Shown here piece by piece: positions 1-64,000 of a stretch of 64,000 bases of DNA. The notes under the pieces are model-generated. The model was not told the DNA's origin. It was given only the letters and a program-made list of their open reading frames with translations, and ran no database searches. The translations under genes and the position numbers were made by a program. Source of the DNA: Felis catus (lineage: Eukaryota); assembly GCF_018350175.1 (NCBI RefSeq), contig NC_058368.1, forward strand, positions 44,642,001-44,706,000, given 5' to 3'. Each line of letters begins with the position of its first letter. Position 1 is the stretch's first letter.

Positions 1-557
1 AACACAAAAACAATGTCCAATGTCATTAGTGAACAAAGGCATGAAAATTAAAAAAAAAACAATTGAGATATATTTTTTAATTATGAAGCTAGATTTTGAA
101 GGATAAGTAAGTGTACAAAAGAAGAAAGACACAAAACACAAGGAATATTGAAAATAGTATTGTGTATTTTTAAAACTGCCAAAAAATAACATTCACCTCT
201 TGTTTTTGTTTGTTTGTTTGTTTTCCACATGATAAGTTACTAAGTAAATGGTTGCATGGAAATTACTGTCAGCTCGAAATGTCTTTTTTCTTTCACAATA
301 ATAACATTTTTTACTTAATATGTGGATATTCAAAAGAAAGACTACATTTCCCGGTGGCCTACCACCAAAATTCTAGTCAATAGGTGGAAATATTATGTGG
401 CAACTTCTGGCAAAATCTTTGTCAAAGACAGATTGTACTGAAAAAAATTAAATAGACAAGAAAATCTTTATTCAAGACTGTTGCAATAAGGAAGAGATAT
501 TGAAATCAACTCCATTGATTGAAACAAAAGGCAGGAGGTTTCTTAAGCAATGGAGTC

Positions 558-753
558 ATTTTTAATATTTATTTACTTATATTTATTATTTTTGAGAAGA
601 GGGGAGGGGCAGAGAGAGAGGGAGAGAGAGAATCCTAATCACTGGGCTGACAGTGCTGAGCTCGACACGGAGCTCAATCCCAGGACCATGCGATGATGAC
701 CTGAACCAAAATCAAAACTCGGAAGCTTAACCTACTGAGCCACCCAGGTGCCC
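558..753 (-). mobile_element. CAN-SINE
   Basis: Reverse complement of the tRNA-like head (tgagccacccaggtgccc), (GA)n and T tail. Confidence 0.85.
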
Positions 754-1096
754 ATGAATGGAGTAGTTTCTAAACAATGGAGTAAGTAGTGAAAAGTGCT
801 AGAGGACAGGACTTTACTGGGGACAGGTTGATCTCTGGGATGTGTTAAGCACATTGAATCATTCCTGAATTTGCAGATACTTTTCTCTGTGATTAGGCCA
901 TCTGTGTTTCCTAACTAGTGTTCATCAAAGTTAGGTTCCTAAGCTCCCACAGATACTGGGAAATAGGGGCACTATTTTTCTTGATTGCATTTGAAAGGGA
1001 TTATCTCCAGGTCCAGGAGAAAGACATTTCTAGGTTGTAAAACTGGCTAGAGGCTGGGAAATTTATCTACGATTCAGAGGAGCAGAGGAAGAATTT

Positions 1097-1259
1097 GCAA
1101 TTAGAAGTTTTCTTTTCTTTTTTTTTGTTTTTAGTAATTGAGTTATTTATTTTCTTATTGTTGAATTTTAAGAGGTCTTTGTTTTATTTATTTTTTTTAT
1201 ATATGAAATTTATTGTCAAATTGGTTTCCATACGATCAAAAAGCAATTAGAAGTTTTCT
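1097..1259 (-). mobile_element. Extremely 5'-truncated L1 3' end with probable 3' transduction; 17-bp TSD
   Basis: TSD gcaattagaagttttct at 1097-1113 and 1243-1259; ~35 bp L1 terminus (reverse complement of gtatggaaaccaatttgacaataaatttcat), compare 58673-58702; two poly(A) tracts. Confidence 0.8.
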
Positions 1260-1703
1260 AAAGTAATTGTTCTAACAAAAGAGAAATTAGGGATTTACAG
1301 TCAGGAAAATATCTGTCTAAATTTTAATCAAGCTGAGGTAGTCTTGGTTATCCTTTAACAAAACTAAAAATGTTGATGACCTTTGCCCTTTATTAATTTC
1401 TTCTTCAATCCTGATGTCTGGGATGTAGATTATTCTTTGGACTTAGATAATATGGGATATACTTTAGTGGTAGCAGAATAGTAAGCTGAAGAGATCCTGT
1501 GTCTGTGAGGACTTTGTGGAGCAGAGAGTACTATATCAGCTCTAGACTGCATACTTCCAGATATTCTGTGTGTTTAAGCCATTGGGCGATTTGGGTCTCT
1601 GTTGCTCTCAACTGAACATAATGTAATTTACTGCTTGGTTGTTGAATTGTAGCAAATCCAAAGGGATTCCAAAATAGCTTCTTTGACCTTCACCAACAGT
1701 ATG

Positions 1704-2276
1704 TGTTCCTGAAGGTCAGAGAACTAAGAACCAAGAACCAAGAAGGTGTTGGACCCAACAATAACCATAGAAGGAGAGAAACAAGGGTGGACCCAAAAGT
1801 CAAAGGTACAGGCAAAGCTTTCTTGGGGCTACAGCCGGAGCTGAAGGGAGACACAGCGCTAACAGAGAGGAGTTAGGTGGGCCTCCTCAACAAAGGGGAG
1901 GTCCTGTGTATTTAGAGAAAGTTCTTGCTCAGGGTCCCACCCTGGTCCAATATGCTAATAAGGGAAAGAAAAAAAAATGCCTCCTCCTGATTGGTTGGAA
2001 AGGCCTCCTCCTGCTTGGTCAGAAGGGCCATATCCAGGCTGGTTGGTATTGGTGGGCAACTCCGGCAACTCCCTGGTGCTTTTTGGAGCCAGGGTCCTCA
2101 GGTTTGTGCAGCCTTTATCTTAAATCTGGCTCATATACTGGCCCGCATCCTGGTTTTGCTAAGAGAAGCAGGATAGCAGCCAACAGAAAATGCCCCAAGT
2201 GCGTAATGTTCTTCACTTGGGGCTTGTTCCCATGGCTCCTGTCAATATGAGCGCCCTTTACCTAGGAGTTCCTACA
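1704..2276 (-). mobile_element. ERV solo LTR
   Basis: GC-richer island with TG...CA termini, near-match 4-bp flanks tatg/tttg and CCAAT-like boxes. Confidence 0.65.
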
Positions 2277-3578
2277 TTTGTTTACTCTCTATTTTCACTT
2301 ACTATGTTTTGTGTGCAAGTATTTCACTTCCCCAACCTAATTCAAAGGTAATAACATTTCGTACACCTCCTAGAGGATAACGTGGTAACATAATTTACCT
2401 AGTAATAATTATTTGAAAAATTATGTCTTAATAACATCTATATTTAATAATTGTACAAATTTCTAATATATGTTTTTGTGTGAGTTTGGGAATATATCCG
2501 AGAACATGGAAGCTTGTGAATATGTAATTGTCTTTACAACATACTACATTCTAAAAAGTAAAACCAAAATACTGAGTGTACCGTGGGAGAATGGAGTACA
2601 ATATTTATTACTAATTGGTTTGATTACTGAGTGATTTGGAATAATATCAAAGTAAAAGGCAAAAAGAGAATTTTTCATACTTTAGAAATCTTTGAAGTTT
2701 TTAGCTCATCTTTTCTGGTCCCCTTTCTTCAAATAAAATTCTAGCTAATTCAGAATATAGAGAACCTCAAATTTAAAAATAATTGCCTTTCAAACTCAAG
2801 CAAATAGAAAATCTTTTCATTTTTATCATAGGTATTTTACTGAGAGCTTTAAAACCAATATTAATAATGTCAAAGTTCAGTGAAATGTAGTGCATAATAA
2901 ATATTAAACAACAAGATAATAATGATAATGATTTTTTCATTGAGGACAGCTTTTACATTTTTGATTCATATAAACTATTAACTTGAAGCCTTAATAGAGT
3001 ATTGATTACGTATAAGGGCTCTAAATAACAATAAAGAGATCCTTACAAACAAAAAACACATGAGAGAATTTCTAATTAAAGTTGTAATTTATTATTATAA
3101 AATAAATGTTATGGCTATAATTTACGATAACTACACCTGAATAACTAACTCTGATTGTGATCAATAAGTATTGACTAACAGAACTGAGTTGTTTGCAATT
3201 TTTTCCAATGAATGCAAATCAGGACACATTTATAAACACCAAAATTGTCTCCCTTTAAACAGTGCATTCTGTTAGCAAAAGTGAAGTAAATACAAAATAA
3301 AAAGAAACCAATTTAATCATTGGTTTTATTTTACATCGAATCAAATTAAATTTTAATTTAAACTGGTTTGTATATTTGCATATCTAAGAGTCAGTCTGTA
3401 TATTCAAATAAGTTTAGATGAGTAGAGTAGGGAATATGTGTTTGAAAGTGATGTCTCAAGATAGGAAGCACATTTTAAACACACTTTTGGTTGGGAATGA
3501 AAAAAAAAAAAACAAACAAACAGCTACTTCCTATTGCTAGATCACGATCAAAGTTGAGACAATCACATTAATGTTTAA

Positions 3579-3614
3579 TCCTAGTATGGAATTTATTCCT
3601 AGTATGGAATTTAT
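3579..3614. repeat. Perfect tandem duplication, 2 x 18 bp (tcctagtatggaatttat)
   Basis: Read directly. Confidence 0.9.
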
Positions 3615-6498
3615 TCATTTTTAAATGAGAATGAAGGGTGTTCTAAATATATTCATATCGCTAATTTTATCCACACATATTTATTGAGTAATCTGTCTGT
3701 TCTGAGCACTGTTCTAATGTGTTTAGGATCCTATGTTTATAAAAGTCTTAAAAGAGAGCTCAGGCCTGAATTATAGTGAAGAATAGTGGATCCAGTACTG
3801 TCTTTGGCCTCTCATAGACCAGATTTCAAAAATAAGGGCCACTGTGTGAGCTTTGCCTGTTATTTAACTTTGATAGGTCTTTGTTTCTTCTTCTGTAACA
3901 TTAGGATAATAATAATAAAATTTCAAGGCTGTTGTAAGGGCTAAATAAGATGGTATGAAAAGTGCTCATATAGGAGACAACTCAACAGATGGCAGCTCAC
4001 TGTAATTAATCATAAGTAATAATTATGCACCTTGATAAATAATTGTGAGAATTGATAAATGCATTATTGGTGGTCAAGATTTCAAGTGACCAAAATATGT
4101 GGAGACGTTGAATGGCTCTTGTCTCATTTTAATGTAGATGTTTGCGAATATTTTCTGATCAGATTCCATTTGATAGCATATGGGCACTAACACTGATAAT
4201 CCAATGTAGATAGCCTCCTCTGCAGGCAGCCATCATATTTGGTGGGCACCCTTATTGCTTCCAGAGAGTATCGCTGCATTAGCATGGCTCTATACCACTC
4301 TGAAAGGTACTACAGAACAATTGTTCTACTTTTGATAACTTATTTCTTTCAACTAGTAATGCCAACTACTGGAATTCTTAGGAGGCAAAAAGCAGTGTGG
4401 TAGTCTGTGGCTATATTGAAGAGAATGTCACTTTGCATTTAGACTTTATTCTGTTCAAGAATAATCTGAATCCTGCCACTTGTGCCTTAAAATTTTAGAA
4501 TTTTCAGTGCAGAAGTTCTTTTAATTTACAACTGTAGCCCTCACTATGAAATTGTATGATTTTCTAATTCACTGTTTAACCTACCTGTCTGAATTCTCAA
4601 ATGGTTTATCTTCAAATTTTATCAATTGTGTATGATGAATGGCTTTATTCTTTGACTATATATTCTCAAAGTGGCATCAGATAAATAGTCTCAAGTTCTC
4701 TGTTAATAAAATATCGAAAGCCACATTGTTACTCTACTTCAGACAAATGTTACCTATTACCCTATTTAAATTCTGAGACAATATGTATATATTTTGTCAG
4801 TATTTTTGGAAGACTGCTATGGAGAACATTAGACCCACAGTTACTCAATTAGAATGCAAAATCACTGCAGGTAGGATGTTTTATCTGTTTTGTTCATTGC
4901 TGTATTCCTAGCACCAAGAACAGTGCCTGGAAGACACTGAAAAAAAAGTTTTGCTGAGTGAGTGAATGAATGAATGAATGATTAAAAAAAGGAAAATTAC
5001 TAAGGAAATACTGAATACCCTATCCTAATCTTAGAGATTTGTAGTACATATTTGTATATTAAAGACAGTGGGGAATCTTGCATCAAATAAAATTATTAAT
5101 CTAGATGTTTATACTTAATATTCTACAGAAAGCTTTCAACACCTATAAAAATCAATTGAAATACATGCCCCCAAAGTAAATATACTTTGGAAAACCAAAT
5201 TGTTTACACAATTTAATTTACATAAGGTCATCAAACTGGCTAACGCTGATTTTTAATATAATATTAATATTTTGTTCATTTAGAATGTCAAATTTCAATC
5301 TTAATACAGACACATTCGGTAATGGTATTTTCTTATCCTGACAACTCAGTATTTTAGGTGGATGAAATGATTTGCTTCCCGCTACTTCCCTATCACCCTT
5401 ATTTTAAGCTGACAAGCTCGTCTGATTTTTCTTTCTTTCTCATACCAAATTGCTTGTTTCCTTCCCAAGAAATGTTGTTTCTGTTTCTGCAAAGAGATCC
5501 ATGTTCATTTAAGATTCAGTTTGCTAAAGACTTCTCCTCTGCATGGTACCCTCAGAAGAGTAGTAACAGGCACACGATTCTGTTCTTCTGAAACATCACT
5601 TAAGCAGCAGGTCCTGGCTCTTCGTTCCCATGCTGTTCTTTTTTCTTATTCCTAGGAACCTAACTGGAAACGTTACGCACAAATTGACATTGACTGGCTA
5701 CTCTGTTAGGCTTTATAATGGACTGAAAAAGAGAAGCACGCATTCTCATTCAACTGTTTCCATCCAGGGGGAAAAAAAAAGGAGATTCATTGATCCTACA
5801 GAGACAACACATCAAGCACTCAGAAAATCCAATTCACTTAAAAAATTAAAGCTGTATTGTTTGTCAGTCAATTCTTCATTTTATTCTCAGAAAAGACTTA
5901 ATACAACTACTTTGCAAGCACTCTATTCTAGTGAAAATATTTGTACATTGATACATTAAATAACGCTTCATATTTCCACTGTCTTTGTTTTTCTTTCACT
6001 TGATTTCTTATTTAAATTGTAATGAAGTAAGGAGCGAGAGGTATGTGTTTTACTTCAACAATTTGTACAAAGATTTCAAAGTCAATCAAAAGTTATTTTT
6101 TAAATAAAATTTTCCTCAAAAAACTTCCTCATATGCTTAAAAGTTCAAGTTCATTGGTTATGTCTGCTGCTGTATAAGCAGGATGGTTACAAGACTTAAG
6201 TCTTGGATATGAAACAGATTTAGCTGCTGACTGACTATATGATCTTGGTCAATATATTTACTTTCAAGCCTTGTTTTTCTTAAAGAAATGGGAACATTCA
6301 AATCTTTACAGTCCAAACAAATAGATTATGCTAATTTAACCTGAGTCATTTTTTTAGAGGGTCTTATGACAAACTTCTATAGTGAATGCTCTATATATTT
6401 TTGAATAAAATGGTTTTTTAACTATATTAATAGCACAATTAATATAATAAATTAATAGCACCAACCAATTTATTTGTTTTTACTATTAAATCATATCT

Positions 6499-6775
6499 GG
6501 GGTGCCTGGGTGGCTCAGTCGGTTAGGCGTCCGACTGTGGCTCAAGTCATGATCTCACAGTTCGTGGGTTCGAGCCCCACGTCAGGCTCTGTGCTGACAG
6601 CTCAGAGCCTGGAGCCTGCTTCGGATTCTCTCTCTTCTCCCTCTCTTTCTCCCCTCTCTCTCTTCTCCCTCTCTTTGTCTCCCTCTCTCTCTTCTTCCCC
6701 CCTCTCTGCCCCTCCCCCCCCACGCTGTCTCTCTCTCCCTCTCAAAAATAAATACACATTAAACAAATTAAAAAA
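6499..6775 (+). mobile_element. CAN-SINE (SINEC_Fc-like) with expanded CT region
   Basis: ggggtgcctgggtggctcagtcggtt head; TSD aaatcatatc. Confidence 0.9.
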
Positions 6776-8574
6776 ATCATATCCTTCATGAATTCTTAAA
6801 CATTATTTCTTTTTTTTGTATTTTGAAAAAGGAGTAAAGAATTGATATAGAAAGACTTGATTATTTTGAGGAAAGCTCAATATGCATTATGTCATACATA
6901 AAAAAAACTAGGTATTTAAGGACTCATTTGTCTTTATTGAACACTTACCACATCTTAAGCATAATTTCTATGAAATATAAATTGTGGAATACTACCAAGA
7001 AAAGGGAGTTATACCAGTATTTTGTATCACACAACACATAATGTACATCGTCACCAATTGTAATCCTTCTGTATCTTAGTATCAAAGCTAATATACAGTA
7101 ATGTCATTAAGATAATTCAGTGAAAAAAATTAGTTTTAACTGTCTTGCCTCTAATGTTATCTTCATTTGAAGATATAGATAACTAAATTTCTTTTTACAA
7201 TATCTGAATATTAAACACACAATGTCAAAATGCTAAAAATAGGTAATTTATCAAAATTAGAGATATTTATACAGAGATATATCAACACCTTGCTTTGAGA
7301 AACCTTTTGTACTGCATCTTTTTAATTCAATGTCTTTTGGTTAGTGTGATGCAGTTGGTAATTAAACTACTGATAAATTTGGGTAACATATTTTGAAAAA
7401 TATTAAAATACTGGGTAATTATGATGGTAAATTATAATTTCAGAAGAGTCTATATTTTCATTCACCTTGCTTCATATTTTATGAATTGTTTGTATACTGT
7501 AATCCATCAAATTGTTATGTTAATATGCTAACATATTAACTATATGCTAATAATTATTTGATTAAGACTTTGAGACCTTTGGGAAATACATCTCCCTATG
7601 CAAGGCACTGACAAAACGATCAACATTTGCCTGGTATGTCACTCAAAAGGGAGCGAAAGCTACTGCTTTCTTCATCAATGGGAAAATGTACAATTTCCTT
7701 TGAAAAATTGAAAAGACTGAGTCAGGTATATTTTTCTTTACTCTGAAAAGAATAATAATGTTTTTAATATTATTAAAATAAATAAAATAAAATGGTTAAT
7801 ATGGCAGATTAGTAGGGGGAACCTATGCTTGCCTCCTCCCCCAAACACAGCTAGATAAATATCAAATCATGCTGAATACCCAAGAAATTGATTTGAGGAC
7901 TGAAAAAACAAACTACACAGCTAGTGGGAGAAAAGAGGCCCAGTAGTGGAAGGGAAAAGGTGTAGAGATGTGATTCATGGGTGCTGTGGAGGGGAAGGAG
8001 CCCTGATCAGAGAAAGGGAGAGAGAGAGAGAGAGAGCAGCACACAAGGGATTGCAAAAGAAAAATACTTCCCTAAAACCATTGACTGGGAAAATGAGACG
8101 GGCTGATTATTTTGAGTTTTTACAAGCAGTAGAGCTCAAAGACTGAAGTTTTAGAAGTTTGTGTCATTGCCAGTGTGGAGCCTGGTAGGCCTAGCATGCT
8201 CCTATGAAGAAGTAGGGAAGACACCCAGGAGCAGACAGTATGGCCAGAGAATCCCTTGGGTCACAATGGGAGAGACAGTTCTCTTTTTTGGAGTGCATTT
8301 GGGAGAGGTGGCACTGCTTTTCTGGGGCAAAAGAGCTGAGGGGGTGCCATTGAGATGCTGTGTTCATTAGCATACAAGCAGAAACACCTGCTGAGGACAG
8401 CTAACCTGGACTCGGGCTTTTTACTGTGCTTTACCACAAACTCCAGGCCCCTGTGCATTCATGGGACTACCCTTCTGGGAAAAACCAGCACCAGCCACAG
8501 CATGGTGAGACCCTCCCACAGAAGATCAGTGCATATCCAAGTTGTGCCATATCGCTAAAAATTTGAAGGTGTTG

Positions 8575-8733
8575 TTGTTGTTTTACACTTATTTTTGAGA
8601 GAGCACTAGTGGGAGAAGAGGAGAGAGAGAGGGAGAGAGAGAGAATCCCAAACAGCCTCCACACTGTCAACACAGAGTCCAGTGCAAGGCTTGAACTCAC
8701 AAACCATGAAATCATGACCTGAGACAGACCAAG
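8575..8733 (-). mobile_element. Partial CAN-SINE inside the L1 5' UTR
   Basis: SINE body lacking the 5' head. Confidence 0.75.
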
Positions 8734-10266
8734 TCTACTGACCAGAGTGCTGCAAAGCTTCAACTCTACTGGACATAGGACCTAGTTTCTTTTAACAAGC
8801 AGACCAAAGTACACCTTGTCATAACTTGCCACATACTGGACAAAGTCCAAAACTCCCCACTGCAGGTAGAGAGAAACTCTGCAGAGGACTGACCTGAGAG
8901 AAAGACCAGACAAAACACAGCAGCAGAGTGCACACAGCATACACCAGAACACTTCTTGAAGCAACAGGCCCTCCATGAATAGTATATGACCACTTCCTAA
9001 TATAGCCATTACTCTCAGGAGCAGGAAACATAATAGGCTTTCCTAACACACAGAAGACAGAGACCTAGAAAAATGTCAAGACAGAGGAATTCATCTCAAA
9101 AGAAAGAACAACAAAAGGTCATAGCCAGAGATCTAATTGAAACAGACATAAGTAATGTGCCTTAGAATTTAAAATAACAATCATAAGGATACTAGCTGGG
9201 CTTGAGATAAGCATAGAAGACACCAGGCAGTCCCATACCACAGAGATAAAAGACCTAAAAACTAGTTAGGACAAAATAAAAAAGGCTATAACCAAGATGC
9301 AAAACCATCTGGATATAAATGACTACAAGGATGGAAGAATCAGAGGAATAACTAAGATATACAAGATAAAATTATGGAAAATAATAAAGTTGAAAAGAAG
9401 AGGGGAATAAAGATATTGGATCATGAGTGTAAACTTAGGGAACTCAATACACCAAAAATGCATAATAACATTCATATCAAAGGAGTCCCAGAAGAAGAAG
9501 AGAAGAAAAAGAGACAGAAATTTTATTTGAGCAAATTATAGCTGAAAATATCCCTAATCTAGGAAAGAAAACAGGCATCCAAATTCAGAAGGTACAGACA
9601 GTCCCCGTCAAAATCAATGAAAGCAGGACAAAACCAAATTTGCAAAATACAGAAATAAGGAAAAAAATGCTTACAGCAGCAAGAGAAAAGAAATCCCTAA
9701 TTGCAAGGGAAGTCAAATAGGATTAGCAGCAGATCTCTCCACAGAAACTTGACAGGACAGAAGGGAGTGGTATGATATATTCAATGTGCTGCATGGGAAA
9801 AATATGTAGCCAAGAATACTCTATCCAGCAAGACTCTCATTCACAATAGAAGGAAAGATAAAGAGTTTCTCAGAAAAACAAAAACTGAAGGAGTTGGTGG
9901 CCACTAAACCAGCCCTGCAAGAAATAGTAATGGGGACTCTGAGTGGGAAAGAAAGAACAAAAGTGACAAAGAGAAGGAACAGGGAAAATTTCCAGAAACA
10001 CCAAATGTATAGATAATACAATGGCACTAAATTCACATCTATCAATATTCACTGTGAATGCAAATGGACTAAATGCTCCAATCAAAATACACAGGATATG
10101 AGAATGGATAAAAACACAATACCCATTTATATGCTGCCTACAAGAGACCCATTTTAGACCGAAAGACACCTGCAGATTGAAAGTGAGGGAATGGAGAACC
10201 ATTTATCATGCTAATGGATGTCAAAGAAAGGTGAAGTAGCCATACTTATTTCAGAAAAACCAGATT

Positions 10267-10480
10267 AAAAAAATTGTTTAACGTTTATTTATTTTTGAGA
10301 CAGAGAGAGACAGAGCATGAATGGGGGGAGGGTCAGAAAGACAGGAAGACACAGAATCTGAAACAGGCTCCAGGCTCTGAGCTGTCAGCACAGAGCCCAA
10401 AAAGGGGCTCTCACGCACCTCGAGATCATGACTTGAGCCAAAGTCGGACACTTAACTGACTGAGCCACCCAGGCATCCCC
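10267..10480 (-). mobile_element. CAN-SINE inside L1 ORF2
   Basis: TSD agaaaaaccagatt. Confidence 0.9.
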
Positions 10481-10849
10481 AGAAAAACCAGATTTTAAAA
10501 CAAAGACTGTAACAAGAGATGAAGAAGGGCACTATATCATAATGAAAGGGCCGATCCAACAAGATCTAACAATTGTAAATATTTGTGCCCCCAACATGGA
10601 AACTCAAATATATAAATCAATTAATAACAAACATAAAGAAACTCACTTGATAACAATACAATAATAGTAAGGAACTTTAAAAACCTACTTACAACAATGG
10701 ACATATCATCTAAGCAGAAAATCAACAAGGAAGCAATGGCTTTGAATGACACATTGGACCAGATAGACTTAAATATATTCATTTCATCCTAAAGCAGCAG
10801 AATACACATACTTTTTGAGTGCACATGGAACATTCTCCAGAATAACTCA

Positions 10850-11240
10850 TATAGGGAAAAAAAGACAAAAAAGAAGAAGAAATAAAAACAGAAATCTAGG
10901 AAAAACTATCTTCTGTCATTATACCAGAATCAACTAAGATTCTCATAGGTGCATAGGATTTCTAAATGTAACAATGGCTCCTGATCTTTAACAAGGTCTC
11001 ATAGTGGTAAATCAAGACCCTGTCACCCAGGCCATTCTTAGTGAATCTGTCATGGAACCTCAGGCTCCTAATGAAGTAGATGATGATGAAGAAGGAGAAA
11101 CTGTAACAGAAGAAAGTGAGAATGAACTGGATAACTCTAAACTCTCAGTCAAATAGGAATGCAGACAGATTTCTCCCCCAACTAAGAGAATATAATTCTG
11201 ACTTAATTAAACTGTGGACTGATGTTCAGCAAAAAATGGA
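10850..11240 (+). repeat. Left arm of long inverted repeat: genomic flank plus 5' fragment of the SPICE1 pseudogene
   Basis: Reverse complement of 15440-15863; encodes [33 protein letters not shown] (SPICE1-like). Confidence 0.95.
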
Positions 11241-12055
11241 CATTTATTTAACTGTCAAAATTATGCTATTTTATACTCTATACGTAGTCATCAAAACTTC
11301 ATTTTGATATTTATTTGGGAAATATTTATCAAAATATTTATCATTTTGATATTTACTTGGGAAAAGCCAATGGACATCTGGTTATAGTGCATACTGTAGG
11401 AAGTTATAGTGCATATGTGGATTAAAAATACAATTGGTAACAAAATGATTGACCTTGCAGACTGATCTGATGCCAACCACCATGATTTCTCTGTTTCAAT
11501 ATACTGGATGAAGAGTTTTCAAATCACTTAATTTTCAGCTTAGAAAATATTTAAAACTGCTTGAAACTATTTAGGTGAGATGTTATGCACTGTACTGACA
11601 TGAGGTTAATCTGAAGAGGACAACGTTGAGATGAAAGCATTAATTTAACCTATGACTACACAACTGCATCCACCCCCAATTCAAACTATGTATTTGAACT
11701 TCTTCAAATCTACCTGGTTGGAAAGCATCTTCAAAATTGTTTTTTATTACTAAATTTTGACATACCTTCAAAATTCATATTAATGATTTGAGTAATTATA
11801 TTTTCATACCAATATATTTTTAATAAATAATTTTTAATAAATTTTAATAATAAATTTAATAAATCTTAATAAATGAATTTTTTAAATAAAGGTTTAGTTG
11901 TGACTAACCTGCCTTATCACAACTTTTGACTAAAGTTTTGGAATTCTGTAGCATGGCAATAATTGCTTGTCGAGAGCAATTAAAGAAAAAGACTTTAATG
12001 GATTATGGAATGAGTATACACACACACACTCACACACACACACACTCACATGCAC

Positions 12056-12640
12056 AGAGTTTTCTATCAATATATAACAGATTATCAAAAACTTCGGCAC
12101 TTACAACAACACCCAAGTATTATCCTATAGTTTTTGTGAGTCAGGAATCTGGGCAAATTAGCTGGACCCTCCTCCTGGGTCTCACAAGGCTGAACTTAAT
12201 GTATTAGGTGGGACGGAGATTGTCATCTGGGGCTTGAATTTTCTTCCAAGCTCATCCAGGTTATTGGAAGGATTTGGTTCCTTGTGTTTGTCTGATTGCA
12301 GGCCCCCTGCCCCATTTCCTTCTGGCTGTGAAACCTGGGCTGTTCTCAGCTCCCAGGTGGTACTCTCAGATCCTTGGTATGCACCATCCTTCATTGCTTT
12401 CTTATGTTAAAATCTCCCTAAATTCAGAAGGATGAAGACCTTTGGAAGGGCACGCTAGATTAGTACAGGCCAACTTACATAACCTTCCTTTTGATTAAGT
12501 CATCTGATTAGTAACCTAAGCAGGGCAATCTTTGTCTCACCATATTCCCAAATTATTCCTTACCTCAAGAGGAGAGTAGTCTATAGAGCACCATGTAGGA
12601 ATCAGACATCTTAAGGCTATCTCAGAATTCTGCCTATCAT
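12056..12640 (-). mobile_element. MaLR LTR (MLT1E/F/G-like)
   Basis: Characteristic gtgagtcaggaatctgggca, cttccaagctcatccaggttattggaaggatt and terminal cagaattctgcctatca. Confidence 0.75.
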
Positions 12641-13329
12641 AATATAGATGTGATATCGTAAGTCATGAAATACTAGTTACATAGGAAGTCTGCACTCTGC
12701 TTTTTACTTCACTGTGGGTTCTACTTTTCTGGAATTCATACTGGAAGATAGATTTATCTTGGCAGTCAGATCTACTTCTCTTTTGATAAATCTGCCATAG
12801 TAATATTTTGAAAATTTATATTAAATTACCAAACTCTCCCATTAAAAACACCTTCATTCATGACTCTTTATTTATTAAGATAAAGAAGGCCAGTTATCCC
12901 CAAACAAATGCAAAGTCCATATTATAGCATCACTTTCTTATGTCAGGATCTCACCTGCTCTTATCCCTATGCTTGCTCTGGACTGTGAACAGGCTGTGCT
13001 TCACCATGGAACACTGCACATGCCATTCTTTCTCCTTGGAGTGTCCCCCTTTCCTTGTTCTTCTAAGTAAATTATATTCATTCTCATTAAGCAGCATCAG
13101 TGCCTTGGAGAAAGTTCTCTGATCTCTGTACCTGTAAAATTCTATTAGTAGCTCTTTTCATAGATACTTTCTGTCTACCTGTATGATTATAGATTGTTTT
13201 CAACACTAGATTATGACTCTGTTCATTATATCATTAGAGCTTAATAATACTTTAAATGAATGATAGAATAAATCAAGGAAATAATATTGAAAGTTAAGAA
13301 ATCTTAGAGTCTCAAAGAATTTTCTGGAA

Positions 13330-15735
13330 ACTTTTTAAATTTGTATTTTTTCCCTGTTGTCAACATTTTATTTACAAGAAGTCGTAGGTTGGTTAGTTAT
13401 TGGAAATCTATTGGAAGAAGTCAAAAATTAAAATAATTGCTTTATTCTTTGTTCCAAAAATACTAAGTCATAAGATCTTTGCAGGTTTTACCTAAAAGAA
13501 GGGCAGGAAAACTTGGAAGCAGGAGCAGAGAAAGGGGAGTGGAAGCTCAAGAATATATTACTGAGAACAAACTCTGTAAAACCAAATTCATTTATGACAA
13601 GTGGGTAGCAAAAGTAAACCAGCCTTTTTCATTTTGTTTCTCAGTCTTTGTTCTTGGATTAAGAGGTGTGAATCACCCAGTTCGTGAGGTAGCATTTAAT
13701 GGAGAACAAGAATTACTAGCAGTCCCTGAAGATCTTGTATTTATTCAATTAGTAGGAGAGACAGCACTGCATTTTGAGCTGTCGGGGGATGTACTTGTAT
13801 AATAAATACTTCAATTGTCCTCTTTTCTCCTTCAGTCCGTGTTCTGGCCGGTGACAGAATGGGCGATACTGGTGGCGAGAAAAGGTCCAAACCAACAAGT
13901 ATCAGCTGCTCTGCAAGACTTTTCTATGAGTATCTATACTCTGCCGATTCATTCCTGCAATCTGTTCCTTCATGCTTCCTGGTGGTAGAGATCGTGCTGC
14001 TGGAAAATTAGCAGTCGTGTCACTTGTATGACTTGTCTCTTATTGAATTCCTGAAGTCCATCCCCTTGCTCTCCTTCTGGCCCAATATTATTGCTCAGAT
14101 GTGTCTTGATAGCTAAATTCTGCAGTGTCGACTCAACAATTTGTGCCATGAAATCCTTTCTCATTCCTGCCTCATTTGTTCTAAGCTATGGCCCATCTCC
14201 CAGTACTAGGGGCTCTTCTGAGAAATTGGGGGTTCTGTCCTGCTAAATGTTTGAATGAGAACTGCGGAGGGTCTGGAAGAGGCTAAAAACAGGAACCCGA
14301 GTTTTGTTCTCCATATCTTCCTCCATATGAGAAACCCTCCACCTCTGAGTGAAGAGGCAACTTCTTTGAATTCTGATTGTGCAGTAGGTAAGGTCTTTTC
14401 TCAATTTTGTTTCTTCTCAATTATTTTCATAGTTGGAAGAATTTGTGGAGCAGGACAAGTTTGAACAGTCCTCCTCAATACATGCTGCAAGGGAGAGAAT
14501 TCTGAGTTGATCTTCTGCCTTGGTGGTGTTATTTGAGCTCAAATACATGTGCTGGAAAATTGTTGGCCAGATCCACACAATTGGGGGGGGGGGGTTGGCA
14601 CCTGGGATAGTTTAACAGCCAAGTCTTCCCGTGGGAATTCAACCACTTCTTCCCCTCTGACCATCGATGGCACAGAGACATTAGCATTTAGAACAGGGCC
14701 CTCTGAATTATCTGTAATTCCTACCCATGGATCCCCTTTCTAATGCCTGATTTTCTGTGTTGCTATTTATCAAAGACAATTCTTTATGGCATGTGTGAGT
14801 GATGTAAGTTGCTAAATCTGTTGTGACCATGTACTGCTGAAGTCTTAACCTGGGTAGTATTTTCTTCTCCAAGAAGAAGAATTTCAGGTGTAAGAGCATT
14901 AGTGAGCTCATGATGATCACCTAACACTTGTAGCAGCTGCCTGTGTCTACTTTATGCAGCTGCAGCTCACTCTCTTTAAGGTACCAAATCAGGCAACAGA
15001 GGGAGCTCACCAGCTACAGAGTGAAACCTGTAAGACTGACTACTCTGTAGTCCCTTGACTTCACATCCTGTCCACCATTCATATTCTTCCATTTAGTGTT
15101 CCACTTCATGTATCATGTGTTTGAGGACATCTAGCCTGAATTTATTGCTATTTGGTAAGTCTGTGGAGGCTATGCTACCTGCTGACATGTTTTCCTTCTG
15201 CTTGGAAGGAGCAAACAAATCCATTTTTCCTTTTATTTTATTTAACAACTGTTTTTTGCTTCCTTGGGGTTAGCGCCTGTCCCACAATATAGCTTGAGTC
15301 TAGAATCTCAGTAGATTCTTCAGATTGAAGCCTGGTGTGGATTCTCTTGGCAGCACTGGTAGGATTTAAAGCAGCTTTTTGTTCCCCTGATGGAAGGACA
15401 GATGATGGAGTTCCTGCAGGGGTTACCTGTGACTGTGTTTCTATTTTTTGCTGAATATCAGTCCAGTTTAATTAAGTCAGAATTATATTCTCTTAGTTGG
15501 GGGAGAAATCTGTCTGCATTCCTATTTGACTGAGAGTTTAGAGTTATCCAGTTCATTCTCACTTTCTTCTGTTACAGTTTCTCCTTCTTCATCATCATCT
15601 ACTTCATTAGGAGCCTGAGGTTCCATGACAGATTCACTAAGAATGGCCTGGGTGACAGGGTCTTGATTTACCACTATGAGACCTTGTTAAAGTCAGGAGC
15701 CATTGTTACATTTAGAAATCCTATGCACCTATGAG
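13330..15735 (-). pseudogene. SPICE1: Processed pseudogene of SPICE1 (spindle and centriole associated protein 1/CCDC52), 5'-truncated
   Basis: Minus-strand translation gives collinear, intronless SPICE1-like peptides: [127 protein letters not shown] (stop 13592-13594). In-frame stops (13673-13675, 15093-15095) and frameshifts. AATAAA at 13367-13372 followed by a decayed A-tract; roughly the first 120 codons are missing. Confidence 0.92.
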
Positions 15736-15863
15736 AATCTTAGTTGATTCTGGTATAAGTATAATGACAGACAGAAGATAGTTTTTCCTAGATTTCTGTT
15801 TTTATTTCTTCTTCTTCTTCTTTTCTTCTTCTTCTTTTTCTTTTTTTTCTTTTTTTCCCTATA
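15440..15863 (-). repeat. Right arm of long inverted repeat, including a TTC/T-rich microsatellite
   Basis: Reverse complement of 10850-11240, with small indels and a longer microsatellite (~15806-15857). Confidence 0.95.
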
Positions 15864-15879
15864 CATTTCATGTCTTTAT

Positions 15880-16792
15880 AGGAAAAGAATTACAAGCTGT
15901 TGACATAACATTTCTCTCTTTGGACACATTTCAGGATAATAAAAATTCCTCCCATCTTCATGAAGATTTGCTTGCATTCTAGAGTATTAAGAAACTTAGA
16001 TATACCATCCCTTGAGAGACATCTGATTAGATTTCAGTGTAATAAACCAAGAAGGCCTTCCCCTCCTCAGATCACAAGAGTCTTTGACATTCTAGGCCAA
16101 AATAAAGTTTTTTTTCTTTTTCCCACAGGGGCTAATGGATGGAAATACCAGCTATCCAACTTAAGCACTAAGTGTTATAATTTTGGAGTGCCTCTCCTGT
16201 GATATGAACTCAGTGCATTCCCAAATAATACCTTGTTCTCACTCTGGGCAATTGACTGATTGTTTGTGTCCTCCCAAAAGTGTATGCTGAAATCCTAACA
16301 CCAATGTGATTGTATTAGGAGGCAGGGCTTTTGAGGCGATGAGGTCATGAATGGAGCTCTCATTAATGGGATTAGTACCTTATAAAACAGGCCTCAGAGA
16401 GCTTCTTCCCCATTTCCACCATGTGAAGACACAGCAAGAAGAGAGCTGTCTATGAACCAGGAAGTGGACTCTCACCAAACACCACATCTGTTGGTGCCTT
16501 GATTTTGGACTTCTCAGCCTCCAGAACTGTGAGGAATAAATTTCTGTTATCTATAAGCCACCCAGTCTTCTATAGCAGTCTCATTGGACTACTGCACTGT
16601 GTGTTCCAGTGAGGATTGGGGCTCAGAGAACTGGCACTAAGATCCTACCCAGGCTGGTGTTTTTGATGTGAGTAATGCATGGCTTGTTTTTCTGCAGTCT
16701 GATACTTCTGTCAGGATACACATGAAATTACATAGACTAACTTGTTAACTTGCAAGTAGGGTAAAGTCTCAGACCCTTCACAGTTTCTGACT
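15880..16792 (+). mobile_element. ERV1-type LTR (MER31/MER67-like) with nested MLT1A
   Basis: Ends gggtaaagtctcagacccttcacagtttctgac, typical of this LTR group. Confidence 0.5.
16245..16595 (+). mobile_element. MaLR LTR MLT1A/A0-like
   Basis: gaaatcctaacaccaatgtgattgtattaggag...gccttgattttggacttctcagcctccagaactgtgaggaataaatttctg. Confidence 0.85.
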
Positions 16793-17628
16793 TAACATAT
16801 ATTCCATCAAATATTCTCTACAAACAAAAGAACCTGTTCTACAAAACAGAATTAATAATATCAGTCTGAATAATATCCTTAGTATTTAGATTCGTTTCCT
16901 TCAAGATCGTGGTGTCTGTGGTTTTCGGTTTATGATACTATCCAAAAAACAAACAAGCATCTATGGCTGTGGTAAAAATGAACAAACTGTGATTAAGCTG
17001 AAAGAGCATAAACTACCAAATGTATATAATAATCATGCATGTATGCAATGATGTCTTCCACAGATTTGGGGGTTGCATAGGTGGCTGTGGTCAGTGGAGC
17101 ATTCCTAACCACTTCTGGTTATGCGCTGTCCCATTGGAATTGATTTTTGCTCAAATAAGTCATAAAATACTTAATGTACCTTAGTTTATCTTTTAACCAT
17201 ACAAACCTGTTAATTGCATTCCTTGGTTTATTAAAAAAAACCAAGCTGTGGTTTGATTGTCTTCAATCAGTATCCGTTCTTAGTTTCTCTCATTTTGAAA
17301 ATACAAGTTCCTCAGTAGGCAGGGGAACAGGTTTGCCTTTCTAAACAACAAATATTTCATTAAGAAATACGAAGATATTTTTGAACAAGTAGAGAAAGCC
17401 CTATAGAACTCTACTTTACTTTCAAAATTTCTACTATCATCTACAAAGGGGCAGATGTTGTCCGAGCATAAGAATATCAAAACAATGATGCCTATTTAAA
17501 ATGTATTATTCTGTGTTGATAAAGCCAAGAGGATATTATCACTTGTGACATCTGAGCAGAAACAGTATAGCTATCATCATTTAAGATGATGGACTAGATA
17601 ACTTCTAAGGTTTCTTTCTACTTTAAGA

Positions 17629-17694
17629 ATATATTTAGTAATTGTGTGAGATATATTTAGTAATTGTGTGAGATATATTTAGTAATTGTGTGAG
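17629..17694. repeat. Perfect tandem repeat, 3 x 22 bp (atatatttagtaattgtgtgag)
   Basis: Read directly. Confidence 0.95.
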
Positions 17695-18873
17695 TAATTC
17701 TGTTGCATCCATTTTGAAATTGTGCACAACACTGATTTTAAAGCATGGTTCCCTTTCAGTCTCCCTATCACAATGAATGGTATCAATATCCATTAAGTTT
17801 TACCAACTTAGAAACCCGGCATCATTCTTTTTACCTCTCCTCTATAAATAGAATCCATCACTACGCCCTTTGATGGATGCTCCAATTTATTCACATTTAT
17901 TCATCTTCACCACACTAACCTCATGCAAGATATAATCATCTCTTACTTAAACTACTGAATTACTTCTATCTGAACTATAAACATGACATAGTTTTTAAGA
18001 TCACAATTTGAGAAAATGCATTTTTAAAGCACCTATGCCAATCTTAGAAAAATAAACATGCTATAAATTCCCACTTCTTTCAGTACCTACATATGTATGC
18101 CAACTAATGCCCAATTCTCATAATGTAATCTAAATAGTGTCCTCTAATATATCCTAATCCAAGCCATCATTTCTTCCTTTTTTTTTTTTTTTTTTTTTGG
18201 CTGTTCTTGATCTGGGCACTGCAAAAGAAAAAGAAGTTTTGGGAGGGAAGCAGAAATTTTTCTGTGACTTCTTACCAAAAGTTCGTAAGGGTTAAATCTC
18301 TCTTTACCAAGAAATCTAATTTTCATATATTTTAAAATTAATGTGAATATTCTGTTCTTCACGGTGGCCCTTTTGGATTAGCAAGTTACATTGTCAATGA
18401 CTTTAAACAACTACGATTTCATAAATTTTATTGGGAAAAAAGTCCTCCAGGTGTGTTTAAGCACTATCCTTTTGTATTAGTTCTTCAAAGGGCATATGTT
18501 ATAAAAGTTCATTCTGAAATATCAAAAGTGACCATAAAATTTGCCATGGTCATACTTAATTCATCCCAGAAGTGATATGCTTTTGCCAAGTTAAAGTGAT
18601 AATAGCATATCCTCCTTTTTTCTTCTCAGTGAATGACACTCTAGAGGATATGATTGTCCAGTGATGTCAAAGTCACTGAGGCAGTGAAATGAACTTTATC
18701 ACTCATATCTAATAGAGTCATTGAACTGTATTAAAATTAAACCTACATTTTACTTCCTGGAATAGACAGAGGGTGAACAGAAACTGAGCTTCAATAATTC
18801 CAATTTTGGAAAAAAAAATAGTTCTCTACTATTTCAAAAAGTTTTGGAGGGCAAATAAACTTCAGATATATTC

Positions 18874-19105
18874 TTTTTTTATTTTTTTTAAATTTTTTTT
18901 AACATTTTATTTATTTTTGAGACAGGGAGAGACAGAGCATGAATGGGGGAGGGTCAGAGAGAGAGGGAGACACAGAATCTGAAACAGGCTCCAGGCTCTG
19001 AGCTGTCAGCACAGAGCCCAACGCGGGGCTCGAACTCACGGACTGTGAGATCATGACCTGAGCCGAAGTCGGCCGCTTAACCGACTGAGCCACCCAGGCG
19101 CCCCG
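18874..19105 (-). mobile_element. CAN-SINE
   Basis: Full body; TSD agatatattctttttt. Confidence 0.92.
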
Positions 19106-19179
19106 AGATATATTCTTTTTTAAAGAGGTGAATCAAATGGGTTATTGCTGTGAACTCTTTTAAACACTAAATTGTAGCT

Positions 19180-19930
19180 ATCCAGTAAGTTAGGAGGTAT
19201 AGCTTGCAGTTTCTTCCCCCTAACTGGTTTATTTTGTTTTGTTTTGTTCTGTTTTTAGTTAGTCAAATTTCTCCAGGATAAAGATTTTACTTCAAACACT
19301 CTTATGTAATTAATTGTGGCCCTGTGACAAAATTTTGGCTAATAATTAAAGATAGAAATGTCAGATGTCAGCTGCTTGGAATTTCTTCAGTAGTTCACAT
19401 GAGTGCTTTCTTGTTTTGTTTGTTTTAGTTTTTTAATGCTTATTTATTTTTTGAAGGAGAGAGAAAGAAAGAGACAGAGTGTGAGTGGGGGGAGGGGCAG
19501 AGAGAGAGGGTGACACAGAATCCAAAGAAGGCTCCAGGCTCTGAGCTGTCAGCACAGAGCCCAACGCAGGGCTCGAACCTACGAACCTTGAGATCATGAC
19601 CTAAACTGAAGTTGGACACTCAACCGAGTAAGCTAACCAGTCCCCCAGTGCTTCCTTGTTTTATGTGTCTTTTCCTGGCTGCTACTGCTTTTATACAGAT
19701 GTGGTGACTAAGTGCTAAAGCCTCCATATGTCCCAAATGGAAAACCAATAGAGCCTAGGTATATTGACAATGGAATGGAAGGATGTGGAGTATCTGGGGA
19801 TTCCATGACACAGAGTTGCCATACCAGCCCTGGCATGCATACCTTCAGCCTTTATATGAAATAGTGATATACTTATATCATCTCTGGTTTATGACCCTTT
19901 AATTGTGATGTTTCCAGTCAACTCTAAACC
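19180..19930 (+). mobile_element. Old MaLR/ERVL-type LTR with inserted SINE
   Basis: Motifs tgtggccctgtgacaaaattttggctaat and gccataccagccctgg. Confidence 0.45.
19425..19646 (-). mobile_element. CAN-SINE
   Basis: ggctccaggctctgagctgtcagcacagagcc core. Confidence 0.85.
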
Positions 19931-20442
19931 CAGTGGATAGAGTGACATTTCCTGGGAATAAAGATGTTCAGTCCAGTATAATATGCTATAAATTGCTTGT
20001 TACAAGTCTTTAACAAGGTAAATACATAAATAGAAAATAAACATTCAGATACTTCTAGAATGATTAACATTAATATGATGTTTTTATTGTATTTTACAAA
20101 AATATTCATCTGCATTAGATAAGAAAAATAATAGAGATCCTTATCACAGATAATTTGAAACTATTAGCCAACATGTATTATGTGTATGTGTGTGTGCATG
20201 TGTGTGTAATTATTATTTCCACTTGCTAGTAAATGTCTAATGGAGGACAGGCTTTATCTGAAGAGCTTAAAATTGTTTAACAGATATGAAGTCATTCTAT
20301 GTCTGCTCTCAGTTTCTATTGGCCCTGAAAGATGATCAGGAACCCACTTTAGCTACTCTTGGAATTATATTTCTTGCACCAAACATATTCCAAAACCCAG
20401 GTATGAAAAATGTGCCAAGCATGTGTGTATTGAGACTCTTTA

Positions 20443-20671
20443 AAAATAATTTTTTTTAATATTTACTTATTTTTGAGAGAGAGAGAGGAGAGAGAGAGAA
20501 CAGGCACGAGTGGGGGAGGGGCAGAGAGCAAGGGAAACACAGAATCTGAAGTAGACTCCAGGCTCTGAGCTGTCAGCACAGGGCCCCATGCGGGGCTGGA
20601 ACCCCTGAACCGTGAGATCATGACCTGAGCCGAAGTTGGGCACTCAGCTGACTGAGCCACCCAGGTACCCC
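20443..20671 (-). mobile_element. CAN-SINE
   Basis: Core motif; flanking gagactct repeat. Confidence 0.88.
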
Positions 20672-21974
20672 AAGAGACTCTAATAGAGGTACTATGAGTA
20701 TCTTTGTGCTAAAATCTTGGTCCTGAGAACATCGAAGTTCAGGATGTGAGGGCATAATGATAGGCCCAACTGTAGAGAAATATCTACCACTAAACAAGTT
20801 AACTTTGCCCCCCCCCAAAAAAAAGGTCAATATAAATGACAGTTCTTGAATAACCCAAATGGATAGAGTTCAAGGTAAAACATTTTTCTAGAAGTGGAAT
20901 GCAATTGCTGAAGGGCAGAGAAAGGAGGGTGGAGGAAGGGAAGGACAAGAATGAGGGAGGGAGAGAAAGTAGAGGGGGTGGAATTTGTTATATTTTACAT
21001 AGCTCCTACAAGTGTGTGGTGGGAGTGTGATGTCACACAGGAAGAAGTTTAAATAGGGCAATGGTTAATTTATTATTGTATCATACCATAGCAAAAAGGG
21101 GAATAAAACTTAAATGTAACAATCACCACTCTTCTACAAAAAATATATTCTCCCCCAAATAGCCTTTACAAAAAGGAAAAGAAAAGCAAGTGATGCCTGC
21201 ATCACAAACAAGAGAACGTTCTTATTCCTTGTCTTCATGATTTTCCAGGCAACGTGCAATTCATTTCTAATTTGTGGTTTTATTTATTGCTCAATTTTGT
21301 TTTTTCTTATTTGCTATTGAAGATTGCTTTAGAAAGTCTATCAAATATACAACTTAATGGGTACTCCAGCTTCTGGTTTTATTGCTGACTATGAACAATA
21401 CAGAAAAAAAAAAAGAGAGAGAGAGAGAGAAAGAAACAGTTTTATTATTACCTACGGCCACTTAAAGATAAACCGTGGCTCAGTTATTAGGGGGAATTGG
21501 ATGTCTTTTCCAATCAGATTTGGAGAGAATGTAATTCTTGAGGGTAAATAACATCTAAGTAAGAAAGAGGTATAAATATAATTAAATTACAATTCTCAAA
21601 ACAAGTAAAACTGTGATGTTTCTCATGATGTATTATACCTGACATATTTTAAAAGGAGTAAAGAGAAATAAAGTTTGTTTAAAACGTAAATAAACAATAT
21701 ACTTGTAACTATTCAATGTGTCTAATACAGCTAATGACTAATCTTTAGTATTTACTTACTTTATTTCAGGTTTTGTATTAAATCACATTAAAGAGTAACA
21801 ACCCCATTTCATAGATAGGGGCTTACTCTTATTTTATATGGCTTTCACGTAAATAAGTTTATGTTAAACATGGCGGGGGGAAGGGAGGAAACAGAACAAA
21901 ACTATATAGTAAGTAATAAAATAATAATAAACAACAATAACAAGAAAAATATTTTAAAAAGACAGAAATGAAAA

Positions 21975-22706
21975 TGTAGAGGAGGAAAAGGTTTCCCTTG
22001 ATCCTCTTAGGGTCCCTGGCTATACCTGAAAATTAAATTTGTAAAGACAGATTTACAGGAGAAAAACATATACATTTATTTAATTTATAAGTTTCATATG
22101 ACGGGACACCTGGGTGGCTCGGTCCGTTGAACATCCGACTTCAGCTCAGGTCATGATCTCATACTCCATGAGTTCGAGCCCTGTGTCGGGCTCTGTGCTG
22201 ATAGCTCAGAGCCTGGAGCCTGCTTCAGATTCTGTGTCTCCCTCTCTCTCTGCCCCTCTCCTGCTCATGCTCTGTCTCTCTCTGTCTCAAAAATAAATGA
22301 AAACATTAAAAAATTTTATAAGTTTTATATGACATGGAGACCTTCATAAAGAAATGAAAACCCAAAGAAACACTTAGACCTATGCACTTTTATGTAGGTT
22401 TGATGAAGAGTAGACAGCTGTGAAGGAATATGATAGGGTGAGGAGTATGAGATAATTGTAGCAAGTTTGGTCTGTTTATTTAGACTCTTCATGATGGTCT
22501 TTGTCTTCAAAGGTAAGGATTCTCCTTTCCTCCTGGTATAGGGAAGGCACCTCTCATTTGAGAGATTTATGACCCCTGTTTCTGAAGAAAGAACAAGGGG
22601 CTGGGAGAGAAGGCCAGAGTGACTCAAACTCTCAAATTCCTTCAGCTGAAAATATTCAACATGCAAGGGTGCAATATGTTGGGGTAATGTGTCCTGGATC
22701 CCTTCA
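21975..22706 (-). mobile_element. ERV1-type solo LTR with inserted SINE
   Basis: TG...CA ends flanked by aaaa/aaaa; related in reverse complement to the LTR at 40628-41105. Confidence 0.75.
22102..22312 (+). mobile_element. CAN-SINE inside LTR
   Basis: TSD ataagttt(c/t)atatgac. Confidence 0.9.
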
Positions 22707-22762
22707 AAAATTATATTTATGCTAGTGTTAGGTATATATCGAATACTGGGAAATGTAACATT

Positions 22763-22798
<36 letters not shown>

Positions 22799-23049
22799 GA
22801 AATACTGCTGTGATACTGGCACTTCAATTACTCTCAGGCAATTACTATCTATACCTTTTTATGAAAGAATTTTAGGACTCTGAAAAGATGATCAGCTTTT
22901 CCTAATAAACACTATGCAACTAATCATATTTTAGCAAACTGAAAATATTAATGGCAATCTGCACCACTGTAAATACCAACAGCAATTGTAACACACATCT
23001 CAAGTTGCTCTCCCTCTTGAAGAGTACCTTTAAGAAACATCAGGATGAC

Positions 23050-23232
23050 TGGGTGCCTGGGTGGTGCAGTTGGTTAAGTGTCTAATTCTTGATTTTGGCT
23101 CAGGTCATGATCTCAAGTTTCCTGAGATTGAGCCCCCGTTGGGCTCTGGGTAGACAGCACGGGGCCTGCTTGGTGATCTCTCTCCCTGGCTCTCGGCCTC
23201 ACCCACACTCTCTCTCTCTCAAAAATAAAAAC
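23050..23232 (+). mobile_element. CAN-SINE
   Basis: Head gggtgcctgggtgg, CT region, aaaaataaaaaca tail. Confidence 0.85.
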
Positions 23233-23902
23233 ATACGTTGTCAAGATGACAACATCAGAAATAAAAAAAAGAACTTAGAAAACCTATGGTATTCAAAAAG
23301 AGAAAATTTGGAAAATGCAACTGTATCTAGTCTGTAAATATTACAGCTGTTTCCAAAAGACTGCTGTTAGAATTTTCAAAATATAAGAGCTCATTTAATG
23401 CCTAATAATTTAGGGCAATCATCTTGACTTTTTCAGTTCTTTTTTCTCTATAATATTAAATAAGAGATTTGAACAGAAGAAATCTTATTGTGAGTTCAAT
23501 ACTGGAAGGAAGACTATATGAATGAATTTAATTTGCTGGTTAACATTAACAAGTAAATGTTAGAAATGGGCTTTCATTGGTCAAATTTGATACGTTTAAA
23601 TTTTGTGAATTAACTAAAACATTTTAAAGACAATGCCCACCCTTGCAAAAAAAAAAAAAAATCTGCTGGACCTATGGACTATACCGTAAAGATAGTATGT
23701 GAGGTTTTATCCTTATGATCCTGTGTTCATCCATTGGTATAGTAATAGTTTTAGTTTTCTGATACTATCAGAAGCTTAACTTACCTATTCCAGTTAACCT
23801 TTCATTCAGCTTTTCATCCATTCTACTCAGGAGGTTTAGGATTGTCTCTGAATTGTTCAACACTGACTGAATCATATTAATATTGAATGAATAGGGGACT
23901 AA

Positions 23903-24193
23903 TGTTGTTGCATTTACCTGAGCCCTTTCTTCCTAGAAATCTTGTTGAGAGACCCTCCCCTCCTCTCTTGTGTTCTGAGAAATGGCTAACTGCAAGGGAG
24001 TGACTTTTCTGGCATATTTCAAGAATTAAACACCTCCAGCCTTCAAATAAGACTCACTGTCCTCCTCCATAATCTCCTTATTTCCCTGTGAACCCTCCTT
24101 TTCTTCACTAGTCTTTTACAAGTCTTCACTAATGAATGTTCCTTCTGTTACAACAGCCTGAATAAAACCATCTAAGTAATTTGGTCTTTCACA
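23903..24193 (+). mobile_element. Short degraded solo LTR
   Basis: TG start, AATAAA near the 3' end, terminal tctttcaca. Confidence 0.45.
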
Positions 24194-25849
24194 GCACTTT
24201 TTAGATTGATAAAGTGAATAGAATTTGAGAAGCGGACATTAGGAAGGTTTGGATATGACAAGGAGAGATAATTTTTAATATTTATAATTATAGTTTAATT
24301 TTTGACAATTTACTTTTCTCTCTTTGATATTAGGAAGTTTTTCCTTTTTTTCCTTGACTCTACTACAAACAGGATTGCTTTCATAATGTATGAGGTGATT
24401 TGATGATCTAGTTATTTTCTTAGTTTATATATATATTTAAAAGAGTTTTGTTTGTTTATTTGTGTTCTGATTCAGAGCTAGTGCTAATATTCACCTGGGT
24501 TCTATTAATATGCCTACATTTCTCAGAGAAAATAAATAAACTTTATGAAAAATGTATTTTTACAATTGCTTCTCTTAAAATGGTTGTATAATAAAAAAAT
24601 TTTTTTAGTTTCTCTGTAAACATTTACTGTGCATACTTGTTATTACAGTTCAAGGGAGCTTTTATTTCTTTTGTTTTATTAACATTTATCAAGGATTAAC
24701 TAAGGATTAGGCATTGGGCTAAATGGTTTAAGTTATTTTCACAATCCTCTCAGTATACTTACAGTGAGGAAATTCAGGAACAAAGAGGTTAGGTAATTTG
24801 CCCTACTCACATACATGGAGAAAGACAGAGCCTAGACAGAGCCTGAGTGACCTGAACCCCAGTTGTAACCTCTTAACCACTCAGAATACTTCCAGAATGT
24901 TTAAGGAAATGTTTTGTATATTACGAATTTACTACAAATTAAAAAAAAAAAATCTATCTGAATTAAACTAGTAAAAGGGAAGCTCGTTCACTAATTCCTG
25001 CTACTCTTATCCATAATTTATAGTTTCAAAGAAGAAAAGTAGACTGGTAAATGCATACAATGATTCTTTTTCTGACGGCCTTCCACGAGAGAAAGGCAGA
25101 AAAGATGAATCCTTTGGGATTCGGTTTGGGATTATTTCTGAGCCTTTGAAGAAAGGAAGAGCAGAAATACCTTCCTCCTACCAAGATTGAGCGGTGCTAG
25201 GTATGCAAGGAGACAAGCGGGAAGTGGTTAAAGAGCATCTCACTCCAAGACTACTTAGGATCCCTCCGCATGACCTTTTGATACTTACAAATAAGAGTGT
25301 CCTGGGTAAATTTTTCTTCATCTCCCCAAGCAGTTTGATATTACCTGATCAACGTCTTTTACATCTGATACTTAATCTCTCATAGCACTTTTCCTGGGTA
25401 TTATTTGCTTTTAAATGCCTTTCTTCTCACTGTTCTGGATATAAAGAACCATTTGTTGTTTAAAATTATGCTTCCAACACCGATTTGGATTCTTGGCATT
25501 ATAGAAGGGTTTCAATGAATATTTGACAGATGAATATATTGCATTATTAACATATTACATTTAACTTATCTTCACCCTATAAATTACAGAGAATCGTATA
25601 TTCATTTTAACATAGATCTATAATTTCTATATGCTTACATAATTTCAAGCCAATTGAATAACTGAGATTTTTCTAAAAATTCCTGATTGTTTTCATTGGC
25701 GCTCTGTTTAAATTAATAGCATAAAATATGATTAATAGCATTAGTCCAAAAAGGTTTTCAGTCCCTAAAATAATGTCTTTTTATGACCGTAGATCTGATT
25801 AATTTTGATTGTGAATGTAGATCTAGGAATGTGATATATATATATACCC

Positions 25850-26068
25850 TTTTTTTAAGTTTATTTATTTTGAGAGAGAGAGAGCGCGCCCGCATTCAAG
25901 GGAGTGGGGGAGGGGCAGAGAAAGAGGGAGAGAGAGAATCCCAAACAGGCTGCACACTGTCAGCAGGGAGCCCGACACAGGCTCCAACCCATAAACTGTG
26001 AGACTCTGACCTGAGCTGAAATTAAGAGTGGGACACTTCACTGACAAATGAACCACCCAGGTGCCCCA
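25850..26068 (-). mobile_element. CAN-SINE
   Basis: Full body; flanking gtgatatat repeat. Confidence 0.88.
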
Positions 26069-26793
26069 GTGATATATTTATTAAAGAAATATAATTTTAT
26101 ACACTAACCCATTTGATAATCAACAAATGCATAGAATATTAGACTAGCCATCCAAACATAAATATTTTATGATTGATTAATCTGTTTCTCTGTTCCTACT
26201 CTTCCAGGGAGTAAGTAGACACTGTTGATTTCCTAGGACTTAGAAAAATTAATGTAGCATCATTGTATGTTAAAATAAGGCACCTTTTTACCCTGAAAAC
26301 ACCTTTGCTTTCTTTTTACTACATTCTTTGGTATTACTTTGCTAGTTCAATTCAGTAGTGAAGCTTTTAGTCTCCATGGTTACTTTTGCAAATGTAATTT
26401 GGTGAGATGAGAGTAAAAATCAATCAAGGCAGTACCTGGACGTGCAATTTAGCTATTCTCCCTAATGTGTACACTTCATAGCCTGTTTTCCACAGTCCTT
26501 TAGGAATTATCTTAATGTTTTAATTGAAATCAAACTAGATTTAATATAATCCTTTTTTTCAGTATTTAAATTAAAAATAAATTTCCCCCAATAAAAATAA
26601 TAAAAATAAAAAATAATAAAAAATAAAAACAAATTCTCTGCAAGCATCTTCTATATCAGTTAAAATCTAAATATGCCATTTGTATCAGCCAATTATTGTA
26701 CGTCATTTATATCTGGTAATAGAAGTGAGGGAAAGGAATGGGTTTTGGACTTTGAAGAAACATAGGCATTTAAGTATATATTATTTTTAAAAG

Positions 26794-27604
26794 TGTTGCA
26801 AGATTCTTTACTTCACTACACAGGATTCATTGTCTCACCACTTCAAAGAATGAAGAGGTGGACACAGAATAAAATAAGCAGCAGGCAAAAGTTTATTATA
26901 AGATTAGAAAGTAAGAATAGTATTGGGGCACCTGGGTGGCTCAGTCGGTTGAGCGTCCTGATCTCTCATTTTGTGAGTTCAAGCCCTGCGTCCGGCTCTG
27001 TGCTGACGGCTCAGAGCCTGGAGTCTGCTTCAGATTCTCTGTCTCCTCTCTCTCTGTTTCTCCCCGACTCGGTCTCTCTGTCTCTCTCTCTCTCTCTCTC
27101 TCAAAAATAAGAGTAAAGATTTTTTAAAAAATTAGAAAGTAAGAACAGTATGAAAGCTCTCTGCAGAGAGGGGACACCAGCAGCTATAGGCAAGGGGCTG
27201 TGTTTTTTAGGGTTTGGGTTGGCCTCTCTACTTTCCCCTTGTTCCTTTTCAAGTTCTACCCTTACCAGCTGGTTAACTCTAAATGCCTAGTCATTCTTTT
27301 TTGATTGGCTCATTTCCATTGTACAAGGTGGTCTATGGCCATACTACTGTTCCTTGTGGGTCATGTGTTCTATGGTCTACTTATTTTTAGTCAGGTCTTC
27401 TGTTTGTCAAATTCCTGAGGGAAACCTGAGGGGAAGTCAGTGCTGTCTGTTACATTTTTAAGAGGAACTTTATGCCTGAGGGAGTTTGCTCGAGTTCAGA
27501 CTTTCCCAGAAGAAATGTTTTAAAATATGTGTTTTTCCCCACCCGGGGACCTTCAAGCCCTAGCCTCTCCCTTTCTACTTACTGAATCCTATCTTTCCCT
27601 ATCA
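26794..27604 (-). mobile_element. ERV solo LTR with inserted SINE
   Basis: TG...CA ends flanked by identical taaaag; tttatt (poly(A) signal on minus strand) ~100 bp from the left end. Confidence 0.75.
26924..27130 (+). mobile_element. CAN-SINE inside LTR
   Basis: TSD attagaaagtaagaa(t/c)agta. Confidence 0.88.
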
Positions 27605-28579
27605 TAAAAGGACTTTGACATTTTTGTGTATGGGCATGAAGTATAAAGGATATGACAATTGTGAAATTCCAAACATTCATATCGTAACTTTCTGAACTAT
27701 TGATAAGAGAATTAGACTTGTTTATGTTCAAATATCTTAACTGCCAAAGGTGATTGGTCCTAAGATAGGGGGAAATTCAGTAGAATACACGTACACTTCA
27801 GTTATGCAAAGGTATCAAGTTGCAACTAGCATAGCATTATCTATATAGAATAAGAACACTTTACATTTTACTATAAGTAATCTAGTATCCATAAGTTGGG
27901 TTTTGAGCCAGTATGAGTCAATACTTACTTTCTCATAAGTATTATTTAATAAAATGAATTGTCATAGCTGTACTATGTAATTCTGTTCTTAGTTCTGTGA
28001 TGGATAGAGTATAATCTAAAAACAAAACTGTTATTTTGAATATTGAGGTAATGATGAATTATTAATACATATGAAAGTACTTTATAAACATGAAAAATAT
28101 TTTTGCTTTTGAGTGTGCTCTATATGCAAAAAATACTGTTAGTGGTGGTTTTCTTCATGGAATAAAAAACTTTTAAAGATAATAATGTCGACAAACAATA
28201 TTTTCCTTAAGTTTCTAAATTGAACTTTCAAAGTCTTGGTGCTTTAGTTATAAATCTCTGAAATAGTAACAGTCCCTTTTAAGGGAGCCCTTGATTAATA
28301 TATGCTTATATAAATTTAAGCACATTAGATTTCCTTAAATGATCAATCCCATTTTCAACTTATTTAAATTCCCTCCAACATTTTAATCTTCATTCATAAA
28401 TATAACAACACTTGTGTTTTAAGTTTGTGAAGTAATTATCTTGAGACAGAAAACATTAAAACATTAGCCAACTCTAATAATACATTAAAATTATAAATTC
28501 AGTGGTTTAATTTTTAATATTCAAGTGTTGTCCATAATCTTTATCACATTTTCTTTTACCCTGCCACATAAAATTTATT

Positions 28580-28812
28580 TTTTTGACTTTTTTAAAGATG
28601 CTTATTTATTTTGAGAAAGAGAGAGAAAGAGAGCAGGCATGTGAGCCAGCACCAGCAGCAAAGGGCAGAAAAAGAGGGAGAGAGAATCTCAGGCAGTCTC
28701 TAAGCTGTCAGCTCAGGGTCCCATGTCGGGTTCAATCTCATGACCATGAGGTCATGACCTGAGTCAAACTCAAGAGTCAGATATTCAACTGATTGAGCCA
28801 CCCGGGTGCCCC
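28580..28812 (-). mobile_element. CAN-SINE
   Basis: Full body ending cccgggtgcccc. Confidence 0.85.
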
Positions 28813-28934
28813 ATTACCCTTCCACATAAAATTTAAAATCTCAAATCAGTATTACTTCCTAAATCTTAATATTACTTACTAGGATCTTAAGGCCGTTGTG
28901 AAGAATTTCTAACGCATCAAAATCCATAAATACT

Positions 28935-29268
28935 GTTCAATTAATTAAAGAAGGAGTCCATTAGACTGAGATGGTTCTAATGCCCTGGTGGCCTACATAA
29001 GCAAATCAAAACATAAACCTGTAAATGGCTCTAGGTTATGAAATCAGAGTGCTAAGAACAACCAGTCACAAACAGCCAACAAAGCTTCAAGCTATAGTCA
29101 ATGGAGTAATTTATTTTGTTTCTGTACCTTCTTTATGTAAGTCTTTCCCCTGGCTCCCTTAGGTGGAATGCTTTTAAACCACTTCTGGTGTGGTGCCGCC
29201 ACAGTGAAATCTATTTTTGTTCAATTAACTCTTAAAATATTTACTATGTCTCAGTTTATCTTTTAACA
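28935..29268 (+). mobile_element. Short ERV1-type solo LTR
   Basis: tgttcaa...tttatcttttaaca terminal structure; the 3' part is repeated at ~17095-17198. Confidence 0.6.
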
Positions 29269-29949
29269 CTACAAATCTTTTAATTGTGTCTCTCAGTTTA
29301 ATGCAAAAGGCATTGCTGCTGTGGGTTTTTCTCCATCCTCTATATAAGAAGTCTAAGTCTCTTTGAAAATACAAGTTCCTCAGTAGGCAGGGAAATAGGT
29401 TTGCCCTTCTAAGTAAACTGGGGTTTAGTTCCCAAACTAAAATTACCATCTCAAAAGAATCCAGGATTGGTAAGAATAACTGTGATTGATTATTACCCCA
29501 GAAATTTGGCTACATGAAACCAGAGACTACTGTCCTCTCCAGTCTCAGTAATACTGAAACAGATTATAAAATAATGGGGATAGTATAAATATATGACCTA
29601 CTTTCTCTTGCATCTTCCTTTGTAAAAAATTGCAGCTTTTTGTAATTGGAACAGTCTGCTTATCATATGCCCCGTTCACCTAGCTAACTATTATTTCTCT
29701 GCTGGGTTTTGGGAGTAATCCAATAAGTAGCACCCTTCCCCATCTAGTTTCTATGCCAATTAAAAAAAAAAATTAGACAAAGAGAAAGCAGATGAGAACC
29801 AAAGCATGACTTTTCTTCCTGATAAAGTGTATACTGGAGTACATGGATTCAATATGAGAACTGAGCAAGATTGCTAACTCCCTACTTGATAACTTCATTG
29901 ACAAAACCAGAGGGGAAATAGAATTTGCAGAGAAGTAATTACTTACATT

Positions 29950-30106
29950 AGTGTTTCTCAGAGTTTAACAAGTCACACTAGATATTTTGTTAAAAAGTGG
30001 GATCTCATTTAGCAGCTTTGGCTGGATCCCAGATTTAGCATTTCTAACAAACTCCTAGGAAATAGTAAAGTTGCTTGTTCAGGGACTATACTTTGATTAC
30101 TAAGGT
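29950..30106. mobile_element. hAT-Charlie MITE (MER5-like)
   Basis: agtgtttctca...gcatttctaacaaactcctagg...ggactatactttga. Confidence 0.65.
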
Positions 30107-30111
30107 CCTAG

Positions 30112-30892
30112 ACTAAGCATCCAGAAACTTTTTCTGTAAAGGTACAGAAAGTAAGTATTCTAGGCTTTGTAATTATATGGTCTCCATCACAACTAACTCT
30201 GCTGGTGTAGCTAGAGTAACCACAGTAAATAGTGGAGGACGCATGGCTGTGTTTCAATAACACTGTATTTAGGGGTGCCTGGGTGGCTCAGTCGGTTAAG
30301 CATCCAAATTCGGCTCAGATCATGATCTCATGTCAGGGTTCAAGTCCTGACAGGGGCTCTGTGCTGACGGCTCAGAGTCTGGAACCTACTTCAGACTCTG
30401 TGTCTCCCTCTCTCTTTGCCCCTCCCCTGCTCACACTCTGTCTCTTGAAAACAAATCAGTGTTAAAAAAATCAGTAACACTGTGTTTATAGACACTGGAA
30501 TTTGTGTTTTACACAATTTTCATGTGTGGTAGAATAGTGGTCTTCTGATTTCCCCCCCCCCCCGCAATCATTTAAAAACATGAAAACTGAGGCGCCTAGG
30601 GGGCTCAGTCGGTTGAGTGTCTGACTTTGGCTCAGGTCATGATCTCACAGTTCGTGAGTTCAAGCTGCACATCGGGCTCTGTGCTAATAGCTTAGAGCCT
30701 GGAGCCTGCTTCAGATTCTGTGTCTCCCTCTCTCTCTGGTCTTCCTCTGCTCACACTCTGTCTCTCTGTCTCTGTCTCTCAAAAATAAACATTAAAACAA
30801 ATAAAGAGATGAAAACCATTTTTAGTTTATAAGCCATAAGAAAACAAACAGTGTGCTGCACTTGGTCTGTGCTCTCTGGCTTACAGACCCCG
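30112..30892 (+). mobile_element. hAT-Charlie MER58B-like element with two SINE insertions
   Basis: aaactttttctgtaaagg...gcatggctgtgtttcaataa...tttatagacactggaatttg...aaaccatttttag. Confidence 0.75.
30272..30805 (+). mobile_element. Two CAN-SINEs (30272-30470, 30589-30805) inside MER58
   Basis: Both have head and CT region; TSDs taacactgt(a/g)ttta and atgaaaac. Confidence 0.88.
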
Positions 30893-31211
30893 GTCAGAGA
30901 TCATTACTTCACCCTGCCCTCACAGAGAAAAAGAACAAATCTGAAGTTAGACAAAAAACAACTGGAGGAAAATTATATTAATGTCAATTGTAAGGACAAA
31001 TACAAATGTAAACAAAGAGGTTTAATTCTCTCTTTAAAATAAGGGAAGAGATTTTTCCTCCCCTCCTCTTTCTCAGAAAATTTACTTTAGAAAACTTGTA
31101 ATTCTGAGTACTTTCTCCTCTCTTTGAATTTATACATAAAAACTTTCAAAACCTAGATGGGCCCTTTGCAACTTTATGACATAGGAATGAATGTCTTTCT
31201 CAAGGGCCTGG

Positions 31212-31665
31212 TGTAGCTAGCACGCAGAGGTGTGGGGGTACCTGGGTCCAGGGTCCCAAACAAGCCAGGTTCAGCCAGCCACTCGCTGCTGACAAAATCC
31301 AAGGCAGAGATATTAGCAGTATTGAAACAAGAAAGGAAATTTATTTCAGCGAGGCCAACATCAGGAAGACTAGCGTCTCAAAGACTGTCTCCAAAATTCT
31401 GAAAATACTTCCTGGTTTATATAAGGAAAATGTGAGGCAGAAGTGGGTGGAAACGTGCAGGTAAACAGTGCAAGTCAAGTTGATCTTTGGGAGTCAATCA
31501 GAGGTGGGATGTTGCTGGTTCAGGGCAAGCTTGCTTGAGGGGATTGTATGGGTTGGCATCAGGGGATGCTTTGCCCTCAGAGTCTTTCATGAGTCAAGAG
31601 ACCAGCTGGAAAGAAGAACCCAGCTAGAATGAGGTCAAAATGGAGGTAGCTGAAGTCCTCTTTCC
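31212..31665 (-). mobile_element. Nested ERV solo LTR
   Basis: Starts TG, flanks ctgg/ctga, tttatt and TATA-like tttatataa arranged for minus orientation. Confidence 0.65.
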
Positions 31666-31911
31666 CTGAGGGGACCATCTCTTTGATATGTAATTATCAT
31701 GGAAGACAACAGTCCTATCTCCTAGTTCCTGAAGGAAGGTAGGGGCCTAACTTCAGTGGGATGCTTGGTCCAGGTTGCAAAATTACCTGCTGTCATAAAG
31801 TTTGAGAAGTGTTCCTCCCTACCCCCCCAGATAAAGCTAATTAACACAGATGCTTATCCCAATTACCCAGTAAAATTAGGTGAACTATGTGTGACAAATG
31901 GTTCTATCTAG

Positions 31912-32379
31912 TCTTTTTTTTTAATGTTTATATTTATTTTTGAGACAGAGAGAGAGCATGAGCAGGGGAGGGGCAGAGAGAGAGGGAAACACAGAATTAG
32001 AAGCAGGCTCCAGCCTCTGAGCTCTCAGCACAGAGCTCGATGCATGTCTTGAACTCATCAACCACGAGATCATGACCTGAGCTGGTCTGATGCTCAACTG
32101 ACTGAGCCACCCACAGGTCCCTATCTAGTCTTCTTATTTGAGAAATACTGTTTGTCTTTTTGCTTTTCTAATTTATTTTTTTTAATCTTTATTTATTTTT
32201 GAGAGACAGAGCATGAGTGGGGGAGGGGCAGAGAGAGAGGGAGACACAGAATCCAAAGCAGATTCAAGGCTCTGAGCTGTTAGCATGGAGTCCAATGTGG
32301 GGCTCAAATTCATGAACTGGGAGATCATGACCTGAGCCAAAGTCAGATTGTCAACCAACGGAGCCACCCAGGTACCCCC
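31912..32379 (-). mobile_element. Two CAN-SINEs (31912-32121, 32170-32379)
   Basis: TSDs ctatctagtctt and aaatactgttt(g/a)tctt. Confidence 0.88.
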
Positions 32380-32413
32380 AAAAATACTGTTTATCTTGAA
32401 AATATGTGGTAAC

Positions 32414-33483
32414 TGAGGCAAGGGAAACCAAAGCAAAAATAAACTATTGAGATTTCATCAAAATTAAAAGCTCTGCCCAGCAAAAGAAACAAGAAAATTG
32501 AAAGGCAACCTACAGAATGGGAGAAGATACTTGCAAATGACATATCCGATAAAGGGTTAGCATCCAAAATATAGAAAAAAAAATTATAAAACTCAACACC
32601 CAAAAAACAAATATTCCACTTAAAAATGAGCAAAAGACATGAACAGGCATTTCTCCAAAGAAGACATGCAGAGGAGATGAGAAGACAGACACATGAAGAG
32701 ATGTTCATCATCACCTACCATCATGGAAATGCAAATCAAAACTACAAAGAGCTATCGACTCACACCTGTCAGAATGGCTAAAATCAACAAGAGAAGAAAC
32801 AACAGGTGTTGGTGAGGATGTGGAGACAAAAGAACACTCATGTACTACTGGTGGGAATGCAAACTGGTCCAGCCACTGTGGAAACTAATCTGGAAGTTCC
32901 TCAAAAAGTTAAAAATAGAATTAGCCTATGGTCCAGCAACTGCACTACCGGGTCTTTACCCAAAGAATACAAAACACTAATTCAAAGGGATACATGCACC
33001 GCTATGTTTATATCAGCATTATTGACAATAGCCAAATTATAGAAGCATCCACTGATTGATGAATGGATAGAGAAGAGGGGGTATCTGTTTACACAATGAA
33101 ATTCAGCCACAAAAGGAATGAAATCTTGCCATTTGCAATGACATGGATGGAGCTTGAGAGTATATTAAGCAAAATAAGTCAGAAAAAGACAAATACCATA
33201 TGATTTTACTCATATGTGGAATTTTAGAAACAAAACAAATGAGCCACGGGGACAATAAAAAGAGAGAGAGAGAGAGGGAGGCAACCTAAGAAACAGACTG
33301 TTAACTATAAGAACAAACTGATGGTAACCAGAGGGGAGGTGGATGAGGGCATGGCTTAAATAGTGCTGGGGATTAAGGAGTGCACTTGTGATGAGCACCA
33401 CATGATGTATGGAAGAGTTGAATCACTGTATTATTGTACACCTGGAACTAATATAACACTGTATGTTAATGAATTAAAAAAAA
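32414..33483 (+). mobile_element. 5'-truncated carnivore L1 (ORF2 C-terminus and 3' UTR)
   Basis: aggcaacctacagaatgggagaagatacttgcaaatgac, cacacctgtcagaatggctaaaatc, A-rich tail. Confidence 0.9.
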
Positions 33484-33676
33484 GAATTTACTGTAGAGGG
33501 ATAAAAAACAATATACAACATTTATATGTCACAAAATATTAATTTTCCATATGAGACAACCATAGTCCTTAAGATGATACAATTCTAGGCCTTTTCAAAT
33601 TATCTAGTAGTGTAATAGTGGAATATTTATAGGAAGAAGTCCTGTTAAACCTATGTAGGAAACAATAAAGTTGCCT

Positions 33677-34852
33677 TACAGAGGAAGAAAAATAATTTTT
33701 CCTTTATCCTTCTAGGCTCTTGGCTGAGAGTCCCCTGTAAAAAGAGAGATTAACAGGAGAAAAACAAACAGAAGTTTAATAATCAATACACCTCCTGTAC
33801 ATGGGAGATACCTAGGAAAAGTGACTAACTCACCTAAACGACCCAACGTACCACCTTAAATACCATCACCAGGAAAAGATAAAAGGAGATGTTGGGGGTG
33901 GGAGCCAGTTATGGGAGGCTATCAAGTAAAAGCATAGCAAACAAGGGTAAGGTTTTTAGGCAGATTTAGGTTGTTGCCTTCTTCGTTATGAGTTTGGGAA
34001 TACCTGGGTGGCGCACTTGGTTAAATGTTCAGCTCTTGAGCAAAGATGGGGCTCCTGACTTTGGCTCAGGTCATGATCTCATGGTTCCTGAGTTCAAGCT
34101 CTGCATCTGGCTCTGCACTGGTAGTGTGGAGCCTGCTTGGGATTCTCTATATCCTTCCTCTCTGCCACTGCCCCGCTTGCATACTCTGTCTCTCTCTCTT
34201 TCTCAAAATAAATAAACTTTAATAAAAAGGTTTCTAGGGGCACCTGGGTGGCTCAGTCACTTAAGCATCAGACCCTTGATTTTGGCTCAGGTCATGACCT
34301 CATGCTCATGGGACTGGGGCCCACATCAAGCCCTGCTTGGGATTCTCTCTGTCCTCTGTCTTTCTCTCTCTTGAAATAAATAAATAAAAACTAAAAAAAC
34401 AATTTCAACATCTTCAGTCATCCTCCTCTTTTAGTTATAGAGATGGAAACATTCTTACAAGTGGAAATTTCCCCTATACATGTAAATGTCCCTTACTGGA
34501 AAATTATTTTATACTCAATTTTCAGAGCTTTTCCTCTTTCTGTTGTTTCTTTAAAACTAACCAGCTCAAGTGTACCTGGGTGGCTCAGTCTGTTAAGCAT
34601 CCTACTTTGGCTCAGGCCATGATCTCACTGTGAGTTCCAGCCCCGCATCAGGCTCTGTGCCAACAGCTCAGAGCCTGGAGCCTGCTTTGGATTCTGTGTC
34701 TCCCTCCCTCTCTCTGCACCTCCTCCGCTCATTCTCTGTCTCTCTCTCTCTCTCTCTCTCTCAAAAATAAAATAAAAACATAAAAAAATAAAAAAAAAAT
34801 AACCAGCTCAAGCTAATCCTTATGCCAAAGAGGCAAATTCTCCTCCCCTTCA
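33677..34852 (-). mobile_element. ERV1-type solo LTR carrying three SINE insertions
   Basis: Start resembles the 21975 LTR (gattaacaggagaaaaac); ends ccccttca. Confidence 0.65.
33997..34800 (+). mobile_element. Three CAN-SINEs (33997-34228, 34237-34400, 34571-34800)
   Basis: Three heads cctgggtggc; last has TSD taaccagctcaag. Confidence 0.88.
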
Positions 34853-34965
34853 TGCCTAAAATATTAATTTTGATTCTCATTCCTCCTATTATTATATTGT
34901 AATTTTCCTCTCTTTTGAAATATTAAAAACACTATGACCAGGTTTAACAAATGACATAGACATGT

Positions 34966-35187
34966 TTATTATTTTTTGAAGTTTACGTATTTCTTTATTT
35001 TGAGGAAGAGAGAGGGAGATAGTGCCTAGTAGGGGCAGAGAGAGAAGCAGAGAGAGAGAATCCTAAGCAGGCTCCATGTTATCAGCACAAAGCTATATGT
35101 GGGGCTCGATCCCAGGAACTGTAACATCATGACCTGAGCTGAGATACAAAGTCTGACGCTTAACCAACTGAGCCACCCAGTTACCCT
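34966..35187 (-). mobile_element. CAN-SINE
   Basis: TSD tgacat(a/g)gacatgttta. Confidence 0.88.
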
Positions 35188-35879
35188 GACATGGACATGT
35201 TTAAAAGAAGAATTTCCCAAAGCCACAAAACCTTAAATTTGTTATAGAAACATTTTAACCTAGAAATGTAAGACCATAGATATTTCAATATTACATTTTA
35301 GCCTATGTGTAAATGTTAATGTTTTTAGGGTTATTATTTATCACAGGTTTTAGCTGACTGGTTGCAAATTTTAATTTCATACATAGACTTGCTGGTTTAT
35401 TCAAACCATAATATTATGTAGTTAATAATTTAAATTATTTATACTCTTTGACTAGCCAATATTTTTCAGGAGATTGCACTAATGCTTCTATTCTTATTCA
35501 GTCTCCTATTCCAGTATTTAGGAGAAACTTACAAATGTCATCTCTTTGATTTTATTTTAACTGTAAGATTGATTGCATTTTATTGGCTTTTAATGTGCAA
35601 CATAAAAAAATTCAGTACCACCATGTTTGGAGATTTGGATGTGATTGCATACTTTATAAAGAATTTTGAACCATATTATGTATTCATATTCTCATTAACA
35701 GTCATCATTAAAATTGAAAATACATGCAGAATATTCTAATACTTCATTGTGCTATTTATAAAAATGTTACACTTCAGGGATACCAATGTAATAAAAACAT
35801 GGAATGGTATCTTGGAAAAACTAGCCTCATAGATGCTATTTTCTATACTTTCTTTATTTAAATATGCTTTATTAGTTAA

Positions 35880-36088
35880 TTTTTTAAAATGTTTTTAATG
35901 TTTATTTTTGAGAGAGACAGAGTATGAGTGGGGCAGGGGCAGAGAGTGAGGGAGACACAGAATCCGAGGCAAGCTCCAGGCTCTGAGCTGTCAGCACAGA
36001 GCCCAACACAGGGCTTGAACTCACCAACTGTGAGATCATGACCTGAGCCGAAGTTGGACTCTCAACCAACTGAGCCACCAAGATGCCA
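35880..36088 (-). mobile_element. CAN-SINE
   Basis: Core motif; flanking atgctttatta repeat. Confidence 0.88.
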
Positions 36089-36597
36089 CAAATGCTTTAT
36101 TAATTCAAAGAGCCAAATAGTGAATCCTATTAGCAAAAATTTTACCTCAAGTGGCAATCGTTAGCAGAACTGATTTATCAATTGACGAGTCAAGTTTCGA
36201 ATCCTGGACTGGAGTCTTGGCAGAGTAGGTAATAAGTGCTGGGACTTATTTAGTATGTGACCTTGGAGGACAATTTCCTTTTCAGCAAATTGGCACAATT
36301 AAATCTATTCTCCCTATTTCATGTAGGCTTATCAGTTCATCATCCAAAGTGCTGTTCAATGTCATCATTTGATCAATTACTGTATACACTTACTGTGCAA
36401 TATAAGCAGTAGCATAGGCTAATGTGATCTATATATAGAAAGTAGATGGTTGATGTAGCAAGTTTGCTTCAGGAAAATTCCTTATCAGGAAAAAAATATA
36501 GTAAAGATCTTGATTCATCAAATTTTAAATATGACCACCACAAAACTTCAGTGGTTAAAAAATAGACATACCTACTTTATCTTCTCCTCTATTCTTT

Positions 36598-36820
36598 TTT
36601 TTTTTTAATTTTTTTTTCAACGTTTATTTATTTTTGGGACAGAGAGAGACAGAGCATGCACGGGGGAGGGGCAGAGAGAGAGGGAGACACAGAATCGGAA
36701 ACAGGCTCCAGGCTCTGAGCCATCAGCCCAGAGTCCGACACGGGGCTCGAACTCCCGGACTGTGAGATCGTGACCTGGCTGAAGTCGGATGCTTAACCGA
36801 CTGCGCCACCCAGGCGCCCC
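36598..36820 (-). mobile_element. Young CAN-SINE (SINEC_Fc-like)
   Basis: CpG-rich; perfect TSD ttctcctctattcttt. Confidence 0.93.
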
Positions 36821-37482
36821 TTCTCCTCTATTCTTTAATTTCAAAACTAAGTTGTCTATTCTAGCTGGCTAATATTCTCTGTATGTTCTATGTCTTGGAG
36901 AAAATATGTGGGAAGAAGAAACTAAATGTACTTAATGCTACTAAACTATACACTTAGAAATGGTGAAGATGATAAATTTCATGCTATGCATTTTTTTACC
37001 TGCAATTTTTAAAAATCATTGATACTTCCTCCTGTCTTATACTTCTAGTGGCATAATTTTTCTGAGGTAAAATGTGACCAATAAATTTGATCATATGTAT
37101 ATGTTGGGAAAATTTAGATTTCCTAATATTTCCTTTATACAAACTATCAATATTTTCCTTGGTTATTAGATTTCAAACATTTTTCTCCATCCGGCAATAA
37201 AAATCAATCCCATGGCTTACTCTGACTCAAAGAGGATTTTTTTTTCACCTTTTCTAGATCCTTCACAATTATCAGCACTCATTATGTGATGTGTGTTTTG
37301 TAGGCATTATTTCTAACTACCTCAACTGAGTGACTACAAAAGAAAGCAATAATTAAAGACTGTATTTGATGTCAGTGTAATGTTTAAGAGGAAATAAACA
37401 TTTTGAGAGAGATACATACTCCTTGATTATTTTGAAAACTCAAGCAATAAAAATGCCCTATCTCTACAGTATACCTTATCAA

Positions 37483-37690
37483 TTTTTTTTATTTTTATTT
37501 TTTGAAATTTATTCATTTTTGAGGGGGGGGAGGGGCAAAAAGAGAGACACACACAGAATCCAAAGCAGGCTCCAGGTTCCAAGCTGTCAGCAGAGAGCCC
37601 AACGCGGGGTTGGAACTCATGAACTGTGATGTGAGATCATGACCTGAGCCAGAGTCAGATGCTTAACTGACTGAGCCGCCCCGGTGCCCC
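37483..37690 (-). mobile_element. CAN-SINE just downstream of the KLHL1 poly(A) signals
   Basis: Core motif; flanking ccttatca repeat. Confidence 0.88.
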
Positions 37691-37726
37691 AGCCTTATCA
37701 GTTTTTCACTCAGATTTGAATTAAAA

Positions 37727-37775
37727 TTTATTGAAGAAAGATACAGTGATAAAAGCAAATTTTCTATCATTTATT
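37727..37775 (-). terminator. Candidate KLHL1 polyadenylation signals (AATAAA at 37770-37775 and 37727-37732)
   Basis: tttatt on + strand at both positions, at the end of the repeat-free UTR-like region. Confidence 0.6.
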
Positions 37776-38843
37776 AATTATATTTAAAATTTACATGAAT
37801 CTATTAAGGACAATGTGTAATGTTTCCACTTTATGCTTTAAACAATTACAAACATTTGGCATAAAATAATGTGCATATCAATGTAACAAGTTTGAAAAAT
37901 GGGGAATGAGAATCTGGAGTCTGCCCTCCTTCTAACAATGATCATTAATACTCCAAATGAATGGATCATAGATTTCTCCCTCAAAATTCTAAGTTGTTTT
38001 TGTTTTTTTTATGAACAAATTTCTAAAGGACTTGAACATGCAGTGATATATATAACATTCAGAGTAACTAGCTTCCATGCTTACACTGAACTCAACGTAA
38101 GGCAAAAGCCCATAATTGTACTGATTCTTTGGCTCAGTGTGTTCAAAAAGCAAAGCAATGTGGTAAGCCTAATGAAAACAATCCTTTGTGTTTGCCAGCT
38201 TCAGATTGCTAATACGGCTGCAACAAATTTCAACCATCCACTCTGATGATATAGCAGTTTTGATTAGCAGAACAGTTTGTTTTCTGAATGCAAGAGACAG
38301 GCATGAATCTGTTTCTCTAATTGTTCTCATAGTTGAGAAAATGAGGAAGAAGCGTGTTTTAATGAAATATCATTCTGCCTCCTGGAATGACCACAACTGA
38401 TTAGGAAAATAGTAAACCAATCAGGTCCTGTCAGACGAAATATCATGTCTTTGACCTCTTTGATATTGCCACAAACTAATAAAACAATTGAATGAGTTGT
38501 AGTCATGAAATTATCCGTGTCACAAATATTGGTCTCTCCTCTTAATTGCTCAAGAAAAACAAGCCTTTGGTAACTTTAGTTATTGTATTCTACAATACAA
38601 AACAAATTACCAATAACCATTCCTGAACTAACTAATATACGGCCAGACATTGTTTCACAGCAGTTTGATGGTTTTTTTTTATTCTTATAATTCTTTTTGA
38701 TAGTCTACCTCTTTTGACATCAGTAGGTAAATCTACAGAAATCCTTGTTCTTGAAGAATTTTCATCTCAGGAAATTCTCATTCTTGCTCTCTGTTATAAA
38801 AATAACCACTCCAGCAAATAAAATCTCCCCAAATAAAAATAAG
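37750..38843 (-). other. KLHL1: KLHL1 3' UTR (distal end approximate)
   Basis: Repeat-free AU-rich stretch after the TGA, ending near AATAAA hexamers. Confidence 0.75.
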
Positions 38844-38903
38844 TCAAGGTTGCTTGATGACTACCACACAGGCACCTGCTCTCCCGATATTCAAAGAAGC
38901 CAT
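38844..38903 (-). CDS. KLHL1: KLHL1 terminal exon, coding part (MASLNIGRAGACVVVIKQP*)
   Basis: Too short for the ORF track. Minus strand reads ttcatctttttcaacag|ATG GCT TCT TTG AAT ATC GGG AGA GCA GGT GCC TGT GTG GTA GTC ATC AAG CAA CCT TGA; phase 0, matching the upstream donor. Confidence 0.95.
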   Translation of the reverse strand: MASLNIGRAGACVVVIKQP

Positions 38904-40627
38904 CTGTTGAAAAAGATGAAACACAACTTAAGACAATTTTTACTGTCATAGAATAGTATACAAATTGTAATGTATTTAAAACACTCATATGTGTTAAAAT
39001 CATAAATACATGTGCTTCTATTTTCCCAATTTAGCCACAAGTAGTACAATAAAAATGGAAACAATGAAAATGGCATTTACAAAAGAGCAAAAATTTGCAT
39101 ATTGAAGTTGTTAAAACCTGCAGTCATTTGTGGGATTTTTAATACAAGTAATAAGATATTTAATGATTTTTAGTGACATAAAGATACTATAGAAAAGTTT
39201 CCAACGAAGATTTATTTCTGGGCTTGCATGGACACATTTCTGACAATACTTCATAGTGGTATCTTGGAATATATTTCAGATCAAATAGCTATTACACTTA
39301 TTGAAATAATTTTGAAGTTATTTCCCCAGATACTCTACTGAATTAAATGTGTTATTCATTCATTCTAAACAGAGACATACGATGAAGTAACTTCAATATT
39401 TTTTCATAAATAAGCCATAATTACAATTTCTATAGTGCTTATTAAAAAAATTCTACCTTATGATAGTCATAAAAATGAGAATTGAGATGTTTTTAATAAT
39501 CCTGAGTATGAAACTGGCTAGAAATATATTAAAAACAATAATTTTTACACTTTGTAATGAAAATTTATTCCATAGAGGTAAGAGTTGAATAATTTGAGCA
39601 TTTTGATATGAAAGATTTTCATTACAGTTTTCTAAGAATAATTTATGCACATAAAAATATCAGAGTAGGCTAGAAATTACAGGATATTATCCCAAGCTGA
39701 GAAGAAAGTGAATAAAATGTAAGAAATAAAACAGCTAAGAGAAAAATAATCTCAGATCACATATATTATCTTATTGATTGAGAAAGGATATGGTTTCACT
39801 CTCTAATATGAAAATCACCATCCATATCTACAGTTCTGTTAAATGTACTTACTGTTACCTGCCATCCCTTTGCAGAGTTAACACACATACACACGTGCGC
39901 ACGCACACACACACACACACACACAAGCACACAGAGCAACTTCCTATGTGATAATTTTTTATTCCTTTCATTCGTATTGAGAATAATTTTTATAGATAAC
40001 CACATCATCTTTATAATCCTATCATGTATTGTTATTTTTGTGATAGGTATGTGAATGGAATGTCAGGGAACAATATATAAAGCAACGTATACAAACTGAA
40101 ATGTATCTCACTCCAAAATGCACATACTCCTTCCATTGTCCCTCTTTTTAAAGTATTGTTTCATATCAAAGTCATCTAACGAACTTTTACAAAGTATATT
40201 TGCTCATGCCCTACCACTCAATAGGAATGGGATGAATATTGGGTACTTGTATTTTTGAAAACTTTCCCAAATACCCTCCAATGTTCATTCAATACTGAGA
40301 AATGCTGTGCATAGTTTCTAGAAAAAGTATAACATGAATAGCTTCACTTTATATCTACATCTACATCTCCCTACATGCATGAGTGTGTTTATAAAAATAA
40401 ATCTCTGCACTTCTTTGCAAAAATGTGTTGTTCCTCCTGTGATTCCTGTGCCAGTTAATGACACCACTCTCAAGTTACTCAAGATAGACACCTAGGGTAC
40501 ATCCATAACCTTTAGTTTTACCTCATCAACCCTACACCTGAATAATCATTAAGTCCTATAAGTATCTCTCCATCCAACCTAATTATACCTATTCCTGTCA
40601 GCTCACATTACAATTTTACCTTGAGTG

Positions 40628-41105
40628 TGAAGCATTGCAGTATGCCACCCAGGATATGCCACTTTGGCATATTGATTATTTTGAATTAAATGTACTTCAG
40701 AGATGATTGGTACAGAAAGGACTTGCTGACCCCCCTTGGTCCCACTGAAAGTGGGAGATAAATCTCCCATGTGAAAGGTAACCTCCCTGTACCAGGACAC
40801 TAGAAGGCATCCTTATCACCAGAGATAAGGAATTTAGAGCCAAGAATGCTGTATAAGTAAACTTTGTTACTTCTTCACCAATTTACTACCACAAGCTCAA
40901 ATCCCTTGTCAGTTCATCACAAATTTATCATTTTGTTGAAAAAGAATAAAGCTTCCTGCTTTGGCCACTTCTTTGACTCTCATATTTTTACGGAGTTCCC
41001 ATACATACAACATTAATTTTTTAATCCCATTCATCCATCTTATATTAATTTAATTATGAGACCAACCAAATAACCTAGGAGTAAAGAAAGGTTCCCACCC
41101 TTACA
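40628..41105 (+). mobile_element. ERV1-type solo LTR in the last KLHL1 intron, antisense to the gene
   Basis: tgaag...atatgccactttggcatattgattattttga...cccttaca. Confidence 0.75.
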
Positions 41106-41840
41106 GTGGATTGGTAAAATAACCTCCTAACAGATTTTTCTGACTCTAATCTTGCTTTCTCCTGTTTTTCACATCCTATCAAGTGCAATTATTTTAAAAC
41201 AGAATTCTGATTATTTACTTCCCTGCTTAAAATTCATTAACTCCCATTCAGCCTTATATTAAAGTCAAGATTCTAAAAACATGGCTTCTGGCCCTGCCTC
41301 ATATAGACCCTGTTTATGTCTCCAAACTCCTTGCTCACCACTTTATTTTTGGCCAGTACAACATGTTACATGTTCTTCCTGCAATTCTTTTCAAATTCTG
41401 TTTCTCGAACCAAACCATTCCCCATATTTTTATCTGATTAACTATTAGCCACCTGTCAGGCCTCATTGTACATGCCATTTCCTGAAGGAAGATTTCTCTA
41501 CCCAATACACTTAAATTCTATCATATAGCAAAGTATTTCCCTTACCACAGAATTTATCATGCTATTTTGAGCATTAATATATTCTCCATAAATACATTTA
41601 AACACTTAAGAGATATTTTGTCCTTTTCCCCCTTGCTCTAACTTTGTATTATATATATATATATATATATATATTAATCAATTAATTTTTATTTATTTTT
41701 TAAACCTGCTATGTTCTCCCTCCAGGGTTGCACCTTCAACCCTAGAATGACAACCTAGAAAAGTTGGCCACAGAAGCAATTATAAAAAAGAAACTGAGAA
41801 TGTAGATATTTCACCAGGTTCCCCTGGAACTTATTCTCTA

Positions 41841-42302
41841 CAGTAGTCCCCTCTTGAAGGGGGAATATGTTCCAAGACCTCTAGAGGATGCTTGAAACCA
41901 TGGATAGTACCAAACACATTCTATACTGTTTTTCTCCTGTACATACAGACCTATGATAAGGTTTAATTAACAAATTAAGTACCATAAGAGATGAACAATA
42001 ATAGCTAATAATAAAATAGAACAATAATAACAGTATACTATAATAAAAGTTACGTGAATGTGTTCTCTCTCTCAAAATATCTTGTGCTGTACTCACCCTT
42101 CCTCTTGTGATGATGTGAGATGATAAAATGCTTATGTAATGAGATGAAATGAGGTGAATGATGTCGGCATTGTTACATAACATTAGGCTACAACTAACCT
42201 TCTGACAATACATCAGGAGGAGGATCACCTGCTCCCAAACTACAGCAGCCCATTGTTAACGGAAGCCAGGAAAAGCAGAAGTGCAGATAAGGGATACTAC
42301 CA
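41841..42302. mobile_element. Tigger2a-like Tc1/mariner non-autonomous DNA transposon
   Basis: TA target, left TIR cagtagtcccctctt, degenerate right TIR gataagggatactacca, typical internal sequence. Confidence 0.85.
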
Positions 42303-45038
42303 TATATCTATTGTGTGTAAACAAACTAAACTCATACACAACAGAACTGAGTTGCAACAGTAATATTCAACTAATTTATTTAAGAAATATTCACATTGTC
42401 TCTTACTCCGTGCCAGCAATTTTGCTAGTCTTCGGGGAGATGATAGTAAATCACACACTATCTTTATAGTTACGGGTGGATAAAACATAACAGCACTATG
42501 ACAATGTGCCAAGACAACACACGAAAGGGTGATTTTACCCATACCAGGGAAAATGGAAGAAAGTTCTTTTTTTATGTGTTGAAGCACACATATTTTTTTT
42601 CAAATAAAACAGAAGAAATAAACCCAGTGTTAAATGACAAAGTCAAATTTATTAAAACACACACACACACACGTACACATGTATACATGTATGCATGTAT
42701 TCTCGGTAAAACTATCTTAAGACATGAATCTGGAAACTGATCCCTAATCTATTAACATTATTTATAATTAGCTAGCTTAGGAAGTGTTCCAAATATACAT
42801 TCTTCGATATTTTAATATAGTTTGTTTATTTACTCTAGTGCTCAGCCATTTGGGGACGCCAATGATAAATAGGATAACATATTGGTTTTTTCCATTTATG
42901 GGGTAAATGGAGGGAAAGTAACAGGCATTGTCCAGCACATATGGGATTTTTTTGCCAGGGACCTAGAATCCTGAAAATTTTCAAAGTGATTTTGTGTGTG
43001 TCTGCTATCTTAAAAATATAAATAATGAAAATATATAGACATAAAATCTTAGAGTAATTTAAGTGCTTTACAATTAATGTTTATTGTGCTTAAACAAAGT
43101 TGTTGTAAAACATTTTTGTAAAGCTGTTTTAAACCATTTTAAATACCACCTTCCTGTTTGTAAGTTGTTATATGATCCAAAACACAGCACAATAAAATAC
43201 AGATGAGGGAAAATAGTCTTCAGGAGAATTTTACCTATTATTACTACACAGATTATTTTGATTTTAATTTCAGAAGAATGATAAGCAAAATGGCTCATTA
43301 TTATAAACATGAAATGAAGATTACATTCTATCATTGATATGCCCGTAAACTTCCTTTATTTGTTGTTCATTTGTGAAAGTGGCACATTTTAAATATGTAT
43401 CATTGAACTGGTACATTTCCTTGGCAAATCAACAATCATTAATACATGCAGTGTCTCCTTTGTAAACACTAGGGAATCAGAAGGAGGATAGGTTAAAATA
43501 TCCTCTAAAAACTTAGTGCAATAATTACAAACTGCTTTTATATTTGCTGCTCTTTGGATAGGAGATGATTCTTTTCTTAGAATTAAAGTGAAACACAGAA
43601 AACCACACGACCCAGTTTTCCAAAAACTTTCCCTTCTTTCCTTCATTCTGCCTTCTTTTTTCCTTAGCCAAATTCATTTATCTCCTGTGAAATCAAAGGA
43701 TTTTCTCTTAGGGAAGGGTATGATCCATAAGGCAGTCTGGACATTCGGAATTTAGTTTTGTACTTCAGATTCAGCCTATTTCAATATTGTGATTGAACAT
43801 ATCGAAACTGGCACAATCAAGGAAGTTATATATCTTTAAAAGTAAGTATCTTTAAAAGAAATTTACTTCAATCAGTGTTCAAGTTCTTCAGATAAACTTT
43901 GTTCAATTTCTGCAACCCCTCCTCCCTCAAAAAAATGGAACCCTCCATCCACTGAGGAATATTAGATGAGGTTCTTATTCTGCTTCAACTCAATAAGACC
44001 TTTGAATCTCATTGCATCCATTGATGGAAATGGTTTGTTTATTGGAATGGTATCTTGCTTCTAAGTTTCTGATAAAGGGGAGGAATAATAGAAACACTGA
44101 GAAATTTGGAGTAGAAAGTAATAAAATACAGGGACACAAGTCTTAGAATATATCCATTCCCTCCGTTAAAAGTGAGGTCATAGTAGTTATACTGAATAAG
44201 GGGTTTTCCATTATAATTTGGTTGCACTGCCCTTATTTTCCCCCAGCACCCACACATGCAACACAAATCCTCAGCTATGTGACCAGACAGGGAGCTGCCT
44301 TATTCTAGCATTATCCTGAGTCTCTAACTACAGTGTACTGTATATCAAGGGATAGCACCTCACGTAAGATCAGCTAATTATTTCACTGAATCTTCCTGAC
44401 CAAAGTGATTGTCTGGGAGTGAGCACTTTCTACATGACGGATCATTTAGAGCCCTTTGCTGTTTGTTTCTTTGTTTTGTTGTTGTTTTGTTTTGTCTTTT
44501 AATTAAAAAGCAGGTGTTTTGTTTTTGTTTTTGTTTTCTGTTTTTGGTTGTGAGGATTGCTTCTTGGAGTTTCTAGCATCTCCACTCCATGGTAAATGTT
44601 CTCTGCAGTCGGTAACAGTGGGCCTAATAAAGGGAGTAAAGCAAAAATGGGAGGCAGGAAGTTGATTTCTGTAGCTTTCCATCTTCTTATTCCAGCTATC
44701 TCTAAAACCAAATATGCTAAAGTTAGGATTTTGTGAACCAATATATTCCACTTTGATTTTTTTTTTGTTTCAGCTAATTAAAATTCAGTTACTGTTCCTT
44801 GTTATTACTTATAATAAAGTGGAAATCCCATTGAAGCATGAATATCACATTTTAATATGAATTTTATTAATTACAAAATACATAAGAGAAAAGTACACAA
44901 AACATGTGATTTAGTGAACTTTTTACAAAATGAACATGAAAATGGGCTAAATCAATCACTTGGGGTTCAAGGAAATTTAGAACGAAGTAAATGAAGTAAA
45001 TTCTTGTATTTGAAGTATTATGCTGGCAACACTCTTAC

Positions 45039-45210
45039 CTGTGTCCACTCATTTGTTTGTGGATCATAGGATTCCATAGTGTTGAGGTATGTCTGCCCAT
45101 CATAGCCACCAACGGCATATAATCTGTCACCAAGGAGACAGACTCCAACAGCATCTCTGGGCATACTCAAAGGAGCCACCATGGTCCATGTGTCTGTTTT
45201 GGGATCATAT
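45039..45210 (-). CDS. KLHL1: KLHL1 penultimate coding exon, kelch repeats
   Basis: Acceptor ttttag|A and donor CAG|gtaag; 172 nt. AG+A completes an Arg codon with the upstream exon; translates [57 protein letters not shown]. Confidence 0.96.
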
Positions 45211-46750
45211 CTAAAATGTAAGGAAAATAGGACATAGCATATCCTAACCACATTCAACTTTGAGTATGTGGAAAATACTCTTTCAAAAGCACACCATGAA
45301 AATCAAAACTGCGTTTTTTCTAAAAGCTCAATCATTTGAGCAGATGTTCGAGAGTTAATATCCACAATGTCTGGCTTTCTAAACTTTAAGGTGTTTAAAA
45401 AATATACATAGACTCTTAGTTGGATGCACAGTCACTCAGCAGAAAAATTTGCATCATGATTTCTCTCCAAGGGAGTCGGATATGTAAGCCACTATTTTCC
45501 ACTGTAGAATGAGGTTCTGTCACACAAACATAAGCAAAATGCTATGGTAATGATACAGAAATAATGGTTAAAAATCTGGGAGAATTATGGAATTCCCCCA
45601 CAGTTGAAGTCTCCTTTAAATAAGGTCTGAAAGTGTAACCTAACTTTTCTAGAAGGAAAAGGAGAAGTTTATGCAAAAAAAAAATCTGAAGTGCTAATGA
45701 AAATGCATGGCCAGCTTTGAGGAAAGCAGGGTTGCAGGGTGGCTAAGTTCAGGGAGGTAACAAGGAGCAGAGTGCCTGAAAGGGTAGTTTTTGATCAGCT
45801 TATGCATTGTGTGATGGGTAGGAAAGCATTCTGTGTTCCAGTAACAAAACTGGGGGAAAATAATTACAACATGAACAGAACTGTGCTTTAGTGGCTTTAT
45901 TTGGGATTCACTGTAAGGGAGAGATTGGTAAATCAAGACACTGAAGCAGGGGGCCCAAGTTATCATTACTGAATTTAAACCAAAAATAATTTAATTTCCA
46001 GAAATTCTGATTTCCATACATTATATATGAATATTTCGTATTTTGAGTGGCAGAAGCCTGAAGAATACTTTGGTGAATGGACTTTACTTCAGCTAAGAAG
46101 GATTAAACCACTTCTTTGCCTTTAACCTGCACCTGCAAGGTCAGATACGGAAATGAAAAAGCTAGTACAAGCCAAGCAGAGTAAATATAAAAGAAGACAG
46201 GGTCAAAGTTTTTTGTTTTTTTGTTTTTCTTAACAGACACAGCAAACATATTTTTAGTTTGTTCTTCTACTCAAATCTTGTGTTTCACCAACTGAAACTT
46301 CCAACCCACAGACTCCTAAAACAAAGAAACAAACACAAACAAGCAAAAACAAAAACAAAAACAAAAACCTACTATAGTTTATTGAAAACAAAGAAGGTTG
46401 TTACAAAAGAAAAGGCTGAGAATACCCCAAAGATCTGAAATTTATATTTCTCTGTATTCATGTTATCCAAGATGCTACATGCATTTACATGCCATGGTTG
46501 GAAAGGTTGTGACAGCCAAGATAATTTACGTGAAATGAGAGACTGGTTGAATGCCTCCAAAACCAGGACCACCATGAACCATATGCTATGTAGCAAATAA
46601 AAATGTAATTTTACATGCTGTAGTTAATAAACTCAAAACATCACAAACACAGGCACCGATAGACACGCATAAACACTTAATCTATACCATCAAAATCTTA
46701 TCATGAACATTTTGAAATATAAAAGATTTTTTTTAAATAAGGACAAAATT

Positions 46751-46938
46751 GGAACACCTGGGTGGCTCAGTCGGTTAAGCATCTGACTTCAGCTCAGGTC
46801 ATAATCTCATGGTTCATTAGTTCAAGCCCTCCCCCCCCCCCCCCCCCCCCGCCCTTGGGCTCTGTGCTGACAACTCAGAGTCTGGAGCCTGCTCCAGATT
46901 CTGTGTCACCCTCTCTCGCTGCTCCTCCCCCGTTCATG

Positions 46939-46974
<36 letters not shown>

Positions 46975-47012
46975 AATAGATAAACATTAAAAAATTAAAA
47001 AGAAAATAAAAA
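46751..47012 (+). mobile_element. CAN-SINE with internal poly(C) run
   Basis: TSD aaataaggacaaaa. Confidence 0.88.
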
Positions 47013-47069
47013 TAAGGACAAAAAAGAAGAAGAGGAGGAGGAAGAAGAAGAGCAGGAGAAGGAGGAGGT

Positions 47070-47630
47070 AAAGGAAGAGAAGACATCTCAAGGAATGAAA
47101 ATAGTAGAATCCAGAAAGTGGAACATTTTATAGGTTAGCTGACTGAATTTTCCAAAAACTCAGTAGCAAAAACAAACAAAAGCCCCAGTTATAATGAATA
47201 ATTAGGAAGAAGTAGCTATTCTAAATAAATTTGACTTCAACGTGAGAAAAAAATGAGTGGACCTTATTTGGATCCCCATTCAAATAGACCAACTATTAAA
47301 AGATGAGGTATGTTGAAATTTTTAATATAGCCTGGGAATTAGATTTTAATAAGGAATCACTTAAGTTTTTATTAATACTGATAATGGCATTGTTGTTATG
47401 TTTAAAAAAAAAGTCCTGTTCAGTTTTGGTTGTTTGTTTCAAGATGAATTTAGAAATGTTTTGAGCTAAAATGATATGTTTGAGAATTTCTTTGAAATAC
47501 TTAAAAAAGAGTGAAGGGGAAAGGCTGAAACAGGAATGACACATTGGTGATAGTTGTTGAAGCTGGGTAATGAGTATAGGGAAGTTTATTGTATTGTTTA
47601 GTTTTTTGTTTGTCAGGAAAGATCTGTAGT
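47070..47630 (+). mobile_element. Ancient L1M 3' end fragment
   Basis: gtggaccttatttggatcc...gataatggcattgttgttatg...ttgttgaagctgggtaatgagta. Confidence 0.6.
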
Positions 47631-48063
47631 AAAAATAACCTTAGAAGTAAGAATGTATAATACACTTTAATTTCAGTGAAAAGTGAACGTTCTTTACACT
47701 TTATTCATTCTTCAGTAAAATCCAGGCTGGCTTCTGTCACAATCACTTCACCTAAATAGCTTTTTCTGAAGTCATATTTTATCCCTCATTTAATTGCTAT
47801 TCAGCTCTATAGAATTTTTTTCAACTATTGTCTGCAAAGCAGACTTTGTCACTTGGCAAAAAGGCAGAAGAACTGAGAAAATAGCTAACACTAGTGTGTG
47901 AAGAAATAATAAGTTAATTTCTAAAGACTCATGAAATTTTAAGTGACACTCAAATATTGAACAATTCTCAAATACTCACATTCCAGGGGAAAATAAGAAA
48001 ATGCCAGTATGCCCTATATTTAGTACACATTTAGAAATAACATTCTATATTTAGAAATAGATG

Positions 48064-48065
<2 letters not shown>

Positions 48066-48107
<42 letters not shown>

Positions 48108-48160
48108 TGGCATATATATATACATATATACATATGTGTGTGTGTGTGTGTGTGTGTGTA
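48066..48160. repeat. Compound (AT)n...(TG)n microsatellite
   Basis: Read directly. Confidence 0.9.
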
Positions 48161-50619
48161 TAAAATGTGTATATAATTTTACAAAATTCCTAAAGGGAAC
48201 TTTACAAATTTAATGCATTCTAGAAATCCAGACCTTTGATTGGATATACCTGTCTTCAGTGCTATGTAACGTATTTTTTTGTAATAACAAACTTTTGATT
48301 CATATCTGGCAATGATGAAAATTTAAATTTATATATTGCAATTCAAAAATGAAATCTAACCCAAACAAAAACAATCCAACCCCTTCCTACCCATACACAC
48401 ACTCTCCCCTAGATATTTAGAAAGTAAATACACAAATACAAGGTTACCTACTAGTGGTTATTTTGTTTTTTACATTAAGGACTCTAAATTAATTTTTCTA
48501 TATTCAGAACTCAATAGATTCACCTTTCAGCCCAGGGATATACAAAATTGTAACCCCCTAAAGTGAAATAAACGGGCTTTTTTTTACCTTAGGAGAGGAT
48601 CCACAGATGTATAACCATTTCCCAAACAATTATTAACAGTGAACTCTGTCATTGTTGGGGGTGGGGTTCACTTAGTTTTCACTAAGTTCCCCCAATTTTT
48701 TTTTCTGGTTGCCTGTTCATTTTTTTGAAAGAGAAAAAGGTGGAGTGGGAGGGGGTTGACTGTCTTTTTGTATTTAGGCTGTCAGCCTTTCCTACATCTC
48801 ACCTTGGCCTTTGTTGTCACAGTGTGAGCTCTGTATCAGGGATGCTATTAAACTTTATAGCCCTCAGGAAAGAGAAGTGCCAGCATGTAGGGGCTAAAAT
48901 TGGCTATAAAATGAAAACTTGCTGAAGGCATATGAGAGTCACAGAACAAAACTTAGTGTCTCATTGAAAACCTCCATTGAAGCTTTTGAGGTACCATTAG
49001 TTTTTTAAGCCCCCCCTCCTTTTTTTACATTATTTAAGGATAAAAATTGATCTTAAAATATTAAAGGGAAACTTTTTAAGTATAAAAGCATTACCTCAGT
49101 AACCAATAAAATTAAAAATACTCATTTTCCTAAACTTGTATGGCAATATTCAGCTACAAAGCAAATTAAATGACATAGAAGAGATCTGTAGCCAGGTTTG
49201 TTCGCCTGTAAAACAAAACAAAGCAAATAAGTAAAAAGAGAAATAAGAAAAGATGAGATCCATGCTACAAAAGTAAACTTCTCTGAAAGAGCTTTTAGAT
49301 TTCTAGGAAATGAATTATACCATCTATAGTTGAATTTTCATAAATTATTTGAATTAGGCAATCAAGCATGACAATAATGCTGGTCAAAAATAAATAATTT
49401 CATTTTTCCTGTAAAGAAAACGAATATCTACCAGGCCTCATGAGATTTTCAAAACAGATGTACCTTGACTTCAGAAATTTTCATGACAGGAATGGAAAAT
49501 AAATTAATTTTAATAAAATTAATTTTTAAAAACTTCAGAACAACTGTAAAAATGTTCCTATAAACATCCTTGCTCAGATATTTTCATACATATGCATATC
49601 TAATGGGTATTTAGGAATAGAATTTGTGGGTCAAAGAGGAGGTATATTTTGAAATGTGGTAGATACTGCCAATTGGTATTATAGAGTCTGGGCAATTTAC
49701 AGTCCCACCATGAGTGTCATGAGACTTTCAGTTGCTCTCCATCTTCTCCAGCATGTGGTATTAGCTAATTTCACTTTAGCCTGTCTAGTAGGTCCTGGTA
49801 TGACATTGTGACTTTAATTTGCATTTTCCTGATGACTCCAAGCGTTTTTCCCAATAGTCATTTTTTCAAGAGCTCTTCTCCCAATCTTCTGCCAACTTTT
49901 TCTAATGTTTTTAAGTTCTTTGAAAAATCATTTCTAGAATTTAATTTTTGGAAACAAAGCCTTTGTTGGTTAAATGCGTTGCAAATATTTTTCCCACTCT
50001 CTGGGGTAAATTTTTAGTCTTCATGCTATCTTTTGAGGAAGGACCTTTTAAATTTTTTTTTCTTTTTGAGTAATCTCTACATGCAACATGAACCTCAAAC
50101 TCATGACCTCAAGATCAAGAGTCGCATGTTCTGTTAACTGAGACAGCCAGGCGCCCTGATGAAAGGTATTTTAACAGGAATATTTGTCTTTATGAATGAC
50201 TCTTTCCAGATTCAGTTTAAGTAATCTTTCACTTCCCTAAAACTGTAAAGATTACCCCCTCTGTTATATTATAAAAGCTTTGTTTCTTATTTACATTTAA
50301 AATGCATCCTGAATTGATTTTTGGTATGAGATGAGATGGAGCTAAAACTGATTTTTTTTCCACATGAGATGTGCTCTTTTGCCTTTGCCGTAAGTCAAGA
50401 TTCCTCATATGTGTGATTCTATTTCTGAACACAAATCTGTTTCACTTGTCTACTCATTTGTACTAGGCCATTACCACAATATCTTAAAGTAACTTTATTA
50501 GTTGTAACATGTAGTACTTCAAAATTTTCTTGAGATTTGGGGTCCTTTTCATTTTTATTTAAATTATAGGATTAACTTTTCAACATTACATCCACAATCA
50601 CACTCGACAAACATTTACA

Positions 50620-50647
50620 ATTTTTAAAATTTTTTTAAATGTTTATT

Positions 50648-50687
<40 letters not shown>

Positions 50688-50864
50688 CACGCCCGCACAA
50701 GTCGGGGAGGGGCAGAGACAGAGAGGGAGACACAGAATCCAAAACAGGTTCCAGGCTCTGAGCTGTCAGCACAGAGCCCAATGGGCGGCTGGAACCTGGG
50801 AACAGTAAGATCATAACCTGAGTCGGAGTAGGATGCTCAACTGACTGAGCCACCCAGTTGCCCC
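50620..50864 (-). mobile_element. CAN-SINE
   Basis: Full body with long (GA)n. Confidence 0.88.
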
Positions 50865-51076
50865 AACAGTTACAATTTAAATAAGGATTGCAATGAATCC
50901 ATAAAACATTTTAGAGGACAATTCTTCTGTTCCATGAATGTGACATTTCCCTCCATTTATTTAAGATTTTTTGAAACTTTTCTCAATATTTTATTTTCCG
51001 TTTAGAGGTACTGCATATCTATTGTAAGATTCATTGCTAGGCATTTTTTAAACTTTTTAATGGCAATTAAAAAGTT

Positions 51077-51243
51077 TATTTATTTATTTATTTATTTATT
51101 TTTTATTTTATTTATTTATTTAATTTATTTATTTATAAATAATTTATTTATTTATTTATTTAAAGATTTATTTATTTATTTATTTATTTATTATTTTATT
51201 TATTTATTTATTTAAAGATTTATTATTTTTTTAATTTAAAGAT

Positions 51244-51279
<36 letters not shown>

Positions 51280-51380
51280 AGATTTTATTTTTAAGTAATT
51301 TCTACACTCAACATGAAGTTCGAACTTACAACCCTAAGATTAAGAGTCACATGCTCTACTGACAGCCAGCCAGGTACACC
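51077..51380 (-). mobile_element. Short-form CAN-SINE with greatly expanded (TTTA)n tail
   Basis: SINE body ~51285-51380; flanking taatggcaa repeat at ~51058 and 51381. Confidence 0.75.
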
Positions 51381-52814
51381 TAATGGCAACTTTTTATACA
51401 TTAATTTTGTTATAGTTTGCAGGTAGAAATGTAATTAATTTAATATATTGACTGAGTATATAGCAAACTTATTAACCCACTTTTTAAATCAAATAATTTC
51501 TAATTAGACTGTGGTTAGATTATCATTAGATATTTATCATGTAACCTTGAATAATGGCAGTTTTATTCATTCCTTTCTAATGATTAATTTTCTTTCCATT
51601 ATTGCTTTATTACTGGATACTCTAATAAAATGTTGAAAAAAGTGGTATTAACATTCATTTTTTCCCTAATGAAAATCACAAAACAACATATTTCAATATT
51701 TGACTACTTTTTATTAATTTCTCTTCCAAGTTTGGTGAGAGTTTTTATTGTGGTAGGTATTGAATTTTATCATTTTTGCGTTTATTTATGACTTATTGAT
51801 TTACATTGATTAGTTGTTCAATGCTAAACCAAACTTGTATTTCTGGAATAAATGCAAATTGGTTGAGATATGTTATCATTTTTATTCACATTTAGGTTTG
51901 ATTTGTTAACATTTCTTTTGGATGTTTGCATCTATGCTCATGAGTTTAACCATCTTTTTTTTATTTGTTTCTCTTGCTTTTTTATTTCCTACATAGTGTA
52001 TAAAAGATTTTACTTTTCTATAAATTTGCTCATTTCAACTAAAATTTCAAATAATGGCATAAATATTCAAATAGTCTCTTTTTAGAGTCTCATAGTAGTG
52101 ACTCATTCATTTCTTTTATTTTCAAATTTTACTTATTCATTTTGAGGTGGGGGGAAAGGTGCAGAGAGAAAGGGAGAGAGAATCCCAAGGGGGCTCCATG
52201 GAGCCCAATACGGGGCTTGATTTCATGAACTTGAGATCATGAGCTGAGCCAAAACCATGACCTAGGGACCCAGAGGTCCCTACTCATTTCTGATATAGGT
52301 AATTTTTTTCTCCTTTTCCTTCACAATCTAGCAACTAGCTTTTAAATTTTATTGCAAATATTTTAAGAGAAATAACCTAGGTTTCTTTTTAATCCTCTCA
52401 ATTTCATGTTTGCTTTATATTTTGTTAATATATTTCAATCACTATTTCACTTCTGTTTTGGTAGTTGTTTTAGTCCAATTTTTATAACTTGAGATTGAAG
52501 GTTAAATCTTTGCTTTTCAGCTCTTTTAACTTGCTAAGTACATGCACTTAAGTCAATAAATTTCTTTTCAAGAATTTCTTTGGAAATTCTAGAACTTAGT
52601 ACCCCATGTTACATGTCACAGGAGTAGATTTGTCTCTTGGCAATTTATGATGCATGTGGTATTCTCTTTATGTGAACTTTTTCAGTAATTCAAATAGTCT
52701 TGCCTAAATTGCATGGTTCCTTAAATGATTTTATTGTGTGGTATAAACAGAGTTTAATGATGTACATTTCTAATAAGATTTTGAGGAGAGCTTGGGAAAA
52801 TTGGGAGGCCCCTC

Positions 52815-53018
52815 TTTTTTTTTTTTTAAGTTTATTTAGTTTTGAGAGAGACAGAGAGAATGTGAGCAAGGGTGGGGCAGAGAGAGGGAGAATGTTAAGC
52901 AGGCCCTGCACTGTCAGCCCAGAGCTGGGCATGGGTTTTGAACTCACAATCGTGAGATCATGACCTGAGTCGAAATCAAGAATCGGATGCTCAACTGACT
53001 AAGCTACCCAGGTGCCCC
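52815..53018 (-). mobile_element. CAN-SINE
   Basis: Full body ending ccaggtgcccc. Confidence 0.85.
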
Positions 53019-54216
53019 AAGACCTCTTTTAATGATAGTGTGAATTTGTATTTTTTATAGAAATACCAAGTCTAGCGTGAAGCATTTGGAAAAATCTGTA
53101 GTGAAAGGAATATAATTTTTAAAAAGGAATTTCTTTAGCTACATCCCACAACATTTGATATATATTTTCATTATCATTAAGTTCAAATTATTTTCCAGTT
53201 TGAGTCACATATCATTTCAAAGTATCTCCTAACTTCAAACAGTTGAACATGGGGCACCTGGCTGGCTTGGTCTATAGAGTATGCAACTCTTGATCTTGGG
53301 GTGGTGGGTTCAAGCCCCTCAGTAAGCACTGAACTTACTCAAAAACAAAAACAAAAAAACAAACAGCTGATTAATTCCCTAGTTTAATTTAGTTTAATTC
53401 CCTGTTGATCAGAGAACATGCCCTATGAGATTTCAAACTTTTGAAATTTGTTGAGGTTTACTTTATGACCCAGAACACAGTAAATTTTGATAACTATTTC
53501 ATGTGTAACTAAAAATATGACCTATAAAGGTAATCACGATAGCACCAAAATTATTTAGATTTTTTTCAAAATGTTGTATGTAATAAACTAGAATATGGAG
53601 GGAAAACTATTTCTACTTCAAAACTTATCTACCCTGAAACAATTTAATTCTAGGAATTCTCATATAAAATAGTTGGTTTAATACAACATACATATAAGGA
53701 AATCAATCATTTTCCTAATAACTTGCTGCCTGCACTCAGGTTTTACACCACCACAGATTTTCATGCCTTGTCTACTTCCATGGGCCTAGACACAGAGGCC
53801 CTAGAAATTAATTCTTTATTGTGATTTATAAACCCTTGTGGCTCTTGGTGCTCCTGTTTCTACCTACCAAGGAGCCCACAACGGCAGTGCCTCCAGACAA
53901 AGGCTGGTGACTACAGTCCACATCTACAGGACTGGCTCCCCTAAAGGCAGAGAAAGGAGTCAGACTACATGACCTCAGTAACTTCCCCCAAAGAAATGAA
54001 TAGAAAGACATGAGAATTTTATGTTATTTGCCAAGTGACTTACTAAACAAAGAGTTAACTGGTAACAAGTAAAGCTATAAAATGAGGGTAAAATATATTA
54101 TATATTATTATATATTATATATTATGTATTATATATACATATATATGACTTCATATAATTACATATAAAAATGTGATTTCAATATGGGAAATTACTTTTA
54201 ACATACAAGCATATTT

Positions 54217-54724
54217 GTGCTGGTTGTCACTTTGCTGGTGCCTAAAGAACCATACTCTTAGTGTCATACATTTGAGTATTCCACTCCTTCCTTGCTGTGA
54301 CCAGCATTGGCCAGTGTGACTTTAATAGGTGTGATGCATGTAGAGGCCTGATGATTCATTGTATTGGATGTCTGCCCTCTCTGAGCCCGTTCTCTTGGAT
54401 TCCCGTGTCTTGGAACCCCCGCTACCATATGGTAGAATATCCAGCTAAAGGAGAACCACAGTGCTCTGGCTAAAGCATCAACTGAGATACCAGGTGAGAG
54501 GCAGCCCTAACTTCCAGCTCGGCCAGAGAATGATTGCAAATATTAAAGCCTTGTTGAGCCCCACACGATTGTAGCATCAGCCAATATCATGCAGAGTAGA
54601 AGAGTAGCCCAACTGAACCCAGTCAACACATAATCATGAAAGATTTTAATCATAAAAGAAACAATTATAAAAGTATTTTAAGTCACTAAGATTGTAGAAT
54701 TATTTGCTAGAAATAACTAAAACA
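54217..54724 (+). mobile_element. MaLR LTR (MLT1G/H-like)
   Basis: gcccaactgaacccagtcaac...ttttaagtcactaag...ataactaaaaca. Confidence 0.65.
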
Positions 54725-55291
54725 ATAGCAAACAATTTCATGAAGAAGTATATATCTACCTTAAAAATATAAAGTATCTTCATTTAAATAAAATATTAAA
54801 AATATTTGTAAATTTGTATTAACCATATGACATACATATAGTTAGTAACATCTATACCTAATATTTATAAAAATAAACAAAATAACTATTTTGAGTATTG
54901 GTCTAAACCAGTGTCAAAAAAAACCAACCATAATGTTGGTAGAATTTAAGATCAGAAGCCACAGTCCATCAGACAATGTACATTAATCCATCCATTGATT
55001 TATTCAGACAGGATATTTAAGCATTCATTATATGCTCTACTCCTGACATATAGAACCTAAATGTACAATTGGAGAAAGGAACAAAGAAATAGACTGGCTT
55101 TTTTCTTTAATTTAACCTTTGCTAGTAAATATGTCTCAATATATTGAAAAAGAATCAAATATAGACATCAATTTACATAAATGAATTTTAATGAGTTACT
55201 GACAAAATTGCTTTCTTTTATGATTTTTTCCTCATGATTTTCTATCACAACAACAAACACTACTTCTAAATTAAAAAAATGAAAACTTCAT

Positions 55292-55540
55292 GGGGCGCTT
55301 GGGTAGCTGAGTCAGTTAAGCATCTGACCCTTGGTTTTTGCTCAGGTCATGATCTCACAGTTCATGGGATTGAGCCTGGTGTCAGTCTCTGTGCTGACAG
55401 TGCAGAGCCTGGTTGGGATTCTCTTTATCCTTGACGCTGCCCTTCCCCCACATGTTCTTTCTCTTTCTCTCTCTCTCTCTCCCCCCCCCAAGATAAACTA
55501 ACTAACTAACTAACTAACTAAATAAATAAATAAATAAAAA
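55292..55540 (+). mobile_element. CAN-SINE
   Basis: Head ggggcgcttgggtagctgag; (AACT)n(AAAT)n tail. Confidence 0.85.
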
Positions 55541-56323
55541 CATCAGAGTGTTTTAAATATCAGGCTGCAACTATCCAAGACAGGATTTCTTAGTTCAAAT
55601 CCAGTCTCAATTTACAAATTATTCTCTGATAAGTATAAATTCCTCAACACAGGATCTTCCACACATTCTCTAAGGACACATTCCCTGTTTTTATTTCATT
55701 GCAACAGTCTAACTTAGGGTCACATGTGACATAAGATGGTTTTGAGTTGAGTATCCATTTCAACAACAAGACAGAGGGAGAAAAGTCAGCACAATGTTAG
55801 GGAAAAAATGATTCCCAATATTGTTTGCGTGTTTCCAACTCTCATATTGATTATGTGCTTAATCTTTAAGATAGGCGTTTAAAAAGTAGTTATTGATATT
55901 CTCCCAATCATCCTTGTTACTTCTCTTAAATATATAATGGGAACAGAAACATTGGGAAAGAAGATGGGGTAACTAGATTTCTTCTCCCCTTTTCAACATT
56001 CCCTGTGTATTTATAAAAAAAATGTTTAAAAAAGTTAATTTTATTTAAATTTAATTTAACTGCCTATGAAGGCACATGAAAAATCCTATCTTGACCTAGA
56101 TCATATTTATTACACCCTCTTTTTAAGCTTGAGGAGAAGAGAAGTGAATTGATGACAGAACAAGGGGAAGCAAGGATAAGCCACACAGCTCTTTGACTCC
56201 TTAGATGTAGTTTCCTCAGAGGGGCTTCAAAAATTATTTAAATTATTGTCAATCAATAGAACATGGAGCATACTCAGGAGATCTGAATGTTGGTTAAAAT
56301 TCACTTTTAAAAATAAATACCTT

Positions 56324-56572
56324 GGGGCACCTAGGTAGCTCAGTTAGTTAAGTGAAAGACTCTTGATTTCAGTTCAGGTCATGATCTCATGGTCATTAGA
56401 TTGAGCCCCACATCAGGCTCTGGGCTGGGCCTGGAGCCTGCTTGGGATTCTCTCTCTACCTTTCCCTCTGCCCCTTTCCCACTTGAGCTGGGTGGAGTTC
56501 ACTTGCACTAGTTATCTCAAAATGAATGAATGAATGAATGAATACATGCATACATACATACATACATACATA
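56324..56572 (+). mobile_element. CAN-SINE
   Basis: Head ggggcacctaggtagctcag; (AATG)n(CATA)n tail. Confidence 0.85.
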
Positions 56573-57699
56573 CCTTTTAACAGTTCAGAACTAAGGAGCA
56601 ATTGATTATATAATCACTTAATCTACTAATATAACAGAAAAGTCTTATTAGCAGTGTAAGTCCAGGTTGTGTATTAAATAGCTTCTCTCAACATGAAAAT
56701 GGATTTGGTAGCTTGACACCAGGGTTGATATCCTTCCATCTGTTTGGACATGAGGTTTCATCTATTCATGGACACCTACCTTTCCCCATAATTGTTCTTT
56801 TCCTTCCTTTAAAGCATGTAGATGGAGTATCATGATGCTAGCGTTCCAGGTAGTACATCCAAGGACAACAGATTATTTTGTTATTCCCTGTCCTTAGCTG
56901 ACCAATTCAAAGATAACACTCGCCTCATAAGCCATTGATCTAATCACATATCACATATCTACAAATATCTACTCACATATCAAAATTAGTTTAGCTGTGC
57001 TGCTAGCTAATAGTTGTTACATCCACTTGTAAAGCAGGGCCCCCACGTATCTAGGCTATCAGAATTTACATCTTTTGCATATATGTCTACAAGAAATTTG
57101 AACATAATTTTTTATCAAAGAAATAGCAAAGATTATGTGTGCACAATAATAGAAAAACAACATTAACAGCACACTGGTTAGTCTTTTTATGCTACACTCA
57201 TTTGGCTAATGTTAACAGTAAGATCTTAGGAAGAAGAAGAAAATCTCTTGCTAAGTAGTTCAAAACCCCAATCAAACATTTTAACTTTAAACAGTTCAGG
57301 TAGAAATTGAGAAAATTTAGAATCTTACATATGTCAAAGTATGAGTTAGTATATTAATATGCTAGATGGCCTAGGATAAGTGCTTATGATTCAAATAAAA
57401 AGTCTCTCCTTGATCATCTGTTTTCATTGTTTAGAACTGCTACAATTCTTGGATTATGTCCAAACCAAAAAGTTGAAATAAGAAGAGAAATGAAAGAATA
57501 CAAAATTCTATTCTTACCTTATATATTATTGGGTATAACATTAAAAATGTGAAATTAATAATGTATTTATCCCTATATGTCTGACAGCAAATCTTAACTT
57601 TCATTATTTCATTCTTTATCAAAGATCTAAAGATGATAAAAATATTGAGCCATATCTGGACAGAAATAAATTAGGTATTCTTATTTTAGGTGACTTTTT

Positions 57700-57929
57700 C
57701 TTTTCTTTTTTAAAAATTTTTTTTTACATTTATTTATTTTTGAGAGACAGAGAAAGACAGAGCACAAGCGGGGGAGGGGCAGAGAGAGAATGAGACACAG
57801 AATCCGAAGCAGGCTCCAGGGCTCTGAGCTGTCAGTGCAGAGCCCGATGTGGAGCTTGAACTCACAGACCACGAGATCATGACCTGAGCTGAAGTCGGAC
57901 GCTCAACCGACTGAGCCACCCAGGCCCCC
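57700..57929 (-). mobile_element. CAN-SINE
   Basis: TSD ttaggtgactttttct. Confidence 0.9.
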
Positions 57930-58537
57930 TTAGGTGACTTTTTCTGATATGACTAGACTAGAATTTGGTAAATTTTGAACAGACGTTTTATATTTATTGT
58001 AAGTGATGTATAAAAATTTATTAGATGCTTATTTGTTAATAGTGTTTGGATTAGATATAGATATAACTTTCAATAAATATATGAAAAGTTGCTTAATATT
58101 TTAGTCCCTATCAAAAATTTTGTCAATATAACAAATGCCTAAAATATATGGATGTAAATCATTGATACTCAGTCTATAATGGTGGAAATGGGCATTCATA
58201 TGTAAATAGAAAAATAAACAAAAATTTATGTCTTTCCATCAGTCCACCCACACATCCATGCATCTTTCCATTCTTCCATCCATACATCCGTGCATCCCTA
58301 TCTTTCTATTAATCTATATACCTTCCTATTTACAGTATATCTCCAGATGTTTTCCTTTGTGAGAAATTTGAGGCCTGTTTTTCTTAGCATCTACCTGATT
58401 CACTATAGGCTTGGTGAGGAATCACTTTGTACCAAGAATTGTACCAAGGGGAGGATTATAGGGGTGAACAGGCTAATCTTGATCATCACCAGCACATGGA
58501 TCTAGCTATGTTAAAAAATTGATTTAAAATTCTTTTT

Positions 58538-58720
58538 AGAGTGGGAGAGAGCCAAAGCATAAGAGACTGTTAAAAACTGAGAACAAACTGAGGGTTGATG
58601 GGGGGTGGGAGGGAGGTGAGGGTGGGTGATGGGTATTGAGGAGGGCACCTTTTGGGATGAGCACTGGGTGTTGTATGGAAACCAATTTGTCAATAAATGT
58701 CATATAAAAAATAAAATAAA
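58538..58720 (+). mobile_element. Short, young-looking felid-type L1 3' end with TSD
   Basis: gagggcaccttttgggatgagcactgggtgttgtatggaaaccaatttg, A tail; taaaattcttttt on both sides. Confidence 0.85.
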
Positions 58721-60464
58721 ATTCTTTTTCATCATATTATCGATAGTGGGTACACAAGAAAACTCCCTTGTGCTTTCAGGTCAAATTTGAATTATGAAAA
58801 AATCTCTCTGGCTACTACTATATGGAGAAAAAATTGGAAGAAGGCAGAGTGAACATTACAAAGGCAGATTTAAGAGGCTCTTATCTTGATCTCTCTCTCT
58901 TGCAGGCCTTATGGCTGGGATGCAGATTTGAGGGTGAAGGTGGCCCCGATCTATTAGCCAGCAGAACCAATGTCTTTGAGCATATTTTTTGATTCATTTC
59001 CTGGTTTCCTGTTTTATTTGTGATCTTGAAGTTCTAATTACTTATTTGTCTCTTTTTTCAAGTAAGTTTCAAGCTCTATTTAGTCCAGTGAAAATACATG
59101 CAAAACAATATTTGTTGAATAAAAAAATAGATTCATGTGCTTTGTCTTATGGATTGCACCTTCTGGGCAATTCTGCTAGAACTCACTACATCTTTTGGAC
59201 ATCAATTTTGTCCACTAGGATGCTCTTACCAGAGTGAGAGTTGGCTGTGAAATTGGTTTTCACTGTTCCATGAACTATTCTAAACTGTCTGTTCTTGTTG
59301 AGTCCTTGCCTTCTTTCTTGCTCTGATTTGAGATGCCATTGTTCTTTGTGTTTAAGACAGCCTGACTCTTTGCAACTTTTGATGTCTTATATAACTACTT
59401 TAACACCACTATTATGTAATACCTTTATGTTTCCATAAGAAATCCTTGTCATATAGTAAAATTTGTTCTATCCGTCAATCTATAATACATAACATTGTAC
59501 ACTACTACTTGTTATTCCTAATGGTTTGTTTTCCTAAAATTATATACTAAAAAACAGTCTTTACATTATATGTGTAAAATAATCCTACAGAGTAATATTA
59601 TGTATCTTGATTTATTGATGATTTACATGTGAAATCATCACTATAGAATATATGTGATAGAAATTACAAAAATGCTATTAATCTGACACATAATATGAGC
59701 TGGGATAAGAATCATGATAATGCTGTGTGCTTCTGCATTACTTAAACTGCTCATACCCATTGTACTCCTCTAACTTAAAATAGCTACACTTATTTAAGTT
59801 TAATTTTGCATCATAAATATATTTGTAGACTGGATTATTTATGCCTCTATTCACAACATTTCAATACATTACACAGTGAAGTTAGAAGAGAATAATGAAA
59901 TATCATTTCATTAGTAACATTTATGTAAGATATATAGTAAAAATAGGAGCCACATCATGTTAATCTTTTTTTTTTTTCTTTTTGCTATTTTTCCCAAGAA
60001 TTTAGCAGAGAAAAATGTGAATGAGCTGTCAGTCTATTAGGAGTATGTTTTAAATAAATGACTATGTTTGTGTATATAAAGGTGTACATTTATTTATTTG
60101 TCCTTTCACCACTGTCCTCACTGTAACACCTGTTGTTCCTAATTTCATTGGAGATTGGAGAATGGTGAAGTGAAACTGAGTTGAGCTTATTGCTTTCCTC
60201 TATGTGTAGATAGCCATAAATCTACAGTCCATTTCACACACTAGAAATGTCATTAAACATGTTTCTACATTTTATTCAAGAAGTGGCTTAAGTTTGAGCA
60301 CAGTCAGTTTACTAAAAACTATCTCTTGCAATGGCCTTATTCTCAACAAAAATCATCACATATCTTTAGACAAATACATCATAAAAAGAGAGCATCTTTC
60401 TGCCACTGACTATACCACCTGCAAGCATGAGTATAATGGATGTGATTTCTAAATACCAAGAGGA

Positions 60465-60822
60465 CAATTGTTATTGCCATCAGTGCAATCTACCAATTAT
60501 CTCTTGTTCTTCTACCAGGTGGAAGTTCTTCCACCCTCATTAATTTTTCTGTGGCCATGTGACTGGTTTGTCAAAGTATGGAGAAAAGAGAATTATATTA
60601 CTGGCATGTGGACTCTAAGAGCCAGTGAACAGTGTACATGTTTCCCTTCTAACACTAGCAGTGCTTATACTTAGCTTATCTGCTATTCTGAGTAGCAGAG
60701 CAATGATATCATGGATCTGTCAGGGACATGCAGCACTAGTAAGAAAAAAAATACAGTATTAAGTCACTGAGAGTTTCAAAGTTATTCATTACAGAATTAC
60801 TTGTCCTATCTCAGTTGATATA
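60465..60822 (+). mobile_element. Old MaLR LTR (MLT1I-like)
   Basis: gtggccatgtgactggtttg...ctctaagagccagtg...taagtcactgaga. Confidence 0.55.
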
Positions 60823-61025
60823 ACAGTTGACTTCAGTATTCCCAATTCTGATATATCAGCATGTATTCTTATATAATAAGAAATATCATCTTAGGTTTCA
60901 CTAAGTCTCTATCACTGTACACAGTATAATAGTCCCAAGTGATATACAGCCCTTAAAGAGAACTTAGATATAAACAGGCCAGAAAGTGTTTGGATTGTTG
61001 GACCCAAGCCTGAAGACAGGGTTCC

Positions 61026-61143
61026 TTTCTAATCCAGACCTTTGTGCACTTGACCATTTTTAGGGAGAATTAAAAGAGAACCTATATTTCTACTCCAGAA
61101 CTGTGTGCACTTGGCCATTTTTAGGAATAATTAAAAGAGGACC
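61026..61143. repeat. Diverged tandem duplication, 2 x ~61 bp
   Basis: tttcta(a/c)tccaga...tgtgcacttg(a/g)ccatttttagg...aattaaaagag(a/g)acc occurs twice. Confidence 0.85.
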
Positions 61144-61486
61144 AGGATTACAGAAGATAGAGTTCTAATAAGTCTGTCTTCCATTAATAAAGGTATGACA
61201 CAAAAGAAAGTCCATAATGCACCTTTGAGAGTTGGAAGGGAGTAGTAGAATGATATAGGATGAACAATTAAATACCTAACTTTTAAAAAAGAATTAACAA
61301 ATATTCATAGATTTAGTAGATTACTTAAAACTGTTTTAAAGGATCTTTTAAAATATTACCTTAAATTATTGTGGAAAAAATTACAGGGCTTTAAATAAAA
61401 GTTGAAGAAAGAAAGGAAAGAAGTGAGGAAAGAGGAAAGGAGGGAGATAGGAAGGAAAAAAATAAAACAAGAAAGAATGAAAGTAA

Positions 61487-62781
61487 GTCCAAAAACAAAC
61501 CCACAATTATATGGTCAAATAAACTTCAACAAAAGAAGCAAGAATATACATGGTGAAATGGAAAGTCTATTCAACAAATGGTGTTGAGAAAATTGGACAT
61601 GCAAAAAAAAAAAAAATGAACTGGACCACCTTCTGACACCATACACAAAAATAAATTGAAAATAGTTTAAAGATCTAAATGTAAGACAGGAAACCATAAA
61701 AATCCTAGAAGAGATCACAGGCAGTAACCTCTTTGACACTGGCCCTAGCAACTAATTTCTAGTTTCTTCTGCGGCAAGGGAAACAAAAGCAAAAATAAAA
61801 GCAAAAACTGGGACTTCATCAAACAAAACAAAACAAAGCAAACAACAACAACAACAGCATCCTCACAGTGAAGGAAACAATCAACAAAACTAAAAGGCAA
61901 CCTATGGAAAGGGAGAAGATATTTGCAAATGACATATCTGATAAAGGATTAGTATCCAAAATATCTACAGAACTTATAAAACTCAACACTAAAAAAAATC
62001 CAATTAAAAATGGGCAGAGGACATGACACTTTTTCAAAGAAGACCTACAGATGGCCAATAGACATGAAAATATGCTCAATATCACTCATCCTCAGGGAAA
62101 TGCAAATCAAAACCACAATGAGATATTACCTCACACCTGCCAGCCTGGCTAAAATCAAACACAAGAAACAAGTGTCAGTGAGGATGTGGAGAAAAATAGA
62201 ACTACTGTATGATCCAGTAATCACACTAGTGGGTATTTACCCAAAGAATACAAAAATACTAAATCGGAAGGATATATGCATACCTATGTTACTGCAGCAT
62301 TATTTACCACAGCCAAATTATGGAAGCAGCCCAGGTGTCCATCAATGGATGAAAGAATAAATAAGATATGGTACACATACACAATGGAATATTATTCATC
62401 CATAAAAAGAATGAAATGTTACCATTTGCAGCAACATGGATGGGGCTATAGAGTATAATGCCAAGCTAAATAAGCCAGTTAGAGAAGGACAAATGCCATA
62501 TGATTTCACTCACGTGTGGAATTCAAGGAAAAAAAAAAGGAAAAATTAAAACAAGAATCAAACAAAACAAAACAAAGCAAAACAGACTCTTAACTATAGA
62601 GAACAAATAGATGGTTACCAGAGTGGAGGTGGGTGGGAGATGGGTGAAATAGGTGATGGGGATTAAAAGTACACTTATCTCAATGAGCACTCAGTAATAT
62701 ATAGAATCGTTGAGTTACTATATTGCACACCTGTAACTAATAGAACACTATAAGTTAACTATGCTGGAATTAAAAAAAAAT
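61487..62781 (+). mobile_element. 5'-truncated carnivore L1, antisense to KLHL1, ending ~180 bp from the exon donor
   Basis: gtctattcaacaaatggtgttg, aggcaacctatggaaagggagaagatatttgcaaatgac, 3' UTR and A tail; internal deletion near 62196 relative to the 32414 copy. Confidence 0.9.
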
Positions 62782-62958
62782 AATGAAATTGTGTATACGT
62801 GTGTATGGGGGGAGGGTTGGATAAAGAGACAAACAGAAAGAGATTTAGAAAGTAGAATTTACCCTTCCTTAAATTATGCAGTTTTTACAATCACTTAAAT
62901 TAGGCATCACTGTAATTCACATTATTTCTCTCACTGTAACTGTGACCTTAGATCTTAC

Positions 62959-63171
62959 CTTTCTACATAATCTAGTAACCTGGAACAGTGATTTGAAGCA
63001 GGAGCGTCATGACCTCCTACTGCATAGAGAAAACCATCACACGTGGCCACTCCAACACCTCCTCTCCTCTTACACATTGGAGCACACATGTTCCACTTAT
63101 TTGTATGAGGATCATAGTATTCCATTGAACTCAAACAGGAACTTCCATCACGACCTCCAACTGAATATAAC
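62959..63171 (-). CDS. KLHL1: KLHL1 coding exon (third from last; exon 9 in human numbering), kelch repeats
   Basis: Translates [70 protein letters not shown](R). Acceptor tgtttttag|G at 63172-63173 and donor AG|gtaag at 62957-62958; 213 nt. Matches the KLHL1 C-terminus as I recall it. Confidence 0.96.
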
Positions 63172-63282
63172 CTAAAAACACAATCAAAAAAACAAGATTT
63201 AATCTTATGGTCTGAATGACAAAATATGAAAAAGGAGAAGATCTTTAAAAATATATTTTCTATCACCATATGAGTCCCAAAT

Positions 63283-63465
63283 GTTTTTTTTTAATGTTTA
63301 CTTATTTTTGCTCACATGCATGCAAGAGAGAGGCAGACAGAGGATCTGAAGCGGGCTCTGTGCTGACAGCAGAGAGCCCAATGTGGGACTCGAACAGTGA
63401 ACCAGGAAATCATGACCTGAGCCAAAGTCAGACGTTTAACCAACTGAGCCACCCAGGCTCAGCCA
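63283..63465 (-). mobile_element. CAN-SINE ~110 bp upstream of the KLHL1 exon acceptor
   Basis: SINE body; flanking caaatgt repeat. Confidence 0.8.
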
Positions 63466-64000
63466 CCCTCAAATGTGTTTTAATAAGATTAGATGTTATG
63501 GAATTTTTGCTTTAGTCAGGGGACATTATAATTAATATAATGGGAAATAGAAACTGAAAAATACAGTATTAAGTTTAAGTAAATATGCAGGAAGACACTA
63601 TTGTCTAGTATATAAAATCATTCAGGTCTTGGATTTGCAAATGCATGCTCTAATATTCTTTAGTAACTCTAGAAAATGATGTTTAAACTGATTTCATATC
63701 CTAGATACATATTTTTTAAAAAGCTGTTTTATGTTTCTCTTAATGTTGAGCATGATAAAATGTAACTGACTGCCCAAGTGTGCCCTTTATGGCTGTAGGC
63801 CTCTTTGCTTGATTACTCATGGTTGTCTGCTAGGTCTCAGTCTTCAGTGTGTTGAAATTAACCAACAGGAACATTTTAAAGGACAAGTGTTGGACAATTT
63901 AACTCGCAGAAACACCCAGAAGCGAAATATTCACTAAGAAGTTTTTCTCATTCTAAATACTTTATGAAATCTGAACTTCATTTATTTCTATGAACATCTA

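Follow-up and report, generated by a model that had tools for sequence, protein, structure and literature searches.

The closest described counterparts of the locus considered here are hairpin and pseudogene loci of mouse oocytes, which reportedly give rise to endo-siRNAs and are said to have been characterised by Tam et al. and Watanabe et al. in 2008. The locus, found in the domestic cat, resembles them in being a pseudogene-derived inverted repeat with a potential for long dsRNA, which carries antisense sequence and perfect 21-mers to its parent gene. It differs from them in its loop, which is 4.2 kb long and contains many poly(A) hexamers, and in its repeat, whose origin is very recent and whose surroundings are a gene desert. 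Moreover, the cat locus is known from sequence alone and its host is a felid, whereas efficient oocyte RNAi, according to the available text of PMC6944382, arose during rodent evolution via a Dicer isoform under the control of an MT retrotransposon.

Other relevant systems are rearrangements at the DNA level, namely staggered-break inversions (Ranz et al. 2007, PMC1885836) and templated insertions of the MMBIR type (PMC8421209), as presented in the accessible parts of these articles. The analysis covered 64 kb of cat DNA, hereafter the window. The locus is probably a neutral structural relic, that is, a by-product of DNA rearrangement, and not a demonstrated RNA gene.

Components of the locus

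The first component is an old LINE-1 (L1) on the plus strand (7794-10856), recognised by its domains and its genomic copies and cut off inside ORF2. Its 5′ UTR (approximately 7794-9074) is followed by a broken ORF1, with the domains PF02994 (9469-9720; 3.7e-08) and PF17490 (9810-10016; 1.7e-12), and by the start of ORF2. The 5′ terminus (7794-7797) is common to 42 other genomic copies, whose alignments begin at query position 1-20, with an identity of 71-77% (86% for one short piece). The ORF2 part is 85-87% identical to 39 other copies, with matches that stop at 10842-10854, and the L1 homology as a whole stops at 10853-10856. All of 11 other L1 copies read on past this breakpoint through a cata..ggg motif, whereas the copy described here does not; since the motif is kept across the breakpoint in all 11, the tataggg at the edge of the adjoining left arm is L1 sequence. 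The reverse-transcriptase region and the poly(A) 3′ end are absent from the locus. When the next 1,400 nt of L1 were searched with the 11 other copies as queries, no non-SINE match was found near the locus, and the single remaining match in the window lies at 52820-53034. The element is interrupted by a SINE fragment (8597-8723) and a SINE (10265-10499). With 3 CpG in 1,281 nt (CpG o/e 0.044), its 5′ UTR is decayed and old.

The second component is a 5′-truncated retrocopy of SPICE1, 2.5 kb long, on the minus strand (13353-15863), identified by exon blocks, divergence and tree placement. On the minus strand, 13 exons of a gene on C18 align colinearly to 15722-13227, contiguous here and with an identity of 74-91%, and a further two from upstream show weak alignment to 15723-15860. 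The parent gene is SPICE1, as indicated by PF15678 and by 98% identity to a Panthera pardus SPICE1 cluster; an ORF of the retrocopy also matches PF15678, at 1.3e-13. The retrocopy extends from about residue 70-95 through the stop codon and into the 3′ UTR; stops and frameshifts are numerous, and the ORF check found no long ORF across it. Compared with the parent, 2,300 of 2,795 aligned positions are identical (p-distance 0.177; K2P 0.205), and the tree places the retrocopy inside Laurasiatheria and outside crown Carnivora. Its alignment to the 3′ UTR of the parent is good as far as the AATAAA and for a short stretch beyond. A degenerate, A-rich run of 21 nt (13332-13352, minus strand) begins 14 nt past this AATAAA, which is aligned to the signal of the parent 3′ UTR; the parent lacks the run, which on the basis of this alignment is a remnant of the poly(A) tail. 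The retrocopy is evidently an ancient processed pseudogene of SPICE1. Its insertion would have been mediated by L1, because its form is intronless and polyadenylated. In a search for a target-site duplication with two candidate flank pairs, the observed score was reached by 842 and 551 of 1,000 shuffles, respectively.

Between the left arm and the poly(A) remnant lie 2.1 kb of spacer (11241-13331), which according to genome matches and TRF is neither SPICE1 nor L1. It contains an AT-rich tandem array with six AATAAA (11811-11887, TRF), an (AC)n tract at 12018-12050 and, at about 12060-12380, an old dispersed repeat. Comparison of the spacer with the SPICE1 locus gave no match, only dispersed repeats being matched, at query 740-1140. 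The nearby gene is KLHL1, on the minus strand, whose last coding exon is at 38912-38847; because this exon is approximately 23 kb away, the locus is intergenic, in gene-poor DNA downstream of the KLHL1 stop codon.

A preliminary description had already proposed this arrangement, with a plus-strand L1 that keeps its 5′ UTR and has lost its 3′ end, a left arm, an antisense SPICE1 pseudogene and a right arm. The alignments and domain searches bear it out, the coordinates being exact, and its own reservations about a CpG-poor and SINE-interrupted 5′ UTR and AATAAA motifs in the spacer are also well founded.

Origin of the inverted repeat

The arm alignment defines a left arm of 391 nt (10850-11240, plus strand), an inverted, SPICE1-sense duplicate of the 5′ end of the retrocopy, and a right arm of 424 nt (15440-15863, minus strand), which is the retrocopy's own 5′ end and is continuous with its body. 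Inverted-repeat search gave two blocks with 100% identity, of 229 nt (10986-11214/15464-15692) and 66 nt (10919-10984/15693-15758), and a third one of 62 nt with 90% identity (10856-10917/15770-15831). Past the arm ends no homology was detected, the score being 46 versus 33 +/- 5.8 in shuffles, with a maximum of 62. A polypurine tract occupies 10857-10886 in the left arm, and the right arm contains, on the plus strand, a polypyrimidine tract of (TTC)n-like sequence (15793-15857). Outside the polypurine tract the arms differ by one substitution and by indels of 1, 2 and 10 nt; counting the length of the tract, four indel events stand against a single substitution. The left arm matches three SPICE1 exons without introns and ends in the middle of an exon (at C18:59805868, within the exon 59805941-59805799). 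Hence, its source is the retrocopy and not the SPICE1 gene.

The relative age of the repeat emerges from a three-way comparison with the parent gene. The three sequences agree in 229 of 261 gap-free columns; in 31 the two arms share a difference from the parent, one difference is private to the left arm and none to the right. Since 31 of the 32 substitutions relative to SPICE1 are common to both arms, the duplication is evidently recent and the retrocopy old, that is, an old retrocopy acquired its inverted repeat lately. Gene conversion, or selection on pairing, could account for the near-identity of the arms instead of youth. With the parent as reference, the deletions of 1 and 2 nt are derived in the right arm and an A>G change is derived in the left arm.

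Such identity, 100% over 229 and 66 nt, could also raise the question of an assembly artefact, in which the left arm would be mis-joined or falsely duplicated and the real genome would have no inverted repeat; likewise, an excess of indels over substitutions between the arms can signal consensus errors. However, the arms have different private states, each of them polarised by parent SPICE1, the left arm lies between unique spacer and L1 with clean junctions, and the assembly consists of 71 contigs for 2.43 Gb. In addition, ten sequencing runs from 6 studies, unflagged as possible sources, contain 0.97 of the sampled words, although this is weak evidence, given that arm words are common to both arms and only junction words are diagnostic. 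An artefact is therefore extremely unlikely.

In the preferred explanation, an ancient L1-mediated retrocopy of SPICE1 would have been inserted in gene-poor DNA about 23 kb downstream of KLHL1. Much later, one DNA-level rearrangement at the border between its polypurine-rich 5′ end and the old L1 would have duplicated its first 391 nt in inverted orientation. The most likely mechanism appears to be an inversion of approximately 4.6 kb through staggered breaks. The ancestral order would have been the 5′ part of L1, the retrocopy on the plus strand, its poly(A) and the present spacer reversed. The 391-nt stagger at the L1/retrocopy border would have been filled in on either side, so that the inverted segment came to be bounded by one arm at each end. 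Indeed, when the segment is flipped back, the left arm and the reversed body follow the order of the mRNA, and the duplicates lie exactly at both segment ends. The first 7 nt of the left arm, tataggg (10850-10856), overlap the end of the L1 homology, and the outermost 7 nt of the right arm, ccctata (15857-15863), mirror them, so that the outer edge of the right arm carries L1-derived sequence. The excess of indels over substitutions, with deletions derived in the right arm, fits error-prone fill-in synthesis. The left arm ends with ...aaatg and the right flank begins with cattt on direct reading, possibly a 5-nt inverted duplication of the second break.

Staggered-break inversions, as modelled for large Drosophila inversions in the available text of Ranz et al. 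2007 (PMC1885836), share with the cat locus the inverted copies at both segment ends; here a flip restores a contiguous retrocopy, and one arm has 7 nt of the neighbouring L1. Unlike in that model, the cat segment is only about 4.6 kb, and its ancestral order is a putative one.

A replication template switch, namely an MMBIR-type templated insertion in which tataggg served as a 7-nt microhomology and the 3′ part of L1 was lost, would explain the locus nearly as well as the staggered-break inversion. Common to the cat locus and the insertions treated in the accessible part of PMC8421209 are a nearby template (here 4.6 kb away), inverted orientation, a short sequence shared at the junction (here 7 nt), lost neighbouring DNA (here the 3′ part of L1) and a break that adjoins a polypurine (GAA-like) tract. 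On the other hand, 391 nt exceeds the usual length of templated insertions, and the derived indels are found in the presumed template arm, not in the inserted arm.

Both mechanisms act on DNA. L1 twin priming or 5′ inversion, reportedly described by Ostertag and Kazazian in 2001, is similar in that an L1-mediated insertion comes with an inverted piece of the same RNA. It was rejected, as it would put the inverted piece directly 5′ of the insertion, without the 391-nt duplication. At the cat locus the inverted copy instead lies past the poly(A) end, from which 2.1 kb of unrelated DNA separate it, and it arose long after the insertion.

The inversion model leaves room for a further possibility, which would refine the preferred explanation and not replace it. 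L1 and retrocopy might be a single chimeric retrocopy, produced by a reverse transcriptase that left the SPICE1 mRNA for L1 RNA as its template and continued up to the L1 5′ end, and inverted later. Chimeras of this kind, generated by template switching, have reportedly been described by Buzdin and colleagues. The L1 part starts at the true L1 5′ terminus, it stops at the point where the 5′-truncated retrocopy takes over, its orientation matches that of the left arm, its 3′ part is nowhere in the window, and L1 and retrocopy are of roughly the same age (13-15% between L1 and its best ORF2 copies versus a p-distance of 0.177 between the retrocopy and the parent). Nevertheless, the possibility hinges on the inversion model being right, and the flanks expected to contain the target-site duplication, one upstream of 7794 and one past the poly(A) remnant, both A-rich, align at chance level: their score of 9 was equalled or exceeded in 1,956 of 2,000 shuffles and in 115 of 133 control 50-mers of A-rich sequence. 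A chimeric origin is rather unlikely.

Hairpin capacity and transcriptional context

Transcription of either strand through both arms would yield an RNA with the capacity to form a hairpin of about 380 bp. On folding, the RNA arms pair 380 of 385 nt at -669.5 kcal/mol, with a longest helix of 228 bp, whereas 10 shuffled controls fold at -159 to -179 kcal/mol. The predicted stem encloses the 4.2-kb loop and forms equally from the two strands. Within the stem, a run of 50 nt (11004-11053, plus strand; right-arm partner 15625-15674) is identical to an exon of the parent SPICE1, and all of the 30 perfect 21-mers among the 365 of the left arm lie inside it. The antisense body contains eight further perfect runs of 21-44 nt. 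In the whole retrocopy, 83 of 2,512 21-mers match the parent SPICE1 locus perfectly, 21-mers across exon junctions being left out. This count, together with the 50-nt match in the stem, makes the targeting of SPICE1 chemically possible.

The preliminary description had read the locus as a candidate source of hairpin RNA and endo-siRNAs. The structural half of this reading is sustained, namely a near-perfect stem in any transcript crossing both arms and perfect 21-mers to the cat's own SPICE1. The functional half is unsupported, in view of the decayed L1 5′ UTR, the poly(A) hexamers, the intergenic site and the reported rodent origin of efficient oocyte RNAi. A plus-strand transcript would have to pass 19 poly(A) hexamers from the L1 start to the right arm: four belong to L1, two to the left arm and 13 to the spacer and retrocopy between the arms, these last including six AATAAA within 64 nt. 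Across the 64 kb, none of 635 windows of 500 nt qualifies as a CpG island, and a search of the window with Rfam gave no match. Regular read-through is disfavoured by the sequence context. The CpG o/e of 0.044, the identity of the 5′ UTR to other copies of at most 77%, the absence of CpG-island windows and Rfam matches, the 13 hexamers between the arms and the intergenic site speak together against a regular function.

A hairpin RNA gene would require that the L1 5′ UTR or another promoter, on either strand, drive a germ-cell transcript through both arms, with the stem diced to siRNAs, or the antisense retrocopy yielding piRNAs, that act on SPICE1 mRNA. The stability of the stem relative to the shuffles and the perfect matches to SPICE1 in the stem and the antisense body are in its favour, as is the mouse oocyte precedent, as reported. 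Against it are the state of the 5′ UTR, the 19 hexamers, the intergenic position without a CpG island and the youth of the repeat with respect to the retrocopy, which implies no long history of selection. Furthermore, the oocyte Dicer isoform for efficient RNAi is a rodent innovation in the account available from PMC6944382, and long hairpins are poorly converted to siRNA by full-length Dicer according to the accessible part of PMC6391682. Such a gene is consequently very unlikely.

Another possibility, also quite unlikely, is that a hairpin arises occasionally and has a fate other than RNAi. Read-through from KLHL1 on the minus strand, or pervasive transcription, would generate dsRNA that undergoes ADAR editing or is sensed in the way of inverted SINE pairs, and SPICE1 would not be regulated in a sequence-specific manner. 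KLHL1 does end upstream on the minus strand, either strand forms the stem, and ADAR, the interferon response and RNAi are mammalian dsRNA fates named in the available text of PMC6391682. However, 23 kb lie between the KLHL1 stop and the locus, and 22 minus-strand poly(A) hexamers occur in 7794-16400.

Sequencing runs bear on both of these readings through their word content, which shows neither continuity nor strand, nor RNA as opposed to carried-over host DNA. Of the words sampled from 10800-15900, two RNA-labelled gut metatranscriptome runs of one study contain 0.62 and 0.57, the former being the highest value among RNA-labelled runs; a run guessed to be RNA contains 0.38, and a run of another study 0.22. 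Parts of the stretch thus occur in RNA-labelled total-RNA libraries in terms of word content only. Should these words come from RNA rather than carried-over host DNA, at least some pieces of the locus are transcribed.

The SPICE1 retrocopy and the arms of the repeat

Thirteen exons of a gene at C18:59781170-59819208 (contig C18 of the cat genome) have colinear counterparts in 15722-13227, read on the minus strand, with block identities of 74-91%, and protein-guided and local alignments add two further upstream exons, reaching the polypurine tract. The parent gene is SPICE1, its best protein match being a Panthera pardus cluster at 98%, and an open reading frame in the retrocopy (13353-15863) matches the Pfam family SPICE (1.3e-13). 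Introns are absent, stops and frameshifts are numerous, and at the 3′ end the AATAAA of the parent precedes a degenerate A-rich stretch (13332-13352). Retrocopy and parent are identical at 2,300 of 2,795 aligned positions (K2P distance 0.205). A quick protein tree built from 25 SPICE1 orthologues (12 of them from carnivores) and a stitched translation of the retrocopy places the latter inside Laurasiatheria (SH-aLRT 97) and outside the 12 carnivores (91); its end branch is long (0.7), so that the position is unsure and the tree serves only as a rough age bracket. Read in this way, it suggests that the retrocopy is old and probably predates crown Carnivora.

Genome sequence searches found no other SPICE1 copies, and among the papers returned by a literature search on SPICE1 and pseudogenes, the titles and abstract openings mention nothing on this locus. 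The view that the spacer (11241-13331) is a long SPICE1 3′ UTR was rejected. Within the retrocopy, a homopolymer has expanded to 13 G at 14586-14598 (C when read in the SPICE1 sense), in a part where the parent codes for a proline-rich segment.

The repeat search returned three colinear inverted pairs of 229 nt (100%), 66 nt (100%), and 62 nt (90%), which alignment merges into a left arm at 10850-11240 (plus strand) and a right arm at 15440-15863 (minus strand, the 5′ end of the retrocopy). No homology was found past the arms (score 46 versus 33 ± 5.8 for shuffles, maximum 62). The left arm contains three SPICE1 exons without introns and ends in the middle of the third. The alignment of the two arms with the parent has 261 gap-free columns: all sequences agree in 229, the arms share the same departure from the parent in 31, and one difference is found in the left arm alone and none in the right arm alone. 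By this comparison, the left arm is a recent copy of the retrocopy. Its derivation from the gene itself or from a second retrocopy was rejected, given that it is intronless, stops mid-exon, and has 31 of 32 substitutions in common with the right arm.

If the polypurine microsatellite at the outer ends is set aside, a single substitution and three indels (1, 2, and 10 nt) separate the arms; the 10-nt indel resembles a pair of small tandem duplications on the right-arm side. When polarised by the parent, the 1-nt and 2-nt deletions are derived in the right arm and an A>G change in the left; thus, both arms have changed since the duplication, and very little. The neutral rate in mammals is about 2e-9 per site per year. 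At this rate, one substitution in about 330 sites puts the duplication within the last few million years, with a very wide Poisson interval; if the arms have undergone gene conversion, this age is too low. Counting the length of the polypurine tract, four indel events stand against one substitution, a ratio unusual for neutral decay; the excess may be the footprint of error-prone repair synthesis or may reflect consensus errors.

The L1 border and the origin of the repeat

The L1 is a plus-strand element at 7794-10856 with ORF1 remnants (PF02994 and PF17490). Alignments to 42 other copies (71-77% identity) take in the very start of its 5′ UTR piece, 7794-8560; position 7794 is therefore a genuine L1 5′ end, and the element is an old one. 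The 5′ UTR is broken by a SINE fragment (8597-8723), and a whole SINE lies within the element at 10265-10499. Just before the breakpoint, the ORF2 piece matches 39 other copies at 85-87% identity, and these matches end at 10842-10854. In all 11 copies compared, L1 runs on past the breakpoint, and their next 1,400 nt have no counterpart in the window except SINE inserts and one weak match at 52820-53034. Repeat search and alignments confirm every structural detail of the anatomy proposed in the preliminary description, namely, an L1 followed by a sense SPICE1 arm, an antisense retrocopy, and a right arm.

The best reading of the locus is a neutral rearrangement product, consisting of an old SPICE1 retrocopy and a young inverted duplication at an L1 border. 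The tataggg that forms the outer 7 nt of the left arm is an extension of the L1 sequence itself (a cata..ggg motif stands there in 11 of 11 other copies), and it recurs on the outside of the right arm. If the stretch between the arms is turned round, a contiguous plus-strand retrocopy directly follows the 5′ part of L1, which is the order predicted by the staggered-break inversion model described for Drosophila (PMC1885836). Inversion of the inter-arm segment through staggered breaks would leave one arm at each end. The aaatg at the end of the left arm and the cattt at the start of the right flank could be a 5-nt footprint of the second break, and error-prone fill-in would be consistent with indels outnumbering substitutions.

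The chief rival model is a replication template switch (templated insertion) where the L1 broke (MMBIR; PMC8421209), in which tataggg would serve as the microhomology and the retrocopy, 4.6 kb away, as the template, with loss of the 3′ part of L1. The breakpoint tract, polypurine and GAA-like, suits the inversion and the template-switch models alike. If the inversion model is right, the ancestral unit of L1 followed by retrocopy may itself be a template-switch chimera. This would explain why the L1 is 5′-complete yet cut exactly at the start of the 5′-truncated retrocopy. The flanking duplication expected of such a chimera is not detectable. Target-site duplications were sought by aligning the sequence beyond the poly(A) remnant with three others, namely, the present right flank, the flank on the L1 side, and the DNA preceding the L1 5′ end, and no pair scored higher than shuffles. 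Twin priming was rejected on geometry and timing.

In this example, an inverted duplication of recent date has arisen in an old retrocopy, and the breakpoints lie at a polypurine tract and at the border of an L1, with 7 nt in common. Recombination between the two copies of a 391-nt repeat of >99% identity, 4.2 kb apart, could invert the spacer, and the locus may be an inversion polymorphism.

Genomic setting and transcription

The window corresponds to C1:44642001-44706000 (contig C1) in a genome of 2.43 Gb in 71 contigs; KLHL1 reaches into the window with its 3′ end, past which the DNA is gene-poor. The three KLHL1 exons, all on the minus strand (63173-62943, 45239-45027, and 38912-38847), are the last three coding exons and encode Kelch repeats and the C-terminus, residues ~604-751; the best protein matches include felid entries. 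Because the last coding exon lies at 38912-38847, the inverted-repeat locus is intergenic, about 23 kb past the stop codon, and a host-intron transcript over the locus was rejected, this exon being upstream. An Rfam scan of the window gave no matches.

No CpG island (GC at least 0.5 with CpG observed/expected at least 0.6) was found in any of 635 windows of 500 nt across the 64 kb. The L1 5′ UTR contains 3 CpG in 1,281 nt (observed/expected 0.044), in agreement with its earlier characterization as CpG-poor and SINE-interrupted, and by its sequence it is heavily decayed as a promoter. On the plus strand, the L1 has 4 AATAAA or ATTAAA hexamers, the left arm 2, and the inter-arm segment 13; the AATAAA motifs previously noticed in the spacer include six within 11822-11885. 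The minus strand has 22 hexamers in 7794-16400. The surrounding 11811-11887 is an AT-rich tandem array with periods of 10-22, holding the six AATAAA on the plus strand and four ATTAAA on the minus strand.

Sequencing runs were listed by the share of 482 sampled words of the locus stretch that each contains. Fourteen runs of the species from 9 studies hold 0.97-0.98 of the words (10 runs from 6 studies after removal of 4 possible-source runs), which says that the stretch is ordinary for the species; these shares are not diagnostic of the repeat, as arm words are common to both arms. For RNA-labelled runs the shares are 0.62 and 0.57 in a single gut metatranscriptome study, 0.38 in a run whose kind was guessed, and 0.22 in another, which may reflect either RNA or carried-over host DNA. 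Three further runs (0.18, 0.07, and 0.02) were counted as no evidence.

Hairpin capacity and its possible significance

The near-perfect stem foreseen for any RNA spanning both arms is borne out by folding: 380 of 385 nt pair, the longest helix spans 228 bp, and the cofold energy is -669.5 kcal/mol, versus -159 to -179 kcal/mol for ten shuffled controls. Within the stem, 50 consecutive nt (11004-11053 and 15625-15674) match a SPICE1 exon exactly. Eight further perfect runs of 21-44 nt lie in the retrocopy body, and in total 83 of 2,512 21-mers match the parent locus, so that the objection that no perfect 21-mer exists does not apply.

The preliminary description had proposed that read-through from the L1 5′ UTR makes this an endo-siRNA locus against SPICE1. 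The sequence permits it. The proposed promoter is decayed, poly(A) hexamers are many, the locus is intergenic, and the repeat is young, which leaves no long period of selection. An endo-siRNA locus is a possibility that the sequence allows and nothing supports, and it is doubted. In its fullest form, the rearrangement of a ~60-million-year-old dead retrocopy gave a 380-bp near-perfect repeat with a 50-nt exact SPICE1 match, and hence a very recent cat-lineage hairpin locus whose germ-cell siRNA, piRNA, or edited dsRNA would act on SPICE1, a centriole and spindle gene; this we consider highly improbable. If the locus were transcribed in germ cells in this way, it would be a natural instance of an RNAi-type regulator arising de novo in a non-rodent, and a hairpin in felid germline RNA would bear on whether hairpin-derived small RNAs arise outside the rodent lineage. 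The piRNAs of feline testis have been the subject of a study (PMC10253428). As it stands, the locus is a DNA rearrangement that gives junk DNA the capacity for long dsRNA.

Carnivore-type SINE copies are also many in the window, in both orientations, a few kb apart and 70-85% identical (6419-6697, 10265-10499, 18890-19124, 19429-19648, 20440-20686, and others). Inverted pairs of these are potential dsRNA sources that far outnumber the SPICE1 repeat.
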